A stretch of 64,000 nt of DNA, taken from contig OZ244651.1 of NCBI GenBank assembly GCA_965218695.1, positions 1,792,001-1,856,000 on the forward strand. Reading direction: 5' to 3'. Positions 1 to 64,000 of this stretch are shown here, in pieces. The first letter of the stretch is position 1. The number at the start of each line of letters is the position of its first letter. The position numbers were made by a program, and so were the translations under genes. The notes beneath the pieces are model-generated. The model saw only the letters and a program-made list of their open reading frames with translations, was not told the origin of the DNA and did not search any database. Source of the stretch: Nitrosopumilus sp. (lineage in GTDB: Archaea; Thermoproteota; Nitrososphaeria; Nitrososphaerales; Nitrosopumilaceae).

Positions 1-3000
1 CAAGACGATCCATATCCTATTCCTCGACTTTACTACATCAACTGCTCAACAGGAAGCTATGTGCAAGTATCAACTGGCTCTGGCTGCGGATAGCTCAAAT
101 GCAGCAAGTACCGCAGAATCTACTTGGAATAAGCTCTTGGAAATTTCCTCTGCATGCGCATCAGGGGCGCGAGTATACAGTCGCTCTGACTTGCCTAGTG
201 ACATGTGCGCATCACATGATGCCATCCAACCTCCCCGAACCACGCTACAGCCCCTGATTGAGCATTCAGACATTACTTTGGATGCAATCAGAACAACTAT
301 TTCAGGCGTAACACTGCCGCGCAGGAAAACGATTACAAAGGCAATTGAGGCACTCGCCGAGAATCAGGCAGTCATATTGACAGGCTCGCCAGGCTCTGGA
401 AAGTCTGTACTTGCCAAAACGCTAATTCGGCAGCAGGCAAGTGACTATTTCTGCCTGTCTTTTAGGGCCGAAGAGTTTGCAGAGAGCCATATTGACCCGG
501 TACTGCACGGCTCGGTAACTGGCAAGCAGTTTGCGGTTCTTCTGGGCGCGCAAGAACGGGTCTTGATACATGTGGAAAGTTTTGAACGCCTGCTTGAGCA
601 CACTACACGCGATGCGTTTACTGACTTGGTCACGATGGCAGAACAGCATCCAAACATTAGGCTGCTGCTGACATGCAGAGACCATTCCATTGGCACCGCC
701 TTGGCAGCGTTTTTTGAGCAAACCGAATTGACGCGTGACGTGGTCGAAGTACCGCTGCTTGACGAAGATGAAGCGGTACAAGTCGCCAGCAACTTTCCCA
801 ATATCGTGAATCTCATATCCAACCCTAGATTAAAACGGATTTTGTGCGTTCCGTATCTTCTTGACATGGCGGCAAGAATGGACTGGTCTGAACAACAGGA
901 CATGCCACAAGACAGCAGGTCCTTTCTGGAAAAATGCTGGAGCAACGTTATCCGAAAAGACAGCATGACATCTGCGGGATTGCCTGACCGGCGCGAACGC
1001 GCCCTTGTTGAACTTGCGGTGCGCCGCGCTCGTGAATTGCGTCCTTTCGTTTCGACGGACGGAATTGATGTTGATGCACTTGACTGGTTGTACAAAGACG
1101 GCATTGTGTTAAAAGAAAGGCAAGGATTTGCCGCACCGGCGCACGACGTCATTGAAGACTGGGCAATAATACGATGGATCGAATCGCTTGCTACAAGGCA
1201 CGAATGGCAGGCTTGCCCAATATCTGAGGATGTCAGCTGGCACCCTGCTATCCGTCGGGGATTTCGCGAGTGGTTGAAGGATAATCTGGATGCAGGCTTC
1301 GAGAAGGCATACAGATTTGTGCTCTCCGCATACAGAGCCGATTCTCTTCCCCAACACTTTCGAGACGACGTGCTGGTTTCAATGTTGCTTTCCAATTCCG
1401 CGGGGGAGTTTATTTTGCGTCAAAAAGACGAAATGCTGGCCGATGATGCTCGACTGTTTGCTAGATTGATACATCTGGTGCGTGTTGCGTGTAAAAAAGT
1501 CGTAAAACGATCAGGAATATCAAATATGCCGCTATCTGTATTGCTTACGCCGGAAGGGGATGCGTGGCAGGCATTACTGGAGGCAGTCGCCGATGAACTT
1601 GACCGGCTGTTACCCAAACACAGAGGATCGATACTTGGACTGCTTGAGGACTGGGCGGATGGAGCAGACGCGGATTCATCAACGCCAGACGCAGTCTCGT
1701 TTGGCAGGATAGCATACCAGCTGCTCAATCAGTTGGAAGACTATCGTGATGATGACGTTCGAGGGCAGATTCTAAAGGCCATTGCAAAAGTGCCCCATGC
1801 CGACGATGAAAGATTCATCGATCTGATTGAGCGGGCATCAATTAGATCAAAGCGACGTGACCTTCTGGCAAGGGAATTTAGTGAACTTCTGATCAGCACG
1901 TGGGATGGAGCCCCAGCGTGCAGATGTTTCCCAAAACATATGGCCAAACTTACTCGGTTCATGTGCTGCCTATCGGAACATGGCATTAGGCCCGAATCCG
2001 ATTTTGACGCATTCTTACACACCGAGCCATATTTCGGATTGAGATTCAACGCTCATTTCCGTTTCTTGCCTAGTGCCATTCGAGGCCCGTTTTTCTCCTT
2101 GTTGTTCTATCATCCACAAATCGGCCTTCAGCTTGTCCTGGATATAGTCAATCATGCGGGAGATTGGTATGGAAATCGCAGATGGCCTAGGACCAGATTG
2201 GAGCCAGCATACCAAATCACAATTTCAACTTCCGGTGGAGAGGTTCAGCAATGGGCAAATGACATCCTTTGGCAGGCATATCGAGGAAAGCGTCCCATTC
2301 CCAATGTCATCCAATGCGCGCTTATGGCCCTTGAGCATTGGCTGCTGAAGATGTGTAAAGACTCAATTCCTGTTGAGCATTGGCTGCTGAAGATACTAAA
2401 AGAGAGTAATAACGTAATGACTACCGCAGTAGTGGCAAGCGTGTGTAATGCTTATCCTGACCTTTGTGGCACGGTGGCATTCTCTTTCATCAAGTCCAAG
2501 AAATGCATTGAACTGGATAATCAGCGGGTGTCAAATGAACACGAATTCAGATTAGCATTATCACTCAGTTTTCATCCTGCAGATCAGATTTACTTTGATG
2601 AACGCAAAAGATCAAACGCACTGGAACATCGTCAGCGCAATCTTGAGACTCTGGCACTCTATCTGCAATCGAGAGGGCAAGCAAGACAGATCCATAATAT
2701 TATTGACGGCCATCTGGCAGAGATGCCTCCCGAGGTCCAAAGGACAGACGAGGACAGAGCTTGGCTGTTGGCATTACGCCGGATGGATTTCAGGCGCCTG
2801 AAGGTTGCCAACGCGTCATTCTCTTCTGAAGGCAATGATTCAGAAAACAAATCTGCAAAGAGCGTGACCATGTCCCTCGTACCCAAAAACTTGGATCCTG
2901 ATGTCCAAAACCTTGTCAACGCCAGAGCCGAGGAACACAGTCAGTATGTCGATATGTTATCACCATTAAATTGGGGACTTGGGCAGTGGGATCGAAACTC

Positions 3001-4480
3001 CGAGAAGAAGGATATCGATTCTTGGCGGGATTTCCTTACCAAGGCACGAGATACGCACCAAATGGAAACAACAGCAGGCTTGGGATGGATTCTAAAAAGC
3101 GGCAGGGGAATAATTGCCGCCGTGTGTGTCCGGGATCATCTGGAAGACATGGAAGCCGATGACCTGCGATGGTGCATCGACACACTCATTGCCGAGGTTG
3201 GACAGGATAATGAAAGCGAAGATCCCGTAGTCAACACATCTAACAACCCTACGAGTCCCGACATGCATGCGGCCTACGTTTTGCCAAAGATCCTATCTTG
3301 CAATCAGAATGATGCGGAAATCTTGAAAGCCGTCATCAGGGCAGTCACTCATCCATCACCAGAAGTTTCGGCTTGGGCGGCAGAGGGGATTGCAAAGTAT
3401 CTGGGACCTGAGCATCAGAATACAGTGCTCAGCTGCATTGGGGCAGTCGCCATGCACTCAAATCTTTTAGTGCAAGATGAACAACTACAAACTCAAAGAA
3501 GAATGCAGGGAATTTTTGAAGAGCGTGATTCAGAAAACATGCGAGAACGGGTCAGGAAAGAGTGCATCCAAGGCTCCATCAACGTGGAGCAGGAATTGGC
3601 AGGCATTGATCCCGTGTCTGGGTATGGATGGTACGCTACCGAGCGCATTTTGGCAATGTTGGGCACGTCACAGGATTTTGTCATTACAAAAGACATCGTT
3701 ACGGAGACCGGGCAGGCTGTCGTGAGGGCGTGGTCTGCCACACATGAGGATCATGATACCGCGGTAGGTTCTCAGTCCGTTCTCTCCGCGGTAGATAAGT
3801 TAACGAGTATCGTTTTGACCATGACGCCCGACGCAGCACTGCATTGCTGCAAACCGTTCTTGAATGCGGTGGATGAACATCCAGACGAGGTGGACGACTT
3901 TATTGGGATGCTAATAATACATGAGTACAGGCAGAATTCTGACGAAACTTGCTTCTGGACTTTGTGGCAGGCCTTCGCTGATCGCATAATCGATGCGCAG
4001 TGGTCTTGCAGGATTAGCTCCAGTCGTTCGGTTGGAAAAAAACTGATAGACAAAATGCTGTTTGGAACACATTGGAAGAATGGACTACGAGATTGGCACT
4101 CCCTTGCTGATCACAGGCATCAGATCAATGCATTTATGACCAGCCTGCCTGCCGTGTCACCAGTATTGATGGGATTTGCCCACTACATTTACCACCTGGG
4201 GGGAAGAACGCTGCCAGACGATTTTATAGTAGTAGCTGACCGTCTGCAGGCGGGAGACCCAGCAGAATTGTTCAGTAAGCGAAGCACCATCCTTTATCTG
4301 GAGCCTCTTCTTCAACAATACGTTTACGGTCAACCAGCAGTCCTAAAAACAGACCCAAATTTGCGAACGGCCACCCTTACAATTCTAGACCGACTTGTAG
4401 ATGCAGGATCTTCCGGGGCATACAGGATGCGTGATGATTTCGTGACCCCGGGGGCAGATTCGTCTAACTCTCAAGCATGA
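1..4480 (+). CDS. Large STAND-class NTPase with helical-repeat C-terminus, Avs (AVAST type 2/4)-like antiviral protein; 5'-truncated by the window edge
   Basis: Walker A GSPGSGKS and a Walker B-like LIHVESFE, then a long helical region with 'PSAIRGPF..LL' and 'LWQAYRG..ALMALEHWLL' motifs that resemble Avs sensors as I recall them. The frame is open from base 2 (KTIHILFLDF...), so the N-terminal effector lies upstream. Confidence 0.7.
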   Translation, partial: KTIHILFLDFTTSTAQQEAMCKYQLALAADSSNAASTAESTWNKLLEISSACASGARVYSRSDLPSDMCASHDAIQPPRTTLQPLIEHSDITLDAIRTTISGVTLPRRKTITKAIEALAENQAVILTGSPGSGKSVLAKTLIRQQASDYFCLSFRAEEFAESHIDPVLHGSVTGKQFAVLLGAQERVLIHVESFERLLEHTTRDAFTDLVTMAEQHPNIRLLLTCRDHSIGTALAAFFEQTELTRDVVEVPLLDEDEAVQVASNFPNIVNLISNPRLKRILCVPYLLDMAARMDWSEQQDMPQDSRSFLEKCWSNVIRKDSMTSAGLPDRRERALVELAVRRARELRPFVSTDGIDVDALDWLYKDGIVLKERQGFAAPAHDVIEDWAIIRWIESLATRHEWQACPISEDVSWHPAIRRGFREWLKDNLDAGFEKAYRFVLSAYRADSLPQHFRDDVLVSMLLSNSAGEFILRQKDEMLADDARLFARLIHLVRVACKKVVKRSGISNMPLSVLLTPEGDAWQALLEAVADELDRLLPKHRGSILGLLEDWADGADADSSTPDAVSFGRIAYQLLNQLEDYRDDDVRGQILKAIAKVPHADDERFIDLIERASIRSKRRDLLAREFSELLISTWDGAPACRCFPKHMAKLTRFMCCLSEHGIRPESDFDAFLHTEPYFGLRFNAHFRFLPSAIRGPFFSLLFYHPQIGLQLVLDIVNHAGDWYGNRRWPRTRLEPAYQITISTSGGEVQQWANDILWQAYRGKRPIPNVIQCALMALEHWLLKMCKDSIPVEHWLLKILKESNNVMTTAVVASVCNAYPDLCGTVAFSFIKSKKCIELDNQRVSNEHEFRLALSLSFHPADQIYFDERKRSNALEHRQRNLETLALYLQSRGQARQIHNIIDGHLAEMPPEVQRTDEDRAWLLALRRMDFRRLKVANASFSSEGNDSENKSAKSVTMSLVPKNLDPDVQNLVNARAEEHSQYVDMLSPLNWGLGQWDRNSEKKDIDSWRDFLTKARDTHQMETTAGLGWILKSGRGIIAAVCVRDHLEDMEADDLRWCIDTLIAEVGQDNESEDPVVNTSNNPTSPDMHAAYVLPKILSCNQNDAEILKAVIRAVTHPSPEVSAWAAEGIAKYLGPEHQNTVLSCIGAVAMHSNLLVQDEQLQTQRRMQGIFEERDSENMRERVRKECIQGSINVEQELAGIDPVSGYGWYATERILAMLGTSQDFVITKDIVTETGQAVVRAWSATHEDHDTAVGSQSVLSAVDKLTSIVLTMTPDAALHCCKPFLNAVDEHPDEVDDFIGMLIIHEYRQNSDETCFWTLWQAFADRIIDAQWSCRISSSRSVGKKLIDKMLFGTHWKNGLRDWHSLADHRHQINAFMTSLPAVSPVLMGFAHYIYHLGGRTLPDDFIVVADRLQAGDPAELFSKRSTILYLEPLLQQYVYGQPAVLKTDPNLRTATLTILDRLVDAGSSGAYRMRDDFVTPGADSSNSQA

Positions 4481-4651
4481 ATCTGATCTGGATTCATGTT
4501 TTTGATACCAGTTTTCATGCATGTGTCAAATGGTCAACACCCCTGCTTATTTAGACATAACCAATTCCAGTGATCTATAACGGCATGCAAAAATTCGTGA
4601 ATGCGTGTTAGCCACGCCCACACCACACAGGGGGCCAACCCATAGCGGTGC

Positions 4652-5602
4652 ATGGCCGTAATGACCCCACTGAAAAGACGTTTAACCCAAACCATTCCAA
4701 TCAACTTGTTGGATTATGATTCGCTGCACCACTTCATCAAGTACAAGATGAGCATGACGCACGTCTACCAGCCAATCATGATACGTACGCTGCTGGAATC
4801 CGAGGACTGCAAGGCGACCCGAGAGGCGATTGCAAGGCAGTTCTTGGGCATGGACGAGTCCCAGTTGAACTACTACAAGGCGATAACTGCAAGGTGGCCG
4901 CACAAGACGCTGAAGGGGCACGGGATAGTAGAGTACGAAAGGAGGGGACAGGTGTACACCCTGCTTCTTGACGGCGCGACGGCAGGGCAGAAGGAGAGGC
5001 TGACGGAGCTGTGCGACCGCAGGCTTCACGAGTTCATCGACAGGGATCCGGCGATACGGCGATTGCGGGAGCATGACAGGCGCTCGCGTTCCGGCAGCCT
5101 CAGGTACGACGTCTTGGCAAAGTCCCGGGGCTTCTGCGCCGCATGCGGCGTTTCGTCCGCTGAGGCGCTGCTGCACGTAGACCACATAATACCGATCAGC
5201 TGGAATGGCAAAGACCAAATGGACAACATGCAGGCGCTGTGCTACAAGTGCAACACCCAGAAAAGGGACAGGGACGATACGGACTTTTTGCTGTGGCGCA
5301 AGAGGCTCCAGTTCAGGAAACCCGGATGTGCCATGTGTTCCAACGAGGCACACGCGCTTGGGAACGACCTGGCGTACTGCGTTCTGGGAGGGGCAGGCGA
5401 TCCTTCGATGGTGGTCCCCCGGAGGCATGCATTATCGTTCATGGATCTGATACCTGCCGAACGGCACCTCTGCATCGCGCTGGCGGATCGCGCCGTGCGG
5501 TGCTTGAAGGAACAACACGGGCGCGTGGCAGATTTTGACGTGAGGTTCGACGTGCCTGCCGACCACTACTCCATCAGGATCGCCCCAACAAGCAGGCAGT
5601 GA
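4652..5602 (+). CDS. HNH endonuclease with N-terminal winged-helix-like region and degenerate C-terminal HIT-like domain
   Basis: N-terminal 'MSMTHVYQPIMIRTLL'; HNH core CAACG...LHVDHIIP..G.D..DNMQALCYKCN; C-terminal CxxC...VVPRRH typical of HIT domains, but the HxHxH triad is lost. Confidence 0.8.
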   Translation: MAVMTPLKRRLTQTIPINLLDYDSLHHFIKYKMSMTHVYQPIMIRTLLESEDCKATREAIARQFLGMDESQLNYYKAITARWPHKTLKGHGIVEYERRGQVYTLLLDGATAGQKERLTELCDRRLHEFIDRDPAIRRLREHDRRSRSGSLRYDVLAKSRGFCAACGVSSAEALLHVDHIIPISWNGKDQMDNMQALCYKCNTQKRDRDDTDFLLWRKRLQFRKPGCAMCSNEAHALGNDLAYCVLGGAGDPSMVVPRRHALSFMDLIPAERHLCIALADRAVRCLKEQHGRVADFDVRFDVPADHYSIRIAPTSRQ

Positions 5603-5835
5603 TTCTGCCGTCAAACCGTTCTTGTTCGCGGCCGATTGGGATGACGGCATCCATCAGTCTCCATTTTCAAGTGCCCGCTTGATGCCCCTTCTGCGCTTTC
5701 CTTGGCACGCGTGAATGTATCATGCGGACGCGGGATACGCACCCGAGCAAAACCTTCCGGTTCGGCGCAGACATCCAAAAGATTCAGGCAACAAGCAAGC
5801 GAATCTTTATGGCCTCGACTTTGCACAACCGTTTC

Positions 5836-6507
5836 ATGGGATCCGATCCGAACAAGCTGGCCGTACTGGTTGACGGAGACAATGCGTACTTGGAGTACAT
5901 CGAACGCGTGATGGCCCATGCCGGCCGGCACGGCCAGGTGGTGGCCCGCCGCATCTACGGCGCCCACGACAAGATAGACAGTTATTTGGAATGCATCAAG
6001 TGCCACGGGTTCAAGCCTACATACGCGGAAGGCCAGAACGCCGCGGATACCAACCTGATAATAAATGCAATGGATATGTTCCGCTCCAAAGTGGCCGACG
6101 GCTACTGCATAGTAACGAGCGACAATGACTTTGCCGAACTGGTCAAGCGACTCCACAAGGAAGGGGCATTCGTGGCAGGGATCGGGGCGTTGGACAAGGA
6201 AATATCGCCGTTCAAGGACGCATGCGACGACTTTACGTATTTCGAAGATCTGCCCCCGCCGGACGACCAGGATCCGGCCATCCGGGAATTTGTGCATGGT
6301 TGGGAGGAGGCAGTCAAGGAAGCCATCCGCGCGTGCGCGAAAGAGGACGGATGGACCTTTCTCTCGGATATCGGGAACAGGTTGAGGGGCGCTGGATACG
6401 ACCTTAATCCTGCCGCCCATTGCCACAAGGGACAGATGTCATTAATTGGGTCATGCCCGGAGTTTGAAATAAGGGCAGAATCGAATCAGGTACGACTGCG
6501 GCAGTAG
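5836..6507 (+). CDS. NYN (LabA/DUF88, PIN-like) domain protein with C-terminal OST-HTH/LOTUS domain
   Basis: LAVLVDGDN, NAADTNLIINAMD, IVTSDNDF and ACDDF motifs; C-terminal DGWTFLSDIGNRL. Start set at ATG 5836. Confidence 0.9.
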   Translation: MGSDPNKLAVLVDGDNAYLEYIERVMAHAGRHGQVVARRIYGAHDKIDSYLECIKCHGFKPTYAEGQNAADTNLIINAMDMFRSKVADGYCIVTSDNDFAELVKRLHKEGAFVAGIGALDKEISPFKDACDDFTYFEDLPPPDDQDPAIREFVHGWEEAVKEAIRACAKEDGWTFLSDIGNRLRGAGYDLNPAAHCHKGQMSLIGSCPEFEIRAESNQVRLRQ

Positions 6508-6889
6508 CAACCACGATCCGGCTATCCGGACGGCAGTCTAACACTGGACAAGGTTCTGTAAAATCTGCGGGTGGTGGGATCGGTTGTTGACGAAGGACAA
6601 GACCGAGGCCTTGGACAAACCGGGGTTGAGGTACTGCCCAATCCGGACGCGCTAGTTCGAGCCGGCGTAAGACAGACACCATCCCACAATGTACGCCGTC
6701 CCACCATTCTACAAAGTCTGCCATGCAATCCGACTCTTCCTTTGGGGGCTCCGCCGGACACGGTGAGATGAAGCATTCCAGCGGCCTCATTCGGGTGGAA
6801 CGCGCAACTTTCTTGGACTGCATACCGAAGGGGTTCGGAGGATCCGGGCTTGTGGAAGCGTGATGGTGCCGACGGCTTCAAGGAATGGG

Positions 6890-7380
6890 CGATTCAGGAG
6901 GGAATTGCTCAGGAGGGAATTGCTCATTTCTGGACCTGTTACTTTGACTATTCTTTCTCCTGACAATGCCATTCCTTGACCACGGAAGTTTCTGAAAATA
7001 CTCATTCCTTGAGACGTACTAGTCATTCATGGACGATTCCATACCATGCCCCGAAACGTTCCATGGTGAACTATTCCGTGACATGCGGGGCTTGTTATTC
7101 CAATCCAGAAGATCCATTCCATGGAATCATTCCACGATTACGTTTGAGGATGCCGTTTTCATGGAACCCTTCCTTGTCATGTTGTGGGTCAAAACGGGGG
7201 GGCATGTCATGTCATGCCAGACGCCGAAGGCGTCTGGACGTCCACGTAAGGCTCGAGTCGGGTTGTGCCATGCCGGCCTTATGACATGTTGGGATGAGCG
7301 GCCCTATGGGCCGCTGGGACAAGCCCGGCTTATGCCGGACTGAAGTATACAGGCTGTACCATATCGGACTTGGGTCCGAC
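6890..7380. repeat. Non-coding tract with many (C)ATTCC-type motifs followed by four hairpins; possible replication origin
   Basis: About 10 (C)ATTCC/TTCC/ATTCATG variants in 6970-7176; hairpins at 7217-7237, 7297-7315, 7325-7338 and 7364-7379; near-tandem AGGAGGG(G)AATTGCTC at about 6896-6927. Confidence 0.45.
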
Positions 7381-7545
7381 TACCATGCCAGTCGAGGTGC
7401 GGGTGCCAATGAATCCGGAGTGCCATTGGGAACCGGGTGTGTTCATGTGCGGCCAGAAGCGGGGGCCTGCGTGCTAATAGCAGTCAGGACAAGCCAGATG
7501 ACTGCGGACTTTGTGAAAAAAGATCGGAACTATTCATGTACCAAG

Positions 7546-8136
7546 CTAACCGAAGGCGTTCGGGCCTTCGAGCGGACCCTCTCTGTCTCTCCTCAACATC
7601 TCTTTCTTGACGGCCTTCTTGATCCTCTCTGGGGTGTAGTACGGATTTGCTTCCTTGAACTTCTTTAGGAGCTCCTTCTTGGTCTTGAGGCGTTCAGCCG
7701 ACTTGATGTGACTTATTCCCTTGTGGATCAGGGTTATCATGTCTGGGTTGGGATAGGCCAACAGTTTGCCGTCCTTTTCCTCGATCCATATGTCGGGCTC
7801 TAGGTTGAACTGTTTGGCCTTTTCCTTGATTCTGGGGAATGACTTCCGAACGTACGCCTCCGTCGTGCGACGTCTGAGGGATTGTACGGTGAACTCTTCC
7901 CGACATTCGAGGTGCGTCTTTTGGTTGTTGCTCGTGATGTCGGATTTTGGGATGATCTCATCACAGTGTACACAGATTTTGCGATCCTCGACCTTTATCA
8001 CGTCGGAGCATTCCAAATGGCGATCCTGCCCTTCGTAAGTGATGTGCGTAGAGTCCATTATGTCGTCACATACGACGCAGATTCTCGGCTTGAATTTTGG
8101 CCACTTTATTGTGGGTTTGGATTTTCTTCTGCCCAT
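7546..8136 (-). CDS. Basic hypothetical protein with two CxxC...HxxC zinc-finger units
   Basis: CVVC..(16)..HLEC and CVHC..(16)..HLEC; Lys/Arg-rich; TATA-like sequence about 25 nt upstream. Confidence 0.7.
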   Translation of the reverse strand: MGRRKSKPTIKWPKFKPRICVVCDDIMDSTHITYEGQDRHLECSDVIKVEDRKICVHCDEIIPKSDITSNNQKTHLECREEFTVQSLRRRTTEAYVRKSFPRIKEKAKQFNLEPDIWIEEKDGKLLAYPNPDMITLIHKGISHIKSAERLKTKKELLKKFKEANPYYTPERIKKAVKKEMLRRDREGPLEGPNAFG

Positions 8137-8371
8137 ACATTTGAAAAAACTTTAGTTCTATTATATAGTTGCGAGTTTACAATTAGACTGTATATCAGGC
8201 CTTATCCGGAAGAACTGCCTTCCGTTCCGGGCAATCGAGCCGTACGCTACGATCCTCTTGTGGTTGCTTGCGTATGGCACGTTTATGAAACGACCTGCCA
8301 TAGACCAATATTGACGGTCGACTATCACGTCGGGCACGAAAATTACCTGGGACAAGCGCATAAACGCCCAG

Positions 8372-8479
8372 ATCAAAACGGCGAATCCATCAAAACAAGG
8401 ATTGAAACCTCAAAAGATGGACGTCTCCAGGGATGAGACCGAGTCAAAACGACGAATCCATCAAAACAAGGATTGAAAC
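8372..8479 (+). CRISPR. Orphan mini-CRISPR array: two 37-bp repeats and one 34-bp spacer
   Basis: R1 8372-8408 ATCAAAACGGCGAATCCATCAAAACAAGGATTGAAAC; R2 8443-8479 GTCAAAACGACGAATCCATCAAAACAAGGATTGAAAC (35/37 identical); spacer 8409-8442 CTCAAAAGATGGACGTCTCCAGGGATGAGACCGA. The 3' end ATCCAxxAAAACAAGGATTGAAAC matches the known 37-nt archaeal repeat family of Methanosarcina type I-B/III arrays. Confidence 0.85.
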
Positions 8480-8596
8480 AACCACGCCGGTCACGCCGGT
8501 CACACGTTCAGGCAGTGTCCCAATTTTAGACTATTATTTTGCCTAGCTTACAATATAGTGTTATTCAGAATAATATTTATTTCAAGAACGGTCAAT

Positions 8597-9472
8597 ATGG
8601 CCATGCCCCGCCGTGCCAAAAAAGAGCTCCGCAACTTCACCCGCTCACTAAGGCTCGTCAAGCGATCCATCCGCCTCAACATACCCAGCTTTGTCAGCCG
8701 ATCCCTGTGCGTCAATCCCGGCGACCGCTTGGAGTGGTCGTTGAAATCCGGCATCCTCTGGTTCCGGATCGGTTCCGGGCCGAACAAGTTCTTCCTGCAA
8801 GGGCGCTCCCTGTACTGCACCGTCCCCATGAACTTGGCCAAATCTGCCGGATACTGGGACGGCGACTGGGTGCGGTTGAACGTGTACAGGGACGACTACC
8901 CGTTAGCCATATCCCTATCCCGCGCCAAACCGCCGCCCCCCGGCACGTTCGTCCGAGACAGGTGGAAGGAGGAAGAACGCGAGTGGGACAAAATGGTCGA
9001 TGAACTACGCCGGATCGAAGACGATAACAAGCGCCTGAAGAGAGAGAAATATGAATTGGAATTCGAGGTGAGACGCTTGAGGGCCACGGTAAGAGGGTAC
9101 AAGATCGGCGGTTCGTTCTCAGATTCGTGGTGGCTAGAGAAGCTTGACAAGATGAAAGATAACGTGGAAGGACCCCTGAAGGAAAAATTCGCCCGCGAAT
9201 TCGGCAAGGAATGGTGGCTCAACCCGTACTTCATCGCATCCAGCGTCGAATTTTTAAATATCACACCCAGCCGTAACTTGGAGGCACACTTTGCCGGCCT
9301 GCTGGCTAATTTCGACCTTGACGATCCGGGCATCGACAGGATAGAGGTTGAGGCGTACCGCCCCGTGCTAGAGATGGTCAAGTCCGGCATGTCACTGGCA
9401 GAAGCCGTGGCCTCCAACATACGGGCTTTCGCGGCTAGATCTTCAGGATCATCACCCCGTAGGTCTTTCTGA
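8597..9472 (+). CDS. Putative regulator with tandem AbrB/SpoVT-like domains and a coiled coil
   Basis: SIRLNIPSFVSRSLCVNPGDRLEW and SLYCTVPMNLAKSAGYWDGDWVRL are AbrB-like swapped-hairpin patterns; EEEREWDKMVDELRRIE...LEFEVRRLR is coiled coil. Confidence 0.65.
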   Translation: MAMPRRAKKELRNFTRSLRLVKRSIRLNIPSFVSRSLCVNPGDRLEWSLKSGILWFRIGSGPNKFFLQGRSLYCTVPMNLAKSAGYWDGDWVRLNVYRDDYPLAISLSRAKPPPPGTFVRDRWKEEEREWDKMVDELRRIEDDNKRLKREKYELEFEVRRLRATVRGYKIGGSFSDSWWLEKLDKMKDNVEGPLKEKFAREFGKEWWLNPYFIASSVEFLNITPSRNLEAHFAGLLANFDLDDPGIDRIEVEAYRPVLEMVKSGMSLAEAVASNIRAFAARSSGSSPRRSF

Positions 9473-9983
9473 TTCCCGAATCCCCGTCACACGGGGCAGA
9501 CATGGCATTTGCAAGGCTCCCGCAAGCGACTGTAAGGGAACGAGCGGGGCTCGATTCGCGCGTTCTCAGGATCCTGTCAGAATCTCACCTGTCATCTATC
9601 CCCCGCGCGCCCGGCCCCGTCACGCAGGCAGCTTGGAGTGCCAAGCATGGGAGAAACGACCCGCAGGCAAGCAAACCGTCAGGATCCCGGGGCATCCGCG
9701 AAGGCTTTGTACAATGGGTCGAACACCTGAGTACGGGTGCGGCCTCGTGGGGCAGAACTCGGCGGCATCTCACTGCTACCCTTCTTGCGGCATTCCCTGC
9801 ACCCGACGCATCAGAGGATCATTGGCGCCGACCAAGGCACGCCATGGATGGACGCGCTTCGGGACCGGGCTGCACGGGGAGCGAGTCACGGCGCACAGTT
9901 GCGTTTCCCCGCAGAGGGAAAACGGATTCGTGGAAAGCGGCAGACGTTCCCGTTTCCTGCCAGGCCGCGGCACGCACAACACG

Positions 9984-10190
9984 TCACGCCTCGGGATCGT
10001 AGGTTCCTGCCCTGACGGACTTTGATATCTTGCTGACCTTGGGACGGGAGATCGGCCGGTTCCAATAGGGCGACCGGCAACTTCGCACGCGGCAGCTGCC
10101 CGGCGGCTTGGTGCCTTTCAAGATCGTCCAAGTCCCACCGCACCGTTCGCAGGTGCACTTGATGGCCGTGACCGTGATCTCTTCCATCAT
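9984..10190 (-). CDS. Small zinc-finger protein of the archaeal mobile-element type
   Basis: CERCG.TW......PGSCRVRSCRSPYWN motif; transcribed divergently from the downstream operon; TATA-like sequence upstream. Confidence 0.7.
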   Translation of the reverse strand: MMEEITVTAIKCTCERCGGTWTILKGTKPPGSCRVRSCRSPYWNRPISRPKVSKISKSVRAGTYDPEA

Positions 10191-10372
10191 GACACTACGT
10201 GTGCCATGTGTGACATATAGCACTTTTTAGTCCAGTGTGCGTTTTCCATGCGCCATCATGACATGCATAAAAATGAAAGATGTGGTGGGTCAAAAGGGCA
10301 TCAGAATGTTGTGCTAGCAGGAATCATAACTGTTCGGGAATCTCACCTTCATCTTGAAAATATATGCTCCAC

Positions 10373-10398
10373 ATGGTACATGTTTATATATGTACCAT
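10373..10398 (+). promoter_or_regulatory. TATA box flanked by a 9-bp inverted repeat (putative operator)
   Basis: ATGGTACAT-GTTTATAT-ATGTACCAT; the TATA lies about 25-30 nt before ATG 10413. Confidence 0.6.
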
Positions 10399-10412
10399 AC
10401 GGTATATGTTAT

Positions 10413-10658
10413 ATGAAAACACAGGCCGCAGCGATCAACCGAAACGGAAGTGCAGGTGAATTTTTCTACAAAAACGCCTGTACTGCTCCTGTCAATACCA
10501 CTTTAAGAGTAGCAAAATGCCATGTGTCCCCGGTGGAACACATCCTAACAGAAGGCATGGCAGACGCCCACAAGCGATTCGTCGTCGAATTAGGACAAGA
10601 CGATAGGCAACCGGATGCCTGCCAGACGGGACGGCTCCGGGAGGCTGGCAAGCGATGA
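10413..10658 (+). CDS. Hypothetical protein, first gene of the coupled operon
   Basis: Follows the TATA box; its stop overlaps the next ATG (ATGA). Confidence 0.5.
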   Translation: MKTQAAAINRNGSAGEFFYKNACTAPVNTTLRVAKCHVSPVEHILTEGMADAHKRFVVELGQDDRQPDACQTGRLREAGKR

Positions 10659-10972
10659 CCCACTACGCCGTTCGGCTCTACACGGATCAATTAGTCAAGG
10701 TTCACAGCACGCGGATCGAGTGCGGCCGGAAAGACATCCCGGGCATGCTTGCCTGCGTCGTGATACACTACCTCAAGGACGCCCCCTATCCGGGGGCCAT
10801 GCAGGCCCGCGTCATAGTCGGCAGGCGCTACACCGAATACGTGATCCGGCTGAAAAACGACGCTCTGGACGTGTACCGCCACGTATTGCGGGCCAACAGG
10901 GCGGAGGTACAGGAGCACCCCGCCGGTTCCGCGGCGCCTCTAGATGGAGAGGAAGAGGGTGCAGCCCGGTGA
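10655..10972 (+). CDS. Hypothetical protein, tandem paralog A
   Basis: MTHYAVRLYT...DAPYPG...RLKN..VYRHV; clearly homologous to the next gene. Confidence 0.75.
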   Translation: MTHYAVRLYTDQLVKVHSTRIECGRKDIPGMLACVVIHYLKDAPYPGAMQARVIVGRRYTEYVIRLKNDALDVYRHVLRANRAEVQEHPAGSAAPLDGEEEGAAR

Positions 10973-11232
10973 CCCGCTACGCAGTTCGACTCTACACAAA
11001 CGGGGGAGATCGTATCCGGGGCACGCGGATTGAATGCAGCAGGAGGGACATCCCGGACTGTCTGGCAGATATCGCGATGGACTACCTGAGGGATGCCCCG
11101 TATCCGGGCATCATCCAAGCCCTGGTCAACGTCGGCCGGAACTATACGCAATACTTGATCCGGCTTAAAAATAACACCGTGACGGTATACCGCCACGTAT
11201 TCCAATGCGACATGGAAGGGGTGCAGGAATGA
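10969..11232 (+). CDS. Hypothetical protein, tandem paralog B
   Basis: GTG start overlaps the previous stop (GTGA); VTRYAVRLYT...DAPYPG...RLKN..VYRHV. Confidence 0.75.
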   Translation: MTRYAVRLYTNGGDRIRGTRIECSRRDIPDCLADIAMDYLRDAPYPGIIQALVNVGRNYTQYLIRLKNNTVTVYRHVFQCDMEGVQE

Positions 11233-11321
11233 TGCAGGCTGCGTGCATCCGCGTCAGGCAGAACGCCGACGAGCCGTTTCTGACGCGTGCCGACAGGATG
11301 AACACGGAGCCGGCGCCATGA
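11229..11321 (+). CDS. 30-aa micro-ORF coupled to both neighbours
   Basis: MMQAACIRVRQNADEPFLTRADRMNTEPAP*; ATGA overlaps at both ends; not in the ORF track. Confidence 0.45.
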   Translation: MMQAACIRVRQNADEPFLTRADRMNTEPAP

Positions 11322-12703
11322 TCCTCTGGTGCACCAAGTGCAGGGAATTCCGCAAGAAGAACACGCCTGACTGGTCCGAGTGCAGGTACTCGTCCCGGCA
11401 CACGCTGGTGCCGGGCCACGAGAGGATGGAAAAGGAGCTGCGGCAGGTAAGGGAGAGGATCACCGCTTCCGGCAAGCCTCGCGACGAAGATCTCAAGAGG
11501 CTCGGCGCGCTCGAGGCCGTCAAGAACGCCGAGTCCGACAGCGACGACGAGAGGGGGCACATAGCTGCTGTGGCAGACGGGATGATCGCCGGGCACGCGT
11601 GCGTGGAGCGTGACCCCGGCGGGGCGTTCTTTTGGATGAAAAGCGGCGGCTCGTGGTACCTGTTCCGGCACGATGACGGCATGGTGACGGATCTGATCCA
11701 GGCCGGGTACTTTCGGAAGTACGGCGTGGTGGCGCCCGACTATTACGTGACGACTGCGCTGGCCTCGCACAGGCTGCGCGCCAAGTTTGATGGGCTGCGC
11801 GTGGACCGCGTCTGGAAGCGCGCCGGCTTTGACGGCCGCACGCTGTGGGTGGATCTGGGCGGGCAGCCCCGGCGCCTGTACGGGATATCTGCCGAAAAAC
11901 ACGGACCTGTCATCCCGTATTCCCCGGACGTGCGCGTGGTGATCGAGCGGCACGGAGCCGCGATGCCCGAACCCGAGCGGGGAGGCGAGGGGTGGCTGGA
12001 GAAGTTTCGCGCCATGCTGCGCGTGCGGGAGGAGCAGGCGGAGCTGTTCTGCGCGCACCTCTGCCACATGTTCTGCGCACACCACCAAACCCCCGCGATG
12101 CTGTTCTCCGGCCCGCCAGGCTCCGGCAAGACGGCGGTCGCCCGCCTCGTGCGGGAGTTGGTGGATCCGGTCGGGTTTGAATACGCCGTCGCGGTGCTGC
12201 CAAAGTCGGCAGATAGCCTGCGCAGGATCCTGGCAGGATCGCCGGCGGCATCGTTTGACAACGTGCGGCAGTTAAGCAGGGAGTCAGCCGACGCGATGTC
12301 GGGAGCGCTGGAAGGGCTGGCGATGATTGCAGGCGTGCAAAAGCATCCTGCATCTTTTGGCAACGTCCGCCTCGTAATGGCCGCGCCGGAAGGCAGACCA
12401 GCACGGCTGCATTCCCTGGAAGGCAAGACCGTCCGGTACGAGCTGTCGCCGGTGGAAGAGTGGAAGACCATGGGCGAGATGGCAGCCGATTTTTACGCCA
12501 TGAGGCCGCACCTGTACCACGAGATGTTCGACGTCCTGCACCGCGCCTTCGGGGATTCCCCGGTTGCCCGGCCATCCACCCGGATGGCCGACTTTGAGGT
12601 GCTGGGACGCTCCATTGCAAAACATGCCGGGCACGATGCAGACGGGTTTGTCGGATCTCTTCGTTTTGCGTTGTTGGATGGGACGATGCCGGGCACATCC
12701 TGA
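11318..12703 (+). CDS. Zn-finger plus P-loop ATPase; putative SF3/AAA-like replicative helicase of the element
   Basis: N-terminal WCTKC..C..H; Walker A GPPGSGKT; FDNV Walker B-like motif; C-terminal RMADF motif seen in plasmid/phage primase-associated ATPases. Confidence 0.7.
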   Translation: MILWCTKCREFRKKNTPDWSECRYSSRHTLVPGHERMEKELRQVRERITASGKPRDEDLKRLGALEAVKNAESDSDDERGHIAAVADGMIAGHACVERDPGGAFFWMKSGGSWYLFRHDDGMVTDLIQAGYFRKYGVVAPDYYVTTALASHRLRAKFDGLRVDRVWKRAGFDGRTLWVDLGGQPRRLYGISAEKHGPVIPYSPDVRVVIERHGAAMPEPERGGEGWLEKFRAMLRVREEQAELFCAHLCHMFCAHHQTPAMLFSGPPGSGKTAVARLVRELVDPVGFEYAVAVLPKSADSLRRILAGSPAASFDNVRQLSRESADAMSGALEGLAMIAGVQKHPASFGNVRLVMAAPEGRPARLHSLEGKTVRYELSPVEEWKTMGEMAADFYAMRPHLYHEMFDVLHRAFGDSPVARPSTRMADFEVLGRSIAKHAGHDADGFVGSLRFALLDGTMPGTS

Positions 12704-13466
12704 CCGACGGCAATCAATCCGGTTCAAGCCTAGTGTTTTTGCACGCCTTTTCGAGTTCTTCCCGTTTTATGTCGTTCATGTACCCAAGTAATGAGATCTG
12801 ATCCACAGTCTTTTCGATTAACTATTCAGGAACTTACGTGTCGCTATACTAGACTGTGCCGATGACATTCTCGGACAAAGACATCAGATGCGATCAGGCA
12901 AAGCGACTACAAGTGAGCAAAAGGAGACACGCCGTTCCAATAGACCGTGGTTTCAAAAAGTCCTTCAATGTAATGATAGGGCACGCCAAGGCGAAGTACC
13001 GGGGTAAGGAGGCATGGATGAGGCACGGTCATGAAAACCGTTCTTTTCATCATGTGTGCTGCCGGCTACAGCTGAAATGACTGCATTTTCCATCAACCAT
13101 GGGTCAACCTCCATTCAATGATCAGACATTTAACTCTGGAAACGCATCTGAGAGTAGTGATTAAAGCAACAGGTGGGACGATTTTGGCGGTCATGTTATT
13201 GATTGCCTTGTTTGGTTCACTTCCAGGTGGCGATGTGGTAGACTCTAAATCTGCTGCAACCAACGCGCAACAGAACATTGCAACTGATACAGTTGTCAAA
13301 ACAGGAGGTAAAGTAATCAATACATTAGAAGATATGCGTAATCCACCCATTTTGCCAACCCGGCCATAAAAAACCGGAAAAATACGGCCTAAAACTGCTC
13401 GTGTCGTGTATGTGGCAAGTCCGTTCACCCCAAAATCCAAAATGACGTGCGCAGCCTTGCAGCACT

Positions 13467-14810
13467 TCATCGTGCCCTGAATTCTACTTGACCGGAGCTT
13501 CGGAGCAGGCCCTGTCCCAGTCTACTGACGTCTTCCACTGCCCTGGCGGTGGCGGACCCTTTTCCATGCAGTCCCACAATGTTCAGGTTTACCAGCCCGG
13601 TGATCACGTTAAACTCCCTGTTGAACTGGGCCGCGTTGCCGTCGTACGGGTCGGCAAGACGCGCGTAGCGCTTGAGCCTGCCTATCGTGTGCTCCACCAA
13701 TACCCGGGTGGAGTTGATCCTGTGGTTGTGCTTTTTTTGCTCCGGCGTCAGCGGCGTGTCCCTGGTCTTCTTGTGCGGGATCTCCGGCGTGGTGCCGGGC
13801 AGGTGGTCTGCGATTCCCTGGTAGCCGCGGTCGACGAAGGGGTGGCACCTGTCTGATTCTGGCAGGTCCGGATCGTGCATCGCCTCCTCCCACTTTCCAA
13901 ACGGCATGGGGCGTTCCTTGAGCAGCGTGATGTCGCCGACTGACCCGACGGTGCTTTTTGATATGCCGATCACCACCCCGTCCCGGTTGGTGTACACGTT
14001 GGTATTGTTGGTGAACTTTTTCTTCTTACCGGAGTATCCCATGCGCCGGACTGACTTTACAGACGGGCGCTGCACGGGGCAGTGCGTGCCGTCTATGAAT
14101 ATCTCGCCCCCGTCGGGTCCGGGCACGATCTTCTTGAAATCCTCCCTGGTCGGGGCAGCAGCTACCTCCTCGGATATGTTGTCTGCCGTCGGAAGTATTC
14201 CTGCCAGCATCGCATCCATCACCGGAATGTACCGGGACACGGTGGTCTGGTCTATCCCGAAGAATGCGGCAAGCACGCCTTGGGCGGGGTTGTCCTTTTT
14301 GCGGATAAGTGCTAGGAGCAGTGCGTGTCTCAGGTACAGTTTGCACCGGTTTCCGGGATCGGATGTCCGGGATGCGTCATCGCGGAACAGCGGCATCTGG
14401 CCCGAATGCGTCAGAAACGCCTTGGCCCGCTCCAGCATGTACCGGAACTGTTCCCCGTCTGCCAGCGTGACATGGCGGAGCTTGTCCCCGTCGCGTATTA
14501 TGCCGTCTAGCACCTCTAGCAGGTGCAACGCGGGCCCCTTGCCGGGGTTCCAGCCATCGTTCCTGCCCTTCCACAGGCCGCGTTCAAGGCCCAACTCCCT
14601 GTCTTTCTGTTCCAGCTTTTTGTCTTTCTGCTTTAGAATATTTTTTAGGCTTCTGTCTTTCTGTTCCAGCTTTTTGTCTTTCTGCTTTAGAATATTTTTT
14701 AGGCTTCTGTCTTTCTGTTCCAGCTTTTTGTCTTTCTGCTTTAGAATATTTTTTAGGCTTCTGTTTTCTTGTTCCAATCTGTGCATGATCTGATCAGGCG
14801 AGTCTGGCAT
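13467..14810 (-). CDS. IS5/ISL2-type transposase with probable C-terminal frameshift
   Basis: IDGTH, YSGKKK, DRGYQG and VEHTIGRLK motifs; diverges from its paralogs after GLVNL. Confidence 0.9.
   Translation of the reverse strand: MPDSPDQIMHRLEQENRSLKNILKQKDKKLEQKDRSLKNILKQKDKKLEQKDRSLKNILKQKDKKLEQKDRELGLERGLWKGRNDGWNPGKGPALHLLEVLDGIIRDGDKLRHVTLADGEQFRYMLERAKAFLTHSGQMPLFRDDASRTSDPGNRCKLYLRHALLLALIRKKDNPAQGVLAAFFGIDQTTVSRYIPVMDAMLAGILPTADNISEEVAAAPTREDFKKIVPGPDGGEIFIDGTHCPVQRPSVKSVRRMGYSGKKKKFTNNTNVYTNRDGVVIGISKSTVGSVGDITLLKERPMPFGKWEEAMHDPDLPESDRCHPFVDRGYQGIADHLPGTTPEIPHKKTRDTPLTPEQKKHNHRINSTRVLVEHTIGRLKRYARLADPYDGNAAQFNREFNVITGLVNLNIVGLHGKGSATARAVEDVSRLGQGLLRSSGQVEFRAR
14599..14763. repeat. 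54-bp tandem repeat (about 3 copies) in the transposase 5' region
   Basis: Encodes (RSLKNILKQKDKKLEQKD)x3. Confidence 0.9.
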
Positions 14811-15165
14811 TTGATGTGAGACGCGATCGTGCCTGATCTAAATTTATCGATGTGAACAGGGGGATTACGCATATCTTCTATTGGGTGACCAAGCTATTAA
14901 TTCATCATGCAAGGATGCAGCATCACAAGCATGCTCAACTGCAACTACAACAGTAAATATGGCCGGAATTGCAATTACCGTACTTGTAGCTGCGTTGACA
15001 GTTTCTGGAATTTTGGGATTTGTGAAATTTGTTATGAATGTAGTTGAGAGTTTTTAGGGTACACCAGCAGGTTGCCGCAGAATGTATTCTAGGATTTGTG
15101 GCGGGTATTGGCCTGTTTGCATCCGCCGTATTCCAAAAGACGTTTGGGCGGCACGACGCTGCCGC

Positions 15166-15967
15166 CTAGCAAAAGTTCTGCGTCGCGTAGACCACCTCAT
15201 CGGCGCTTATCTCCACGCCAACGCCAATCCTGTCATACGTACTGCCCAAGATATTTTCCCTGTGTCCCGGGCTGCCCATCCATCCCGAAAATATTTCACT
15301 GGCCACATCTAATTCGCTCTCATGCCAATCATACGAGCTCGTCACGCCTGCCGTCACGTACGACGAATAGGTATGACCCTGCGAGATATTTTCCGCAAGC
15401 CCCTCAGTGTAATGTGTTCCGTAATCCTTCACGCACGAGTAGCCGGCCCGCTCTCCCCTGGCAGTGGGATCCAGGCCTTCCGGCGTGTCGTGCGCAAAAT
15501 AACTGCGCTCTGACATGTCCACGCTGTGGTTTCTGGCAACCGAGTCTATGACCGAAACCCTCGCAAGCTGGGGAATGCCCATGCGCTGCCGTTCGTCATT
15601 TGTGAACTGGTAGATGTAGTCTTCTATCACTCCACTGTCAAACCCGGATGCGGTTCTGACCGGGAGCGTTTCAGTGACTGACGTCACCCGGTTTGACAGA
15701 TCGTCGCTTATGTTTTCGATGTCAGGCATGTTGACTGTTATCTGGTTCTCGTTCAGTGTGATGTGTTTTGACACCTCATCCTGGACAAGTTCAGCCGCCC
15801 TGTCCGTCCCAATCCAGTATAGCGCGCCTGCAACCAGCACGACGGCAACCACTGCGACTATTATGCCCGTAAGGCGCTTGGTTCCACGCGTCCTGCCTCT
15901 TGATCTTTTTCCACATTTTGAGCAGTAGAACGAGCCCCTAGCGTATTGAAAATTATGAGCACCCCAT
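15166..15967 (-). CDS. CAP/SCP-domain secreted or membrane protein with a probable frameshift just after the start
   Basis: ARNHSVDM..YFAH, LAENI and WMGSPGHRENIL motifs. The in-frame upstream sequence has HNFQY..FYCSKCGKR and a TM helix, but ATG 15967 (ATG GGG TGC) is out of frame. Confidence 0.85.
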
Positions 15968-16419
15968 GTGTCAGATTAACTGGCTCAAATAAAAACAGTG
16001 CATGCTTGGACGGCGTCATGGAACCAGTCGCGGCAACGCATGTTTGCGTCAAAATTTCAACGCCGTCATGCACAGGGAAGGCCATCCACCAAGTCCGGAA
16101 ATGAGCTGGAACGGTCACTCAGACGGCCTGCGTGATAAGAACAGGGTGCTACGGCGGCCAGGGCCGGGCGCACTCGCACTTGTGCCGAAGTTTGTTTGCG
16201 TACGCCGTAAAACTTAAGGAATGATTGCCAGAGTACGGCCAGACGCGGTACAAATGACATTCCAGCCTGCAGGAAGCGCAGAAGGACGCGCCCGTGCCAC
16301 CATGTGCTAAGCGTAAGCGCCATCTGGAAAAAGCGTGACGGCGTGGATTGACGCATGTCTGCCGCGATATGTTCAATAGGTTCTAATTTCCCACAGGGGT
16401 GATTTCGAATGTGGGGGAA

Positions 16420-17463
16420 ATGAAGAATGCCTTGCCATCGTTTGTACTTTCCGCATTCCTACTATCGTCTGCATTCTTGCTGGTCCCGTCCGCCGCTTAC
16501 GCCCAAACGGAACAGATTCCGCCTTGGGTAAAGACCGTCTTTGGGTTGTACGTCCAAGGCGAGATATCCGAATCAGATCTACTGGCAGCCATAGAATACC
16601 TGATCCAGATTGGCCTGATAGCAGTCTCCACGCCAGACGCTTCAAACGCGGTCCCGGATGAAAAAATTCCTGACGACGGGGATTTTTACATCACGTACGG
16701 CCCCAACCCCAATTCTAGGTACGAGGGAGCCGACACTGCCGAGGCATGGCTGCAAGACCTGGAAATTATCGAATACGAGGTCGAATTCCTCAACGAACAT
16801 TTCCGCCTGCCGTACGACGTGGAGGTGGCCGCCGAAGAATGCGGGGAGATAAACGCGTTTTACTATCCAGACGATGCGAAAATAGTCATATGCTACGAAT
16901 TTGTAGACGATCTGTTCGAGACGTGGTATCTGTTCAACGAGGACGGTCAACCAGACGATGCCATTTCCTACGCGTACGACGTGCTCGTGTACACGTTTTA
17001 CCACGAGCTGGCACACGCCATGATAGACGTTTACGATCTGCCGATTACCGGACTGGAGGAGAATGTGGCGGATCAGTTTGCCTCACTCATATTGTCATAT
17101 ACATATGATGACGAGGTGGGTTATTCGCTTGGCCAAGACATGCTGTACAATGTGGGGACGTACTACCTTTACGAGGATGAATATTGGAACGTGCTGTGCC
17201 CCGAGATGGCAGAAACGCCGGAAGAAGCCGAATGGTGCGCCCATTCATACTGGGGCGTACATGGGTCGGACATCCAAAGGTTTTACAACATTTCATGCTA
17301 TACCTACGGGTCAGATCCAGCATACAACGAGGATTTGATTGAGGACGGGTGGCTGCCGGAGGAACGTGCAGCAAACTGTGAATTTGAGTACTGGCAAATC
17401 GATTCCAGCTGGAGCCGTTTGCTGGAAGGATTCACCGACGGGTTCTTCGACGAAACAACCTGA
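16420..17463 (+). CDS. Secreted DUF4344-type metallopeptidase with thaumarchaeal IPxWVK motif
   Basis: Signal peptide; IPPWVK..GEISESDLLAAIEYLIQIGLI; CGEINAFY, HELAH, EENVADQFA and QRFYNISC motifs. Confidence 0.85.
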   Translation: MKNALPSFVLSAFLLSSAFLLVPSAAYAQTEQIPPWVKTVFGLYVQGEISESDLLAAIEYLIQIGLIAVSTPDASNAVPDEKIPDDGDFYITYGPNPNSRYEGADTAEAWLQDLEIIEYEVEFLNEHFRLPYDVEVAAEECGEINAFYYPDDAKIVICYEFVDDLFETWYLFNEDGQPDDAISYAYDVLVYTFYHELAHAMIDVYDLPITGLEENVADQFASLILSYTYDDEVGYSLGQDMLYNVGTYYLYEDEYWNVLCPEMAETPEEAEWCAHSYWGVHGSDIQRFYNISCYTYGSDPAYNEDLIEDGWLPEERAANCEFEYWQIDSSWSRLLEGFTDGFFDETT

Positions 17464-17549
17464 CGTGGTGGATTTATGCCAACGTTTTGTTCCGGCATTC
17501 ACGCCGACTGCGGGCGCGGGCATCAGAGTGCGTGTTGCCCGAGGGGACG

Positions 17550-19157
17550 CTAGTCGTTCCCGTGTCTCGGATCGTGGCCCTCGGACAGGTCGCCGTCGTA
17601 CTCCTTGTTCCTGGCCTCGTACTCTGCCAGCGGGTCGCCCTTTACGTCCGGGCGCTTGGACAGCCTGCGCACCATGTCCTCCAAGACGCTTATCTTCTTG
17701 TTCTGCCTGGCAGTCACCTCCTCGATGTTGGCCCGGTGGATTTCCTCCATCTGGAGCAGGAGCGCCTTCAGGGCGTCCGTCTCGCTTGCCACCGCCCCGT
17801 CCTTCTTCGTGGCCTTGGGCCTCTTGAGGACGTTTCCCATTCCGAACATCTTGAGGCGCAGATTCTCCAAGTCCTCCACCTTCTTTTCCAGCCGCGCCAT
17901 CTTGGCGTCTTTTTCCGGCTGGGCCTCGGCGGCGCTGGCTGCCACATCCAGCAGTTCCTTGGCCCGGGCCATCTGCTTTCGCAGTTCGGCCTCGTGGACC
18001 TCCTTCTCCGACTCGAGGTTCCGTATGTTCTCGGACATGCGTCGGGTGGACTGCTTGAGCCTGGTCGCGTCGCTTACCGTCAGGTCCGGCACGACTGCCA
18101 GGTACTCCTGCGCAAGCTCCAGCACGGAGGTCTTGAAATAGTTCTGGTCAAGCGAGATCATCCCCTTGTGTCCCATCATGAACTCCTTTTTTATCAGCGA
18201 GGCAAGCGGCGAATCGGACGAGAGCGCCTCCTTGCACGTCTTGTTGTAGAACCGCCTGAACCCGTTGGTGAGTGGGACGTTGTGCCTCCTGGACTTGCCC
18301 GTATTGGGAGGACGCAGCTTGGCGTGCGTCACTATCCTGTCCAGCCGCTTTTTGACTGACTGCATCGAGGCCCTCTTGGGGATGCCCCTAATGGCAAGGA
18401 ATATCGGATCCTTCGGGCCTGGCTGTCGTCCCATGTGGTCTGCCCACGTGAGTCCGTACACCTTGAGGGATTCGTACGCCTCCGGGGTTATGAAGGCCAT
18501 GTAGTTTGCCGCCGAGCCCCGGTACACCTGCAGCATGGCGCACGCGACTTCGCAGGCCTCTGCCCCGGGATCCAACACGAGATTGCCGTTGACGCGGTAT
18601 ATCGGCACCAAGTCTTCCCAGTTCAGGTCTATCCCGCCTATGCGCGCGCCCGAGCTTGACAGCACCAGCACCAGCGCCTGTTCCATGGGATCGCGCGCGT
18701 GTTTGAGCATCATGCTTATTTCTTCCCTTGACCACCCACGCGATTCCTGGATGTTGTCAAGTTCCGGGTACGTCGCGTAGAGCCGCTTCCACGGCATCAC
18801 GATATCGTTCATGTCGAATAGTTTCTTGATCGGCTTGAAGTAGTTGCCAAACGTGGTCGGGTTGAGGTAGTCCGGATCGTCCTTGGGCAGGGTGGTCCTC
18901 TCCCGCAGCTTCCTAGACAGGTTAAGCAGCAGGTCGCGCGTCCACTCCTGGTCCTCCCTGCCGTGTTTTACCAGCTGCGCCACGCGCTCCTCGAAGTCGC
19001 CTTCGAGTATCTCCTCAAAGTACTGGCACAGTATCTGGCGCAGCGTCCGGGTGTACTTTTCCTGGGTGTACTTTGCCTTTATGCCCTGCATGAACAGCTC
19101 CAGCGGCGCCGCGTCCCCGCTCCTGACGATCTCGTCTTTTGTCAATCTCACACACAT
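17550..19157 (-). CDS. Tyrosine recombinase/integrase with a long C-terminal coiled coil
   Basis: SSGARIG (R), NGFRRF (HxxR variant), MMGH and NYF (Tyr); starts 39 bp from the tRNA-Lys 3' end. Confidence 0.88.
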   Translation of the reverse strand: MCVRLTKDEIVRSGDAAPLELFMQGIKAKYTQEKYTRTLRQILCQYFEEILEGDFEERVAQLVKHGREDQEWTRDLLLNLSRKLRERTTLPKDDPDYLNPTTFGNYFKPIKKLFDMNDIVMPWKRLYATYPELDNIQESRGWSREEISMMLKHARDPMEQALVLVLSSSGARIGGIDLNWEDLVPIYRVNGNLVLDPGAEACEVACAMLQVYRGSAANYMAFITPEAYESLKVYGLTWADHMGRQPGPKDPIFLAIRGIPKRASMQSVKKRLDRIVTHAKLRPPNTGKSRRHNVPLTNGFRRFYNKTCKEALSSDSPLASLIKKEFMMGHKGMISLDQNYFKTSVLELAQEYLAVVPDLTVSDATRLKQSTRRMSENIRNLESEKEVHEAELRKQMARAKELLDVAASAAEAQPEKDAKMARLEKKVEDLENLRLKMFGMGNVLKRPKATKKDGAVASETDALKALLLQMEEIHRANIEEVTARQNKKISVLEDMVRRLSKRPDVKGDPLAEYEARNKEYDGDLSEGHDPRHGND

Positions 19158-19195
19158 GAATACGTGTGGAACCTATAAAAGTTCTTTAAAGGTAG

Positions 19196-19269
19196 CGGGT
19201 CTAGAGGGATTCGAACCCTCGACACCAGGATTAAGAGTCCTGCGCGCTACCTGGCTGCGCCATAGACCC
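19196..19269 (-). tRNA. tRNA-Lys(CTT)
   Basis: GGGTCTA acceptor stem; anticodon arm CAGGA-CTCTTAA-TCCTG; T arm GAGGG-TTCGAAT-CCCTC. Confidence 0.95.
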
Positions 19270-19426
19270 ACCAAAATGGATGTGGCTGGTCTTGTTATTA
19301 ATCTTGAGATTGTGCCATCCGGCATGTCCGGCCTCAATGGATATGGTCACGAAGCAGTCAGTAACATGCATGGAATGGTACACGACGAAAACGGACAGTG
19401 ATAGTTAAGGAACTTGGATGTGTAAT

Positions 19427-20029
19427 TTAGTTTTGTGCTGTTGCTTCTATCTCGTTGTACTTTTCAATGATTGCCGTAAGTGCAGTTGATACCGGAACGT
19501 CGTTCATCTTTTTCTTTTCTGCAAGAAGCTTCTGGTATGCATCAAGTGTAATGTATACCGGAATTGAACCGTTCCCCTCAAGCAGGCCCCTCACGTTATA
19601 CAGTGCAGTCTCCATTCCCCTTTCGGCAGACTTTGCAAACTTTGCCTTGTCCATTATGGCTCCTAGCGGACCAAATGGCATCTCATAGTCTGCACTCATT
19701 GTCACCCGGGTAAGGTTGCCGCCCAGTGCCTGAAACTCGTTGGTGATCTGCCACCTTTTGAACGGGCCTTCAATCTGCTTTGCAGATATCCTTTCATTCC
19801 GGATAAACTCAGTCGTCTCGCAGTCCCATTCCAGACGCTTTCCGCCAAAGTCGCCGATAATCCTAAACGTTGTGCCCACACCCATGCCTTCCTTGATATC
19901 CATTGGAACGACGGTCATGCCCACGGCATCAGTCTTGATTTGATCGGATACATGTTCTGGTCTTGCAAAGTATGTAAAGACGTTCTCTATAGGCGTCTTT
20001 ATGTCAATTGATTTGGTGACGAGAGTCAA
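19427..20029 (-). CDS. SRPBCC/polyketide cyclase family protein
   Basis: KSIDIKTPIENVFTY...GPFKRW..TRVTMSADYEMPFGPLG pattern. Confidence 0.85.
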   Translation of the reverse strand: MTLVTKSIDIKTPIENVFTYFARPEHVSDQIKTDAVGMTVVPMDIKEGMGVGTTFRIIGDFGGKRLEWDCETTEFIRNERISAKQIEGPFKRWQITNEFQALGGNLTRVTMSADYEMPFGPLGAIMDKAKFAKSAERGMETALYNVRGLLEGNGSIPVYITLDAYQKLLAEKKKMNDVPVSTALTAIIEKYNEIEATAQN

Positions 20030-20291
20030 CGAGTCTGTTTCTAGTCAATTAGAATTTAAAGGTTTTGAGAATTTTTTTGTGCCCGGCGATATTCTAAAAA
20101 ATGAATTACAGTCGTGATAGAACCCATCATGCACACGGCCAGATCGCAAGATGCCATCCGGTAGTATCGGGCGTACCAGGCATGATCGGCATCGCTCTTT
20201 CCCCGCAGGACGATATCGAACGGCACACATGCGCAGCATCCATGCCATCAATGGACTTGCAATATATTCATCCTCGTTCCATGACATACAG

Positions 20292-20813
20292 ATGATCCGG
20301 AAGCTGCTCGTGCTGATCGTTTTTGGCCTACTGCTTGTGCTGGCCTTGGCTCCAAGCGACGCATACTCGCATTCCATGTTCAACTCGGCCGAAAAGTTCA
20401 GTGCAGGCTACAGGGTGCAGGTGGCCACGGCGCCTGAGTTCCCGCAGATAGACGAGCCGTCCCAGTTCAGGGTAAGGGTCACTGATGCAGACTTTGAGGA
20501 GGTCGACAGTTTTGTCATGGGGATCCGAGTATTCTTCCATGACAAGCAGGTCGATGCCATCCCCCCCACGGCCATTGAGGCAGGGCACTGGGACTTTGAC
20601 TACACCTGGAGAAACCCGGGGAACCACATTGTAAAAATCGACCTCTACGGCGTGAGTGAGAACTCGGACGTCGTAACATACACGTTCAACATGGGAACCC
20701 AGAGTCCGTTTGGCTACATCTTCATACTTGCCATAACCGTCGGAGCCATGTGTTTTGGAGGGATCATGACATACATCTATCTGCCATGGATCATCAAGAA
20801 GATCAGGCAATAG
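20292..20813 (+). CDS. Hypothetical secreted protein with C-terminal TM anchor
   Basis: Signal peptide ending AYSH; C-terminal hydrophobic helix. Confidence 0.75.
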   Translation: MIRKLLVLIVFGLLLVLALAPSDAYSHSMFNSAEKFSAGYRVQVATAPEFPQIDEPSQFRVRVTDADFEEVDSFVMGIRVFFHDKQVDAIPPTAIEAGHWDFDYTWRNPGNHIVKIDLYGVSENSDVVTYTFNMGTQSPFGYIFILAITVGAMCFGGIMTYIYLPWIIKKIRQ

Positions 20814-20957
20814 GCAGGAGGCACACGGATGCCACAATCAACAGGCATCCAGGCATGTTCATGCCTTCCGGCCTGCACGAACTTTGGCCTCTAGGCGCGC
20901 CCCTTGTATCTGCAGGGTTCGTGCCATCAAGGCATGGCATGTCCTGGCCAGACTCAG

Positions 20958-22544
20958 TCAGTCAGACGGTCGCTCGGTTCCCGCGTAAAAGTTGTCAAAA
21001 TGAGCCTCCACATTCCAGCCAGCTACCCAATAGTCATACACCCCCAGCCTCACAGTCACCATATCATGTCCTGACACGGCCTCTGTGACGTCATAGTTGA
21101 ATGTCTGCCATCCGCCCTCCAGCGTCCCGCCCCGGCCAAGCCAGCTTCCCCACAGCAGGTTTCCATCCTTGTCCAGTATCTGCATGTTGGCATTTACCAC
21201 AAGGGGCACCGTGTTGCCGCCTCCTGCCGTGTAGTCGACTCCCACGAACAGGTCGTCGTCTCCCAACAGATCCAGCCGGATGTCTCTTTGTATCCCCGCG
21301 TATGATGCAAAGCCGTCCCCGCTTATCCGGGCAGAGGGTGCTGGGCTGCCTGCATTCGGGTCTATGCTAAACCTGTACCGTTCAAACGCGGCGCGGGTGG
21401 GTTCAGACGACGGGACGTGTTCGGCCACCTCTCCAAACTCTTCCCATTCTTGCCCATCCTCAAACCCATCCGTTATAGTCGCAAACGTTGAGGTCACCGT
21501 AACATGCTGCACCTTGACTGAGACGTTGTTGGCAACGTCCCTTGCATACCACGTAATTACCGTCGTTCCAACCGGAAACCGGTTCTCATCCTGCACCACA
21601 AACGGCCCGGCTACATCCCCCCTAGAATCAAACGCAAGCGCATATCCCACCAGGTACGGGTCGGGATCCTGCGAATCCTTTGCCGTGATGTCACCCAGCA
21701 TCTGCATGCTTACCTGTATGGAAAGGCCGTCGGCCTCAAACGTCCGATCCTCGACGCCCTGGATCACCGGCGCCATTATGTCCGTCTTGTCATCTAGCAT
21801 GAACCGCAGGACGTTTTCAAACAGCCTGGTGTCGGGCCCATGCCACCCAATTATCATATGCGTGCCTGCACCGACTACCATCCCACCGTTCCAGTCGGGG
21901 TTGTCGTTGATTATGATTGCCGGCACGTCTTGAACCGTGTGGTACCCGGTCGGTTTGTATGACTGGCCCGACACCGTGGACAATACCGTTATGTGATCCC
22001 TGTCCACTATCTCCTCCACGTATGCATCGCAGCACCAGTCAGAAAACTCCGACACCTTGTTGGGGACGTTCCATATTGGGTGTTCCTCCTGCCCGGGTGC
22101 CGGATATATCGTGCTGTACTGCACAGAACCGCCGAACTTGAACCCAAAGGCGTCCCTTGTAAAGTCCTGATGGCACGGCGCATCAGACGAGCCTGAGGTG
22201 CATCTCTGGTAGGGCGTGTTCACGAGTAACAGCAGCCGGCCTCCTTCGTACACGTACTCTTCAAGCGCCTTCTTGACACCCTCATCTCTTGAGAGTCCTG
22301 TCCTCCACGCCAGCACTACCTTGGCATCCTTCATCTCGTCTGCATCTGCCGAGCCGCTGCTTGTCTTCACCACATACCCCCTTGACTCCAGCAGTGCCAG
22401 ATGTTTGGCGCCTATAGCGTCCGTTCTGTCCTCATCATACCCGTACATCAGCACATCAACCGGTCTTTCTGCCTCTGCCTCCAGCGTCAGGGTCGCGCAT
22501 GCTGCCACGGCCAGAACCGCAAGGAGGATAACCTTGAAACCCAC
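20958..22544 (-). CDS. Secreted multidomain protein (GATase-like region, HYR-like repeat, beta-sandwich)
   Basis: Signal peptide; APVI...FPVGTTVITWYARDVANNVS HYR-like motif. Confidence 0.7.
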   Translation of the reverse strand: MGFKVILLAVLAVAACATLTLEAEAERPVDVLMYGYDEDRTDAIGAKHLALLESRGYVVKTSSGSADADEMKDAKVVLAWRTGLSRDEGVKKALEEYVYEGGRLLLLVNTPYQRCTSGSSDAPCHQDFTRDAFGFKFGGSVQYSTIYPAPGQEEHPIWNVPNKVSEFSDWCCDAYVEEIVDRDHITVLSTVSGQSYKPTGYHTVQDVPAIIINDNPDWNGGMVVGAGTHMIIGWHGPDTRLFENVLRFMLDDKTDIMAPVIQGVEDRTFEADGLSIQVSMQMLGDITAKDSQDPDPYLVGYALAFDSRGDVAGPFVVQDENRFPVGTTVITWYARDVANNVSVKVQHVTVTSTFATITDGFEDGQEWEEFGEVAEHVPSSEPTRAAFERYRFSIDPNAGSPAPSARISGDGFASYAGIQRDIRLDLLGDDDLFVGVDYTAGGGNTVPLVVNANMQILDKDGNLLWGSWLGRGGTLEGGWQTFNYDVTEAVSGHDMVTVRLGVYDYWVAGWNVEAHFDNFYAGTERPSD

Positions 22545-22718
22545 GCACTAGTACACTGTTTTGGGTATAAATCTCCGATCTTGCGTCCCCATCTGCCACG
22601 CAAGCATGTCATCAAGACGCCAGAGTTCTCATCCAGCCCGGGTCTGCTGCCGTCGCCGTGCGATTCTTCTTGTGCGGCACCGCTCAACACACATCATTTG
22701 GTTGGGGCACGAGCGGAT

Positions 22719-23162
22719 TCAAGCCTTAGAGACTATCTGTTCGCGCGATATCCTGAACGCAAACAGCGTGGTCAACAGCACCATTGCAAACAGCAGTATC
22801 CCTATCCCCAAGTGGATGGAGACAAGGACTGCGTGCAGCTTTAGATCGATTACCAGCGCGCCAAGCGTGATCTGCGTGATTACAAACACCGTGGCAAGCG
22901 TGCTTGTCACCTTGATCTTGGAGTCTGCCTGCCGGTTCAGAAAGCTTGCAACCATCGTTGCGATTACCAGCGCGCCGGTGGTAGCAGCTGCCAGCCTGTG
23001 AATCCACTCGATCAGGTACTCCTCGGACGGCATGATGCCGTTGGGGCACAGCGGCCACTCAGGACACGTGAGGCCGAGACCGGCAGCAGATATGTACCCG
23101 CCCAGAAACATCAGCGAGTACAGTACCACCATTGTTGCGAGGGCAAGGTACTGGATTGCCAA
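22719..23162 (-). CDS. ctaA: Heme A synthase (short CtaA/COX15 type)
   Basis: GLTCPEWPLC and EWIHR motifs; 4 TM helices. Confidence 0.9.
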   Translation of the reverse strand: MAIQYLALATMVVLYSLMFLGGYISAAGLGLTCPEWPLCPNGIMPSEEYLIEWIHRLAAATTGALVIATMVASFLNRQADSKIKVTSTLATVFVITQITLGALVIDLKLHAVLVSIHLGIGILLFAMVLLTTLFAFRISREQIVSKA

Positions 23163-23164
23163 GA

Positions 23165-23740
23165 CTACTCTTCTACGATAAACGTGCCCTGCATTCCCTG
23201 CAGGACGTGTCCTGGAACTGTACAGATATAGTCATAAACTCCCGGCGCTCCTGCCAGAAACGTCACGCTGCCCTCCTCTCCGGGCCTCAGGGAGGCTATT
23301 GCAGAGCCGATTCCAGACTCCCATATCACGCTGTTAAAGTCGTTGGGATCGCTTACCACCCCGAATGCATGGAACGACCTGCCCATGTTGGAGACCATTA
23401 CGGTCACCTCGTCGCCGGATTTCACTACAATGTCAGGGTTGTGCCCCTCCTCGCCTGGCAGCGCGTTGAAGGCCAGATCCCTAAAGTCGTCAGACTCTAC
23501 AAAGTTCAGGACAAACTCGTGCTTGACGCCTGTCGGGGGTGCGCCCCCGCCTGTATCGACCCTCTCCTGTTCTTGCTGCGCTGCCATTATCTCGACGATC
23601 GGTGCGGGTTCTGATATCCAGTAGTCCCACATGGAAAAGAAGATCAGGCCGCCTGCCACGCATATGCCCACCATGATCGCCATCATCTTGGCTGTCCTGG
23701 CAGGCGTTGTCCGGTAGTAGGTTTGTGGATCGTGTTTCAT
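23165..23740 (-). CDS. Membrane-anchored blue copper (cupredoxin) protein
   Basis: HAF...YICTVPGHVLQGM type-1 Cu ligands. Confidence 0.9.
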   Translation of the reverse strand: MKHDPQTYYRTTPARTAKMMAIMVGICVAGGLIFFSMWDYWISEPAPIVEIMAAQQEQERVDTGGGAPPTGVKHEFVLNFVESDDFRDLAFNALPGEEGHNPDIVVKSGDEVTVMVSNMGRSFHAFGVVSDPNDFNSVIWESGIGSAIASLRPGEEGSVTFLAGAPGVYDYICTVPGHVLQGMQGTFIVEE

Positions 23741-23754
23741 CTTACATATCTCTC

Positions 23755-25281
23755 CTAATGCGCCGGCGTCTTTGCCTCAAACGGATAATAGTACTTTCCG
23801 CCCACGCCAAACGGATCCTCTGTGTTTGCAATCTCTCCCTTGGCCGAGCTGTAAATCATGTTAATCAGGAACAGTACCATGCTGGCACCTATTATCATTG
23901 CACCCACTGACGCTATCTGGTTCATGGCGATCCACTCGGGGATTGGCGGGTAGTCAAAGACCCTCCTTGGCATGCCGTACAGTCCCAGCACGTGCTGCGT
24001 GAAGAAGACCATGACGGTCCCTATCATGGACATGATAAAGTGGATCTTGCCCAGGGACTCGTTGTAGAGACGTCCTGTGACATATGGGAACATGTAGTAC
24101 AGGTATGCAATGGAGCCAAAGGCGATCGTTCCCATCACAAACAGGTGGAAGTGTCCCACCACCCAGTAGGTGTCGTGCGTGGTAAAGTCAAGCGGCATGG
24201 CGCTGTTTACCACTCCGCCTGCACCGGCTGAGAAGAACAGGGCGATCCCTCCCACCGACCACATCATTGGGGTTGCAAACTTTATTCGGCCGTTCCACAT
24301 GGTGGCAATAAAGTTGAAGACGTGCATGGCAGATGCAGGAACCGCTGCAAGCGTTCCGACCATGAATACGGTCTTTTCCGTAAAGGACATTCCCGTGGCG
24401 TACATGTGGTGCGCCCACGAGGAGAAGCTCACTATCGACAGCAACACGAACGCAAAGATGCCAGAGTTGTAGCTGTAGATCGGTCTCCTTGAGAACCGGG
24501 GGATGATCTCGTACATCATGCCTATGGCAGGTATGACCAGCACGTACACCTCCGGATGGAAGGTAAACCAGAACAGGTGCGCATACGCGATCGGGTCGCC
24601 TCCTAGTGCGGGATTGAAGAATCCGCTGACCCCCAGGCGGTCTGTAAGCAGCATGAGGAGGGCTGCTGCAAACGTGGGGATGGCCACGAGTATGATTAGT
24701 GAGGATGTCAGGAATGACCATGCCAGGAGCGGAACCTGCCCTATGGACATGTCAGGATGCTTGCATTTGAGGATGGTCACCACAAAGTTGATGGCGCCAA
24801 GCACCGAGGAGACGCCCAGAATCTTGAGCCCGAATATCCACATGTCAGCAGCCGGACCGGGCGAGCTGATGATGGAGTACGGGGGGGTCGCATACCACGT
24901 AAAGTCGGCAAACCCGAGCCAGATTAAGGCTCCTGCGGGAGGAATCATCCAGAACGCAATTGCGTTGAGCTTTGGATATGCCATGTCCTTGTACCGGACC
25001 ATTATTGGTACAAAGTAGTTGCCCACCGCAGCGGCAAACGGTATGATGAAGAGGAATATGAGCGTCGTACCGTGAACGGTGAATATTCGGTTGAATGTCA
25101 TGGAGTCGGTAATGATCTGTGAGCCTGGAAGGAACAGTTCGACCCTGATCGCCAAGGCAAGCGCGCCTCCCAGAAACAGGAATGCCAGGGACGTTATCAG
25201 GTAGAGAAGGCCGACATCGGTGTGGTGGGTGGAGAACATTACCTGCCAGATCGGCCGTGGGCGTTGCAGTTCTAGAGTCAT
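23755..25281 (-). CDS. coxA: Heme-copper oxidase subunit I
   Basis: HPEVY, WAHH and GHFH motifs. Confidence 0.97.
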   Translation of the reverse strand: MTLELQRPRPIWQVMFSTHHTDVGLLYLITSLAFLFLGGALALAIRVELFLPGSQIITDSMTFNRIFTVHGTTLIFLFIIPFAAAVGNYFVPIMVRYKDMAYPKLNAIAFWMIPPAGALIWLGFADFTWYATPPYSIISSPGPAADMWIFGLKILGVSSVLGAINFVVTILKCKHPDMSIGQVPLLAWSFLTSSLIILVAIPTFAAALLMLLTDRLGVSGFFNPALGGDPIAYAHLFWFTFHPEVYVLVIPAIGMMYEIIPRFSRRPIYSYNSGIFAFVLLSIVSFSSWAHHMYATGMSFTEKTVFMVGTLAAVPASAMHVFNFIATMWNGRIKFATPMMWSVGGIALFFSAGAGGVVNSAMPLDFTTHDTYWVVGHFHLFVMGTIAFGSIAYLYYMFPYVTGRLYNESLGKIHFIMSMIGTVMVFFTQHVLGLYGMPRRVFDYPPIPEWIAMNQIASVGAMIIGASMVLFLINMIYSSAKGEIANTEDPFGVGGKYYYPFEAKTPAH

Positions 25282-25330
25282 CAGTTAATCCCTCCGCAAT
25301 CAGCATCTGCGGATAGTGATAAAAGCGTTA

Positions 25331-25762
25331 TCAAGTCGATGCCTCCTCTACATACAGCGTTCCGCGCATGTTGTAGTGGATCAGTCCGCAGTACTCCCTG
25401 CACTGGATGTCATGCTCTCCAGGTGCGTCGGGTGCAAACCATACGGTGTTGACCCTGCCCGGCACCGCATCGATCAGAACCACATAGTCGTGAATGTTAA
25501 AGGAGTGGATGACGTCGGTGGCCGATACCTCAAACTTGTAGGCCTTGCCTGCCTCCACATGGAGCTCGCCTATCTCGACTGTGCCGTCCATGTGCTCAAA
25601 GGTCCAGACCCACTGCTGCCCGGTCACCTTGATTATCTCGGCGTCCTCCGGGACATGCTCGACCAACCTCTCGACATTCCAGGCCTCTGCCCCGACCCAT
25701 GTCATAAGTGCAACTACAATGCCGACGTATATCCATTCAGGCCAGTTGGAGTGCGATCCCAA
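25331..25762 (-). CDS. coxB: Heme-copper oxidase subunit II (CuA domain)
   Basis: DVIHSF and CREYCGLIHYNM; probable TTG start at 25762. Confidence 0.95.
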   Translation of the reverse strand: MGSHSNWPEWIYVGIVVALMTWVGAEAWNVERLVEHVPEDAEIIKVTGQQWVWTFEHMDGTVEIGELHVEAGKAYKFEVSATDVIHSFNIHDYVVLIDAVPGRVNTVWFAPDAPGEHDIQCREYCGLIHYNMRGTLYVEEAST

Positions 25763-25764
25763 TC

Positions 25765-26025
25765 CTACCAGTCCGTCCCTTCGTATGGAGTCGGCTTTGC
25801 CTTGGGGTGCGACTCCCTGAACCGCCAGATCTGCCATATTATGGTGCCAGATACCACTGCACCCACAGTAAATGCCACAGTCATCATCCTAAAGAACAGG
25901 TTCCAGATGAGCACCCTGCGATCTACATATTCGCCAGGCTCATCACCTGCTGCAAATGCAGCCTCCAGAGCTGGAACAGCCATCATAATTGCAAATACCA
26001 AGAACAGACCAATCATACCATTCAT
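25765..26025 (-). CDS. Small membrane subunit of the oxidase cluster (resembles the subunit II N-terminal TM part)
   Basis: Signal/TM helix plus ...WRFRES motif; first gene of the operon. Confidence 0.75.
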   Translation of the reverse strand: MNGMIGLFLVFAIMMAVPALEAAFAAGDEPGEYVDRRVLIWNLFFRMMTVAFTVGAVVSGTIIWQIWRFRESHPKAKPTPYEGTDW

Positions 26026-26081
26026 TAGCGATTGACAGTCGTCTTATGTAAATTCTATTTAAGGGTTTACAAGGTTCGGCC

Positions 26082-27626
26082 GTATGAATTCACCTGCCCC
26101 TTATATCAGTCGACCAACTTCTTCGGCCACGCTCTTGCCATGTGCCCTCCACGTGAGGACGCACGTGACAAAATCTGCAAGGCGCTTCATGGCCTTGGAG
26201 CCGCCCTTGGTCTGCCCGCTTATCTTGCGGAACACCACCAGGTAGCGCAGCGCCCTCTCGCTGGCGTTGTTTGTAGGCTCGACGCCGGGATGCTCCAGGA
26301 ACGCAAACATGCGGTGCAGGTGCCTCTCGAGCTTGTCCAGCACCTTTTGCATGTCGTCATCGTCACCACCACCACCGGCATCGCGGTACCGGTCAAGCAC
26401 GTCCTGCATGGTGCGGTTCATCGTATGCCGCAGCTGTGGCGAGCGCGCCTCCTGCGCGGCCAGCAGTTTTGCCCTCTCAAACACCCACTTGTGGTCCTCG
26501 TGGAGCTGCTGCTGCCGCCGCCGGACACGTTTGGTCTCGGGAGGCACGGCGCAGTATTTTTCTGCCAGGTGCCTTGTCTGCCGGAGGTCGTGCGCCCAGC
26601 ACGACTGGTGCATGCCGTCCTTGTCAAACCTGTCATATCCGGTGTACCCGTCAGTTATCGCCACCCCGTCAAATTTGTCCATGGCATCGAGCATGAGCGT
26701 GGCCCTGCTCTGGCTGATGTTTATTGCGATGTTTTTGCCCGACTGTGCCACGTTTGCGTGTACCTTCTGGCCGTCGTTTCGCCAGCTGGTTTCGTCAAAC
26801 CCGGCACAGTCAGAAGCCTCCACTTCCCCGAGGATCCTGCCTGCCTCGTGGCCCGAGGCGTCCCCGACGCGTGCCATGATGTTGTTGACGGTGGATCCTG
26901 CAAGCATAATGCCCGTTATGGAGCGCACCGCGACCGAGATTCCCTTGAGCGGCACCCGTGCCGCGCGCAGTTCTGAGACGAGTCCGACCATGCCCTTGCC
27001 GAAGTTGCCCCGCCGCGGCAGGTCGTTTGGAGCATCTTCCCTGCGGCCGCATGAGCCGCATACTGCAGTCTCCACGCGGTGCCGCGTCTCGCACGCAGTC
27101 ACCCTGATGTCCGTGATGTCCCGCACGCGCGGACTGCCAATCGCCATCCGGCCGCCGCCGCCGCCGCACCCGCATTCCGGGAGCACCGGCACCCGCCTCC
27201 TGCCCGACTTCCTGCGCCCGAACCTGTGGGATACGGTCCTTTCCGGGTCGTGGGGGCGCGACGCCCCCGCGTGTCCCTTTCTTCCCCCGCGCTTGGATTT
27301 GCCCTCCTTTTCCTGTTTTTTTGCCCGCTCCCTCTTCTGGGCCTTCCATTCCAGGGATTCAGATGAGGGCGGCGTGTTGGGGTTTGTATAGTATGTCATG
27401 AGGCGTTCGCTGTACCCCAAGGCCCTTTCAAGACGTTCTATCCTGCCAAGTGCCTTCTCAAGATCGGATTTGAGGGTGGCAATCTCCCGGTTCCGTGCTA
27501 GGAGTTCCTCTTTTAGCTGGTCCCTGCTCATGTGCCGTGAATTTACCATGTAAAGTGATGTGTATTGCCAGCATATGGATCAGTATGATCATTTTTTTGT
27601 GACAGGAAGGACAGGTGAATTCATAC
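26082..27626 (-). mobile_element. IS66-family single-ORF element
   Basis: TIR GTATGAATTCACCTG / CAGGTGAATTCATAC; 8-bp TSD GTTCGGCC / GTTTGGCC (one mismatch). Confidence 0.92.
26101..27549 (-). CDS. IS66 transposase
   Basis: NPNTPPSS, DET, TDGY, QSCWAH and PTNNASERALR motifs. Confidence 0.95.
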   Translation of the reverse strand: MVNSRHMSRDQLKEELLARNREIATLKSDLEKALGRIERLERALGYSERLMTYYTNPNTPPSSESLEWKAQKRERAKKQEKEGKSKRGGRKGHAGASRPHDPERTVSHRFGRRKSGRRRVPVLPECGCGGGGGRMAIGSPRVRDITDIRVTACETRHRVETAVCGSCGRREDAPNDLPRRGNFGKGMVGLVSELRAARVPLKGISVAVRSITGIMLAGSTVNNIMARVGDASGHEAGRILGEVEASDCAGFDETSWRNDGQKVHANVAQSGKNIAINISQSRATLMLDAMDKFDGVAITDGYTGYDRFDKDGMHQSCWAHDLRQTRHLAEKYCAVPPETKRVRRRQQQLHEDHKWVFERAKLLAAQEARSPQLRHTMNRTMQDVLDRYRDAGGGGDDDDMQKVLDKLERHLHRMFAFLEHPGVEPTNNASERALRYLVVFRKISGQTKGGSKAMKRLADFVTCVLTWRAHGKSVAEEVGRLI

Positions 27627-27757
27627 GTTTGGCCGGCCGTCCAAGAAGATTGGGAATATGCAGGTGCAAAACGCAATTTCGTGTACGGATCTGGTAAAAA
27701 GTCACCAAGGCCTCCTCTCCTCCCGGCAGAAGAGGCGATCCCGGCGGGTCTCGGGAT

Positions 27758-30700
27758 TCATCGGGGGCCGGCACTCTGACTGCCCGTATCCTGCTGCTGC
27801 TGCCCCTCCTTTGCTGCTGCTGCACCCGGAACGTTCGTCTCCTGCGTGTTCGGGTCCGGCCTAACCACAAAGATCTTCACACCCCTCTTCAGTTCCTCAT
27901 CTAAGGCACCATGCCCCTTCCTGATGTCCTCTGAAAACGACCAGACGTGGCACTCTTTGAACCCGAGTTTTGGCCACTTTGTCATGTTGTACCTGACATG
28001 CTCCAGATGCGATACGCACTCCGATCCAGACTCCAATTCTATGCTTATCGGGGTGTCGGTGGAGTAGTCGTATGCCACAAGATCCGTCTTGTCAACTGCC
28101 TCGTGTATCCTCTGTGATGCGACGGCGACAAAGCATCCCCTGTCCAGATAGTGGGCGACGGCCTTTTCGAAGAGCTCCGGGATGTCTTGTGCCGTGCCTA
28201 CTGCACCGCAGTCAAAACCAAAGTATTCCTTCCGTGTCTCCTCGGCAACGGCATAGGGGTCCAGCCGGCCGGTGCGGGGTGCCAGCAACCCGTCATGTAC
28301 CATCTCGCGGAGCAGGCAGGAGACCGTGTCGCGGGGCGTCGTGCCTGCCACACTGGCTCCGGTCGGATTGTACCGACTCGTCACCTCCTTGAGGTTGAGC
28401 GGGCCTTTACGCAGCAGCAGCAACAGCAGGTGCCACCTTTCACGCGAAAGAAACTCCGCATCCATGTTCTCCATCCACCTGTTCCTCTCCTCCAGACGCA
28501 CATCAACTAGCGGATGCGTGTCCCCGTCCCGGGTTCCGTACCTTTCACGCTCGGATGCGACAAAACCATTCCATTCCTCCCGGGTCATGTTGGGCCTGCA
28601 CGCCTGGCCCGACTCGGGATCGAAATGTGTCCAGAACTGAACTGGCAACGGTTGCTCTCCCCCGGGCTTTGGTGCAATGCGTGCAGTCCAGCGGTATACC
28701 GGCTGCGTGGCTATCATGTTTTTGATGTCGTTGACGTACTTTGGATCCCATGCGCTTGCCAGCCTCTGCGCGTCATTCCCCTCAAGGTGTCCGGCCATCT
28801 GTATGCCAAAGTTTGTCGTAATGCTGCTAAGATCACTCTCGTCGAGCTGTTTGAGGCTCTGGTGCGCAAGTATCAGCCCCAGTCCCTTGGACCTTGCCTG
28901 CGATATCATCGTCTCGAGCACGGATATGCCCTTCATCTTCTGGAACTCGTCGAGTGCCAGAACCACCTGCGTCCGTTCCCCTAGCGGAGTGGTGCTGGAG
29001 CGGTGCAGTATCTCGAACCACAGTTTCAGCACAAACGTCTGCATCACCAGATTGATCACATTCATCGGTATGTCCGACTCGGAGAACCTCACCACGGTAT
29101 AGTGTCCGGGCTTGATCATCTCGCTGAACAGTGCAGTGGATCTTCTCTGGCAGAACATGTGCTTCATCTTGGCACTTACGGCAAAGATGTCCAGCCTGTT
29201 CAATACGGGTTCAAACGACCTGGCATCCATGGCGGCTATCGATTTGAGCGCCGCATTCAGCTCCTCGCTTGGCCTGCCAAGGCTCCGATACATCACCTGC
29301 AGGTACTTCTTCTTCCTCTCCTGTATCTTCAGTATCAGGTCATACAGGTCGATGAATGTGGGCTTGTCGTTGTTCAGATAGATGTACTCTAGAAGGTTGC
29401 GCATGATCCGGTTCATCCGCACGAACGCCTCGGAGTTCCCGTACCACCCCTTGATCATCTCAAAGAAATACCCCACGTACAGCGCCACCAGCTCGTCGCG
29501 CGCCCCCTCCTTGTCCCTGTCGTACGGCGGAAGTTCCAGCGGGTTGATTGAAAAGTTGGTCCTCGAGGGATCCATATAGTGCACCAGGTTCCTCTCCACG
29601 GTAATCTTTTCGCACTGCCGGATGAACATCTCAGAGTCATCCCCCTTGGGATCAAAATAGATGAACGCGTTTGGCCAGCCGACATCCTGATCCGCCAGCG
29701 TCTTGGCGCGGTCAAGGCCGGACAGCATCTTCCGGGTGCGGGCACCGCCTCTTATCTCCGATACCGGGACCTCCCGCGGGAGGGACGCATAGATGTTTGT
29801 CATCTCAAGGTGTTTGGCAATGACCCTGATTACAGACGACTTGCCGCTGCCGGTACCGCCCGGGAGGTACATGTGGCGCGCAAAGTCCGCCGGCGAGACT
29901 GTCACTGCATCGATGTCACTTGATACGTGCTCCCGGCCAAACCGTGCGTAGTATTCTGCGCCATCAAACGAGTCTTGCTGGCTGAGACGGCCTATGCTGA
30001 ATCCCCGTTTGTCCAGCTGCTGGGACGGCAGCACGTTGTACCTGGTGACCCTCAGGTTGGGGGTTGACGAGTCCGGCAGGTGGACAAACGACGGCATCTC
30101 TGATTGGAGCACTATGTTGAATGGGGGCGACTGCCTGGGGCGGTATCCCCCGATCATTCCCTTGGAGGCATACCTGCCCACTACCCTGTTCATCTTCTCG
30201 CGGGGGTCCGGGATGGCCCTCGATTGGTAGATCTCTATGCGCTGCCTCTTGGTCTTCTCCCGTCCGATCCTGATGCCGTCAAACTGGAATCCTGCAAGAG
30301 CCAGGAGGGACTGCCACTTGGTTTTCTGCTGTTCGGCCTTGTCCATGTCGTGGCTGAAGAATCGTGACGCCGGATACGTGTATGGCGTGAGAAAGTCATG
30401 GTTTGAGCGTATCTCCCCAAACGATATCGCATCGGCCACGTTGATGTCCGATGTCGTTCCTGCGTCGATGAGTCCGCGGACTGAGACGATTCCGTGCGGC
30501 CCCCGCGCCTTTTCGATCGCATCATGCTGCAGCGCAGAAAAATTGTTGTGAAACTCGCCGCCTGACTCCGGGTGTGCCGTCGGGGGCGCGTCGGTCTTGT
30601 TGCCACCGGACACGTCCGGCATTAGTCCGTCCAGGAAGCTGCTGCCGGGCGGTTTGTTCGTCCGTATGTCCGCGTGAAACCCGTTGATCCCCTGCAGGTG

Positions 30701-31213
30701 TCTTTGGAGAAATGCGGTAAAGTCATACCTGCAAAACGCAAACTGTATCCACGCGAACCTGCCCTGCTGGATCGTGCTTGCCAAGTTTGACATCATCCAG
30801 GGCGGCGCATCGTCCTGCCTGAAGAGGGACGCGTAGTGGCCGTGGTACACCCCGACATCAAAGAATTTGTATGGCGTTCTGCGGTCAAACCATTCCGGCG
30901 TGTTGTCTTTTAGTGCGGCGTACTGTGCCCCGGGATACATGTTGCTAAACGCCTTCTGGTATAGGGCAAGGTCGCCGGGCACGGCTGCAATCACCATCAT
31001 CAGTTCCTTGCGCTCCCCGTCCCACCACATCTCAAAGGAGCGCACCGCCTCGGAGAACAGTTTTGGCGCGTAGTGCATTACCCTCTCCCTGTCCGACTCC
31101 AGCTGGACTGACACGGTGGCTGCCACGTGTTTGGAGTATTCCCCGATAAACCTCTTGGCATCGCCCAGCATTCCCTTCTGCTTTCTCAGGTTATAGAGGT
31201 GCCAGCGGTTCAT
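27758..31213 (-). CDS. Large VirD4/TraD/HerA-like P-loop ATPase with possible C-terminal HTH and PD-(D/E)xK-like domain
   Basis: HMYLPGGTGSGKS, FDPKGD, INPLE, LDEFQ and ARSKGLGLILAHQ motifs; C-terminal TDLVAYD...IELES. Confidence 0.85.
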   Translation of the reverse strand: MNRWHLYNLRKQKGMLGDAKRFIGEYSKHVAATVSVQLESDRERVMHYAPKLFSEAVRSFEMWWDGERKELMMVIAAVPGDLALYQKAFSNMYPGAQYAALKDNTPEWFDRRTPYKFFDVGVYHGHYASLFRQDDAPPWMMSNLASTIQQGRFAWIQFAFCRYDFTAFLQRHLQGINGFHADIRTNKPPGSSFLDGLMPDVSGGNKTDAPPTAHPESGGEFHNNFSALQHDAIEKARGPHGIVSVRGLIDAGTTSDINVADAISFGEIRSNHDFLTPYTYPASRFFSHDMDKAEQQKTKWQSLLALAGFQFDGIRIGREKTKRQRIEIYQSRAIPDPREKMNRVVGRYASKGMIGGYRPRQSPPFNIVLQSEMPSFVHLPDSSTPNLRVTRYNVLPSQQLDKRGFSIGRLSQQDSFDGAEYYARFGREHVSSDIDAVTVSPADFARHMYLPGGTGSGKSSVIRVIAKHLEMTNIYASLPREVPVSEIRGGARTRKMLSGLDRAKTLADQDVGWPNAFIYFDPKGDDSEMFIRQCEKITVERNLVHYMDPSRTNFSINPLELPPYDRDKEGARDELVALYVGYFFEMIKGWYGNSEAFVRMNRIMRNLLEYIYLNNDKPTFIDLYDLILKIQERKKKYLQVMYRSLGRPSEELNAALKSIAAMDARSFEPVLNRLDIFAVSAKMKHMFCQRRSTALFSEMIKPGHYTVVRFSESDIPMNVINLVMQTFVLKLWFEILHRSSTTPLGERTQVVLALDEFQKMKGISVLETMISQARSKGLGLILAHQSLKQLDESDLSSITTNFGIQMAGHLEGNDAQRLASAWDPKYVNDIKNMIATQPVYRWTARIAPKPGGEQPLPVQFWTHFDPESGQACRPNMTREEWNGFVASERERYGTRDGDTHPLVDVRLEERNRWMENMDAEFLSRERWHLLLLLLRKGPLNLKEVTSRYNPTGASVAGTTPRDTVSCLLREMVHDGLLAPRTGRLDPYAVAEETRKEYFGFDCGAVGTAQDIPELFEKAVAHYLDRGCFVAVASQRIHEAVDKTDLVAYDYSTDTPISIELESGSECVSHLEHVRYNMTKWPKLGFKECHVWSFSEDIRKGHGALDEELKRGVKIFVVRPDPNTQETNVPGAAAAKEGQQQQDTGSQSAGPR

Positions 31214-31890
31214 TGCCCATCCTCTTCCTCCTCCCTTTCCTCCTCAAACACCGCATCCGGGTGCGTCTCCGGCGGGCAGCAACAACTTTGGACTGCGCGT
31301 CGGCGTCGACGTGTGGCCTGCCGTAGCATCTGGAAACCGGTTTGCTGGCATGTGAGACAGGACTGTCCCACTTAAAAGGGGCAGAATTGCGAGCAAAAGA
31401 ATCGGATTCTCCTGTCCAGATGTCTGCCTGAACCGGTACGAAACCGGAGATGCTACCAGACTTTGCACTTGGCCGGGCTTGCCAAGGTCGGCATACATCC
31501 TGAATCTCTGCCAAGCTGTCTGCATGGCACAACCGAGCCGGTGGCGCAATCATCCAAACCGGAAGGGATGTACAGCGACAACATGACATTTTTAGGTACT
31601 ACCGTGCCTGCAAAGCCGTCTCACGTCATTCCAGATGTGAGTGTTTTCCCCGGAAGATAGCATCATGTAGGAATCACAAATCAACAGGATTCCCGAACGG
31701 ATCTGCCGGCACGCCCGTCAGGTGCCCCTTGCAGGCAAATCATTGACGGCATCAGCGTATCTGCATGCCTTCCCGATATCCAGCATCATCCGGACATCAC
31801 CACTCAAGCGGATTCTTGGTCTATTCGACACGAACGGCTCGGTTATGGCTTCGAATAGACATGAGGATTTACCAGCACACTACGGATAAT

Positions 31891-33125
31891 GGCGTTGTCC
31901 ACCTTTTGATAATCCTGCTCTATTTCACACTATTTTTGGTTCATTTTGGCATCCCAAACCTGGACTCTGAAGGGGTTTCTGGTGTCGGCAGGCTTGCGGT
32001 TGGTCGTTTTTGAGCCGTTTTCATCTAGTGGTGCATGGCATCCGCTGGAACCGGAAACCGGCATTCTGCCCCTACCGGGACCCCTATGCTATCAGGTTGT
32101 AGCAGATGCTTCGCAGGATTATCTGGAGTCTCTGCATGGGAAACGTCTTTGCGGCCACGACGGAACCGAACCTCTCCTTCATGGATGAGAACACGGACTC
32201 GACAAGACTGCGCTGGTGGTACACCTTCTCGAACCCTTCCCGATCCCGCCTGAACCAGCGGAGCATCTCTGCCCTGGGATTGAAGCCCTTTGCGGTGTGG
32301 TTCTTGCGGGGCCAGATCACCGGTTTTCTGCCGCTGTCGTAGATCATCTTGCAGTTTGCGTGCGCGTCATACGCCGAATCCAGCATGACGTGCCCGTCGC
32401 CGTCTGGCGTGCGGGCAAACATCTTCCGGAATATCGGCGAGTCGTGGGCAAGTCCGGGCGTCACCATGCATGCGGCGATCCTTCCGTGCGGGGCTACCAG
32501 TATGTGCAGCTTGACGAACTGACGCCTGGGTATGATGCCCTTCTTGGCATCCTCCCAGTCGGCGTAGATGTTGATGGAAAATCCGCTTGCGTCCCCAAGG
32601 AGCGGACCGTGAGCGTCACTCCCTGCCTGTCCCAGGATCACTTCCATCAGAATCTTCTGCTTTTCTGCCAGCCTCTTGGCTGCCGCATGCAGGCACGATT
32701 TGGACGGAACGGCTTTTAAGCCGCAGACGTGCAGTGAACCTGGGTTTGCCTCGAGGTACGAGACGTGTTCCCGGTACGAGTTGCCGCGAAACTCCTTGTC
32801 CATGAGGCAGATCAAGTAGGAGATCATGCGCCGGTCCTTGTCGGACTTGGGCTTGCAGATCTCGTACAGGATGGTGGTAAGGGCGAGGATTCCGATTGAC
32901 ACTCGTTTCCCCTCCCCACTCCTTCGCATCTCGTATTTTTTGCTGTAGCCTTTCGGGCGCACCCATTTCTTCTTGTCTTCCTTGTCTCTGTTCTTTGCTT
33001 TCCTCTTTTTTCTATTGGAATTCATTAATTGTGGGCAGGATCGGTGATCCAAAACTTTTCGGATGTCTGACGCTAATGATCTTTAAGCGTAACGCTGCTT
33101 TTTTGAGGAAGATGTGGACAACGCC
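31891..33125 (-). mobile_element. IS5-family element (DDE_Tnp_1 type)
   Basis: TIR GGCGTTGTCCAC / GTGGACAACGCC; 10-bp flanking duplication TACGGATAAT (31881-31890 and 33126-33135). Confidence 0.92.
32084..33025 (-). CDS. IS5-family transposase
   Basis: DASGF, VKLH, HDSP, DSAYD and YHQRSLVESVFS motifs. Confidence 0.9.
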   Translation of the reverse strand: MNSNRKKRKAKNRDKEDKKKWVRPKGYSKKYEMRRSGEGKRVSIGILALTTILYEICKPKSDKDRRMISYLICLMDKEFRGNSYREHVSYLEANPGSLHVCGLKAVPSKSCLHAAAKRLAEKQKILMEVILGQAGSDAHGPLLGDASGFSINIYADWEDAKKGIIPRRQFVKLHILVAPHGRIAACMVTPGLAHDSPIFRKMFARTPDGDGHVMLDSAYDAHANCKMIYDSGRKPVIWPRKNHTAKGFNPRAEMLRWFRRDREGFEKVYHQRSLVESVFSSMKERFGSVVAAKTFPMQRLQIILRSICYNLIA

Positions 33126-33870
33126 TACGGATAATGCTACTATTAAATATGATGACGTGTCAACCCTGTGGTATTATGAAGAAAACCGCATGGTATTTGA
33201 TTCGGGATGATAAAAAATATAGGCAGTCTTTAAATGACTTCCTAATAAAGGTGAACTAAAAATTTGGAAGATTTTCCAAAGCCTAATGGCATCTTTGTAA
33301 AAACAGACAAGAGACTCGATTCATTTGTTCCAAATCTTTTACCGCCCGAATTGGATTTGACCAAACTGATGGTGTATGCCAATGAGGCAAGTCATCTGAT
33401 TGGAACGTTAAACGGGTTTGGCAGACACCTCCAAAACCCGCATTTGCTGATAAGACCGCAATTGATGAAAGAGGCTGTGCAGAGTTCTAAAATAGAGGGC
33501 TCTCAAGTTTCACTGTCTGATCTTTACCGTTATGAGATAGGAATCCGAGATAAACAAGACGGCGTCATGGATTCAGAAGAGGTCAGTAACTATGTGGATG
33601 CGCTTGAAGTTTCCCTAGAAAAAGTGGGAGACGGCGCAGTTTTGAATCTGGAACTAATCAATGAATGCCACAAAATACTGTTACGCGGAGTCAGAGGCAA
33701 CTACACGAACATAGGAAAACTACGTGAACAGCAAAATTTTATCGGCAGAACTTCAAGGATTGAGGAGGCAAGATACATTCCCCCGGTTCCCTCAAAGGTT
33801 CCCGAACTGATGGAAAACCTGATTAGTTTTATGGATTCGCCCCCACATAATATCTCCCCATTACTACAAT

Positions 33871-35417
33871 AGAAGCCATGCGTAATCCCTCCATTTCGTT
33901 GGGTTAAACCAGAAAAACCAGAAAATATTAAAAATTCTAATTTAATTATCGCCATGTTAGCCATGTGGGGATCCTGTCCTGCCAGAAATACAAAATAACG
34001 TGCGCAACCTTGCAGCACCACGATGTGCACGGAATTAATTGTTTGAAACGGCGCTGCCGGGGACGTTTGCCTCTTCCCAGTTTATTACCGGCCCCAGCGT
34101 GCTACCTGAAGGAGGTCCTTTCTTCATCTGGTTCCACAGGAGGTCCAGGTTTACGAGTCCGGTTATTATGTTAAATTCTCTGTTAAAGTCGCCAATCTTT
34201 CCCTTGTATGGCGCGGTAAGCCGGCCGTACCGCTTCAGCCTGCCGATGGAGTGCTCCACCTTTACCCGGGCGGAATTGATTTTGTGGTTGTGCTCCTTTT
34301 CCTCCTTTGTAAAGCGCTTGTGGTTCTTGGTCTTCTTGTGCGGCTGCAGGGTGTTTGTTCCGGGCAGATCCTTTGCGATTCCCTTGTAGCCGCGGTCAGT
34401 AAGGGTGTGGACCCTGTCCTCTTCGGGGGTGTCCTCGTCGCACATGCGGTCCCACCATTTTCCAAACGGCAGCGGGCTCTCCCTGAGCAGCGTAATGTCG
34501 TGGACGGATCCCACGGTGCTGCCGGATATGGCAACTATCACCCCGTTTTCATTTATGCAGACTGTGGTGTTGAGCGTGAATTTCTTCTTCTTGCCCGAAT
34601 ACATCATGCTCCTCATCTGTTTTTCGTCCGGCCTCTGTATGGGGCAGTGCGTGCCGTCGATCATCATGATGCCCCCGTCAGGCCCGGAAATTATTTTTTT
34701 GAGATCCTCTTTTGTCTCCGTGTCCTCTATCTCCTTTGAGATGTTGGCAGCGGTGGGCAGCACCGCCTCAAGCACCCCGTCTAGTACATCGATATACCGG
34801 GACACGGTCGCCTGGTCTATTCCAAAGAATGCCGCAAGCGCGCCCTGCGTGGGGTTGCCCTTTTTGTACATCAGTGACATGAGTAGCGCGTGCCTTGGGT
34901 ACAGCTTGCAGCGGTTCCCGGGATCCGACGCCCTCGTCTCGTCGTTCCTGAAGAGCGGGGATTTGCCGCTTTGTCTTATCCATGCCTCGGCCCTGTCAAG
35001 TATGTACTGGAATTGCCCCCTGCCCTTCAGCGTCGCGTCATGAAGCTTCTTCCCGACGCCGATGACGTCGTCAAACACCTCCACGCGGTGCAGCAGGGCG
35101 GGCTCCCCTGCGGCTCCGGACTCGGAGCCGTCCCGCGTGCTCCACAGGCTTTGCTCGTGCTTGGCGGCTGCCTCCAAGCGCTTGATGTCAGCGTCCTGGC
35201 GCTTGATGTCAGCGTCCTGGCGCTTGATGTCAGCGTCCTGGCGCTTGATCATGTCTCTGAGAGCCTTGTTCTCTTTTTGCAGGTCACTTGTTTTCTGTTC
35301 CGACAACAGTATGAACCGGCATATTCTGGTTTTAATTGGATGGATCATAAATTTTTGACAGCAGGGCTAACATGTCAGCGCGGAGTTTGAAAAAGTTCCG
35401 GATTACGCATATTTTCT
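33871..35417 (-). mobile_element. IS5 (ISL2-type) element, copy A
   Basis: TIRs AGAAGCCATGCGTAATCC / GGATTACGCATATTTTCT; TSD AAT. Confidence 0.93.
34035..35348 (-). CDS. IS5/ISL2-type transposase
   Basis: DDE_Tnp_4 motifs; N-terminal (IKRQDAD)x3 21-bp repeat. Confidence 0.93.
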   Translation of the reverse strand: MIHPIKTRICRFILLSEQKTSDLQKENKALRDMIKRQDADIKRQDADIKRQDADIKRLEAAAKHEQSLWSTRDGSESGAAGEPALLHRVEVFDDVIGVGKKLHDATLKGRGQFQYILDRAEAWIRQSGKSPLFRNDETRASDPGNRCKLYPRHALLMSLMYKKGNPTQGALAAFFGIDQATVSRYIDVLDGVLEAVLPTAANISKEIEDTETKEDLKKIISGPDGGIMMIDGTHCPIQRPDEKQMRSMMYSGKKKKFTLNTTVCINENGVIVAISGSTVGSVHDITLLRESPLPFGKWWDRMCDEDTPEEDRVHTLTDRGYKGIAKDLPGTNTLQPHKKTKNHKRFTKEEKEHNHKINSARVKVEHSIGRLKRYGRLTAPYKGKIGDFNREFNIITGLVNLDLLWNQMKKGPPSGSTLGPVINWEEANVPGSAVSNN

Positions 35418-36276
35418 AATGTGCCATCGTTCACTACCAGTTCGAATCAATTCACCCATATGAAGATGGCAATGGTCGAATAGGAAGGTTGCTGATACCG
35501 CTGATGCTGGCAGACAGGAAATTGCTAAGTGTCCCGTTACTTTATCTGAGTGGATACATCGAACAACACAAGGAGCAATACTATGACTTGCTGATGAATG
35601 TAAGTACTAAAAGCCAATGGGTCGAATGGATTAAGTTTTTCCTGTCGGCTGTCATTCACCAAGCGCGGTATTCCATAGATCTAATTGAAAAATTAAACGC
35701 ATTACGCGATGAGTATCGGGAGAAAACTAATGTTAAACGAATCTCGGGCACGGTAATCAAAATAGTGGATATGCTGTTTGAGAGTCCAATCATAACAAGA
35801 AGACGTGTTGCAGATGAATTTGGGGTAAGCGAATTGGCTGCAAGAAATGGAATAAACAAACTGGTGGATTTAGGAATTTTGAAAGATGTGGGAATAATAA
35901 AGACCAAAAAAGTCTACATTGCCGAAGAGATTTACCGGATGATAAACTTCTGATGTGCCCGAATGGCCCAATGTATACCACCGAAACAAAAATCGAGAAC
36001 ATGATAGTCATAGATGGGTTGTATTTGCTGAATATGGGTTTGAACGACAGGGCAGCAAAGCAGATTTTGAGAAGATGTACTACGACGGATACATGGGGCC
36101 GGGGCGCAATCATCCAAACCTGAAGAGATCCGGCAGTATCATTGTGCTGTCTTTTTTTGGTTCCCAGAATGCCGTATCGTAAGGTCAGGACGGCAGTCAT
36201 ATGCCTGTTGGAAACTGCCCGGGCATGCACCGTGACAACACAGGATGCGGTCTGCCAAGATGCAGCCCCGCAAGAC

Positions 36277-37629
36277 TCATGCCCCCAGATTGTCGTTTAT
36301 CCTGTCGAGCTTTTGCAGGTTCCTTTCAGAACCGATATCGCGCCTGTACTCCAGCTTGCCCTGCAGACACGTGTCTATGGCCCTGTCCACCAGGGATGAT
36401 GCCCCGGGGATCGTCTCGGATACGGCACAGAACGCGACTGCGCGTGATTTTTTGAGCGTCTTGTACCTGTGATCACCCGTCCTCACGCATGAGGCAAAGA
36501 ACGTCTTCACTCCCAGGCCGGCTATGGCCTTCTCGTCAAGGGTGAAATGGATCTCGCTGCTGCTTGCATCCGGATACTCCTTGGCCACCATATACTTGAC
36601 TACGCTTGCCATTCCGTCAAAGGACACCTCATCCTCGGAGAGTGTCTGGTTCCACACATGCACCAGCAGTTCAGAGAAGGATCCCTTGAGAACGCTGAGT
36701 ATGTTGAGTACCTCTGGATCACCAAAGCGCCCGTTAAACTCCATGAATCTGATGCCGTTCTTCGTCTTGAAGAAGCCGCCGTTGAGAACGCCGATGAACG
36801 GGTGGTTCTGCGATCCCATCTCGTCGATAATGGTCTGCATGATGTAACGGCAGTCGTCCAGATCCTTCCCGCTCATGAATGGCAGCCTTTTTTCCGAGTT
36901 GGTAAAGCAGCCCATGCCGCCTGTTCCTGCACCCCGGTCATCGTCATACCGGAACGGGTAGTCGTAACTGGCAGGGCAGGCCACAAGGGTTCTGCCGTCG
37001 GTAATCCCCATGATGGTAAACTCTATCCCCTCCAGTCTCTCCACTAGCAGGACCTCTTCGCTGCTGTTCCTCTCAAGTAGAAGGCAGGCGTAGCCTGCGC
37101 AGTCCCGGTAGGTAGGCAGGTGCTCTGGCATCACCTTGACGCCCTTGCCGCCTGTAAGGCCCTGGGGCTTTACCACCACGTCAACCCCCTTGGACTTGAA
37201 TTCAGATAGGGCCGCCTCGACCTCCTCTGCACTCGAGACGATCCTGTGGAACGGCGTAAACTCCGGACATACCTTCTGCATCACCCCAATGGAGTAGACC
37301 TTGTCCCATTCGATGCGTGTTGCAGCCCTTGTCCCGCCTATCGCCTTAAAGCCGTTCTCCAACAGCACATCAACGACGCCGTTGGCCAGGGGCTGGTCGG
37401 CGTTGACAAAGGTATAGTCGATGCCGTGCTCTCTTGCAAATCCCAGAACAGTCTGCGGGTCGTTGGCATCGCCAATCGCATATTCCCCGCCGGACCGCTC
37501 CACGCAGTCCACGATTGACGGGTTCTTGTGAGACATTACGGCATAAAGTTGCGTGTCTTCCATGAGACGCATGGCAAAGATGCCCTCGCGCCCGCCGCTC
37601 CCAACAATGAGGAATTTTTTCCTGTTCAC
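36277..37629 (-). CDS. purD: Phosphoribosylamine--glycine ligase
   Basis: GSGGRE, GGKGV, TGGMG and EFNGRFGDPE motifs. Confidence 0.95.
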   Translation of the reverse strand: MNRKKFLIVGSGGREGIFAMRLMEDTQLYAVMSHKNPSIVDCVERSGGEYAIGDANDPQTVLGFAREHGIDYTFVNADQPLANGVVDVLLENGFKAIGGTRAATRIEWDKVYSIGVMQKVCPEFTPFHRIVSSAEEVEAALSEFKSKGVDVVVKPQGLTGGKGVKVMPEHLPTYRDCAGYACLLLERNSSEEVLLVERLEGIEFTIMGITDGRTLVACPASYDYPFRYDDDRGAGTGGMGCFTNSEKRLPFMSGKDLDDCRYIMQTIIDEMGSQNHPFIGVLNGGFFKTKNGIRFMEFNGRFGDPEVLNILSVLKGSFSELLVHVWNQTLSEDEVSFDGMASVVKYMVAKEYPDASSSEIHFTLDEKAIAGLGVKTFFASCVRTGDHRYKTLKKSRAVAFCAVSETIPGASSLVDRAIDTCLQGKLEYRRDIGSERNLQKLDRINDNLGA

Positions 37630-37738
37630 AATGCGGGGTTGAGCGTCAGATTAAAAAAAGATTCGGACTTGCGTCTGCATGTGTGTGTGTGGACACACGC
37701 ATGGAACAGGCCGTCCGGAGAACGGCTCCAAAGTGATT

Positions 37739-37951
37739 CTAGGCGTGTTTATCACCCAGGCTGGCTATCAAGTCTGTCTGTATTGATGCCATCTCCGGCA
37801 GCGACGCAATAAAGTCGATTGAGCCGCCCGTGATGTCAATCCCGAACATGAAGCGTAACATGCCGTCGACCAGAATCGTCCCGATTACAGCCCCGCCAAT
37901 ATAGAACAATAATGAATGTCTTCTTTTAGGCTCCTCGTACCCCTCGGACAT
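37739..37951 (-). CDS. Small membrane protein
   Basis: Single TM helix; TATA-like sequence upstream. Confidence 0.55.
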   Translation of the reverse strand: MSEGYEEPKRRHSLLFYIGGAVIGTILVDGMLRFMFGIDITGGSIDFIASLPEMASIQTDLIASLGDKHA

Positions 37952-38116
37952 GGTATCAGGTGACTCGATACAATAAAAGGGCAGATTTCAGTAGAATGGC
38001 TCCCCCAGGGGGGCGGTTCGGCTATAGGGATGACTTCTCGTGGGGGACTCTTCCATGGGATGGCCCGGCAGTATGCCGGTATCCCCGTACATGCATGCGG
38101 GCCGGGTTTTGTGATT

Positions 38117-38677
38117 CTAGACGGAACTTCCATACAGATGCCGGTTCCACCTCTCCCTGGCCTGCGGAAGCTCTGCAAGAAGCCACTGGTACCACTTTAC
38201 AAACTCCCTGGTCTCGTCTTGAATGTACTCTTCAATCTCTGCGTATCTGCCGGTGCCATACCAGTTCGGCACCGACGTGCCGCTCTGCCTCTTGCCGGTA
38301 ATCTTGTCAAGGCCCGAGTCCCTGAACTCGCCGCGGTTCATCATGATTCCGACGCTGTGCAGATCCACACACGGATGCGACAGCACGTCTATCTCCGGCA
38401 GCCCGTGCATCCGGGACTTTGCAAGCAGGAACCTGTGCTCAAACCCCAGGTTGTAGCCGACGGGGATAAAGTCAAACTTGTACATGTTGGTTATGGGGGT
38501 GCCATAAACAAGCTGGGAGAGCATTCCTCTCTCCCCGAGTTCCCACTCCTTGAGTATGGACAGCTCGCCGACGGGCCTTCCCGTTCCGCGCTCCAGCTCC
38601 TGATACTGGATGGTAATGATGCTGCTGTTGCCCGGATCCAGACCTGTAGTCTCTATGTCCAGATAATAATTGGCCAT
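38117..38677 (-). CDS. RNase H-like / DEDD exonuclease-fold protein (YprB-like)
   Basis: YLDIETTGLD, VGYN and EIEEYIQDE motifs. Confidence 0.85.
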   Translation of the reverse strand: MANYYLDIETTGLDPGNSSIITIQYQELERGTGRPVGELSILKEWELGERGMLSQLVYGTPITNMYKFDFIPVGYNLGFEHRFLLAKSRMHGLPEIDVLSHPCVDLHSVGIMMNRGEFRDSGLDKITGKRQSGTSVPNWYGTGRYAEIEEYIQDETREFVKWYQWLLAELPQARERWNRHLYGSSV

Positions 38678-38791
38678 ACCGGGGTTGGCTCTATCATGTT
38701 TAAATACGAATTGGCCTCTCCTCCTCCCGCATGACCACACACTAGGAAGTCACGTATGGCGGTTCAGGCAGAACCCAGGACGAGACACCTA

Positions 38792-39424
38792 TTACCAGGA
38801 CTGGTCAAACCGGGCCGGATCCACCAGGTTGAGCCCGGATACCAGAAACTTCCCGTCACTCTCCCGAAAGACGTTGAGGGATCCGTTTGCTATTATCAGC
38901 TCAAAGAGGTTCTCAGGGGAGAGGCTGAGCGTGCTTGAGAGCATCGCCTTTATGGGGTCCATGTGGGTTACCAGCACCACGTTTTTGTCCGGATGTGCCT
39001 TCGTGACATGGCTGACCATCTCCTGTACGCGCTTTTTGACCTGCGCAAATGTCTCCACCCCGTTGTGCGCAATCTCCAGCTCCCCGTTGTAAAACTTTAG
39101 GAACACGTTACCGTGATTCTCGTATATCGCATTGTACCCCATTCCGGTAAACTTGCCCATGTCAAGCTCAGTCAGGTGCTCGTCAATGGTGACATCGACG
39201 GAGTTTGCATGTCCCACGATTCTGGCAGTGTCACTTGCCCTCTGAATCGGGCTGGAATACACCGCAGATATCTTCATGTCGCCCAGCAGTTCTGCTGCAT
39301 GCTCTGCCTGCCTTGTTCCCTCATCAGTCAGCGGGAATCCCGGCGTCCTTCCTGCCAGAATCTTCTCCACGTTGTTTTTTGCCTGGCCGTGCCGCAGGAA
39401 GATGATATTTCCCAACCTGTCCAA
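38792..39424 (-). CDS. Histidine phosphatase (phosphoglycerate mutase family)
   Basis: LRHGQ, SSPIQRA and VTH motifs. Confidence 0.93.
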   Translation of the reverse strand: MDRLGNIIFLRHGQAKNNVEKILAGRTPGFPLTDEGTRQAEHAAELLGDMKISAVYSSPIQRASDTARIVGHANSVDVTIDEHLTELDMGKFTGMGYNAIYENHGNVFLKFYNGELEIAHNGVETFAQVKKRVQEMVSHVTKAHPDKNVVLVTHMDPIKAMLSSTLSLSPENLFELIIANGSLNVFRESDGKFLVSGLNLVDPARFDQSW

Positions 39425-39465
39425 GATTCAAATAGAGCTAATAATAACATTATCAGAGAATCATC

Positions 39466-40137
39466 ATGAAGGTAGGCATTATTGGCGGGACCGGCGGAAT
39501 GGGCAAGGGATTTGCCCTGAGATGGTCACAGAACCACGATGTCATTGTCGGCTCAAGGGATGCTGCACGGGCATCTGATGCCGCTGCAGAGTATACAAAA
39601 TTGGCAACAGAGGCGTATGGCCGAATAAATGGGACCATCACCGGAAACGACAACGTCTCAGTTGCCAGGGAGAGTGACGTGCTTATCCTGTCAATCCAGT
39701 ATGAGAATATCGACTCGACGTGCTCTGTAATACTGCCTGAAACAAGGGAGGACTGCGTGGTGGTATCCCCGATAGTTCCAATGACAAAGACCGATGTGGG
39801 ATTCGAGTTCATTCCAATCAAGGAGGGCAAGCCGTTCTCGTACCAGATGGTCTCAAAGCACATCAGGGATCCTTCAATGCTCGTCTCTGCGTTTCACGTG
39901 ATATCAGAAAAAAAGCTTGCAAACCCCAAGCTGGTGCTTGACTATGACATATTTGTCTGCGGGGACGGCAAGGAGGCGGTGAATACTGTCAACTCCCTGA
40001 TAGGCGAGATCGAGGGGCTCAGGCCGATCTATCTGGGGCCAGGGGAACTTTCATACATGGCAGAGATTTCCACGCCGCTGCTCCTCAACGCAATGATACG
40101 CAACAAGATAAGAAACCCCGGCATCAAGATCGTCTGA
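39466..40137 (+). CDS. npdG: NADPH-dependent F420 reductase
   Basis: GGTGGMGKG..GSR, SAFH and TPLL motifs. Confidence 0.9.
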   Translation: MKVGIIGGTGGMGKGFALRWSQNHDVIVGSRDAARASDAAAEYTKLATEAYGRINGTITGNDNVSVARESDVLILSIQYENIDSTCSVILPETREDCVVVSPIVPMTKTDVGFEFIPIKEGKPFSYQMVSKHIRDPSMLVSAFHVISEKKLANPKLVLDYDIFVCGDGKEAVNTVNSLIGEIEGLRPIYLGPGELSYMAEISTPLLLNAMIRNKIRNPGIKIV

Positions 40138-40143
40138 ACGGAA

Positions 40144-40772
<629 letters not shown>

Positions 40773-40789
<17 letters not shown>

Positions 40790-41954
40790 CAAAGTCCTCA
40801 ATCTTGGCCAGGGCCCGCTCCAGCACGTCCATTCTCGGAAGGTACACCAGCCTGAAATGGCCGCTGCCGTACGTCGTGCCGAACCCGGAACCGTGCACCG
40901 TCAGGACTCCTTTTGACTCCAGCAGGTTCAGGACGAACTCCTTGTCGGTTCCAAGGGCGTCGTCTTCTATCTTGGGAAACGCGTAAAACGAGCCGCGCGG
41001 GGTCGGGCAGGAGAGCCCGGGGATCTCGTTGAGCCTCCTTATCACAAAGTCCCTGTGAATCCTAACCTGGGAGACAAAGTCTTGTATGTACCCCTGCGGG
41101 CCGCGGAGGGATTCAAGGGCGGCATACTGGAAGGGGAGGTTCGTGGCTATTCTCACCCTTGCCAGTTTGGGCAGGTGCTCGCGTATTGCCTCAAGCCTGG
41201 GGGACTGGTTGAATGCAATGTATCCCACGCGCCAGCCGGACATGAGGTGTACCTTGGAGAACCCATTAAGTACGATTATCGGCAGGTCCTGTGATACGCT
41301 GCCCACTCCTGCAAACTTGCCGTCAAAGATTATCTGGTCGTATATCTCGTCGCATATGATGTACAGGTCGTGCTCGGCTGCGACATCTACCAACTCCTGA
41401 AGGGACTTTCTGTCAAATACGGCGCCCGTTGGGTTGTTGGGGCTGATGAGGCATATCGCGATGGTTCTTGGCGTGATCTTTGATCTTATGTCGTCTATGT
41501 CAGGCGTGGAGTTTTCCAGATCCACTGCAAACTCTATAGGAATGCCGCCGTGCAGGCGGACGTATGATGCGTACGGCGGATAGTATGGTCCGGACAGCAG
41601 AACCTCGTCGCCGTCCTCGACTATGGAGGACATTACCATGTCAAGGCCTTCGGAGACTCCGTTGGTGATCAGGATGTCGTCTGCGCCGGCTGTCAGCCCC
41701 TTGGATGCCTCCTTTTGCGCGATTGCCTCCCGGAGTTCGGGGATGCCCTCTGACGGGGAGTAGTAGTTGTCGCCGCGATTAATGGCATCAATCAGCGCCT
41801 GCCTGACGTTGTCAGGCGGCTGAAAGCCAAACTGGACCGGGTCGCCAATATTGAGATAGTCTACCTGCATCCCCCTCTGCTGCACGTTTCTTGCCGCAAG
41901 CACCACGTCCCTGATGGCATATTCGACTTCTGCGACCTTCCTTGAGATCTTCAA
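40773..41954 (-). CDS. Class I/II PLP-dependent aminotransferase (alanine/aspartate type)
   Basis: EYAIRD, LNIGDP, PNNPTG, DEIYD and GFSK..MSGWRVG motifs; TTG start at 41954. Confidence 0.93.
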
Positions 41955-41998
41955 AGTGCTTAGACAGGTATTTAGACACGTTAAAGTCTTATCTTTTC

Positions 41999-42073
41999 GG
42001 ACTCGTAGCACAGTCAGGATAGTGCGGGCGGCTTCGGACCGCCAGGTCGAGGGATCGAAGCCCTCCGAGCCCT
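41999..42073 (+). tRNA. tRNA-Arg(TCG) with non-canonical T loop
   Basis: Acceptor GGACTCG/CGAGCCC; anticodon arm GGCGG-CTTCGGA-CCGCC; T arm GAGGG-ATCGAAG-CCCTC. Confidence 0.82.
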
Positions 42074-42269
42074 CTTTAATTACACATGGCAGCAGCCATC
42101 CATGTCCCACCATCCGAGCATGGCGTGGTGGGGAGGGGAACAAATTACTGCCGGCAGAATCTGCGCACATGTCCTGTTGTGCTGCATAATCATCAGGATT
42201 CATGCCGGATCTCCCATCAAGAGCGGCACTCAGATGACATTATAAGGCGCGATCTGCACCGGTGATAAA

Positions 42270-42761
42270 GTGAAGGCATCCGTGTTCAGAATAGGACTAG
42301 CACTGGTGATCATCGGCATGGTCTGGATATCACTCGTGTTTGCAGGGGCCGAAAAGACCCACATGGTCACCCTCCTAAAGCAGTCAGAATCAGCCGAGAT
42401 GGGCATGGGATTTTCCGGTACGGGCATAGGGTTCTATCGCATCCACATGCCGGAGTTTGCCGGAGACGAAGTGTTTGTGCAGGTGCGGGATCCTGCCAAC
42501 AACGTAATGCAGGAGCAGATGGTTCAGACAAGGATGTCGGTGGGCTACTTTGAGTTTGATGCAGACGGAAGGCATTCGGTCATACTGACAAACGTCTCCG
42601 GGGATCCGATTATGCTTGAGGCGGATCTCGGGGAGACTGACTCACAAGAGATGATGCCTGCAGGAATCATGATTCTGGCAGGGTCTGCGGCCATGATGGT
42701 GATGGCGTACCTGAGGATCACTGCCTACAGCACAGAGCAGCCCGACGAGAATATCTCATAG
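42270..42761 (+). CDS. Hypothetical membrane protein
   Basis: N- and C-terminal TM helices. Confidence 0.75.
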   Translation: MKASVFRIGLALVIIGMVWISLVFAGAEKTHMVTLLKQSESAEMGMGFSGTGIGFYRIHMPEFAGDEVFVQVRDPANNVMQEQMVQTRMSVGYFEFDADGRHSVILTNVSGDPIMLEADLGETDSQEMMPAGIMILAGSAAMMVMAYLRITAYSTEQPDENIS

Positions 42762-43315
42762 ACCGGTATGCACTGGATTACATGCCCAAATATCAGAAAC
42801 AGGTTGAAGGCAAGCCACACCACAAAGAACAGGAACGTCACAGTTGAAAACGGCAGCAGCAGCCTGAGCCGGGTATACTCCATTCCCTTGAGTATCAGCA
42901 GCGCGCCCAGGGATCCCAGAACCAGCCCGAACTCAAGCGGCTGGTGCGACCAGGAGACCAGCCCGTCGATTCCAAACAGGTCATGGGATATGAAGTCTGC
43001 AAAACCCGATGCCATCTGGATGGCACCGCCAATCATAACCAGCTTAATTCCGGTCCTGATAGAACCGCGCACCATGCCGCGCACCAGCAGAACGCTCCCC
43101 AGGACTCCTGCGCACGCAGTCATGGAGACCCCTGTGTACACCACGATGTGCGGGGCGCTCCAGAAGAACTCCGGCTCCTGCAGGATGTGCGATATGGCGT
43201 CCCAGAATCCGGCAGACACGACCACCACGGGTCCTGCCACTGCAAGAACCGCAAGGGGCAGGATGAATTTGGATCCTGCAATCCTTAAACTGGCGATTCG
43301 CGGGAGCAGATTCAT
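42725..43315 (-). CDS. Multi-pass membrane protein with His-containing motifs (WD..SH, APH, SH)
   Basis: GFWDAISH..EFFWSAPH..YTG and DFISHDLFGID..SWSH. Confidence 0.75.
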   Translation of the reverse strand: MNLLPRIASLRIAGSKFILPLAVLAVAGPVVVVSAGFWDAISHILQEPEFFWSAPHIVVYTGVSMTACAGVLGSVLLVRGMVRGSIRTGIKLVMIGGAIQMASGFADFISHDLFGIDGLVSWSHQPLEFGLVLGSLGALLILKGMEYTRLRLLLPFSTVTFLFFVVWLAFNLFLIFGHVIQCIPVYEIFSSGCSVL

Positions 43316-43397
43316 TATTGATTCTGCACCAAAAACGGCATATTTGAATTGCAGGGGAACAGTCAACTATATTTAGACAGTACGCGGTATGACTCCC

Positions 43398-43637
43398 ATG
43401 AGCCCTGGCATAGGACTAATGAAGAGGCGGCTTGAAAAGGAGCGCGACGCCATTGCCCTAGCTATATCAGGAATCGCAAAGAGGTACGAGGTGGCGCCGG
43501 ACGGCATCAGCACCCTTGAGACAAAGTACGATGATGACGCAGGCGACTGGTACGTGGCACTCGGATGGGACACGCAGAGGGCCGTAGTCAGGATGGACTC
43601 TGTCCAGGCAACGATAATTGAGATTAACGAGATCTGA
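43398..43637 (+). CDS. Hypothetical protein, probably conserved
   Basis: Clean ORF with host-like codon use upstream of mtnA. Confidence 0.75.
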   Translation: MSPGIGLMKRRLEKERDAIALAISGIAKRYEVAPDGISTLETKYDDDAGDWYVALGWDTQRAVVRMDSVQATIIEINEI

Positions 43638-43677
43638 TCTGCTCGTTTTAAATATGGAGTGACCACTCCGGCATGAA

Positions 43678-44730
43678 GTGAACACTACCTACTCGTCTCT
43701 TAGAACCGTGGAGTGGAAGGACGGCAGGGTGATAATGATCGACCAGACCAGGCTGCCAAACGAGCTTATTCTTGTAGAGTATGACAGGTGGGAGCAGGTG
43801 GCAGAGGCCATCAGGACCCTCGTCGTGCGCGGGGCGCCTGCAATCGGGGTGTCCGGAGCGTTTGGACTGGCGCTTGCAGCACAGCAGAGCAGCGCTGCAT
43901 CCCGCGAGGGCCTCCTGTCTGACCTGGAGGAGGCAAGAAAGGCGCTATTTGGGACCAGACCCACCGCGGTAAACCTCGGGTGGGGGCTGGACAAGATAAT
44001 GGACGTTGCACGGGCAGCAGGCACCGTACAGCAGATCAAAGAGGACGTGGTCTCTGCTGCCAGAACGATGGCAGACGAGGACGTCAGGATCAACCGCGCC
44101 ATGGGCAAGAACGGCTCTGCGCTCTTTGATAATAATGACACCGTGATGACCCACTGCAATGCAGGCGCGCTTGCGACCGTATCCTACGGGACCGCGCTTG
44201 GCGTCATCCGGGCCACCAGGGAGAGCGGAAAGAACGTCAGGGTGATTGCAACCGAGACGAGGCCCGTCCAGCAGGGCTCAAGGCTTACGGCCTTTGAGCT
44301 AAAGCACGACGGCTTTGACGTGAGTCTGATTCCGGACACGGCAGTAGGGTACTCCATGGCAAACGGGCTAGTCGACAAGGTGGTGGTCGGCGCAGACAGG
44401 ATAGTCAGGACGGGCCACGTGTTCAACAAGATCGGGACGTACCAGGTGGCAACCATGGCCAGGCAGCACGGCATTCCGTTCTATGTGGCAGCCCCGCTGT
44501 CCACCATAGACATGAAGGGGGACGCCAAGGACATAGTAATCGAGATGCGCAAGGGAAGCGAGGTCACGGGGACCGGTTCTGGCAGGACCGCCCCCGAGGA
44601 CGTCGATGTGATCAACCCGGCCTTTGATGTGACCCCCCCTGAACTGATCTCGGGGATCATCACGGAGAAGGGGGTGGCGTTTGCGCCGTACGGGGAGTCC
44701 ATCCCAAAGTTATTCGAAGCTAATTTATAG
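43678..44730 (+). CDS. mtnA: Methylthioribose-1-phosphate isomerase
   Basis: VRGAPAIG, TRPTAVNL, THCNAGALAT, ETRP and NKIGTY motifs. Confidence 0.93.
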   Translation: MNTTYSSLRTVEWKDGRVIMIDQTRLPNELILVEYDRWEQVAEAIRTLVVRGAPAIGVSGAFGLALAAQQSSAASREGLLSDLEEARKALFGTRPTAVNLGWGLDKIMDVARAAGTVQQIKEDVVSAARTMADEDVRINRAMGKNGSALFDNNDTVMTHCNAGALATVSYGTALGVIRATRESGKNVRVIATETRPVQQGSRLTAFELKHDGFDVSLIPDTAVGYSMANGLVDKVVVGADRIVRTGHVFNKIGTYQVATMARQHGIPFYVAAPLSTIDMKGDAKDIVIEMRKGSEVTGTGSGRTAPEDVDVINPAFDVTPPELISGIITEKGVAFAPYGESIPKLFEANL

Positions 44731-44766
44731 AAAGTTTTTATTGTTTTTGAGATCCTACTTTACAAT

Positions 44767-45405
44767 ATGAGCGCGGTTTCATCAAGTGCAGTAGAGGAGT
44801 CCCTCAGACAGTGCATGGATCCCGAGGTCCCGCTCAACATAGTCGAGATGGGGCTCATCTACGGGATCGATGTGGCCGAGAACAACGACGTCAACATCAA
44901 GATGACCATGACCACGCAGGGCTGCCCTCTCCATGAGACGCTGGTGCAGGATGCGACAAGGTATGTTAAGCGAGTGCCAGGCGTCAACAACGTCAACGTG
45001 GACATCGTGTGGGATCCCCCATGGTCCATGGACAAGATGTCAGAGGAGGCAAAGAAGAAGATAAAGGACATGGGTACGGGCATGAACACGCCGGCGCCGA
45101 TAAACTACGACACCGCCCTTCCCCAAGGAGTCGGCAAGATCGTCCAGCAGGAGGACGGCTCCATGGTGCTGCTAAACGAGCACGAGCAGGGGTTCATGGT
45201 GAACCAGGCAATAATCAACTTTTGGAAGTCATGCAACGGGCACCGCAAGGTGACTGACCTGGTGGACATCTTTGCAAGCCAGACCGGAATGCAGAGGAAC
45301 CAGGTGGAAAAGGAGGTGATGCAGTTGTTGCAGCAGCTTCGCGACGGCGGACTGGTTGCCATTGCAGGCCAGCCCGAGGTCCCAAACGTCGAGTTTAACA
45401 GATGA
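44767..45405 (+). CDS. DUF59 (FeS assembly, SufT-like) protein with C-terminal PqqD-like domain
   Basis: DPEVPLNIVEMGLIY, TTQGCP and WDPPW motifs; C-terminal VN...FWKSCNG. Confidence 0.9.
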   Translation: MSAVSSSAVEESLRQCMDPEVPLNIVEMGLIYGIDVAENNDVNIKMTMTTQGCPLHETLVQDATRYVKRVPGVNNVNVDIVWDPPWSMDKMSEEAKKKIKDMGTGMNTPAPINYDTALPQGVGKIVQQEDGSMVLLNEHEQGFMVNQAIINFWKSCNGHRKVTDLVDIFASQTGMQRNQVEKEVMQLLQQLRDGGLVAIAGQPEVPNVEFNR

Positions 45406-45409
45406 GATT

Positions 45410-46075
45410 CTAAAAGGCGTATCGGGAGTCTGCCCCGTCAAATGTTATGGTGACGCCTGAGAGGTACTTTACGTTGTTCTGGATGATTCCCTTTACGAAC
45501 CCGCCAATCTCTTCTGGCCTTCCCATCCTGCCCATGGGGAGGGACTTTTGAAACTCGGGGGTGTCCTTGAGAATGTCCTTGGTTCTGTCCGTGCTGATGA
45601 GGCCAGGTGCTATATTGACGCAGTTTATCTCCCTTGCCGCATACTCTTTGCTTAGAACCTTGAGTACCTCTACAAATGCCGCACGGTACGCAGACGAGAT
45701 TACCAGGTTTGGGACAGGCTCCCTTACCACGCCGGAGCTGACAAGGAAGATGTATCCCCCGTCGCGTATCTTGATGTTCTGCAGGATGATGCAGAATCCC
45801 AGGAACAGCTGGTTGTGGTATCTGTTCCACTCCTCTTCGGCAACCTCTGCAAAGGGTTTGGGAGGCGGTCCGCCGGTGTTGAGGACCAGGATGTCAGTAG
45901 CTGGATGATCCCGAGTGAACCTGCGGACGCTGTCAAGGTCTGACGTGTCGATGTCGGCGCGGGATGCTGCAAGTACATCTATTCCGATGGATTCCAGGGA
46001 TTCGGATATCGCCCTGCCTATCCCCCTGGAGCCGCCAAGCACGATTGCCTCAGTCATGGTATCATCAGGGGGCAC
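45410..46075 (-). CDS. Short-chain dehydrogenase/reductase
   Basis: GGSRGIG, NTGGPP and PMGRMGRPEE motifs. Confidence 0.9.
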   Translation of the reverse strand: MPPDDTMTEAIVLGGSRGIGRAISESLESIGIDVLAASRADIDTSDLDSVRRFTRDHPATDILVLNTGGPPPKPFAEVAEEEWNRYHNQLFLGFCIILQNIKIRDGGYIFLVSSGVVREPVPNLVISSAYRAAFVEVLKVLSKEYAAREINCVNIAPGLISTDRTKDILKDTPEFQKSLPMGRMGRPEEIGGFVKGIIQNNVKYLSGVTITFDGADSRYAF

Positions 46076-46182
46076 GGACGATTAAATCTCTTTGGCAGGC
46101 AACCCAGACCGTTACCTGGGATTCTCCCCGGCCATGCACGCGGCCGTCCCGCGGCCGGCGGTGGCGGTGGCCTTGCGCGACA

Positions 46183-47556
46183 CTAGAACGGCTTGTCGTA
46201 CTCCAGCGTCATTCCCCACTGGTTCAGCGTGCCCGTATCGCCGTCCCGGTAGTCCCCCACGGATATGGTCCAGTCACCTGCGGTGCCAGACCCCATAAGC
46301 CGCTCAAGATCGCCGCCCGTATCAGAGCTGTACACTGCCACGACGTTGTTCTGGCCGCCGCCTGACCTGCCGTGCAGGACCGCCTCGGTCCCGTCGGGTG
46401 CCGTCAGCACCACCCTGAGATCGCCCCGGTACGGGTGGGTTATGTCCACTGACACGTATATCTCAGTCAGGACTCCCTCGTACGGGATGTGGATTACGCT
46501 CGAGGCCGCCGCCTGGCTGTCCGTATCATCGGGAATTGCAAGGTCAGGCTGCACGGCGTGGCTGTACCCTGGAACCGGATGGGCCGGGGCAGGGGGTTGC
46601 TTCTCGTGCCCCACCCGAATGTCCCAATCATGTATCGTTCCGGTGTGATCCGGGGAATAGTCTCCCACCGAGAGCGTCCAGAGGCCGGTGGCATTCATCC
46701 CCAAGAGGGGAAGGAACGGGTCCCTGTCATCAGCAGGAAGCTTCAGCCAGAGGTCGTCCAGATCGCCGCCTGACCTGCCGTGCAGGACCGCCTCGGTCCC
46801 GTCGGGTGCCGTCAGCACCACCCTGAGATCGCCCCGGTACGGGTGGGTTATGTTTGCCAGCACGAATACATCAGAGACGGTTCCGCCGTCGGGGATGTCG
46901 AGCACGAACGACGTGTCCTGGCCGTCGGTGTCGTCCGGGATCGGAATGTCCGGGGACGCATCAATGCCGCTTACAGTCCGGATCGGATTGGGGACAGGCG
47001 GCAGTAGTACGTATGTCAGCTCAACCCAGATGCTCTCCATCGTTCCCACGCGGCCCTGCGAATAGTCTCCCACCGTGATCGTCCACCGACCATCGGAGGC
47101 CTGCCCGGCAAGGGATGCAAGCGCGCTGCTTGTCGCAGACGTGTACTCCTTTACCACGTATGGGGTATGTCCGCCCTCCCTGTTGTGCAGTATGACCTCG
47201 GTCCCGTCGGGTGCAGTCAGCACTATCTTGAGATCCCCTTGGCTTGGATGGGACAGGTCGATGGATGCCGAGATCGCAGTGACTACGCCACGCTCGAACA
47301 TGTCTGCAAAGTTACCCAAGGACTGATCTGACGTATTGTCTGGTATCGTCGCCGTCCCGCCAAAGTACACGTTATTTATTACTGTCCTCTCGGTGCTGCC
47401 AGACGAGGCAACGGGGAACGTGTCTGTCGCCCGGACATATCCGGATGGATCATAGGATGGCAAGCCGGAGCCAAGAGCCGGAGGGGCCGGCGCAGGGTAG
47501 AAGGAGAGCAGCATTATAGACATGACGAGGATTGCAAGAAGAAGGGCCGCCTGCAA
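46183..47556 (-). CDS. Secreted protein with three proprotein-convertase P domains
   Basis: Three IPD...HP..GDL..VLTAPDGT...G.WT..VGD...G units; signal peptide. Confidence 0.88.
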   Translation of the reverse strand: MQAALLLAILVMSIMLLSFYPAPAPPALGSGLPSYDPSGYVRATDTFPVASSGSTERTVINNVYFGGTATIPDNTSDQSLGNFADMFERGVVTAISASIDLSHPSQGDLKIVLTAPDGTEVILHNREGGHTPYVVKEYTSATSSALASLAGQASDGRWTITVGDYSQGRVGTMESIWVELTYVLLPPVPNPIRTVSGIDASPDIPIPDDTDGQDTSFVLDIPDGGTVSDVFVLANITHPYRGDLRVVLTAPDGTEAVLHGRSGGDLDDLWLKLPADDRDPFLPLLGMNATGLWTLSVGDYSPDHTGTIHDWDIRVGHEKQPPAPAHPVPGYSHAVQPDLAIPDDTDSQAAASSVIHIPYEGVLTEIYVSVDITHPYRGDLRVVLTAPDGTEAVLHGRSGGGQNNVVAVYSSDTGGDLERLMGSGTAGDWTISVGDYRDGDTGTLNQWGMTLEYDKPF

Positions 47557-47560
47557 AGTC

Positions 47561-48976
47561 TCACCCCAGGCGATCTATCTCGGCTGCCCGGGCCGTGGAT
47601 GCCTGCCACCCGCGCTCGCTCAGATCCGGCACGCTAGACTCCATCATGCAGGCCGTGTTTTGTCCGTCGGGCCGGAGCATCAGCTGCAGGCCGGGCTTGC
47701 AGTCTATGCTGTGGGGCGGGATTCCGTTCTCGGCCTGGAGGCGGGGGGACATGACCTCGTGGATCCCCTGAAAGTCCTGCCAGTCTGAGGCATGCTCTGC
47801 AAATACCCCGCTGCCTGGCGGGAGCAGCTTCTCGTTTATGATTACGGGTCTTTGCAGCACCACGTCCATCCCGGTGATTCGGATCGGGTCGTTGCCCGTG
47901 TCTGGGATCATTCCATTTACCGTCCCGATCCTGTCAAGTATGAGGTTTCTTTCGATCGCCCGCGGATCAAATCCCACGTTCATGCGTACGAGCCACTTGC
48001 CGAGCGGTTCGTACCGTTCCCAGAACTCCTCGCCCAGCCGATCCTCGTCGGATCTTGGAGTCGGGTCAACGTTGCCATCGCCAACATTGCCCAAGTATTG
48101 CACGCCTATGGTGGGGGTACTCCACGACACCGGCCTAGTGATCCCTTGCGGTTCCTGCGTTGCGCCCGATGGCAAAACCGTCGCTTCGGGAGGTGCCGCC
48201 GGCTTGTCTATGAGGTCCATAAACAGCACGTCGACTCCGGGAACATAGTACGGAAAGATGCCCAGCGCATACAGCGTAAAGCTCATGGGATCCATATCGT
48301 GCGCCATTATCCTGAGCGGGAGCATCGGGTATTCGCTCTCAAACACGAACTCGATCGGCCGGAGGTTTCCGTTTATCATGCCGCCATCGTCGAGATCTGC
48401 CCTGTCCATGTTTACCTTCATGGCCGCAAAGTAGTAGCCCCCCTTCTCGACATAGTATTCAAAATTCTCACGATCCTCGGCCTTGAACTCAAAACCGTTG
48501 CCGTTAAGCCACTCGACCAAGGCGTCTGCAGTCTCCGCAGTCAGGACGATCGTTGTAAAGTCCCCCACGTCCTTTCTTTCCACCACGACGACCCCTGCGC
48601 TGCTTGGCCTGGCTTGCTGTGTTATCAGGGCGTCTTCAAGAGTACGGGTGTCGTCGTAACGTATAGTCGTGTATCTCAGGAGGGTATCAAACATGTCCTC
48701 TGGGGCCTCGTTTATTGCGGGCCTGGCCGGAAGCGGCATGACCATCCCAAACTCCGTGGCGGTGCCAGAGAATGCTGGCTGTATCACCAACGTCTCTGTC
48801 CTGTCTTGTTCCGAATACATCAGAAACACCTGGGCGTCATCGTCTGGGAGTATGGTGTACCCGGGGGGAGGAAAGATGGGAGGGCATGCGGCATACGCTG
48901 AGGTTCCCAGGCCTGCAAGGGCAAACACGAGCAGGGGAATGATGACTACTTGCCTTACCGTCATCACCCTTGCCAT
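47561..48976 (-). CDS. DUF2330-domain secreted protein
   Basis: FGMVMPLP, ALVEWLNGNG, YFAAMK and MLPLRI motifs; C-terminal C..GLQL..R..ACM..L.ERGW. Confidence 0.8.
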   Translation of the reverse strand: MARVMTVRQVVIIPLLVFALAGLGTSAYAACPPIFPPPGYTILPDDDAQVFLMYSEQDRTETLVIQPAFSGTATEFGMVMPLPARPAINEAPEDMFDTLLRYTTIRYDDTRTLEDALITQQARPSSAGVVVVERKDVGDFTTIVLTAETADALVEWLNGNGFEFKAEDRENFEYYVEKGGYYFAAMKVNMDRADLDDGGMINGNLRPIEFVFESEYPMLPLRIMAHDMDPMSFTLYALGIFPYYVPGVDVLFMDLIDKPAAPPEATVLPSGATQEPQGITRPVSWSTPTIGVQYLGNVGDGNVDPTPRSDEDRLGEEFWERYEPLGKWLVRMNVGFDPRAIERNLILDRIGTVNGMIPDTGNDPIRITGMDVVLQRPVIINEKLLPPGSGVFAEHASDWQDFQGIHEVMSPRLQAENGIPPHSIDCKPGLQLMLRPDGQNTACMMESSVPDLSERGWQASTARAAEIDRLG

Positions 48977-49215
48977 GGTGAAATAGCGGCCGGCGATTAT
49001 ATGAGGACGCAAAGGTCCCCTGCGGGAGTTCCCGTGCATCATCATCATCATCGTGGCTTTTCTCTGTCTTCTGAGGCGCGCTTCCGGGTCTTGCCGCCGC
49101 AGATAGGCTGTGAATGTAGCACGGTTCTGCCCTGCATCCTACCAAGAGTAGCAGTCCGGACTGTATGAGACGGCCGCAGTTGAACCAATATATCCCCAGA
49201 GACACAAAGAACACA

Positions 49216-50226
49216 GTGCTTGATGGGAAGACTCTGAAGAGGCTGGACTCGAAGGGAATGCATGTGATTTATGACGGGTGGCCGGAGACTGCTAGGAGTT
49301 CGTTTGAGTTTAAGCATGAAAAAACCAGATTTGACGACGTAAGGGATATCGTGTTTGCCGGGATGGGCGGTTCCGGAGCCATCGGGGACGTCTTTGCATC
49401 AATCCTGTCCAAGACGGACATCCATGTGAGCGTGGTCAAGGGGTACGTCCTTCCAAAGACTGCCACCAAGGACACGCTGGTGGTGACTACGAGCATCTCC
49501 GGGAATACGATCGAGACGGTGACTGTCCTAAAAGAGGCCATGGACAGGGGATGCAGGATGTCTGCCTTTTCGTCTGGAGGAATAATGCAGGATGTCTGCA
49601 CAAGGAATGGCCTAGAGTACAGAAGGATTGGAAAGATTCATTCCCCGAGGGCGTCGTTCATGTCATTCCTGTACGGGATGCTAAACGTGCTGCATCCCAT
49701 CCTGCCCATAAGCAAGGGGGACATCTGCGAGTCGCTCGCAGAGGTAGAGAGGCTTGGTGGAATGATCAACTCGGATAACATGAACAGAAATAATCCTGCC
49801 CTGCAGATGGCAGAATGGATTGACGGAATACCCATGATATACTACCCGTTCGGGCTGCAGGCAGCTGCCATCAGATTCAAAAACTCCCTGCAGGAGAATG
49901 CAAAGACGCACGCCGCAGTGGAGGATGTCATCGAGAGCTGCCACAACGGGATAGTCTCATGGGAGGGGGGCAACGGATTCCAGCCCATCCTGCTGCAGGG
50001 TGAGGACGACTACATCAGGACAAAGGAGAGGTGGAAGGTGTTCAAGGAGTACTTTGAGGAGAATGGGATCGATTTTTGGGAGGTCCGCTCCGTCAAGGGA
50101 AACATACTCTCAAAGATCATCACGCTGGTGTACCTCTTTGATTATTGCTCCATATTCCTTGCAGCAAAGAACGGGATCGATCCCTCGCCAGTAAGATCAA
50201 TTGATTTCATCAAGGGCAGAATATGA
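49216..50226 (+). CDS. SIS-domain bifunctional phosphoglucose/phosphomannose isomerase
   Basis: GMGGSG, SISGNT.ET, ENAK, E.CHN and IDPSPV motifs. Confidence 0.9.
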   Translation: MLDGKTLKRLDSKGMHVIYDGWPETARSSFEFKHEKTRFDDVRDIVFAGMGGSGAIGDVFASILSKTDIHVSVVKGYVLPKTATKDTLVVTTSISGNTIETVTVLKEAMDRGCRMSAFSSGGIMQDVCTRNGLEYRRIGKIHSPRASFMSFLYGMLNVLHPILPISKGDICESLAEVERLGGMINSDNMNRNNPALQMAEWIDGIPMIYYPFGLQAAAIRFKNSLQENAKTHAAVEDVIESCHNGIVSWEGGNGFQPILLQGEDDYIRTKERWKVFKEYFEENGIDFWEVRSVKGNILSKIITLVYLFDYCSIFLAAKNGIDPSPVRSIDFIKGRI

Positions 50227-50697
50227 AAGAGCGTGCTAAGGTGCATCATGTTTGATTTTAGACCGGTTTAATTTCGTTACAAAAAACAATGCAAAAGCAT
50301 GCATACGGAAAAATAATCTGAGGGATAATCAGGTAACTACAAAATTATTGACAATCTCCTAGTGAAACGATTTCGAATTCTGTTTTAGCGATATAAAATT
50401 TCTGCATATCTACTGTTTTTCTATTATTATTGTTGCCTCCTCTTTTTGCATGCCATTTATTCTTTGGATCGTAAATTCATGCCTGTCAATCCCAAAATCA
50501 AGCAAGATGTCTTCAAGTTGACGCACAGATAAATCATTAAAATAATAATGCTTTCTCTCATTTCATTGGATGTTGTGGGGGGTAGATCGGGTAAGTATCC
50601 TCGATACGAGTTTATGTATACCAAAAGTGAAAAGTTGATGCGATTGTCACATATTTTACCGCATCTAGAGTTATACCAATTTCACGTCCCACAGTCA

Positions 50698-51679
50698 ATG
50701 AAGATCAAGACGATGTTGAAAAGATACACCGCTGAGACAGACTGCGATACCAAGGACCGCATGATGCTGATCATCAGAGTCAAACGTGATGGAATAACCA
50801 TGAGGGATTCTGCAAAATCCCTGGGAAAGTCAGCCTCGTGGGGCTACAAGTGGCATGAGCGCTACCTGGAAGTCGGATTTGACAGGCTGGGAAACATGCC
50901 GCGCTCCGGCAGGCCGACCAAGGCGAGCAAGGCAGACATGAAGAAGATCAGAAAGGCCGCATGCAGTAAACCGGTCTGGACGGGCAGGGAGATGCAGCAA
51001 TACATCCAACAGAAGACCGGAGTAAAGTACGAACTCGGATATGTGCGCCAGATACTGCGCGGGTGGGGCTATTCCCAAAAGGTTCCCGTAGGAAAACATG
51101 CAAGAAGGGCACCTGACGAGGAGATCAGGAAATTCCAAAAAGAGATGCCAGAGATTATAAAAAAAGAACAGTGAAGGAACAGTCGTAGCGATACAGGACG
51201 AGTCCATAGTAATCTCCGATGCGCGGCCGCGAAGACGCGGCTACACCAGGAAGGGAATACGGGCGTTTTTCACGTACACCGGCTCACACTCCAAGACGAT
51301 AATCCATGGACTAATCACCACGGACGGCAGGGGCATGTTCCGGCAGTACGATGCGTTTACCAAGGACACCTTTGAGGACTTTCTAAGGCAGGCGATGTAC
51401 AGGTTCAAGAAGATCTGCCTGATCATGGACAAGGCCTCCCAGCACAGGGCATCAAACATACGCAAACTGCTTGATGGCACAGACGGCCTGGAGATAATCT
51501 TCCTGCCAACTGCAACCCCGGACCTGAGCGCCATAGAGACGTACTGGAGGGATCTCAAACGGGCAGTGCTTGACGTGCCGTACACCAGCCTGAGCATGCT
51601 CCGCGAGGCGATCACCCGGTACACGAGGTACAAAAAACCGAATCTGGTAGTCGAGAATTTTCTGTACAGGGCCATCTAG
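50698..51679 (+). mobile_element. IS630-family transposase split by a frameshift at an A7 run (51159-51165)
   Basis: HTH part (PRSGRP) ends at 51174; DDE part (IQDES, MDKASQH, PDLSAIE) is in the +1 frame. Element ends not resolved. Confidence 0.88.
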
Positions 51680-52219
51680 AACGACATCAAACCGCACCGG
51701 ATCCACGCCGCCTAGCGTGTGCCATGCACGGCGCACCAGAGCATGCAATGTCTAATGTTTGGAGCGTCTTTTCTCGTCATTTGGGAATTCAACGCACCTC
51801 GTAATTTCCAGAGACGGCTGTTGCATCAAAAATTTATGAGCGATTTTGATATGAATTTTTCATTGCTGGTATATGTGTATTTGGTAGTTGAGTCAGCAAC
51901 TTTGCGCATAAATATATGCCACGGAAAGTAAATCCGTGAACGAAAATCAAATTTATCGCAAAATTCCATTCAAATTACTTCCATGACAGAGGACATTCTC
52001 CTCATTTAGTCGTGTAGAGGGATTGAGCCATTCAGTCAAGATGATATGCACATAACCCCCAATGAATAAAGTCTGATATCAATGATTGATGGTCAGAGTA
52101 TAGGACAACATGATTCTCACATAACACATTCCCGATAACGCAGGAGAACCAGTACAGATAGAACTTATAATAAATACTGTCATGGTACATACAGAGGAAA
52201 GCATAGGAGTAGAAGGATA

Positions 52220-53224
52220 TTGAATCAAATCAAAGTTGCAATGGCAGATTCATCCGGTGATGTGCTGATAGATGGTGCAAAGGGGAATAAATCACAATAT
52301 TATTTTTTTCATCATGCCATATTCAGGAACAAGAATTTGGAGATTGATCGTTTCAGTACCTTGGACAGAATCAATGTTTCAAAACTGGAGAAAGATTATG
52401 ACGTAGTGCTGCTGCCACGTATTAACATCAGTTCCAGCCTAGCCCTGGCAGGCATTAAAAACTGCAACATTCCGGTAATTGGAATGCCAAGTGATCCTCA
52501 TACTGTTCTAGTACGAGACATGATCGGACTGGCTGACAGTCTCAAGATCGATTGGTTTTTTGATTTTTATGCTCCGGCTTCCTTTTATGAATACTATCCA
52601 AAGCGATTTCGGTACGAGACAGTTCACATTGGACTAGAGCCATCATTGTACGAGTATCAGATACCATGGGCAGATAGAACGCCGGACAGGATAGCGATAA
52701 CGGGAATACTTGACAAGCCTGATCTTTTGCACAAGATGTATTATCGTGTGTACCTCAAGAGGCCAAAGGCACTGTCATCAGACTTTCACTATAAACTCAG
52801 AACGAAATGTAACAGGCTGCCATATATGATACATGCACGTGACATATACCCCGGACAAGGCACTGACCAGTTAAACCAGATACTATCCGGATTCAGAGCT
52901 GCAGTTGCGGCCACAACCACATTCCCAACTGTAAAATATAAGGAGACACCAGCTGCCGGTTGTCTAACATTCATGGAGATAACTGAGAGAAACCACGGTT
53001 CATTCCTAGGGTACGAGGACGGTAAGAGTGCCGTATTCATAGACGAGTCCAACTACAAAGAAAGATTCCAAGAATACCTCGACGGCCCGGATGACCCTCG
53101 ATGGGAGAGAATAGCGCAGGAGGGTAGAAGGCACGCGTTTGAAAACCTGTCCAACGATAGAGGGGTAGAGATGCTAGTAGGGATAATGCGAAAGGCCTTG
53201 GGGGAGGAGAATGTTGAGATATAG
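52220..53224 (+). CDS. Glycosyltransferase-like protein (CgeB / Glyco_trans_1_2 type)
   Basis: KYKETPAAGCL, YEDGKSAVF and ERIAQEGR motifs. Confidence 0.75.
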   Translation: MNQIKVAMADSSGDVLIDGAKGNKSQYYFFHHAIFRNKNLEIDRFSTLDRINVSKLEKDYDVVLLPRINISSSLALAGIKNCNIPVIGMPSDPHTVLVRDMIGLADSLKIDWFFDFYAPASFYEYYPKRFRYETVHIGLEPSLYEYQIPWADRTPDRIAITGILDKPDLLHKMYYRVYLKRPKALSSDFHYKLRTKCNRLPYMIHARDIYPGQGTDQLNQILSGFRAAVAATTTFPTVKYKETPAAGCLTFMEITERNHGSFLGYEDGKSAVFIDESNYKERFQEYLDGPDDPRWERIAQEGRRHAFENLSNDRGVEMLVGIMRKALGEENVEI

Positions 53225-53500
53225 CGCGGTCATAATAGATAGGAACGAGGAGATGCATCAAAAAGATGGTGGAGTCTACTGAGTCGGTCTCTAGGGCCAT
53301 ATCAGGTCGTATTTGTAGATGACGACTCAACTAATGGAACATCGGATATCCTAAATGATATGCCAGTTACTGTCAAGAGAATACCACACCACGACGGAGA
53401 CGAGTCAGCCTGGAAGCTGTAAACATCTATGAGGGCTCAGTACTCAGAGATACAGCAGCTCGGATAGTCCCATTCAACAGAAAGGTCTTGATGACCATGC
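53211..53500 (+). pseudogene. Degraded GT2 glycosyltransferase
   Basis: MLRYSAVIIDRNEE.. and VVFVDDDSTNGTSDIL pieces with frameshifts; 3' limit approximate. Confidence 0.7.
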
Positions 53501-54569
53501 ATAATTAGGGATCAGTCCACCACGCATGGTGGGTGGGCAAGGTTATCATGTGTTCAACAGACTAATTAGTTACAGACTGCTTTCACAAAATCTAAGAATG
53601 ATTTCTGAAACACAGAAGTATTATATCGTTCTACATGTTTCTGCAAGAAAGGCAGATGATCATCATATTCCCCTGCAATGGCCTTTGCAACCTTCTCTTG
53701 CATCGCATTCAAATCATTAGGCATATACCGCAAATCTGACACCGGTACTGTCTCTTTGGTTCCGCCAGCGTCAGGTACGACCGGCACGCATCCAGCCGCC
53801 ATGGCTTCCACCACCGAGATGCCAAAATCCTCGATCTTTGCATGCAAATATACCTTGGTGCGGCATAATTTGTCTCTCATTTCCTTGGCTGACACGTTTG
53901 GCACTAACTGCACGCTTGGATACTTTGCCCGTAGCATGTCATGGTATCCCCGTTCTTTGGAATCGTGCATTCGTCCCATGATAGTATAGGGTGACTCTAG
54001 GCGTGTCATGACATCGCAAGTAAGCCCATATTGCTTGCCTTCACTAAACGTTCCAACGCTGGCAACGCCGAATCTCTCTGTTTGATCTTTAACCCTAAAC
54101 TTCCCTGTATCAACTCCGGGATATATCACTGTTGATTCATGACCAGTATCCTCGCGTACCATGCCAGCCGTGTATTGGGAGTTTGTAATGACATGGATGT
54201 TTTTGTCCTCTCTTATGCGCCGACGCATCCTTTGCATTCGTCTCTCAAACATGCCGTAATACAGTTTGCGGACTCCCGCACCAGAGGAACGAACTCCATA
54301 CCTGTATCCAGCGTGGTTGTAGAGAATCACAGGTTTCTTTGTATCGGGGATTCCAATCAGGGAATCCGGATATACCAGCACATCACAGTCATGCGCCAAT
54401 CTGCCCACTCTCGCACCGCTGCACCATTGTAATACCAGCAGGCGGCCTAGCCTAAACGGAAGAACGGATCTGCTCTTTCCAATGACATTGCCATGTTTGG
54501 CGAACGTGCACGTGATTACCTCATGTTCTCCATTCAGAGCTTTTCTCATGTCGCTTATGACATGATGCA

Positions 54570-56118
54570 TAGTCGCGGCCATAGCAATCCGGACACCTGT
54601 CGGCCATTAATCCAAAAAATCCCATTGGTGAGTACCAAGAATTGTTTCAAAAATGATTTGCAAGAACCCATTATTTCCTGACATTGCAGCATAATAGGTT
54701 GGCGTGTAAGTCATTCATATTGCAACACAGGAACGAACAAACACACCAAGTTATCTACACCAGATCTCCATTTAAGGTAATTGGTTCGGTGCCATCACGG
54801 CAGCGGGATCACGCCAAACCCAACTGCCGCCCTCAAAAACTTCCATCGGGGAACAAATTCATGCCGAAGACAAGGGCCAGAAAGATAGCCAAAATTGCCA
54901 GAAGGGTAAAGGGGGTGGCTAAAATCAGGATGATGGCTGCCTGTCTGAGAAAAAGGGGCATGAGCATTCGAAAGATAGCAGCAGAACTGTATGTTCCGCG
55001 CAGCACCGTATATGACTGGCTGCTCAGGATGCACAAGCGCGGACCAAAAGGCAGGTTCGACAAGAGGCGCAGGGGCAAAAAGAGGATACTGGACAACGCA
55101 TGCCTCAAGAACCTAAGCAAATGGCTGGCAGAGAAACCTGACAAACACGGACTGGGGGCCGGCGACTGGCAGTGGAATACCATACTGGAGCTGATCAAGG
55201 TCAAGGCGGGAACCGTCTGCAGCATGCGCACGATTCGAAGGGCGCTGCGCAAGATACACAAGTCATACAGAAAACTCAATCCCGTTCCGCATAATTCGGC
55301 TTCAAAAGATGAGCAGGAGAGGTTCAAGGGGGAGACAAGTGCCAGGCTGGAGGATTTACGCACGGAGAAGAAGGGATACGTCGCATTTACGTGGGACGAG
55401 GGAACCGTCCAGATGTATTCGAACAACGGCTACGCATGGCGGACCACCAACGGAGGGGACACGCTTCCAACCAATTTCTCAAAAAAGGGAGCCAAGATGT
55501 TCTGTGCCGTAAGGGAGGGAGGGCTGCACGTGTGGACTGCCGATGCCACAAACTCCGATACGTTTGTGGAGACCCTGAAGGAACTCCAGGGGGAATACCC
55601 AAAAATTGTCATGATCCTGGATAACGCCTCGTACCACAAATCAAAGACAGTCATGAATCATGTCGAATCAGTCAACAAGGATCCGCGTTTGGGCTTGGAA
55701 CTGATATTTCTGCCACCCTACACGCCCCAGCTGAACCCGACTGAAATCCAGATCAGGGAGATCAAAAAACGGGTTGCCGGCATGATGCTTGATTCCGTGG
55801 ATGATCTAAAGGAGACGATCACGACAATGGTCAAACGAGCCGAGGCAAGGCCGGTCAAGCTGATGGACTACCTGCTGCCCAAAAAGGATGATCCGCTTGT
55901 CTCTTGGAACCTGTTCATTGACAGCCTGGATGCGCAAGCATCCTAGGGCATAGTCAGACATTTACAGGCGCAGCACCGATGACGCGACTTGCACGGTCGC
56001 CCACGTGTATTCTGGCGTATTTTTCTGGCATTGCATGAAACCTGCATAATGTGGGATTTAATTGTGGTAAATGATGGGGTTTTTGCTAAAAGTGTCCGGA
56101 TTGCTATGGCCACGACTA
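54570..56118 (+). mobile_element. Element with 27-bp TIRs carrying an IS630-family transposase
   Basis: TAGTCGCGGCCATAGCAATCCGGACAC and GTGTCCGGATTGCTATGGCCACGACTA (one mismatch), flanked by TGCA on both sides. Confidence 0.85.
54861..55946 (+). CDS. IS630-family transposase
   Basis: WDE, LDNASYH and LPPYTPQLNPTE motifs. Confidence 0.92.
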   Translation: MPKTRARKIAKIARRVKGVAKIRMMAACLRKRGMSIRKIAAELYVPRSTVYDWLLRMHKRGPKGRFDKRRRGKKRILDNACLKNLSKWLAEKPDKHGLGAGDWQWNTILELIKVKAGTVCSMRTIRRALRKIHKSYRKLNPVPHNSASKDEQERFKGETSARLEDLRTEKKGYVAFTWDEGTVQMYSNNGYAWRTTNGGDTLPTNFSKKGAKMFCAVREGGLHVWTADATNSDTFVETLKELQGEYPKIVMILDNASYHKSKTVMNHVESVNKDPRLGLELIFLPPYTPQLNPTEIQIREIKKRVAGMMLDSVDDLKETITTMVKRAEARPVKLMDYLLPKKDDPLVSWNLFIDSLDAQAS

Positions 56119-56314
56119 TGCACTCCACCCCCTGTCGTCACTCGATTCAAGGCCATGCCAATCTTCATAATTATTTATTTATTAAATTAGGTTTAATTTA
56201 AATAATGCGTAGTCACGGCCACAGTAACCAGAACACCCGCTAACCATTAATCCGAAAAATTTCATCGATGAGTCCTCAGAATGTCGTTTTAAAAATAGTT
56301 TACAAGAACTCATT

Positions 56315-56906
56315 AGAAGCCATGCGTAATCGCTCCATTTCGCTGAATTAAACCAAAAACCTGGAAAATGTTAATTCTAATTTAATTCTCACCATGTCAA
56401 GCATGTGGGGATCCTGTCCTGCCCAAAATACAAAATAACGTGCGCAGTCTTGCAGTACACCAATGTGCGGGGGATTAGCTACTTGGAGGTATCAGGGACG
56501 TCTGTCTGGTTCCATTCTATCACAATCCCCGGTGCGTCATCAGTTGGTGGTCCCGTCCATATATGGTCCCAAAGAAGATCCAGGTTTACCAGTCAGGTTA
56601 TCATGTTGAGTTCCTTGTTGAATCTGCTGATGGTCCCATCGTACGGATCAATCAGCCGGGAATACCGTTTCAGTCTACCAATGCTGTGCTCCACTGTTAC
56701 CCGGGTGAAATTTACATGGTGGTTGTGCTCCCTCGCCCCTTTTGTCAGGTGGCGATAGTTCTTTGTCCTTTTGTGGGGATACATGTATCTTATGCCAGAC
56801 AGGTGCCTGTCAATTCCTCGGAGACCGCAGTCAGTATACTTGATAATCCTGTTCCGGTCGGGAGTGTCAGGATCATGCATCTTCTCCTCCCACTTCCAAA
56901 CGACAG
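56315..56906 (-). pseudogene. Truncated IS5 (ISL2-type) remnant
   Basis: TIR AGAAGCCATGCGTAATC after ATT; transposase C-terminus (VEHSIGRLKRY) with a stop; the other end is missing. Confidence 0.85.
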
Positions 56907-56935
56907 CGGATGACACTACATCCCAGTCCACGGAT

Positions 56936-58009
56936 CTATTGTATGCCCAGTTCCGTCTTGACAAACTCGATAAATTCTCTTGCAATGTTCTCGCCGGCCG
57001 TATCCTCTACGGCAATCTTTCTGCCATGTTTGCCCATCTGCATGCCCATGTCTGGATTGTCAAGCAGATATGATATCTTTTCAACAATACCATCAGAGTC
57101 ACCTGCATTCACAAGCAGGCCTGACTTCCCATTCTTCATAATTTCTGGGACTCCACCAATATTTGTCGCGACCGCCGGTTTTCCCATCAATAGAGCCTCT
57201 CTGAGTGAAATTGGTGCCATATCTAAACCCGTGAATAAGGCATAGATATCAATTCCCGAGAGGAACTGCCGTACACCATCCGGATAGTCCATGTCTCCCA
57301 GCCACTTGAAGTTGGGATATCTTTCTAGGTTGTGGAGTATCTCTTCTGCGTATGGGCCACTACCTGCCCAGTAGAACATCACGTTGGGGAGTCTTTCAAG
57401 CACGTCATTAAGAACAAGCATTTCCTTGGCCTTGTCCCAGATTGTAGCCTTTTGAACCATACCCACACACGGGTGTTTTAGGCTTCCCTCGTCAGTGTTT
57501 TCCTTAGGGCACCATATGGATGGATCCATGATGGTAGGTAAGACATGAGTTGGTTTGTCAGGCAATCTCTCACGTACTATCCCATCTAGGTATTTGGAGA
57601 TGGGCATGATTATTCTTGAGCCATGCAAGATTTCATAGCCTATTTGTTCCAATTTGCCTATAGCTAAACTTCTTGGAAATGAACTGTATTTGGTTTCTTT
57701 TGCGCATTTTATTTCGGTCCAAAAATCTCCTCCTAGATACACTATTAGAGGAATATCAGATTTGAGTGCAGCGGTTCCAAAATGTCTCAATCCATCAGTC
57801 ATGATTGCGTCTGGATTAAAATCGCTGATCAGTCTGTTGAAACGTCTCATAGATCCTCTCCACTTGTGTATTTTTTTGGTAGGGAACCCGTCCACAATCT
57901 CTATGTTGTTTACGACTTTGCATTCTACACCAAATTTGGAGAGAACTCTACCGAATTCATTCCAATGAAACAATCGGGATTTGTCTCTTGATCCGATTAA
58001 CAGCCGCAT
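56936..58009 (-). CDS. GT4 glycosyltransferase (intact)
   Basis: LREALLMGKPAVATNIGGVPE..SGLLV. Confidence 0.92.
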   Translation of the reverse strand: MRLLIGSRDKSRLFHWNEFGRVLSKFGVECKVVNNIEIVDGFPTKKIHKWRGSMRRFNRLISDFNPDAIMTDGLRHFGTAALKSDIPLIVYLGGDFWTEIKCAKETKYSSFPRSLAIGKLEQIGYEILHGSRIIMPISKYLDGIVRERLPDKPTHVLPTIMDPSIWCPKENTDEGSLKHPCVGMVQKATIWDKAKEMLVLNDVLERLPNVMFYWAGSGPYAEEILHNLERYPNFKWLGDMDYPDGVRQFLSGIDIYALFTGLDMAPISLREALLMGKPAVATNIGGVPEIMKNGKSGLLVNAGDSDGIVEKISYLLDNPDMGMQMGKHGRKIAVEDTAGENIAREFIEFVKTELGIQ

Positions 58010-58611
58010 GAATTACATGTGCAATGTTTTGCTTTTAAATTATAGTGAAATGCAAAAGTTTTGTATAGTACCAAAAGTTCTTTGCCCATCATATGAAACT
58101 ATGGGCTATAGCGACACGTAAAAATTCGTGCAGTAATACTAGATTGCTACGATTAATTATGTTCTTTCTGGTGATCGGTGGATTGACTGGAATAGTTGTT
58201 ACAAGACTCAAGTCGGTTGTTGCCGAATCACTTGCACATGATGCTGAAATCACGCCCAAAATCGATTATTTTTTAAAACTACGACCTTAACCGGCGATCC
58301 TAAATTTAGCGTGTAACCAACATGACTGCAACTAATTCGTTTTTTATTTAAATCGTATTTTCCATCTGCACAAACTTTGACTTTTAGATATAGGATTCGG
58401 CAAATTCATGAGTGATGCCTTCTGAATGTTTTGATCGGAACACATGAGGTTACAAGATCCCAATGCGTGCACCAAATTGTTTCGTTGTATTATCGAACTT
58501 TTAGGCGCAAGTTTGATCTTCTCAAATCCATCAGCAGAAAATACGTTATGCTGTGCACAATCTTTTGAACCTCAGTATAGTTTGGATTCTTGCAGGCCAA
58601 ATTCCTTCAAT

Positions 58612-60159
58612 AGAAAATATGCGTAATCCGGAACTTTTTCAAACTCCGCGCTGACATGTTAGCCCTGCTGTCAAAAATTTATGATCCATCCAATTAAAAC
58701 CAGAATATGCCGGTTCATACTGTTGTCGAATCAGGAAACAAGTGACCTGCAAAAAGAGAACAAGGCTCTCAGATACATGATCAAGCGCCAGGACGCTGAC
58801 ATCAAGCGCCAGGACGCTGACATCAAGCGCCAGGACGCTGACATCAAGCGCTTGGAGGCAGCCGCCAAGCACGAGCAAAGCCTGTGGAGCACGCGGGACG
58901 GCTCCGAGTCCGGAGCCGCAGGGGAGCCCGCCCTGCTGCACCGCGTGGAGGTGTTTGACGACGTCATCGGCGTCGGGAAGAAGCTTCATGACGCGACGCT
59001 GAAGGGCAGGGGGCAATTCCAGTACATACTTGACAGGGCCGAGGCATGGATAAGACAAAGCGGCAAATCCCCGCTCTTCAGGAACGACGAGACGAGGGCG
59101 TCGGATCCCGGGAACCGCTGCAAGCTGTACCCAAGGCACGCGCTACTCATGTCACTGATGTACAAAAAGGGCAACCCCACGCAGGGCGCGCTTGCGGCAT
59201 TCTTTGGAATAGACCAGGCGACCGTGTCCAGGTACATCGACGTCATGGACGCGGTACTCGAGGCGGCGCTGCCCACTGCTGCCAACATATCAAAGGAGAT
59301 AGCAGGCACGGAGACAAAAGAGGATCTCAAAAAAATAATTTCCGGGCCTGACGGGGGCATCATGATGATCGACGGCACGCACTGCCCCATACAGAGGCCG
59401 GACGAAAAACAGATGAGGAGCATGATGTATTCGGGCAAGAAGAAGAAATTCACGCTCAACACCACAGTCTGCATAAATGAAAACGGGGTGATAGTCGCCA
59501 TATCCGGCAGCACCGTGGGATCCGTCCACGACATCACGCTGCTCAGGGAGAGCCCGCTGCCGTTTGGAAAATGGTGGGACCGCATGTGCGACGAGGACAC
59601 CCCCGAAGAGGACAGGATCCACACCCTTACTGACCGCGGCTACAAGGGAATCGCAAAGGATCTGCCCGGCACAAACACCCTGCAGCCGCACAAGAAGACC
59701 AAGAACCACAAGCGCTTTACAAAGGAGGAAAAGGAGCACAACCACGCCGTCAACTCGGCCAGGGTAAAGGTGGAGCACTCCATCGGCAGGCTGAAGCGGT
59801 ACGGCCGGCTTACCGCGCCATACAAGGGAAAGATTGGCGACTTTAACAGGGAATTTAACATAATAACCGGACTCGTAAACCTGGACCTCCTGTGGAACCA
59901 GATGAAGAAAGGACCTCCTTCAGGTAGCACGCTGGGGCCGGTAATAAACTGGGAAGAGGCAAACGTCCCCGGCAGCGCCGTTTCAAACAATTAATTCCGT
60001 GCACATCGTGGTGCTGCAAGGTTGCGCACGTTATTTTGTATTTCTGGCAGGACAGGATCCCCACATGGCTAACATGGCGAGAATTAAATCAGAATTTTTA
60101 ATATTTTCTGGGTTTTTCTGGTTTAACCCAACGAAATGGAGGGATTACGCATGGCTTCT
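58612..60159 (+). mobile_element. IS5 (ISL2-type) element, copy B (inverted relative to copy A)
   Basis: Same TIRs as 33871-35417; TSD AAT; transposase at 58681-59994. Confidence 0.93.
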
Positions 60160-60934
60160 AATATGTACATGAATTTCGTGGCGGTGGCATCGGGCGAAAA
60201 ATTATTCATTATAAATTCTCTCCCATATGTTCCCATCTGCCGTAACATTTCCTTATCAACCAGAAGTTGCGAGATCTTTTCGGCTATTATAGTTCCATCT
60301 CCCCGCTCCACCAAGAATCCTGTTCTACCGTCCTCTAGCATCTCTGGAACACCTCCAATATTTGTCGCAATCACGGGTTTTTTCATCAATGAGGCCTCTC
60401 TCAGTGAACTTGGTAATGCATCTAAACCCGTAAGTAGGGCGTAAATGTCAACCTCTGTCAAAAACTGCCTGACCCCGTCCGGGTACGCCAACTTGCCAAG
60501 GTATTGAAAGTTAGAATATCCTTGTAATTCTTCTAATATTTTATTGACGTACGCGCCGTAGCCTACCCAGTAGAACGTTACATTCGGAAATCTGTCCATG
60601 ACTTGCTTCAATATGAGCATCTCCTTGGCCTTGTCCCAGACTGTGGCTTTTTGCACCAGTCCCACACAAGGATGTTTCAGTGTCATTCCCTTCTCAGGAT
60701 GCCATGCGGATGGATCCGTTCCACTGTACAAAGCGCACACTGGCCTATCAGGGAATCTCTCTTGAACTACTTTCTCAAGATATTTGGAGACTGTTATGAT
60801 AACAGCCGCACCACACATGCATCGTTCCATCGTGTCAGCATATCTCTTGTTGGCAATTCTACTTAGGAACGACATGTGATCTACTTTTTTTCTAGTCTCC
60901 TCTTCCTGCCAGTAGTTTCCTACCAAGTATACTA

Positions 60935-62036
60935 TAGTGGCGATCAAAAGTTCTTGCAAAATAATTCGGCTTTTCTGTTAAAGAATTTGATCAAATCCAG
61001 ATTGAATCTCGCAGTTCGATAGTACTGGGAGACGGCACTGTGCATGTCCAAGAAGGTTTTGTAGTATTCTGAAACAAGCAGGTTCCGTTTTCCCTGGTGC
61101 CAGCATTCTTCCACGGCGTTGAGATACGGTGAGCCTTTTGGCAGGTATATGATCCTGATGTTCTTGTTCTCGCGCAGCAGCGTCCGGACGGCTTTTGCGC
61201 GGTGCGGGGACGCCCTGTCCACCAGGACGGCAACCTTCCCAAAATGCCTCTGCATGGCCTTGAGATAAGCAACAAAAGTGGGCGCGTTAAACCCGCTGGC
61301 AGTCCTGAAGAACTGCCTGCCATCCATTGTAATTGAACCGTACGCGGTAATTCTTTTGTGGCTTCCAGTGTATGGCACGGTTATTGGCACCCCCACGGGG
61401 GACCAATACTTGCGGCCAGATTTTACGTCGTGTATGAAGAACGCCTCGTCTTGCACGGCCAGGACAAAACCGTCTTTTTCTAGGCGTGAAATTCTCTTTT
61501 TGAGGCGATATTGCCAGCTTTTTACGGCTGCCTTGGTGGCCCTGTTGATGTGGATCCTTTGCGACCCCTTGGGGGACAGACCGTATTTTTGCATGATTTT
61601 CCTGATGTTCGTCCTGTGCATCTTTGTTCCCGTCTCCCTGTGTATGACCTGTTGCAGTTCGGCAGGAGTGGTCTTGAACCGGTCTACCTTGTCCAGTATG
61701 CCGTCCATTGCTTCAGGTGAAATCTTGGGCGGCCTGCCGGATCTGGGAAGATCCCGGAGGCCTTGTAGACCTCCATTCTCGAAGCGTTCCAGCCAGTTGC
61801 GTACCCACCTGGGACATCGCAGAAGATTGACGGCCGCATCATCTATGCTCATTTTACGAAAATGTACCATGTGTACTGCAAGCATTCTGGCTCCCACCCT
61901 GAGGTCCTTTTCTTTTTTGTATGCTACTTCGAGTTCTTCCCGTGTTACTTTGATCATGCCGCGTTAGGCGACCGGCTGATCTACATAGTTTTCGGTCTGA
62001 GGTGCTGAACTTGGAACGAACTTTCACTTTTCACTA
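60935..62036 (-). mobile_element. IS630-family element, copy 1 (1102 bp)
   Basis: Ends TAGTG...CACTA; TA duplication; transposase at 60944-61957 (QDE, DRASPH, YLNAVE). Confidence 0.93.
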
Positions 62037-62578
62037 TACCAGCGGTATGCCAGATCGCAGTGCTGCGGCACCAAAATCTCCGGGACTACTGACCACAACA
62101 TCTGGTTTAAAGTCGCAGACCAATCTGTCGAATCTACTCATGCATTGTTTCCACATATACATGTGTTTAAGTGACCGATCAGCCACAAGTGGATCGCTTA
62201 CCGCTCGGCAATCTGCACCAATCTTGGAAAGCTGTTTTATGTATTTCTTCATGTCCCCGCTTATCAGTAGTTTCATGATAATCGCATCACGATTTTTCGA
62301 TGCGGTACATGGAATAAATATACTTTCATAATTCCAGTAGATGGAAATGTATTGTTCAAGAATGGAATAATGCGAAGATGAAAACCAAATAGAACAGAAA
62401 TACTATAAGTGGAAGATCTTTGTGTGTTACTATCACATTTAGTCACACTGACATGTCGACGTTCTTATCTATAGATTTTTTCAAGAATGCCCTATGAGTT
62501 ACAAAATGTACACATTAATGAGAACAGCAACATCAGAGATGTCTTAATAACATGCACACGTCTTGTTTCAAGGTACTA

Positions 62579-63680
62579 TAGTGGCGATCAAAAGTTCTTG
62601 CAAAATAATTCGGCTTTTCTGTTAAAGAATTTGATCAAATCCAGATTGAATCTCGCAGTTCGATAGTACTGGGAGACGGCACTGTGCATGTCCAAGAAGG
62701 TTTTGTAGTATTCTGAAACAAGCAGGTTCCGTTTTCCCTGGTGCCAGCATTCTTCCACGGCGTTGAGATACGGTGAGCCTTTTGGCAGGTATATGATCCT
62801 GATGTTCTTGTTCTCGCGCAGCAGCGTCCGGACGGCTTTTGCGCGGTGCGGGGACGCCCTGTCCACCAGGACGGCAACCTTCCCAAAATGCCTCTGCATG
62901 GCCTTGAGATAAGCAACAAAAGTGGGCGCGTTAAACCCGCTGGCAGTCCTGAAGAACTGCCTGCCATCCATTGTAATTGAACCGTACGCGGTAATTCTTT
63001 TGTGGCTTCCAGTGTATGGCACGGTTATTGGCACCCCCACGGGGGACCAATACTTGCGGCCAGATTTTACGTCGTGTATGAAGAACGCCTCGTCTTGCAC
63101 GGCCAGGACAAAACCGTCTTTTTCTAGGCGTGAAATTCTCTTTTTGAGGCGATATTGCCAGCTTTTTACGGCTGCCTTGGTGGCCCTGTTGATGTGGATC
63201 CTTTGCGACCCCTTGGGGGACAGACCGTATTTTTGCATGATTTTCCTGATGTTCGTCCTGTGCATCTTTGTTCCCGTCTCCCTGTGTATGACCTGTTGCA
63301 GTTCGGCAGGAGTGGTCTTGAACCGGTCTACCTTGTCCAGTATGCCGTCCATTGCTTCAGGTGAAATCTTGGGCGGCCTGCCGGATCTGGGAAGATCCCG
63401 GAGGCCTTGTAGGCCTCCATTCTCGAAGCGTTCCAGCCAGTTGCGTACCCACCTGGGACATCGCAGAAGATTGACGGCCGCATCATCTATGCTCATTTTA
63501 CGAAAATGTACCATGTGTACTGCAAGCATTCTGGCTCCCACCCTGAGGTCCTTTTCTTTTTTGTATGCTACTTCGAGTTCTTCCCGTGTTACTTTGATCA
63601 TGCCGCGTTAGGCGACCGGCTGATCTACATAGTTTTCGGTCTGAGGTGCTGAACTTGGAACGAACTTTCACTTTTCACTA
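62579..63680 (-). mobile_element. IS630-family element, copy 2 (1102 bp)
   Basis: Near-identical to copy 1; TA duplication in a CTAG site; transposase at 62588-63601. Confidence 0.93.
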
Positions 63681-63683
63681 TAG

Positions 63684-64000
63684 GTAAGTGTTCACGTCGT
63701 GCCTAATTCAGTTCACTCTTGGGTAAATTTTGTGCAAACCACAGATCCAAATAGGATGGTAATCCAAACCCGATGTGAAAAGCCAGGCTGAACTCAAAAA
63801 GATGTACACGGATCTCAAGACTGAGAACATCAAGCTCAAGCAGACGATTGAGATGCAAGGGCAGATAATTGAGGAATTGAATCTGGCAGTTGCTGATCTT
63901 AAGCGCAGGCTGGTGCGGCATGACAATTACAACACCCCGTCATCACAAAAAAGGGGGCCCGGATGGCCTGACACAAAGGGAAAAGGCGACGAAAAGAATG
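63684..64000 (+). mobile_element. Left end of another IS66-family element (runs off the window)
   Basis: Starts GTAAGTGTTCAC; ORF from about 63775 with a coiled coil then HDNYNTPSS, like the IS66 N-terminus. Confidence 0.75.

What the first reader, a model, noticed from the sequence alone, without database searches (positions are those of the whole stretch)
8372..8479. Orphan single-spacer mini-CRISPR array inside an integrated thaumarchaeal mobile element
Seen: two 37-bp repeats (35/37 identical) ending in ATTGAAAC flank a 34-bp unique spacer. They sit in an intergenic gap between a Zn-finger gene and an AbrB-like gene, inside an island with its own integrase and helicase, and I recognised no cas gene in the 64 kb. 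Known: this repeat end matches the Methanosarcina-type 37-nt family, which Cas6 cuts to leave an AUUGAAAC 5' handle (type I-B/III). Mini-arrays on archaeal viruses (e.g. Saccharolobus SPV1/2) borrow host Cas to exclude competing elements, and crRNA-like RNAs can act as repressors (CreA-type) or decoys (Racr). Inference: the element supplies one guide to a host Cascade/Csm complex, against a rival element or for regulation. I know of no description of this in Nitrosopumilaceae. The spacer contains a possible gene start (CAAAAG-ATG GAC GTC...), and the ~35 nt after repeat 2 could be a second, repeat-less guide.
Basis: partly seen in the sequence, partly recalled or inferred. Interest (0 to 1): 0.9.

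Follow-up and report, generated by a model that had tools for sequence, protein, structure and literature searches.

The report
Orphan one-spacer CRISPR unit on island
A genuine but minimal CRISPR array (two repeats around one spacer) sits on an inserted DNA island in an ammonia-oxidising archaeon whose assembled genome has no CRISPR genes, so it is most likely a stranded leftover, and an ordinary kind of object.

Summary
Two 37-nt repeats (35/37 identical; 8372-8408 and 8443-8479) flank a 34-nt spacer. Both pass Rfam's CRISPR-DR7 threshold.

Their 24-nt 3' part builds long arrays beside type I-B cas operons in congeners.

The assembled 2.63-Mb genome holds no other copy, no other array and no cas gene.

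There is no leader. A 144-nt internal fragment of an IS630-like transposase gene ends 23 nt upstream.

Synteny supports an insertion at tRNA-Lys: the right flank is conserved in 3 of 3 congeners and one has an empty site. The left end is unresolved.

No target was found for the spacer or the post-repeat sequence.

Best reading (0.55): a stranded, leaderless type I-B unit that does nothing in this host. Rival (0.28): island cargo that works only with Cas supplied in trans.

Units of three or fewer repeats, or single repeats, recur in 7 of 100 sampled congeners. The scan has met similar orphan one-spacer units on other DNA.

Verdict: new member of a known kind; modest interest.

The parts
8372..8408 (+). 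CRISPR repeat 1 (37 nt; starts ATC, ends ATTGAAAC)
   Evidence: Rfam CRISPR-DR7, 44.6 bits against a gathering score of 37; 35/37 identical to repeat 2.
8409..8442 (+). Spacer, 34 nt, 53% G+C, unique in the genome
   Evidence: Best other match in the own genome is 13 nt, E 0.68. No match in 400 family genomes at up to 3 mismatches, IMG/VR with the exact sequence, JGI metagenomes with N at every sixth position, or phage and plasmid records.
8443..8479 (+). CRISPR repeat 2 (37 nt; canonical GTC...GAAAC)
   Evidence: Rfam CRISPR-DR7, 45.0 bits. A weak 5-bp hairpin AAUCC/GGAUU with a 10-nt loop lies just 5' of the expected cut.
8205..8348 (-). Internal 144-nt fragment of an IS630-like transposase gene (pseudogene relic)
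   Evidence: About 79-81% identical to 10 copies of a ~1.1-kb IS that encodes a 337-aa transposase. It aligns to positions 391-535 of a 1148-nt extract (the IS plus 20 nt on each side), and both IS ends are missing.
8349..8371 (.). 23 unique nt between the IS relic and repeat 1; no leader. Possibly the stump of an earlier spacer (inference)
   Evidence: Leaders of three cas-linked arrays end in an A-rich motif (AAAAT..CCAAAAAAC..). This motif is absent here.
8480..8596 (+). Unique sequence after repeat 2, with a 9-nt tandem duplication (8485-8502) and T runs near 8524-8545, then the promoter region of the next gene
   Evidence: Read. No target in the own genome beyond 14 nt and none locally: best 21/34, which is the level of shuffled sequences.
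7546..8136 (-). 196-aa protein with two CxxC...HLEC motifs, transcribed away from the unit
   Evidence: ORF. No family hit in Pfam, PHROGs or NCBIfam. No paralogue in the genome.
8597..9472 (+). 291-aa protein of unknown family, transcribed away from the unit
   Evidence: One homologue (51% identity) among 5.8 billion proteins. None in 400 family genomes or in the 150 other genus genomes.
13467..14810 (-). IS transposase (DDE_Tnp_4) inside the island
   Evidence: Pfam PF13359, E 2.6e-21.
17550..19157 (-). 535-aa integrase-family gene next to the tRNA
   Evidence: 411 homologues, several of them named integrase by their sources. No hit in Pfam, NCBIfam or PDB sequences. Paralogues in the genome, one of them beside a second tRNA-Lys.
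19195..19269 (-). tRNA-Lys (CTT), right border of the inserted DNA
   Evidence: ARAGORN and Rfam. The right flank is syntenic in 3 of 3 congeners; G384 has an empty site and G371 has another integrase-like gene there.

Best explanation
This is a genuine but stranded type I-B CRISPR unit (repeat-spacer-repeat) carried on DNA inserted at a tRNA-Lys gene. It was made in a cell that had Cas proteins. Either a longer island-borne array was cut down by IS-mediated deletion (favoured), or a single spacer was integrated at a solitary repeat. In the assembled host there is no Cas6 to cut the transcript, no Cascade to load it, and no leader or Cas1-Cas2 to extend it. It therefore does nothing as a CRISPR element here and is kept only because too little time has passed for it to decay.

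Shown: the identity of the repeats, the absence of cas genes and other arrays from the assembly, the absence of a leader, the transposase relic beside it, and the insertion at the tRNA.

Inferred: the order of events and the present lack of function.
For: The repeats are a CRISPR family: Rfam CRISPR-DR7 matches both.

The 24-nt 3' part builds cas-linked arrays in relatives. In the family, G145 has 43 copies, G131 has 12 and G109 has 10, each beside a Cas3 that scores over the cut-off. In the genus, G374 has 132 copies, G311 has 19, G411 has 14 and G325 has 8. G371 has at least 67 copies next to a cas gene cluster.

G013, of the same genus, carries a cas8-7-5-3-6-1-2-4 operon typed I-B by NCBIfam.

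The host genome is 99.99% complete. It has no Cas1, no Cas6, no RAMP protein and no Cas3 over the cut-off. tblastn with 16 proteins from the cas loci of G013 and G145 found nothing better than a helicase at E 8e-4. No other CRISPR array was found.

There is no leader motif. An internal 144-nt piece of an IS630-like transposase gene ends 23 nt upstream, so the region is a patchwork of deletions.

In G322 a three-repeat unit also abuts a truncated IS630-type (DDE_3) gene, and that 99%-complete genome has no Cas7 homologue.

The island looks decayed. It holds an IS transposase. No direct att copy of 12 nt or more lies in the 49 kb to the left; the only copy is an inverted 23-mer 42 kb away.

No target was found for the spacer.
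Against: Both repeats keep the 24-nt core without a single change. The two differences lie in the variable 5' part, which would also fit selection; however, P = (13/37)^2 = 0.12, so this is not informative.

The genome is a metagenome-type assembly of 9 contigs, so a cas locus on an unassembled element cannot be excluded.

Two other places in the genome carry exact 36-nt duplications around 35- and 33-nt unique inserts. That is the geometry of a CRISPR unit. If these are off-target spacer integrations, an adaptation module acted on this lineage recently.

Four of 5 large congeners have a Cas3 over the cut-off, so compatible machinery is close by in evolutionary terms.

Similar short units and single repeats recur in the genus, some beside replication genes of mobile elements. 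This hints at a use rather than at repeated accidents.
Confidence: 0.55

Rival explanations
1. It is a working mini-array carried as cargo. The island supplies one guide (and perhaps a second, 3'-handle-less one after repeat 2) to a type I-B Cascade provided in trans. That Cascade would come from a co-resident element missing from the assembly, or from a Cas-bearing congener after transfer. The purpose would be to exclude a competing element, or to soak up Cas6/Cascade as a decoy (a Racr-like role).
For: Mini-arrays of 1-2 spacers and single repeat units on viruses and mobile elements are an established class (passages read in PMC11656645, and PMC6858448).

The core and the 8-nt ATTGAAAC end are intact in both repeats.

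In Haloferax type I-B the 3' handle is dispensable for interference (passages in PMC6546412).

The single difference from the genus core (A for T) lies in the loop of the weak hairpin.

Congeners have matching systems.

G013 carries a one-spacer unit, plus a solitary copy of the same repeat between DUF5906 and Prim-Pol/D5_N genes, alongside its own I-B system.

IMG/VR holds one two-repeat unit and two single repeats with the exact core.

The spacer's G+C content (53%) matches this high-G+C lineage rather than the ~32-34% of the loci read from low-G+C congeners.
Against: No Cas partner is present in the assembly.

No target was found for the spacer or for the sequence after repeat 2. None was found for the G013 spacer either, in 150 other genus genomes.

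No leader or recognisable promoter is present.

The unit abuts a transposase relic, and the island lacks an intact direct att pair.

No array with the full 28-nt repeat-specific pattern was found in JGI metagenomes or IMG/VR.
Confidence: 0.28
2. On origin only (compatible with either reading of present function): the unit arose from a solitary repeat that received a single spacer from Cas1-Cas2 without a leader. It was not cut down from a longer array.
For: Solitary copies of this repeat family are common. The genus has 4 genomes with one copy, plus the solitary copy in G013. GTDB loci include many single copies.

The genome holds two other A-B-A units with exact 36-nt duplications and 33-35-nt inserts that look like leaderless integrations.

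The idea came from earlier notes of this scan. The paper they name (Nivala, Shipman and Church) was not seen; 'neo-CRISPR' has 0 occurrences among the papers listed.
Against: A fresh integration copies the repeat exactly, but repeats 1 and 2 differ at 2 of 37 positions. The transposase relic 23 nt upstream fits truncation better. The empty sites for the two other units could not be recovered in 5 of 5 congeners, because their intergenic DNA is too diverged.
Confidence: 0.2
3. It is a Cas-independent or crRNA-like regulator: the repeats or the spacer RNA control the two divergent flanking genes, either as a CreA-type antitoxin or repressor or as protein-binding operators.
For: The unit lies in a 460-nt divergent intergenic region between two genes for possibly DNA-binding proteins of unknown family.
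Against: Within 20 kb there is no partial match of the spacer or of the post-repeat sequence to any nearby sequence. The best is 21/34, the level of shuffled spacers (mean 20.1, maximum 22), and no site has a full seed. The known crRNA-like regulators need Cascade, which is absent. The repeat sequence is the ordinary array repeat of relatives, so it is not specific to these genes. The flanking genes have no detectable relatives with which to test co-occurrence.
Confidence: 0.05

Closest known systems
Orphan and truncated CRISPR arrays in genomes or mobile elements without a cas cluster (e.g. Bernheim et al. 2019, PMC7145637; only the search listing and abstract start were seen)
   Same: Bona fide repeats, no cas genes in the genome, no leader, and signs of rearrangement beside the array.
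   Different: Only one spacer. The repeats are almost undecayed. It lies on a tRNA-integrated island of an ammonia-oxidising archaeon.
Virus- and element-borne mini-CRISPR arrays (Saccharolobus SPV1/SPV2, Medvedeva et al. 2019, PMC6858448; review by Koonin and Makarova 2024, PMC11656645)
   Same: One to two spacers, no cas genes of its own, carried on a mobile element, and repeats of a type used by hosts in the same genus.
   Different: The SPV arrays have host-like leaders and spacers that hit sister viruses, and their hosts have the matching Cas system. Here there is no leader, no target was found, and the assembled host has no Cas system.
Stand-alone CRISPR arrays on integrated elements of Thaumarchaeota (Krupovic et al. 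2019, PMC6563490; passages read)
   Same: Cas-less arrays carried by integrated elements of the same phylum, thought to derive from type I-B loci by loss of cas genes.
   Different: Those arrays have 69 and 96 spacers, repeats identical to a host array, and sit in Nitrosocaldus conjugative elements. 'Mini-CRISPR' does not occur in that paper's main text. Its supplementary tables could not be seen.
Solitary repeat units / RNA anti-CRISPRs (Racr; Camara-Wilpert et al. 2023, PMC10651486; only the listing and abstract start were seen)
   Same: Repeat mimics on mobile elements. Single copies of this very repeat family occur in congeners and in IMG/VR contigs.
   Different: Here there are two repeats with a spacer, and there is no cognate Cas system in the host to inhibit.

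Membership tests
CRISPR array (Rfam CRISPR-DR7 repeat family, type I-B-linked) | Two or more direct repeats of 23-50 nt separated by a unique spacer of similar size | tested here: met
   37-34-37 nt, 35/37 identical.
CRISPR array (Rfam CRISPR-DR7 repeat family, type I-B-linked) | The repeat matches a curated CRISPR repeat model and builds long arrays beside cas genes in relatives | tested here: met
   45.0 and 44.6 bits against a gathering score of 37. Arrays of 8-132 copies in congeners. Cas3 over the cut-off lies within about 4 kb of the arrays in G145, G131 and G109. The G013 operon is typed I-B.
CRISPR array (Rfam CRISPR-DR7 repeat family, type I-B-linked) | A leader with promoter upstream of the first repeat | tested here: not met
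   The A-rich leader end shared by 3 cas-linked arrays is absent. A transposase fragment ends 23 nt upstream.
CRISPR-Cas system (functional locus) | Cognate cas genes (Cas6, Cascade, Cas3, Cas1-Cas2) in the same genome | tested here: not met
   on all 9 contigs. An unassembled element cannot be excluded.
Element-borne mini-CRISPR array (SPV type) | One or two spacers on a virus or other mobile element | tested here: met
   One spacer. The DNA is inserted at tRNA-Lys beside an integrase-family gene. The right flank is syntenic in 3 of 3 congeners and G384 has an empty site. The left border is unresolved.
Element-borne mini-CRISPR array (SPV type) | Repeats identical or nearly identical to those of the host's own CRISPR array | tested here: not met
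   The host has no array. The nearest full repeat found is 33/37 (a single copy), and 32/37 in arrays and in the G371 array (repeat read; identity counted by hand).
Element-borne mini-CRISPR array (SPV type) | The spacer targets a related or competing element | tested here: inconclusive
   No match in the own genome, 400 family genomes, IMG/VR, JGI metagenomes, phage or plasmid records. The collection scans accept exact patterns only, and the local mobilome is poorly sampled.
Solitary repeat unit / RNA anti-CRISPR | A repeat mimic expressed in a cell whose Cas proteins it binds | tested here: not met
   No Cas proteins in the assembly. Expression could not be tested: no RNA run is listed.
crRNA-like regulators (CreA / crlRNA mini-arrays) | Located in or beside a cas operon, with partial spacer complementarity to a nearby promoter | tested here: not met
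   No cas operon. Best local match 21/34, the level of shuffled sequences, and no full seed.

The most novel reading that the evidence does not exclude
Leaderless one-spacer units and solitary repeats that carry the genus-wide type I-B handle may be a recurrent weapon of mobile elements in this group of marine ammonia oxidisers. They would be kept intact on islands because they hijack or jam the Cascade of whichever Cas-bearing host, or co-resident cas-carrying element, the island meets. On this reading the cas-less state of this genome is only apparent or recent. The two spacer-sized insertions with exact 36-nt duplications elsewhere in the chromosome hint at that.
Probability: 0.22. Interest if true: 0.55.

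Novelty: new member of a known kind. Interest (0 to 1): 0.3.

Why it matters
It matters little as it stands. Orphan arrays and element-borne mini-arrays are known classes, and cas-less arrays on integrated elements of this phylum are already in print.

It would matter more if the short units and single repeats scattered through this genus proved to be expressed and loaded by type I-B Cascade. That would extend the mini-array and RNA anti-CRISPR strategies from hyperthermophile viruses and bacteriophages to the mobile elements of abundant marine nitrifiers. It would also give a handle on virus-host and element-element conflicts in a group with very few cultured viruses.

The two spacer-sized insertion units elsewhere in the genome could record CRISPR adaptation in a lineage that now appears to lack cas genes.

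Tried and rejected
Tried without result:

(1) Spacer targets. I searched the own genome, IMG/VR with the exact spacer, JGI metagenomes with N at positions 6, 12, 18, 24 and 30, 400 family genomes at up to 3 mismatches, and phage and plasmid records by blastn. I also looked for partial matches within 20 kb. Nothing was found.

(2) A 'home' array with the same full repeat. A 28-nt repeat-specific pattern found none in JGI metagenomes or IMG/VR. The best repeat among GTDB loci was 33/37.

(3) Related islands.
- The 291-aa neighbour has one homologue (P0003, 51%) among 5.8 billion proteins. It has none in 400 family genomes, in all 150 other genus genomes or in IMG/VR.
- The 196-aa neighbour has none in IMG/VR.

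(4) Expression. No RNA holder is listed.

(5) Variation between samples. The contigs of X1 and X3 are identical over the unit. For X4 and X5 the listed pieces do not cover the unit, and 669 pieces were not shown.

(6) A direct att repeat. None of 12 nt or more lies in the 49 kb to the left.

(7) Integrase family by profile. No hit in Pfam, NCBIfam or PDB sequences. The name rests on what sources call its homologues.

(8) A deletion scar at the place where G371 keeps its CRISPR-Cas locus. The far flank there is variable and no scar could be defined.

(9) Empty sites for the two 36-nt duplication units. The flanking genes are syntenic in 5 of 5 congeners, but the intergenic DNA is too diverged.

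(10) The target of the G013 mini-array spacer in 150 other genus genomes: none.

Rejected readings:
- A chance repeat.
- A coding gene start in the spacer (a 19-codon frame).
- A type III guide: no RAMP gene in any of the 5 genomes tested.
- CreA-type local regulation.

Papers:
- PMC6563490, PMC11656645, PMC6858448 and PMC6546412: passages found by term search only.
- PMC10651486, PMC7145637 and 10.1101/2023.03.03.530964: search listing and abstract start only.
- Faure et al. 2019 and Nivala et al. 2018: recalled, or named in scan notes; not seen.
- Supplements are closed. The supplementary element tables of PMC6563490 might list small arrays.
- 'No description in this family' rests on searches only.

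Full report
**1.
The window reads repeat 1 at 8372-8408, a 34-nt spacer at 8409-8442 and repeat 2 at 8443-8479. The repeats differ at positions 1 (A/G) and 9 (G/A). The 24-nt 3' part occurs twice in the window, whereas 100 shuffles gave none. It occurs only twice in the whole 2,627,169-base, 9-contig genome, which is 99.99% complete by markers and 52.8% G+C. Both copies match Rfam CRISPR-DR7 end to end above the curated threshold (45.0 and 44.6 bits against 37). No third, decayed copy lies within about 500 nt (best 18/37, null mean 18.9). Contigs from two separate runs of one study cover the unit without a difference, so it is not an artefact of this one assembly.

**2. These are CRISPR repeats of the kind used by relatives.**
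- Family sample: 14 of 151 genomes, G000 included, match the 24-nt core at up to 3 mismatches. The reversed control pattern matched none. G145 has 43 copies, G131 has 12 and G109 has 10. This tally includes one genome flagged as unpublished (G077, a single copy).
- In those three genomes a Cas3 scoring over the curated cut-off lies within about 4 kb of the array.
- Genus sample: 12 of 101 genomes, G000 included, match. G374 has 132 copies, G311 has 19, G411 has 14 and G325 has 8.
- G371 has an array of at least 67 copies of a repeat 32/37 identical to ours, next to a cas gene cluster.
- G013, of the same genus, carries cas8-cas7-cas5-cas3-cas6-cas1-cas2-cas4. NCBIfam gives its best hits to type I-B Cas7/Csh2 and Cas5b, and Cas3, Cas1, Cas2 and Cas4 score over their cut-offs.
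- No RAMP (type III) protein was found in any of the 5 genomes tested.
- The exact core is cosmopolitan. It occurs in 51 GTDB loci from bacteria and archaea, both as arrays and as single copies. The first 13 nt of the repeat vary from array to array.
- The repeat folds only into a weak 5-bp hairpin next to the expected cut site.
- That type I-B crRNAs carry an 8-nt 5' handle, and that the 3' handle is dispensable in Haloferax, comes from passages of PMC6546412. That the handle of this family reads AUUGAAAC is recalled.

**3. The host has nothing to use it with.**
- Cas1 (PF01867): no match. Cas6 (PF01881): only a 13.6-bit fragment containing stop codons.
- RAMP: none.
- Cas3 core: best 61.9 bits against a cut-off of 102.45, which is ordinary helicases.
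- tblastn with 16 proteins taken from the cas loci of G013 and G145 found only a helicase at E 8e-4.
- My repeat scans found no other CRISPR array. The larger periodic repeats are coding tandem repeats.
- Caveat: a cas locus on an unassembled element cannot be excluded.

**4. Anatomy of the intergenic region.**
The unit lies in 460 nt between two divergent genes of unknown family: a 196-aa protein with CxxC motifs on the minus strand and a 291-aa protein on the plus strand. Neither has any profile hit.

Positions 8205-8348 are a 144-nt internal fragment, about 79-81% identical, of a ~1.1-kb IS630-like element. That element is present in 10 such copies and encodes a 337-aa transposase. Both IS ends are missing here. 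Only 23 nt separate this relic from repeat 1.

The leaders of three cas-linked arrays end in a shared A-rich motif that is absent here. The region is therefore a patchwork left by deletions. The unit has neither the leader needed for regular spacer uptake nor a recognisable promoter of its own. Any transcription would have to come from the quasi-symmetric TATA-like box near 8164-8170 that probably serves the minus-strand gene; this is inference from reading.

**5. The surroundings are inserted DNA.**
- A 535-aa gene (17550-19157, minus strand) abuts the 3' end of tRNA-Lys(CTT) at 19195-19269. It has 411 homologues, several of them called integrase by their sources. No profile or PDB sequence match supports the name.
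- The gene to the right of the tRNA is 84-93% identical in 5 of 5 large congeners. In the 3 whose neighbourhoods I fetched, the right flank is syntenic.
- The left side differs in each. G384 has a conserved chromosomal gene 17 nt from the tRNA (an empty site). G371 has another integrase-like gene there. G368 has 3.8 kb of unmatched DNA and then a block that in G000 lies at C1:1756564-1762315.
- The insertion is therefore at most about 49 kb, and the unit lies 10.7 kb inside it.
- The left end is unresolved. No direct copy of the tRNA end of 12 nt or more exists in that span; there is only an inverted 23-mer 42 kb away.
- The island also holds an IS transposase, an HNH nuclease, a NYN domain protein and a STAND NTPase. 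The '486-aa helicase' shows only sub-threshold AAA hits.

**6. No target.**
The spacer (53% G+C, like the host) has no match beyond 13 nt in the own genome. It has none in 400 family genomes at up to 3 mismatches, none in IMG/VR, none in JGI metagenomes with every sixth position free, and none in phage or plasmid records. Locally, neither the spacer nor the 34 nt after repeat 2 matches anything better than shuffled spacers do (21/34 against a mean of 20.1 and maximum of 22). A CreA-type link to the flanking genes is therefore not supported.

**7. Short units recur in the genus.**
Among the 100 other genus genomes sampled, 7 have three or fewer copies: G013 (2+1), G322 (3), G394 (2), and G406, G279, G387 and G219 (1 each).
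- A Cas7 query found a homologue in only 1 of the 5 tested (G406). It was missing from the 99%-complete G322.
- The G322 unit abuts a truncated IS630-type gene.
- The G013 one-spacer unit has a different spacer and lies near an IS240-type transposase. Its solitary repeat lies between DUF5906 and Prim-Pol/D5_N genes, which is an element's replication module.
- IMG/VR holds one two-repeat unit and two single copies of the exact core.
- This pattern fits both repeated erosion of sporadic, element-borne CRISPR loci and deliberate carriage by elements. I could not separate the two.

**8. Reading.**
I favour (0.55) a stranded type I-B unit with no present function. The reasons are the absence of a Cas partner, leader and target, the transposase relic at its edge, and a decayed island.

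The main rival (0.28) is cargo that works with Cas supplied in trans. It is kept alive by four points: the intact core and handle, the nearness of compatible systems (Cas3 over the cut-off in 4 of 5 large congeners), the recurrence in the genus, and a side observation. That observation is two other places in the chromosome with exact 36-nt duplications around unique 35- and 33-nt inserts (C1:273412 and C1:1090664). This is the geometry of a CRISPR unit and matches the 36-nt repeats of the G384 and G013 arrays. If these are off-target spacer integrations, an adaptation module acted on this lineage recently. I could not recover the empty sites.

**9. Comparison and novelty.**
Element-borne mini-arrays, solitary repeat units and orphan arrays are established classes. 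Cas-less arrays on integrated thaumarchaeal elements are in print, though with 69 and 96 spacers. Three literature searches gave no description of one-spacer units in this family. Earlier follow-ups of this scan met comparable orphan one-spacer units on other DNA. This is a new member of a known kind, of modest interest.

Noticed in passing
G000 C1:273412-273518 and C1:1090664-1090768 (outside the window): Two A-B-A units of non-CRISPR sequence with CRISPR geometry: exact 36-nt duplications around unique 35-nt and 33-nt inserts (periods 71 and 69). There is no third copy, and the inserts match nothing else in the genome. They may be off-target Cas1-Cas2 integration scars in a genome without cas genes.
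   Followed up: partly
L021 (G013:C1:34000-53999) 9915-10023 and L020 (G013:C1:1510000-1515000) 2314-2350: A same-genus genome with a complete type I-B system and a 67-repeat array also carries a one-spacer unit and a solitary repeat. These belong to a different repeat variant that shares only the 3' end with its own array. The solitary copy lies between DUF5906 and Prim-Pol/D5_N genes.
   Followed up: partly
L079 (G322:C2:1406000-1423000) 8489-8660: A three-repeat unit with degenerate 5' halves lies directly beside a truncated IS630-type (DDE_3) gene, in a 99%-complete genome in which no Cas7 homologue was found. This parallels the transposase relic beside the unit studied here.
   Followed up: partly
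L024 (IMG/VR contig, 117,770 nt), minus strand near 1763-1891; L022 and L023: One viral contig carries a two-repeat, one-spacer unit in which only the 3' 22-24 nt of the repeats are conserved. Two other viral contigs carry single copies of the exact 24-nt core. None shares other sequence with this genome.
   Followed up: partly
G000 C1:1106888-1106962 and C1:1105219-1106847: A second tRNA-Lys gene (90.7% identical) has a 55%-identical paralogue of the integrase-family gene beside it in the same arrangement. This suggests a second island at a paralogous site. Further paralogues lie at C1:490538-491725 (41%) and as a fragment at C1:2438574-2439068.
   Followed up: no
G000 C1:1769183-1769205 (22.8 kb before the window): A 23-nt copy of the 3' end of tRNA-Lys lies 42 kb from the tRNA in inverted orientation. 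This would fit an att site turned round by a later inversion.
   Followed up: partly
G000 C1:531483-532590 and many other places: The genome is rich in insertion sequences. A ~1.1-kb IS630-like element occurs in about 10 near-identical copies, here nested inside a ~1.55-kb element that has some 25 copies.
   Followed up: partly
window 11243-12703 and G000 C2:13095-14519: The 486-aa AAA-type ATPase of the island has an 80%-identical paralogue on a small contig that also holds long 75-nt coding tandem repeats.
   Followed up: no
window 4670-5600, 13341-15341, 18010-20000: In the runs that hold this genome at depth about 8-13, contigs 80-95% similar to the HNH gene, the IS and the integrase/tRNA region reach summed depths of 100 to over 1000. 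Much more abundant relatives therefore share these parts.
   Followed up: no
window 8485-8502: A perfect 9-nt tandem duplication (CGCCGGTCA twice) lies just after repeat 2.
   Followed up: no
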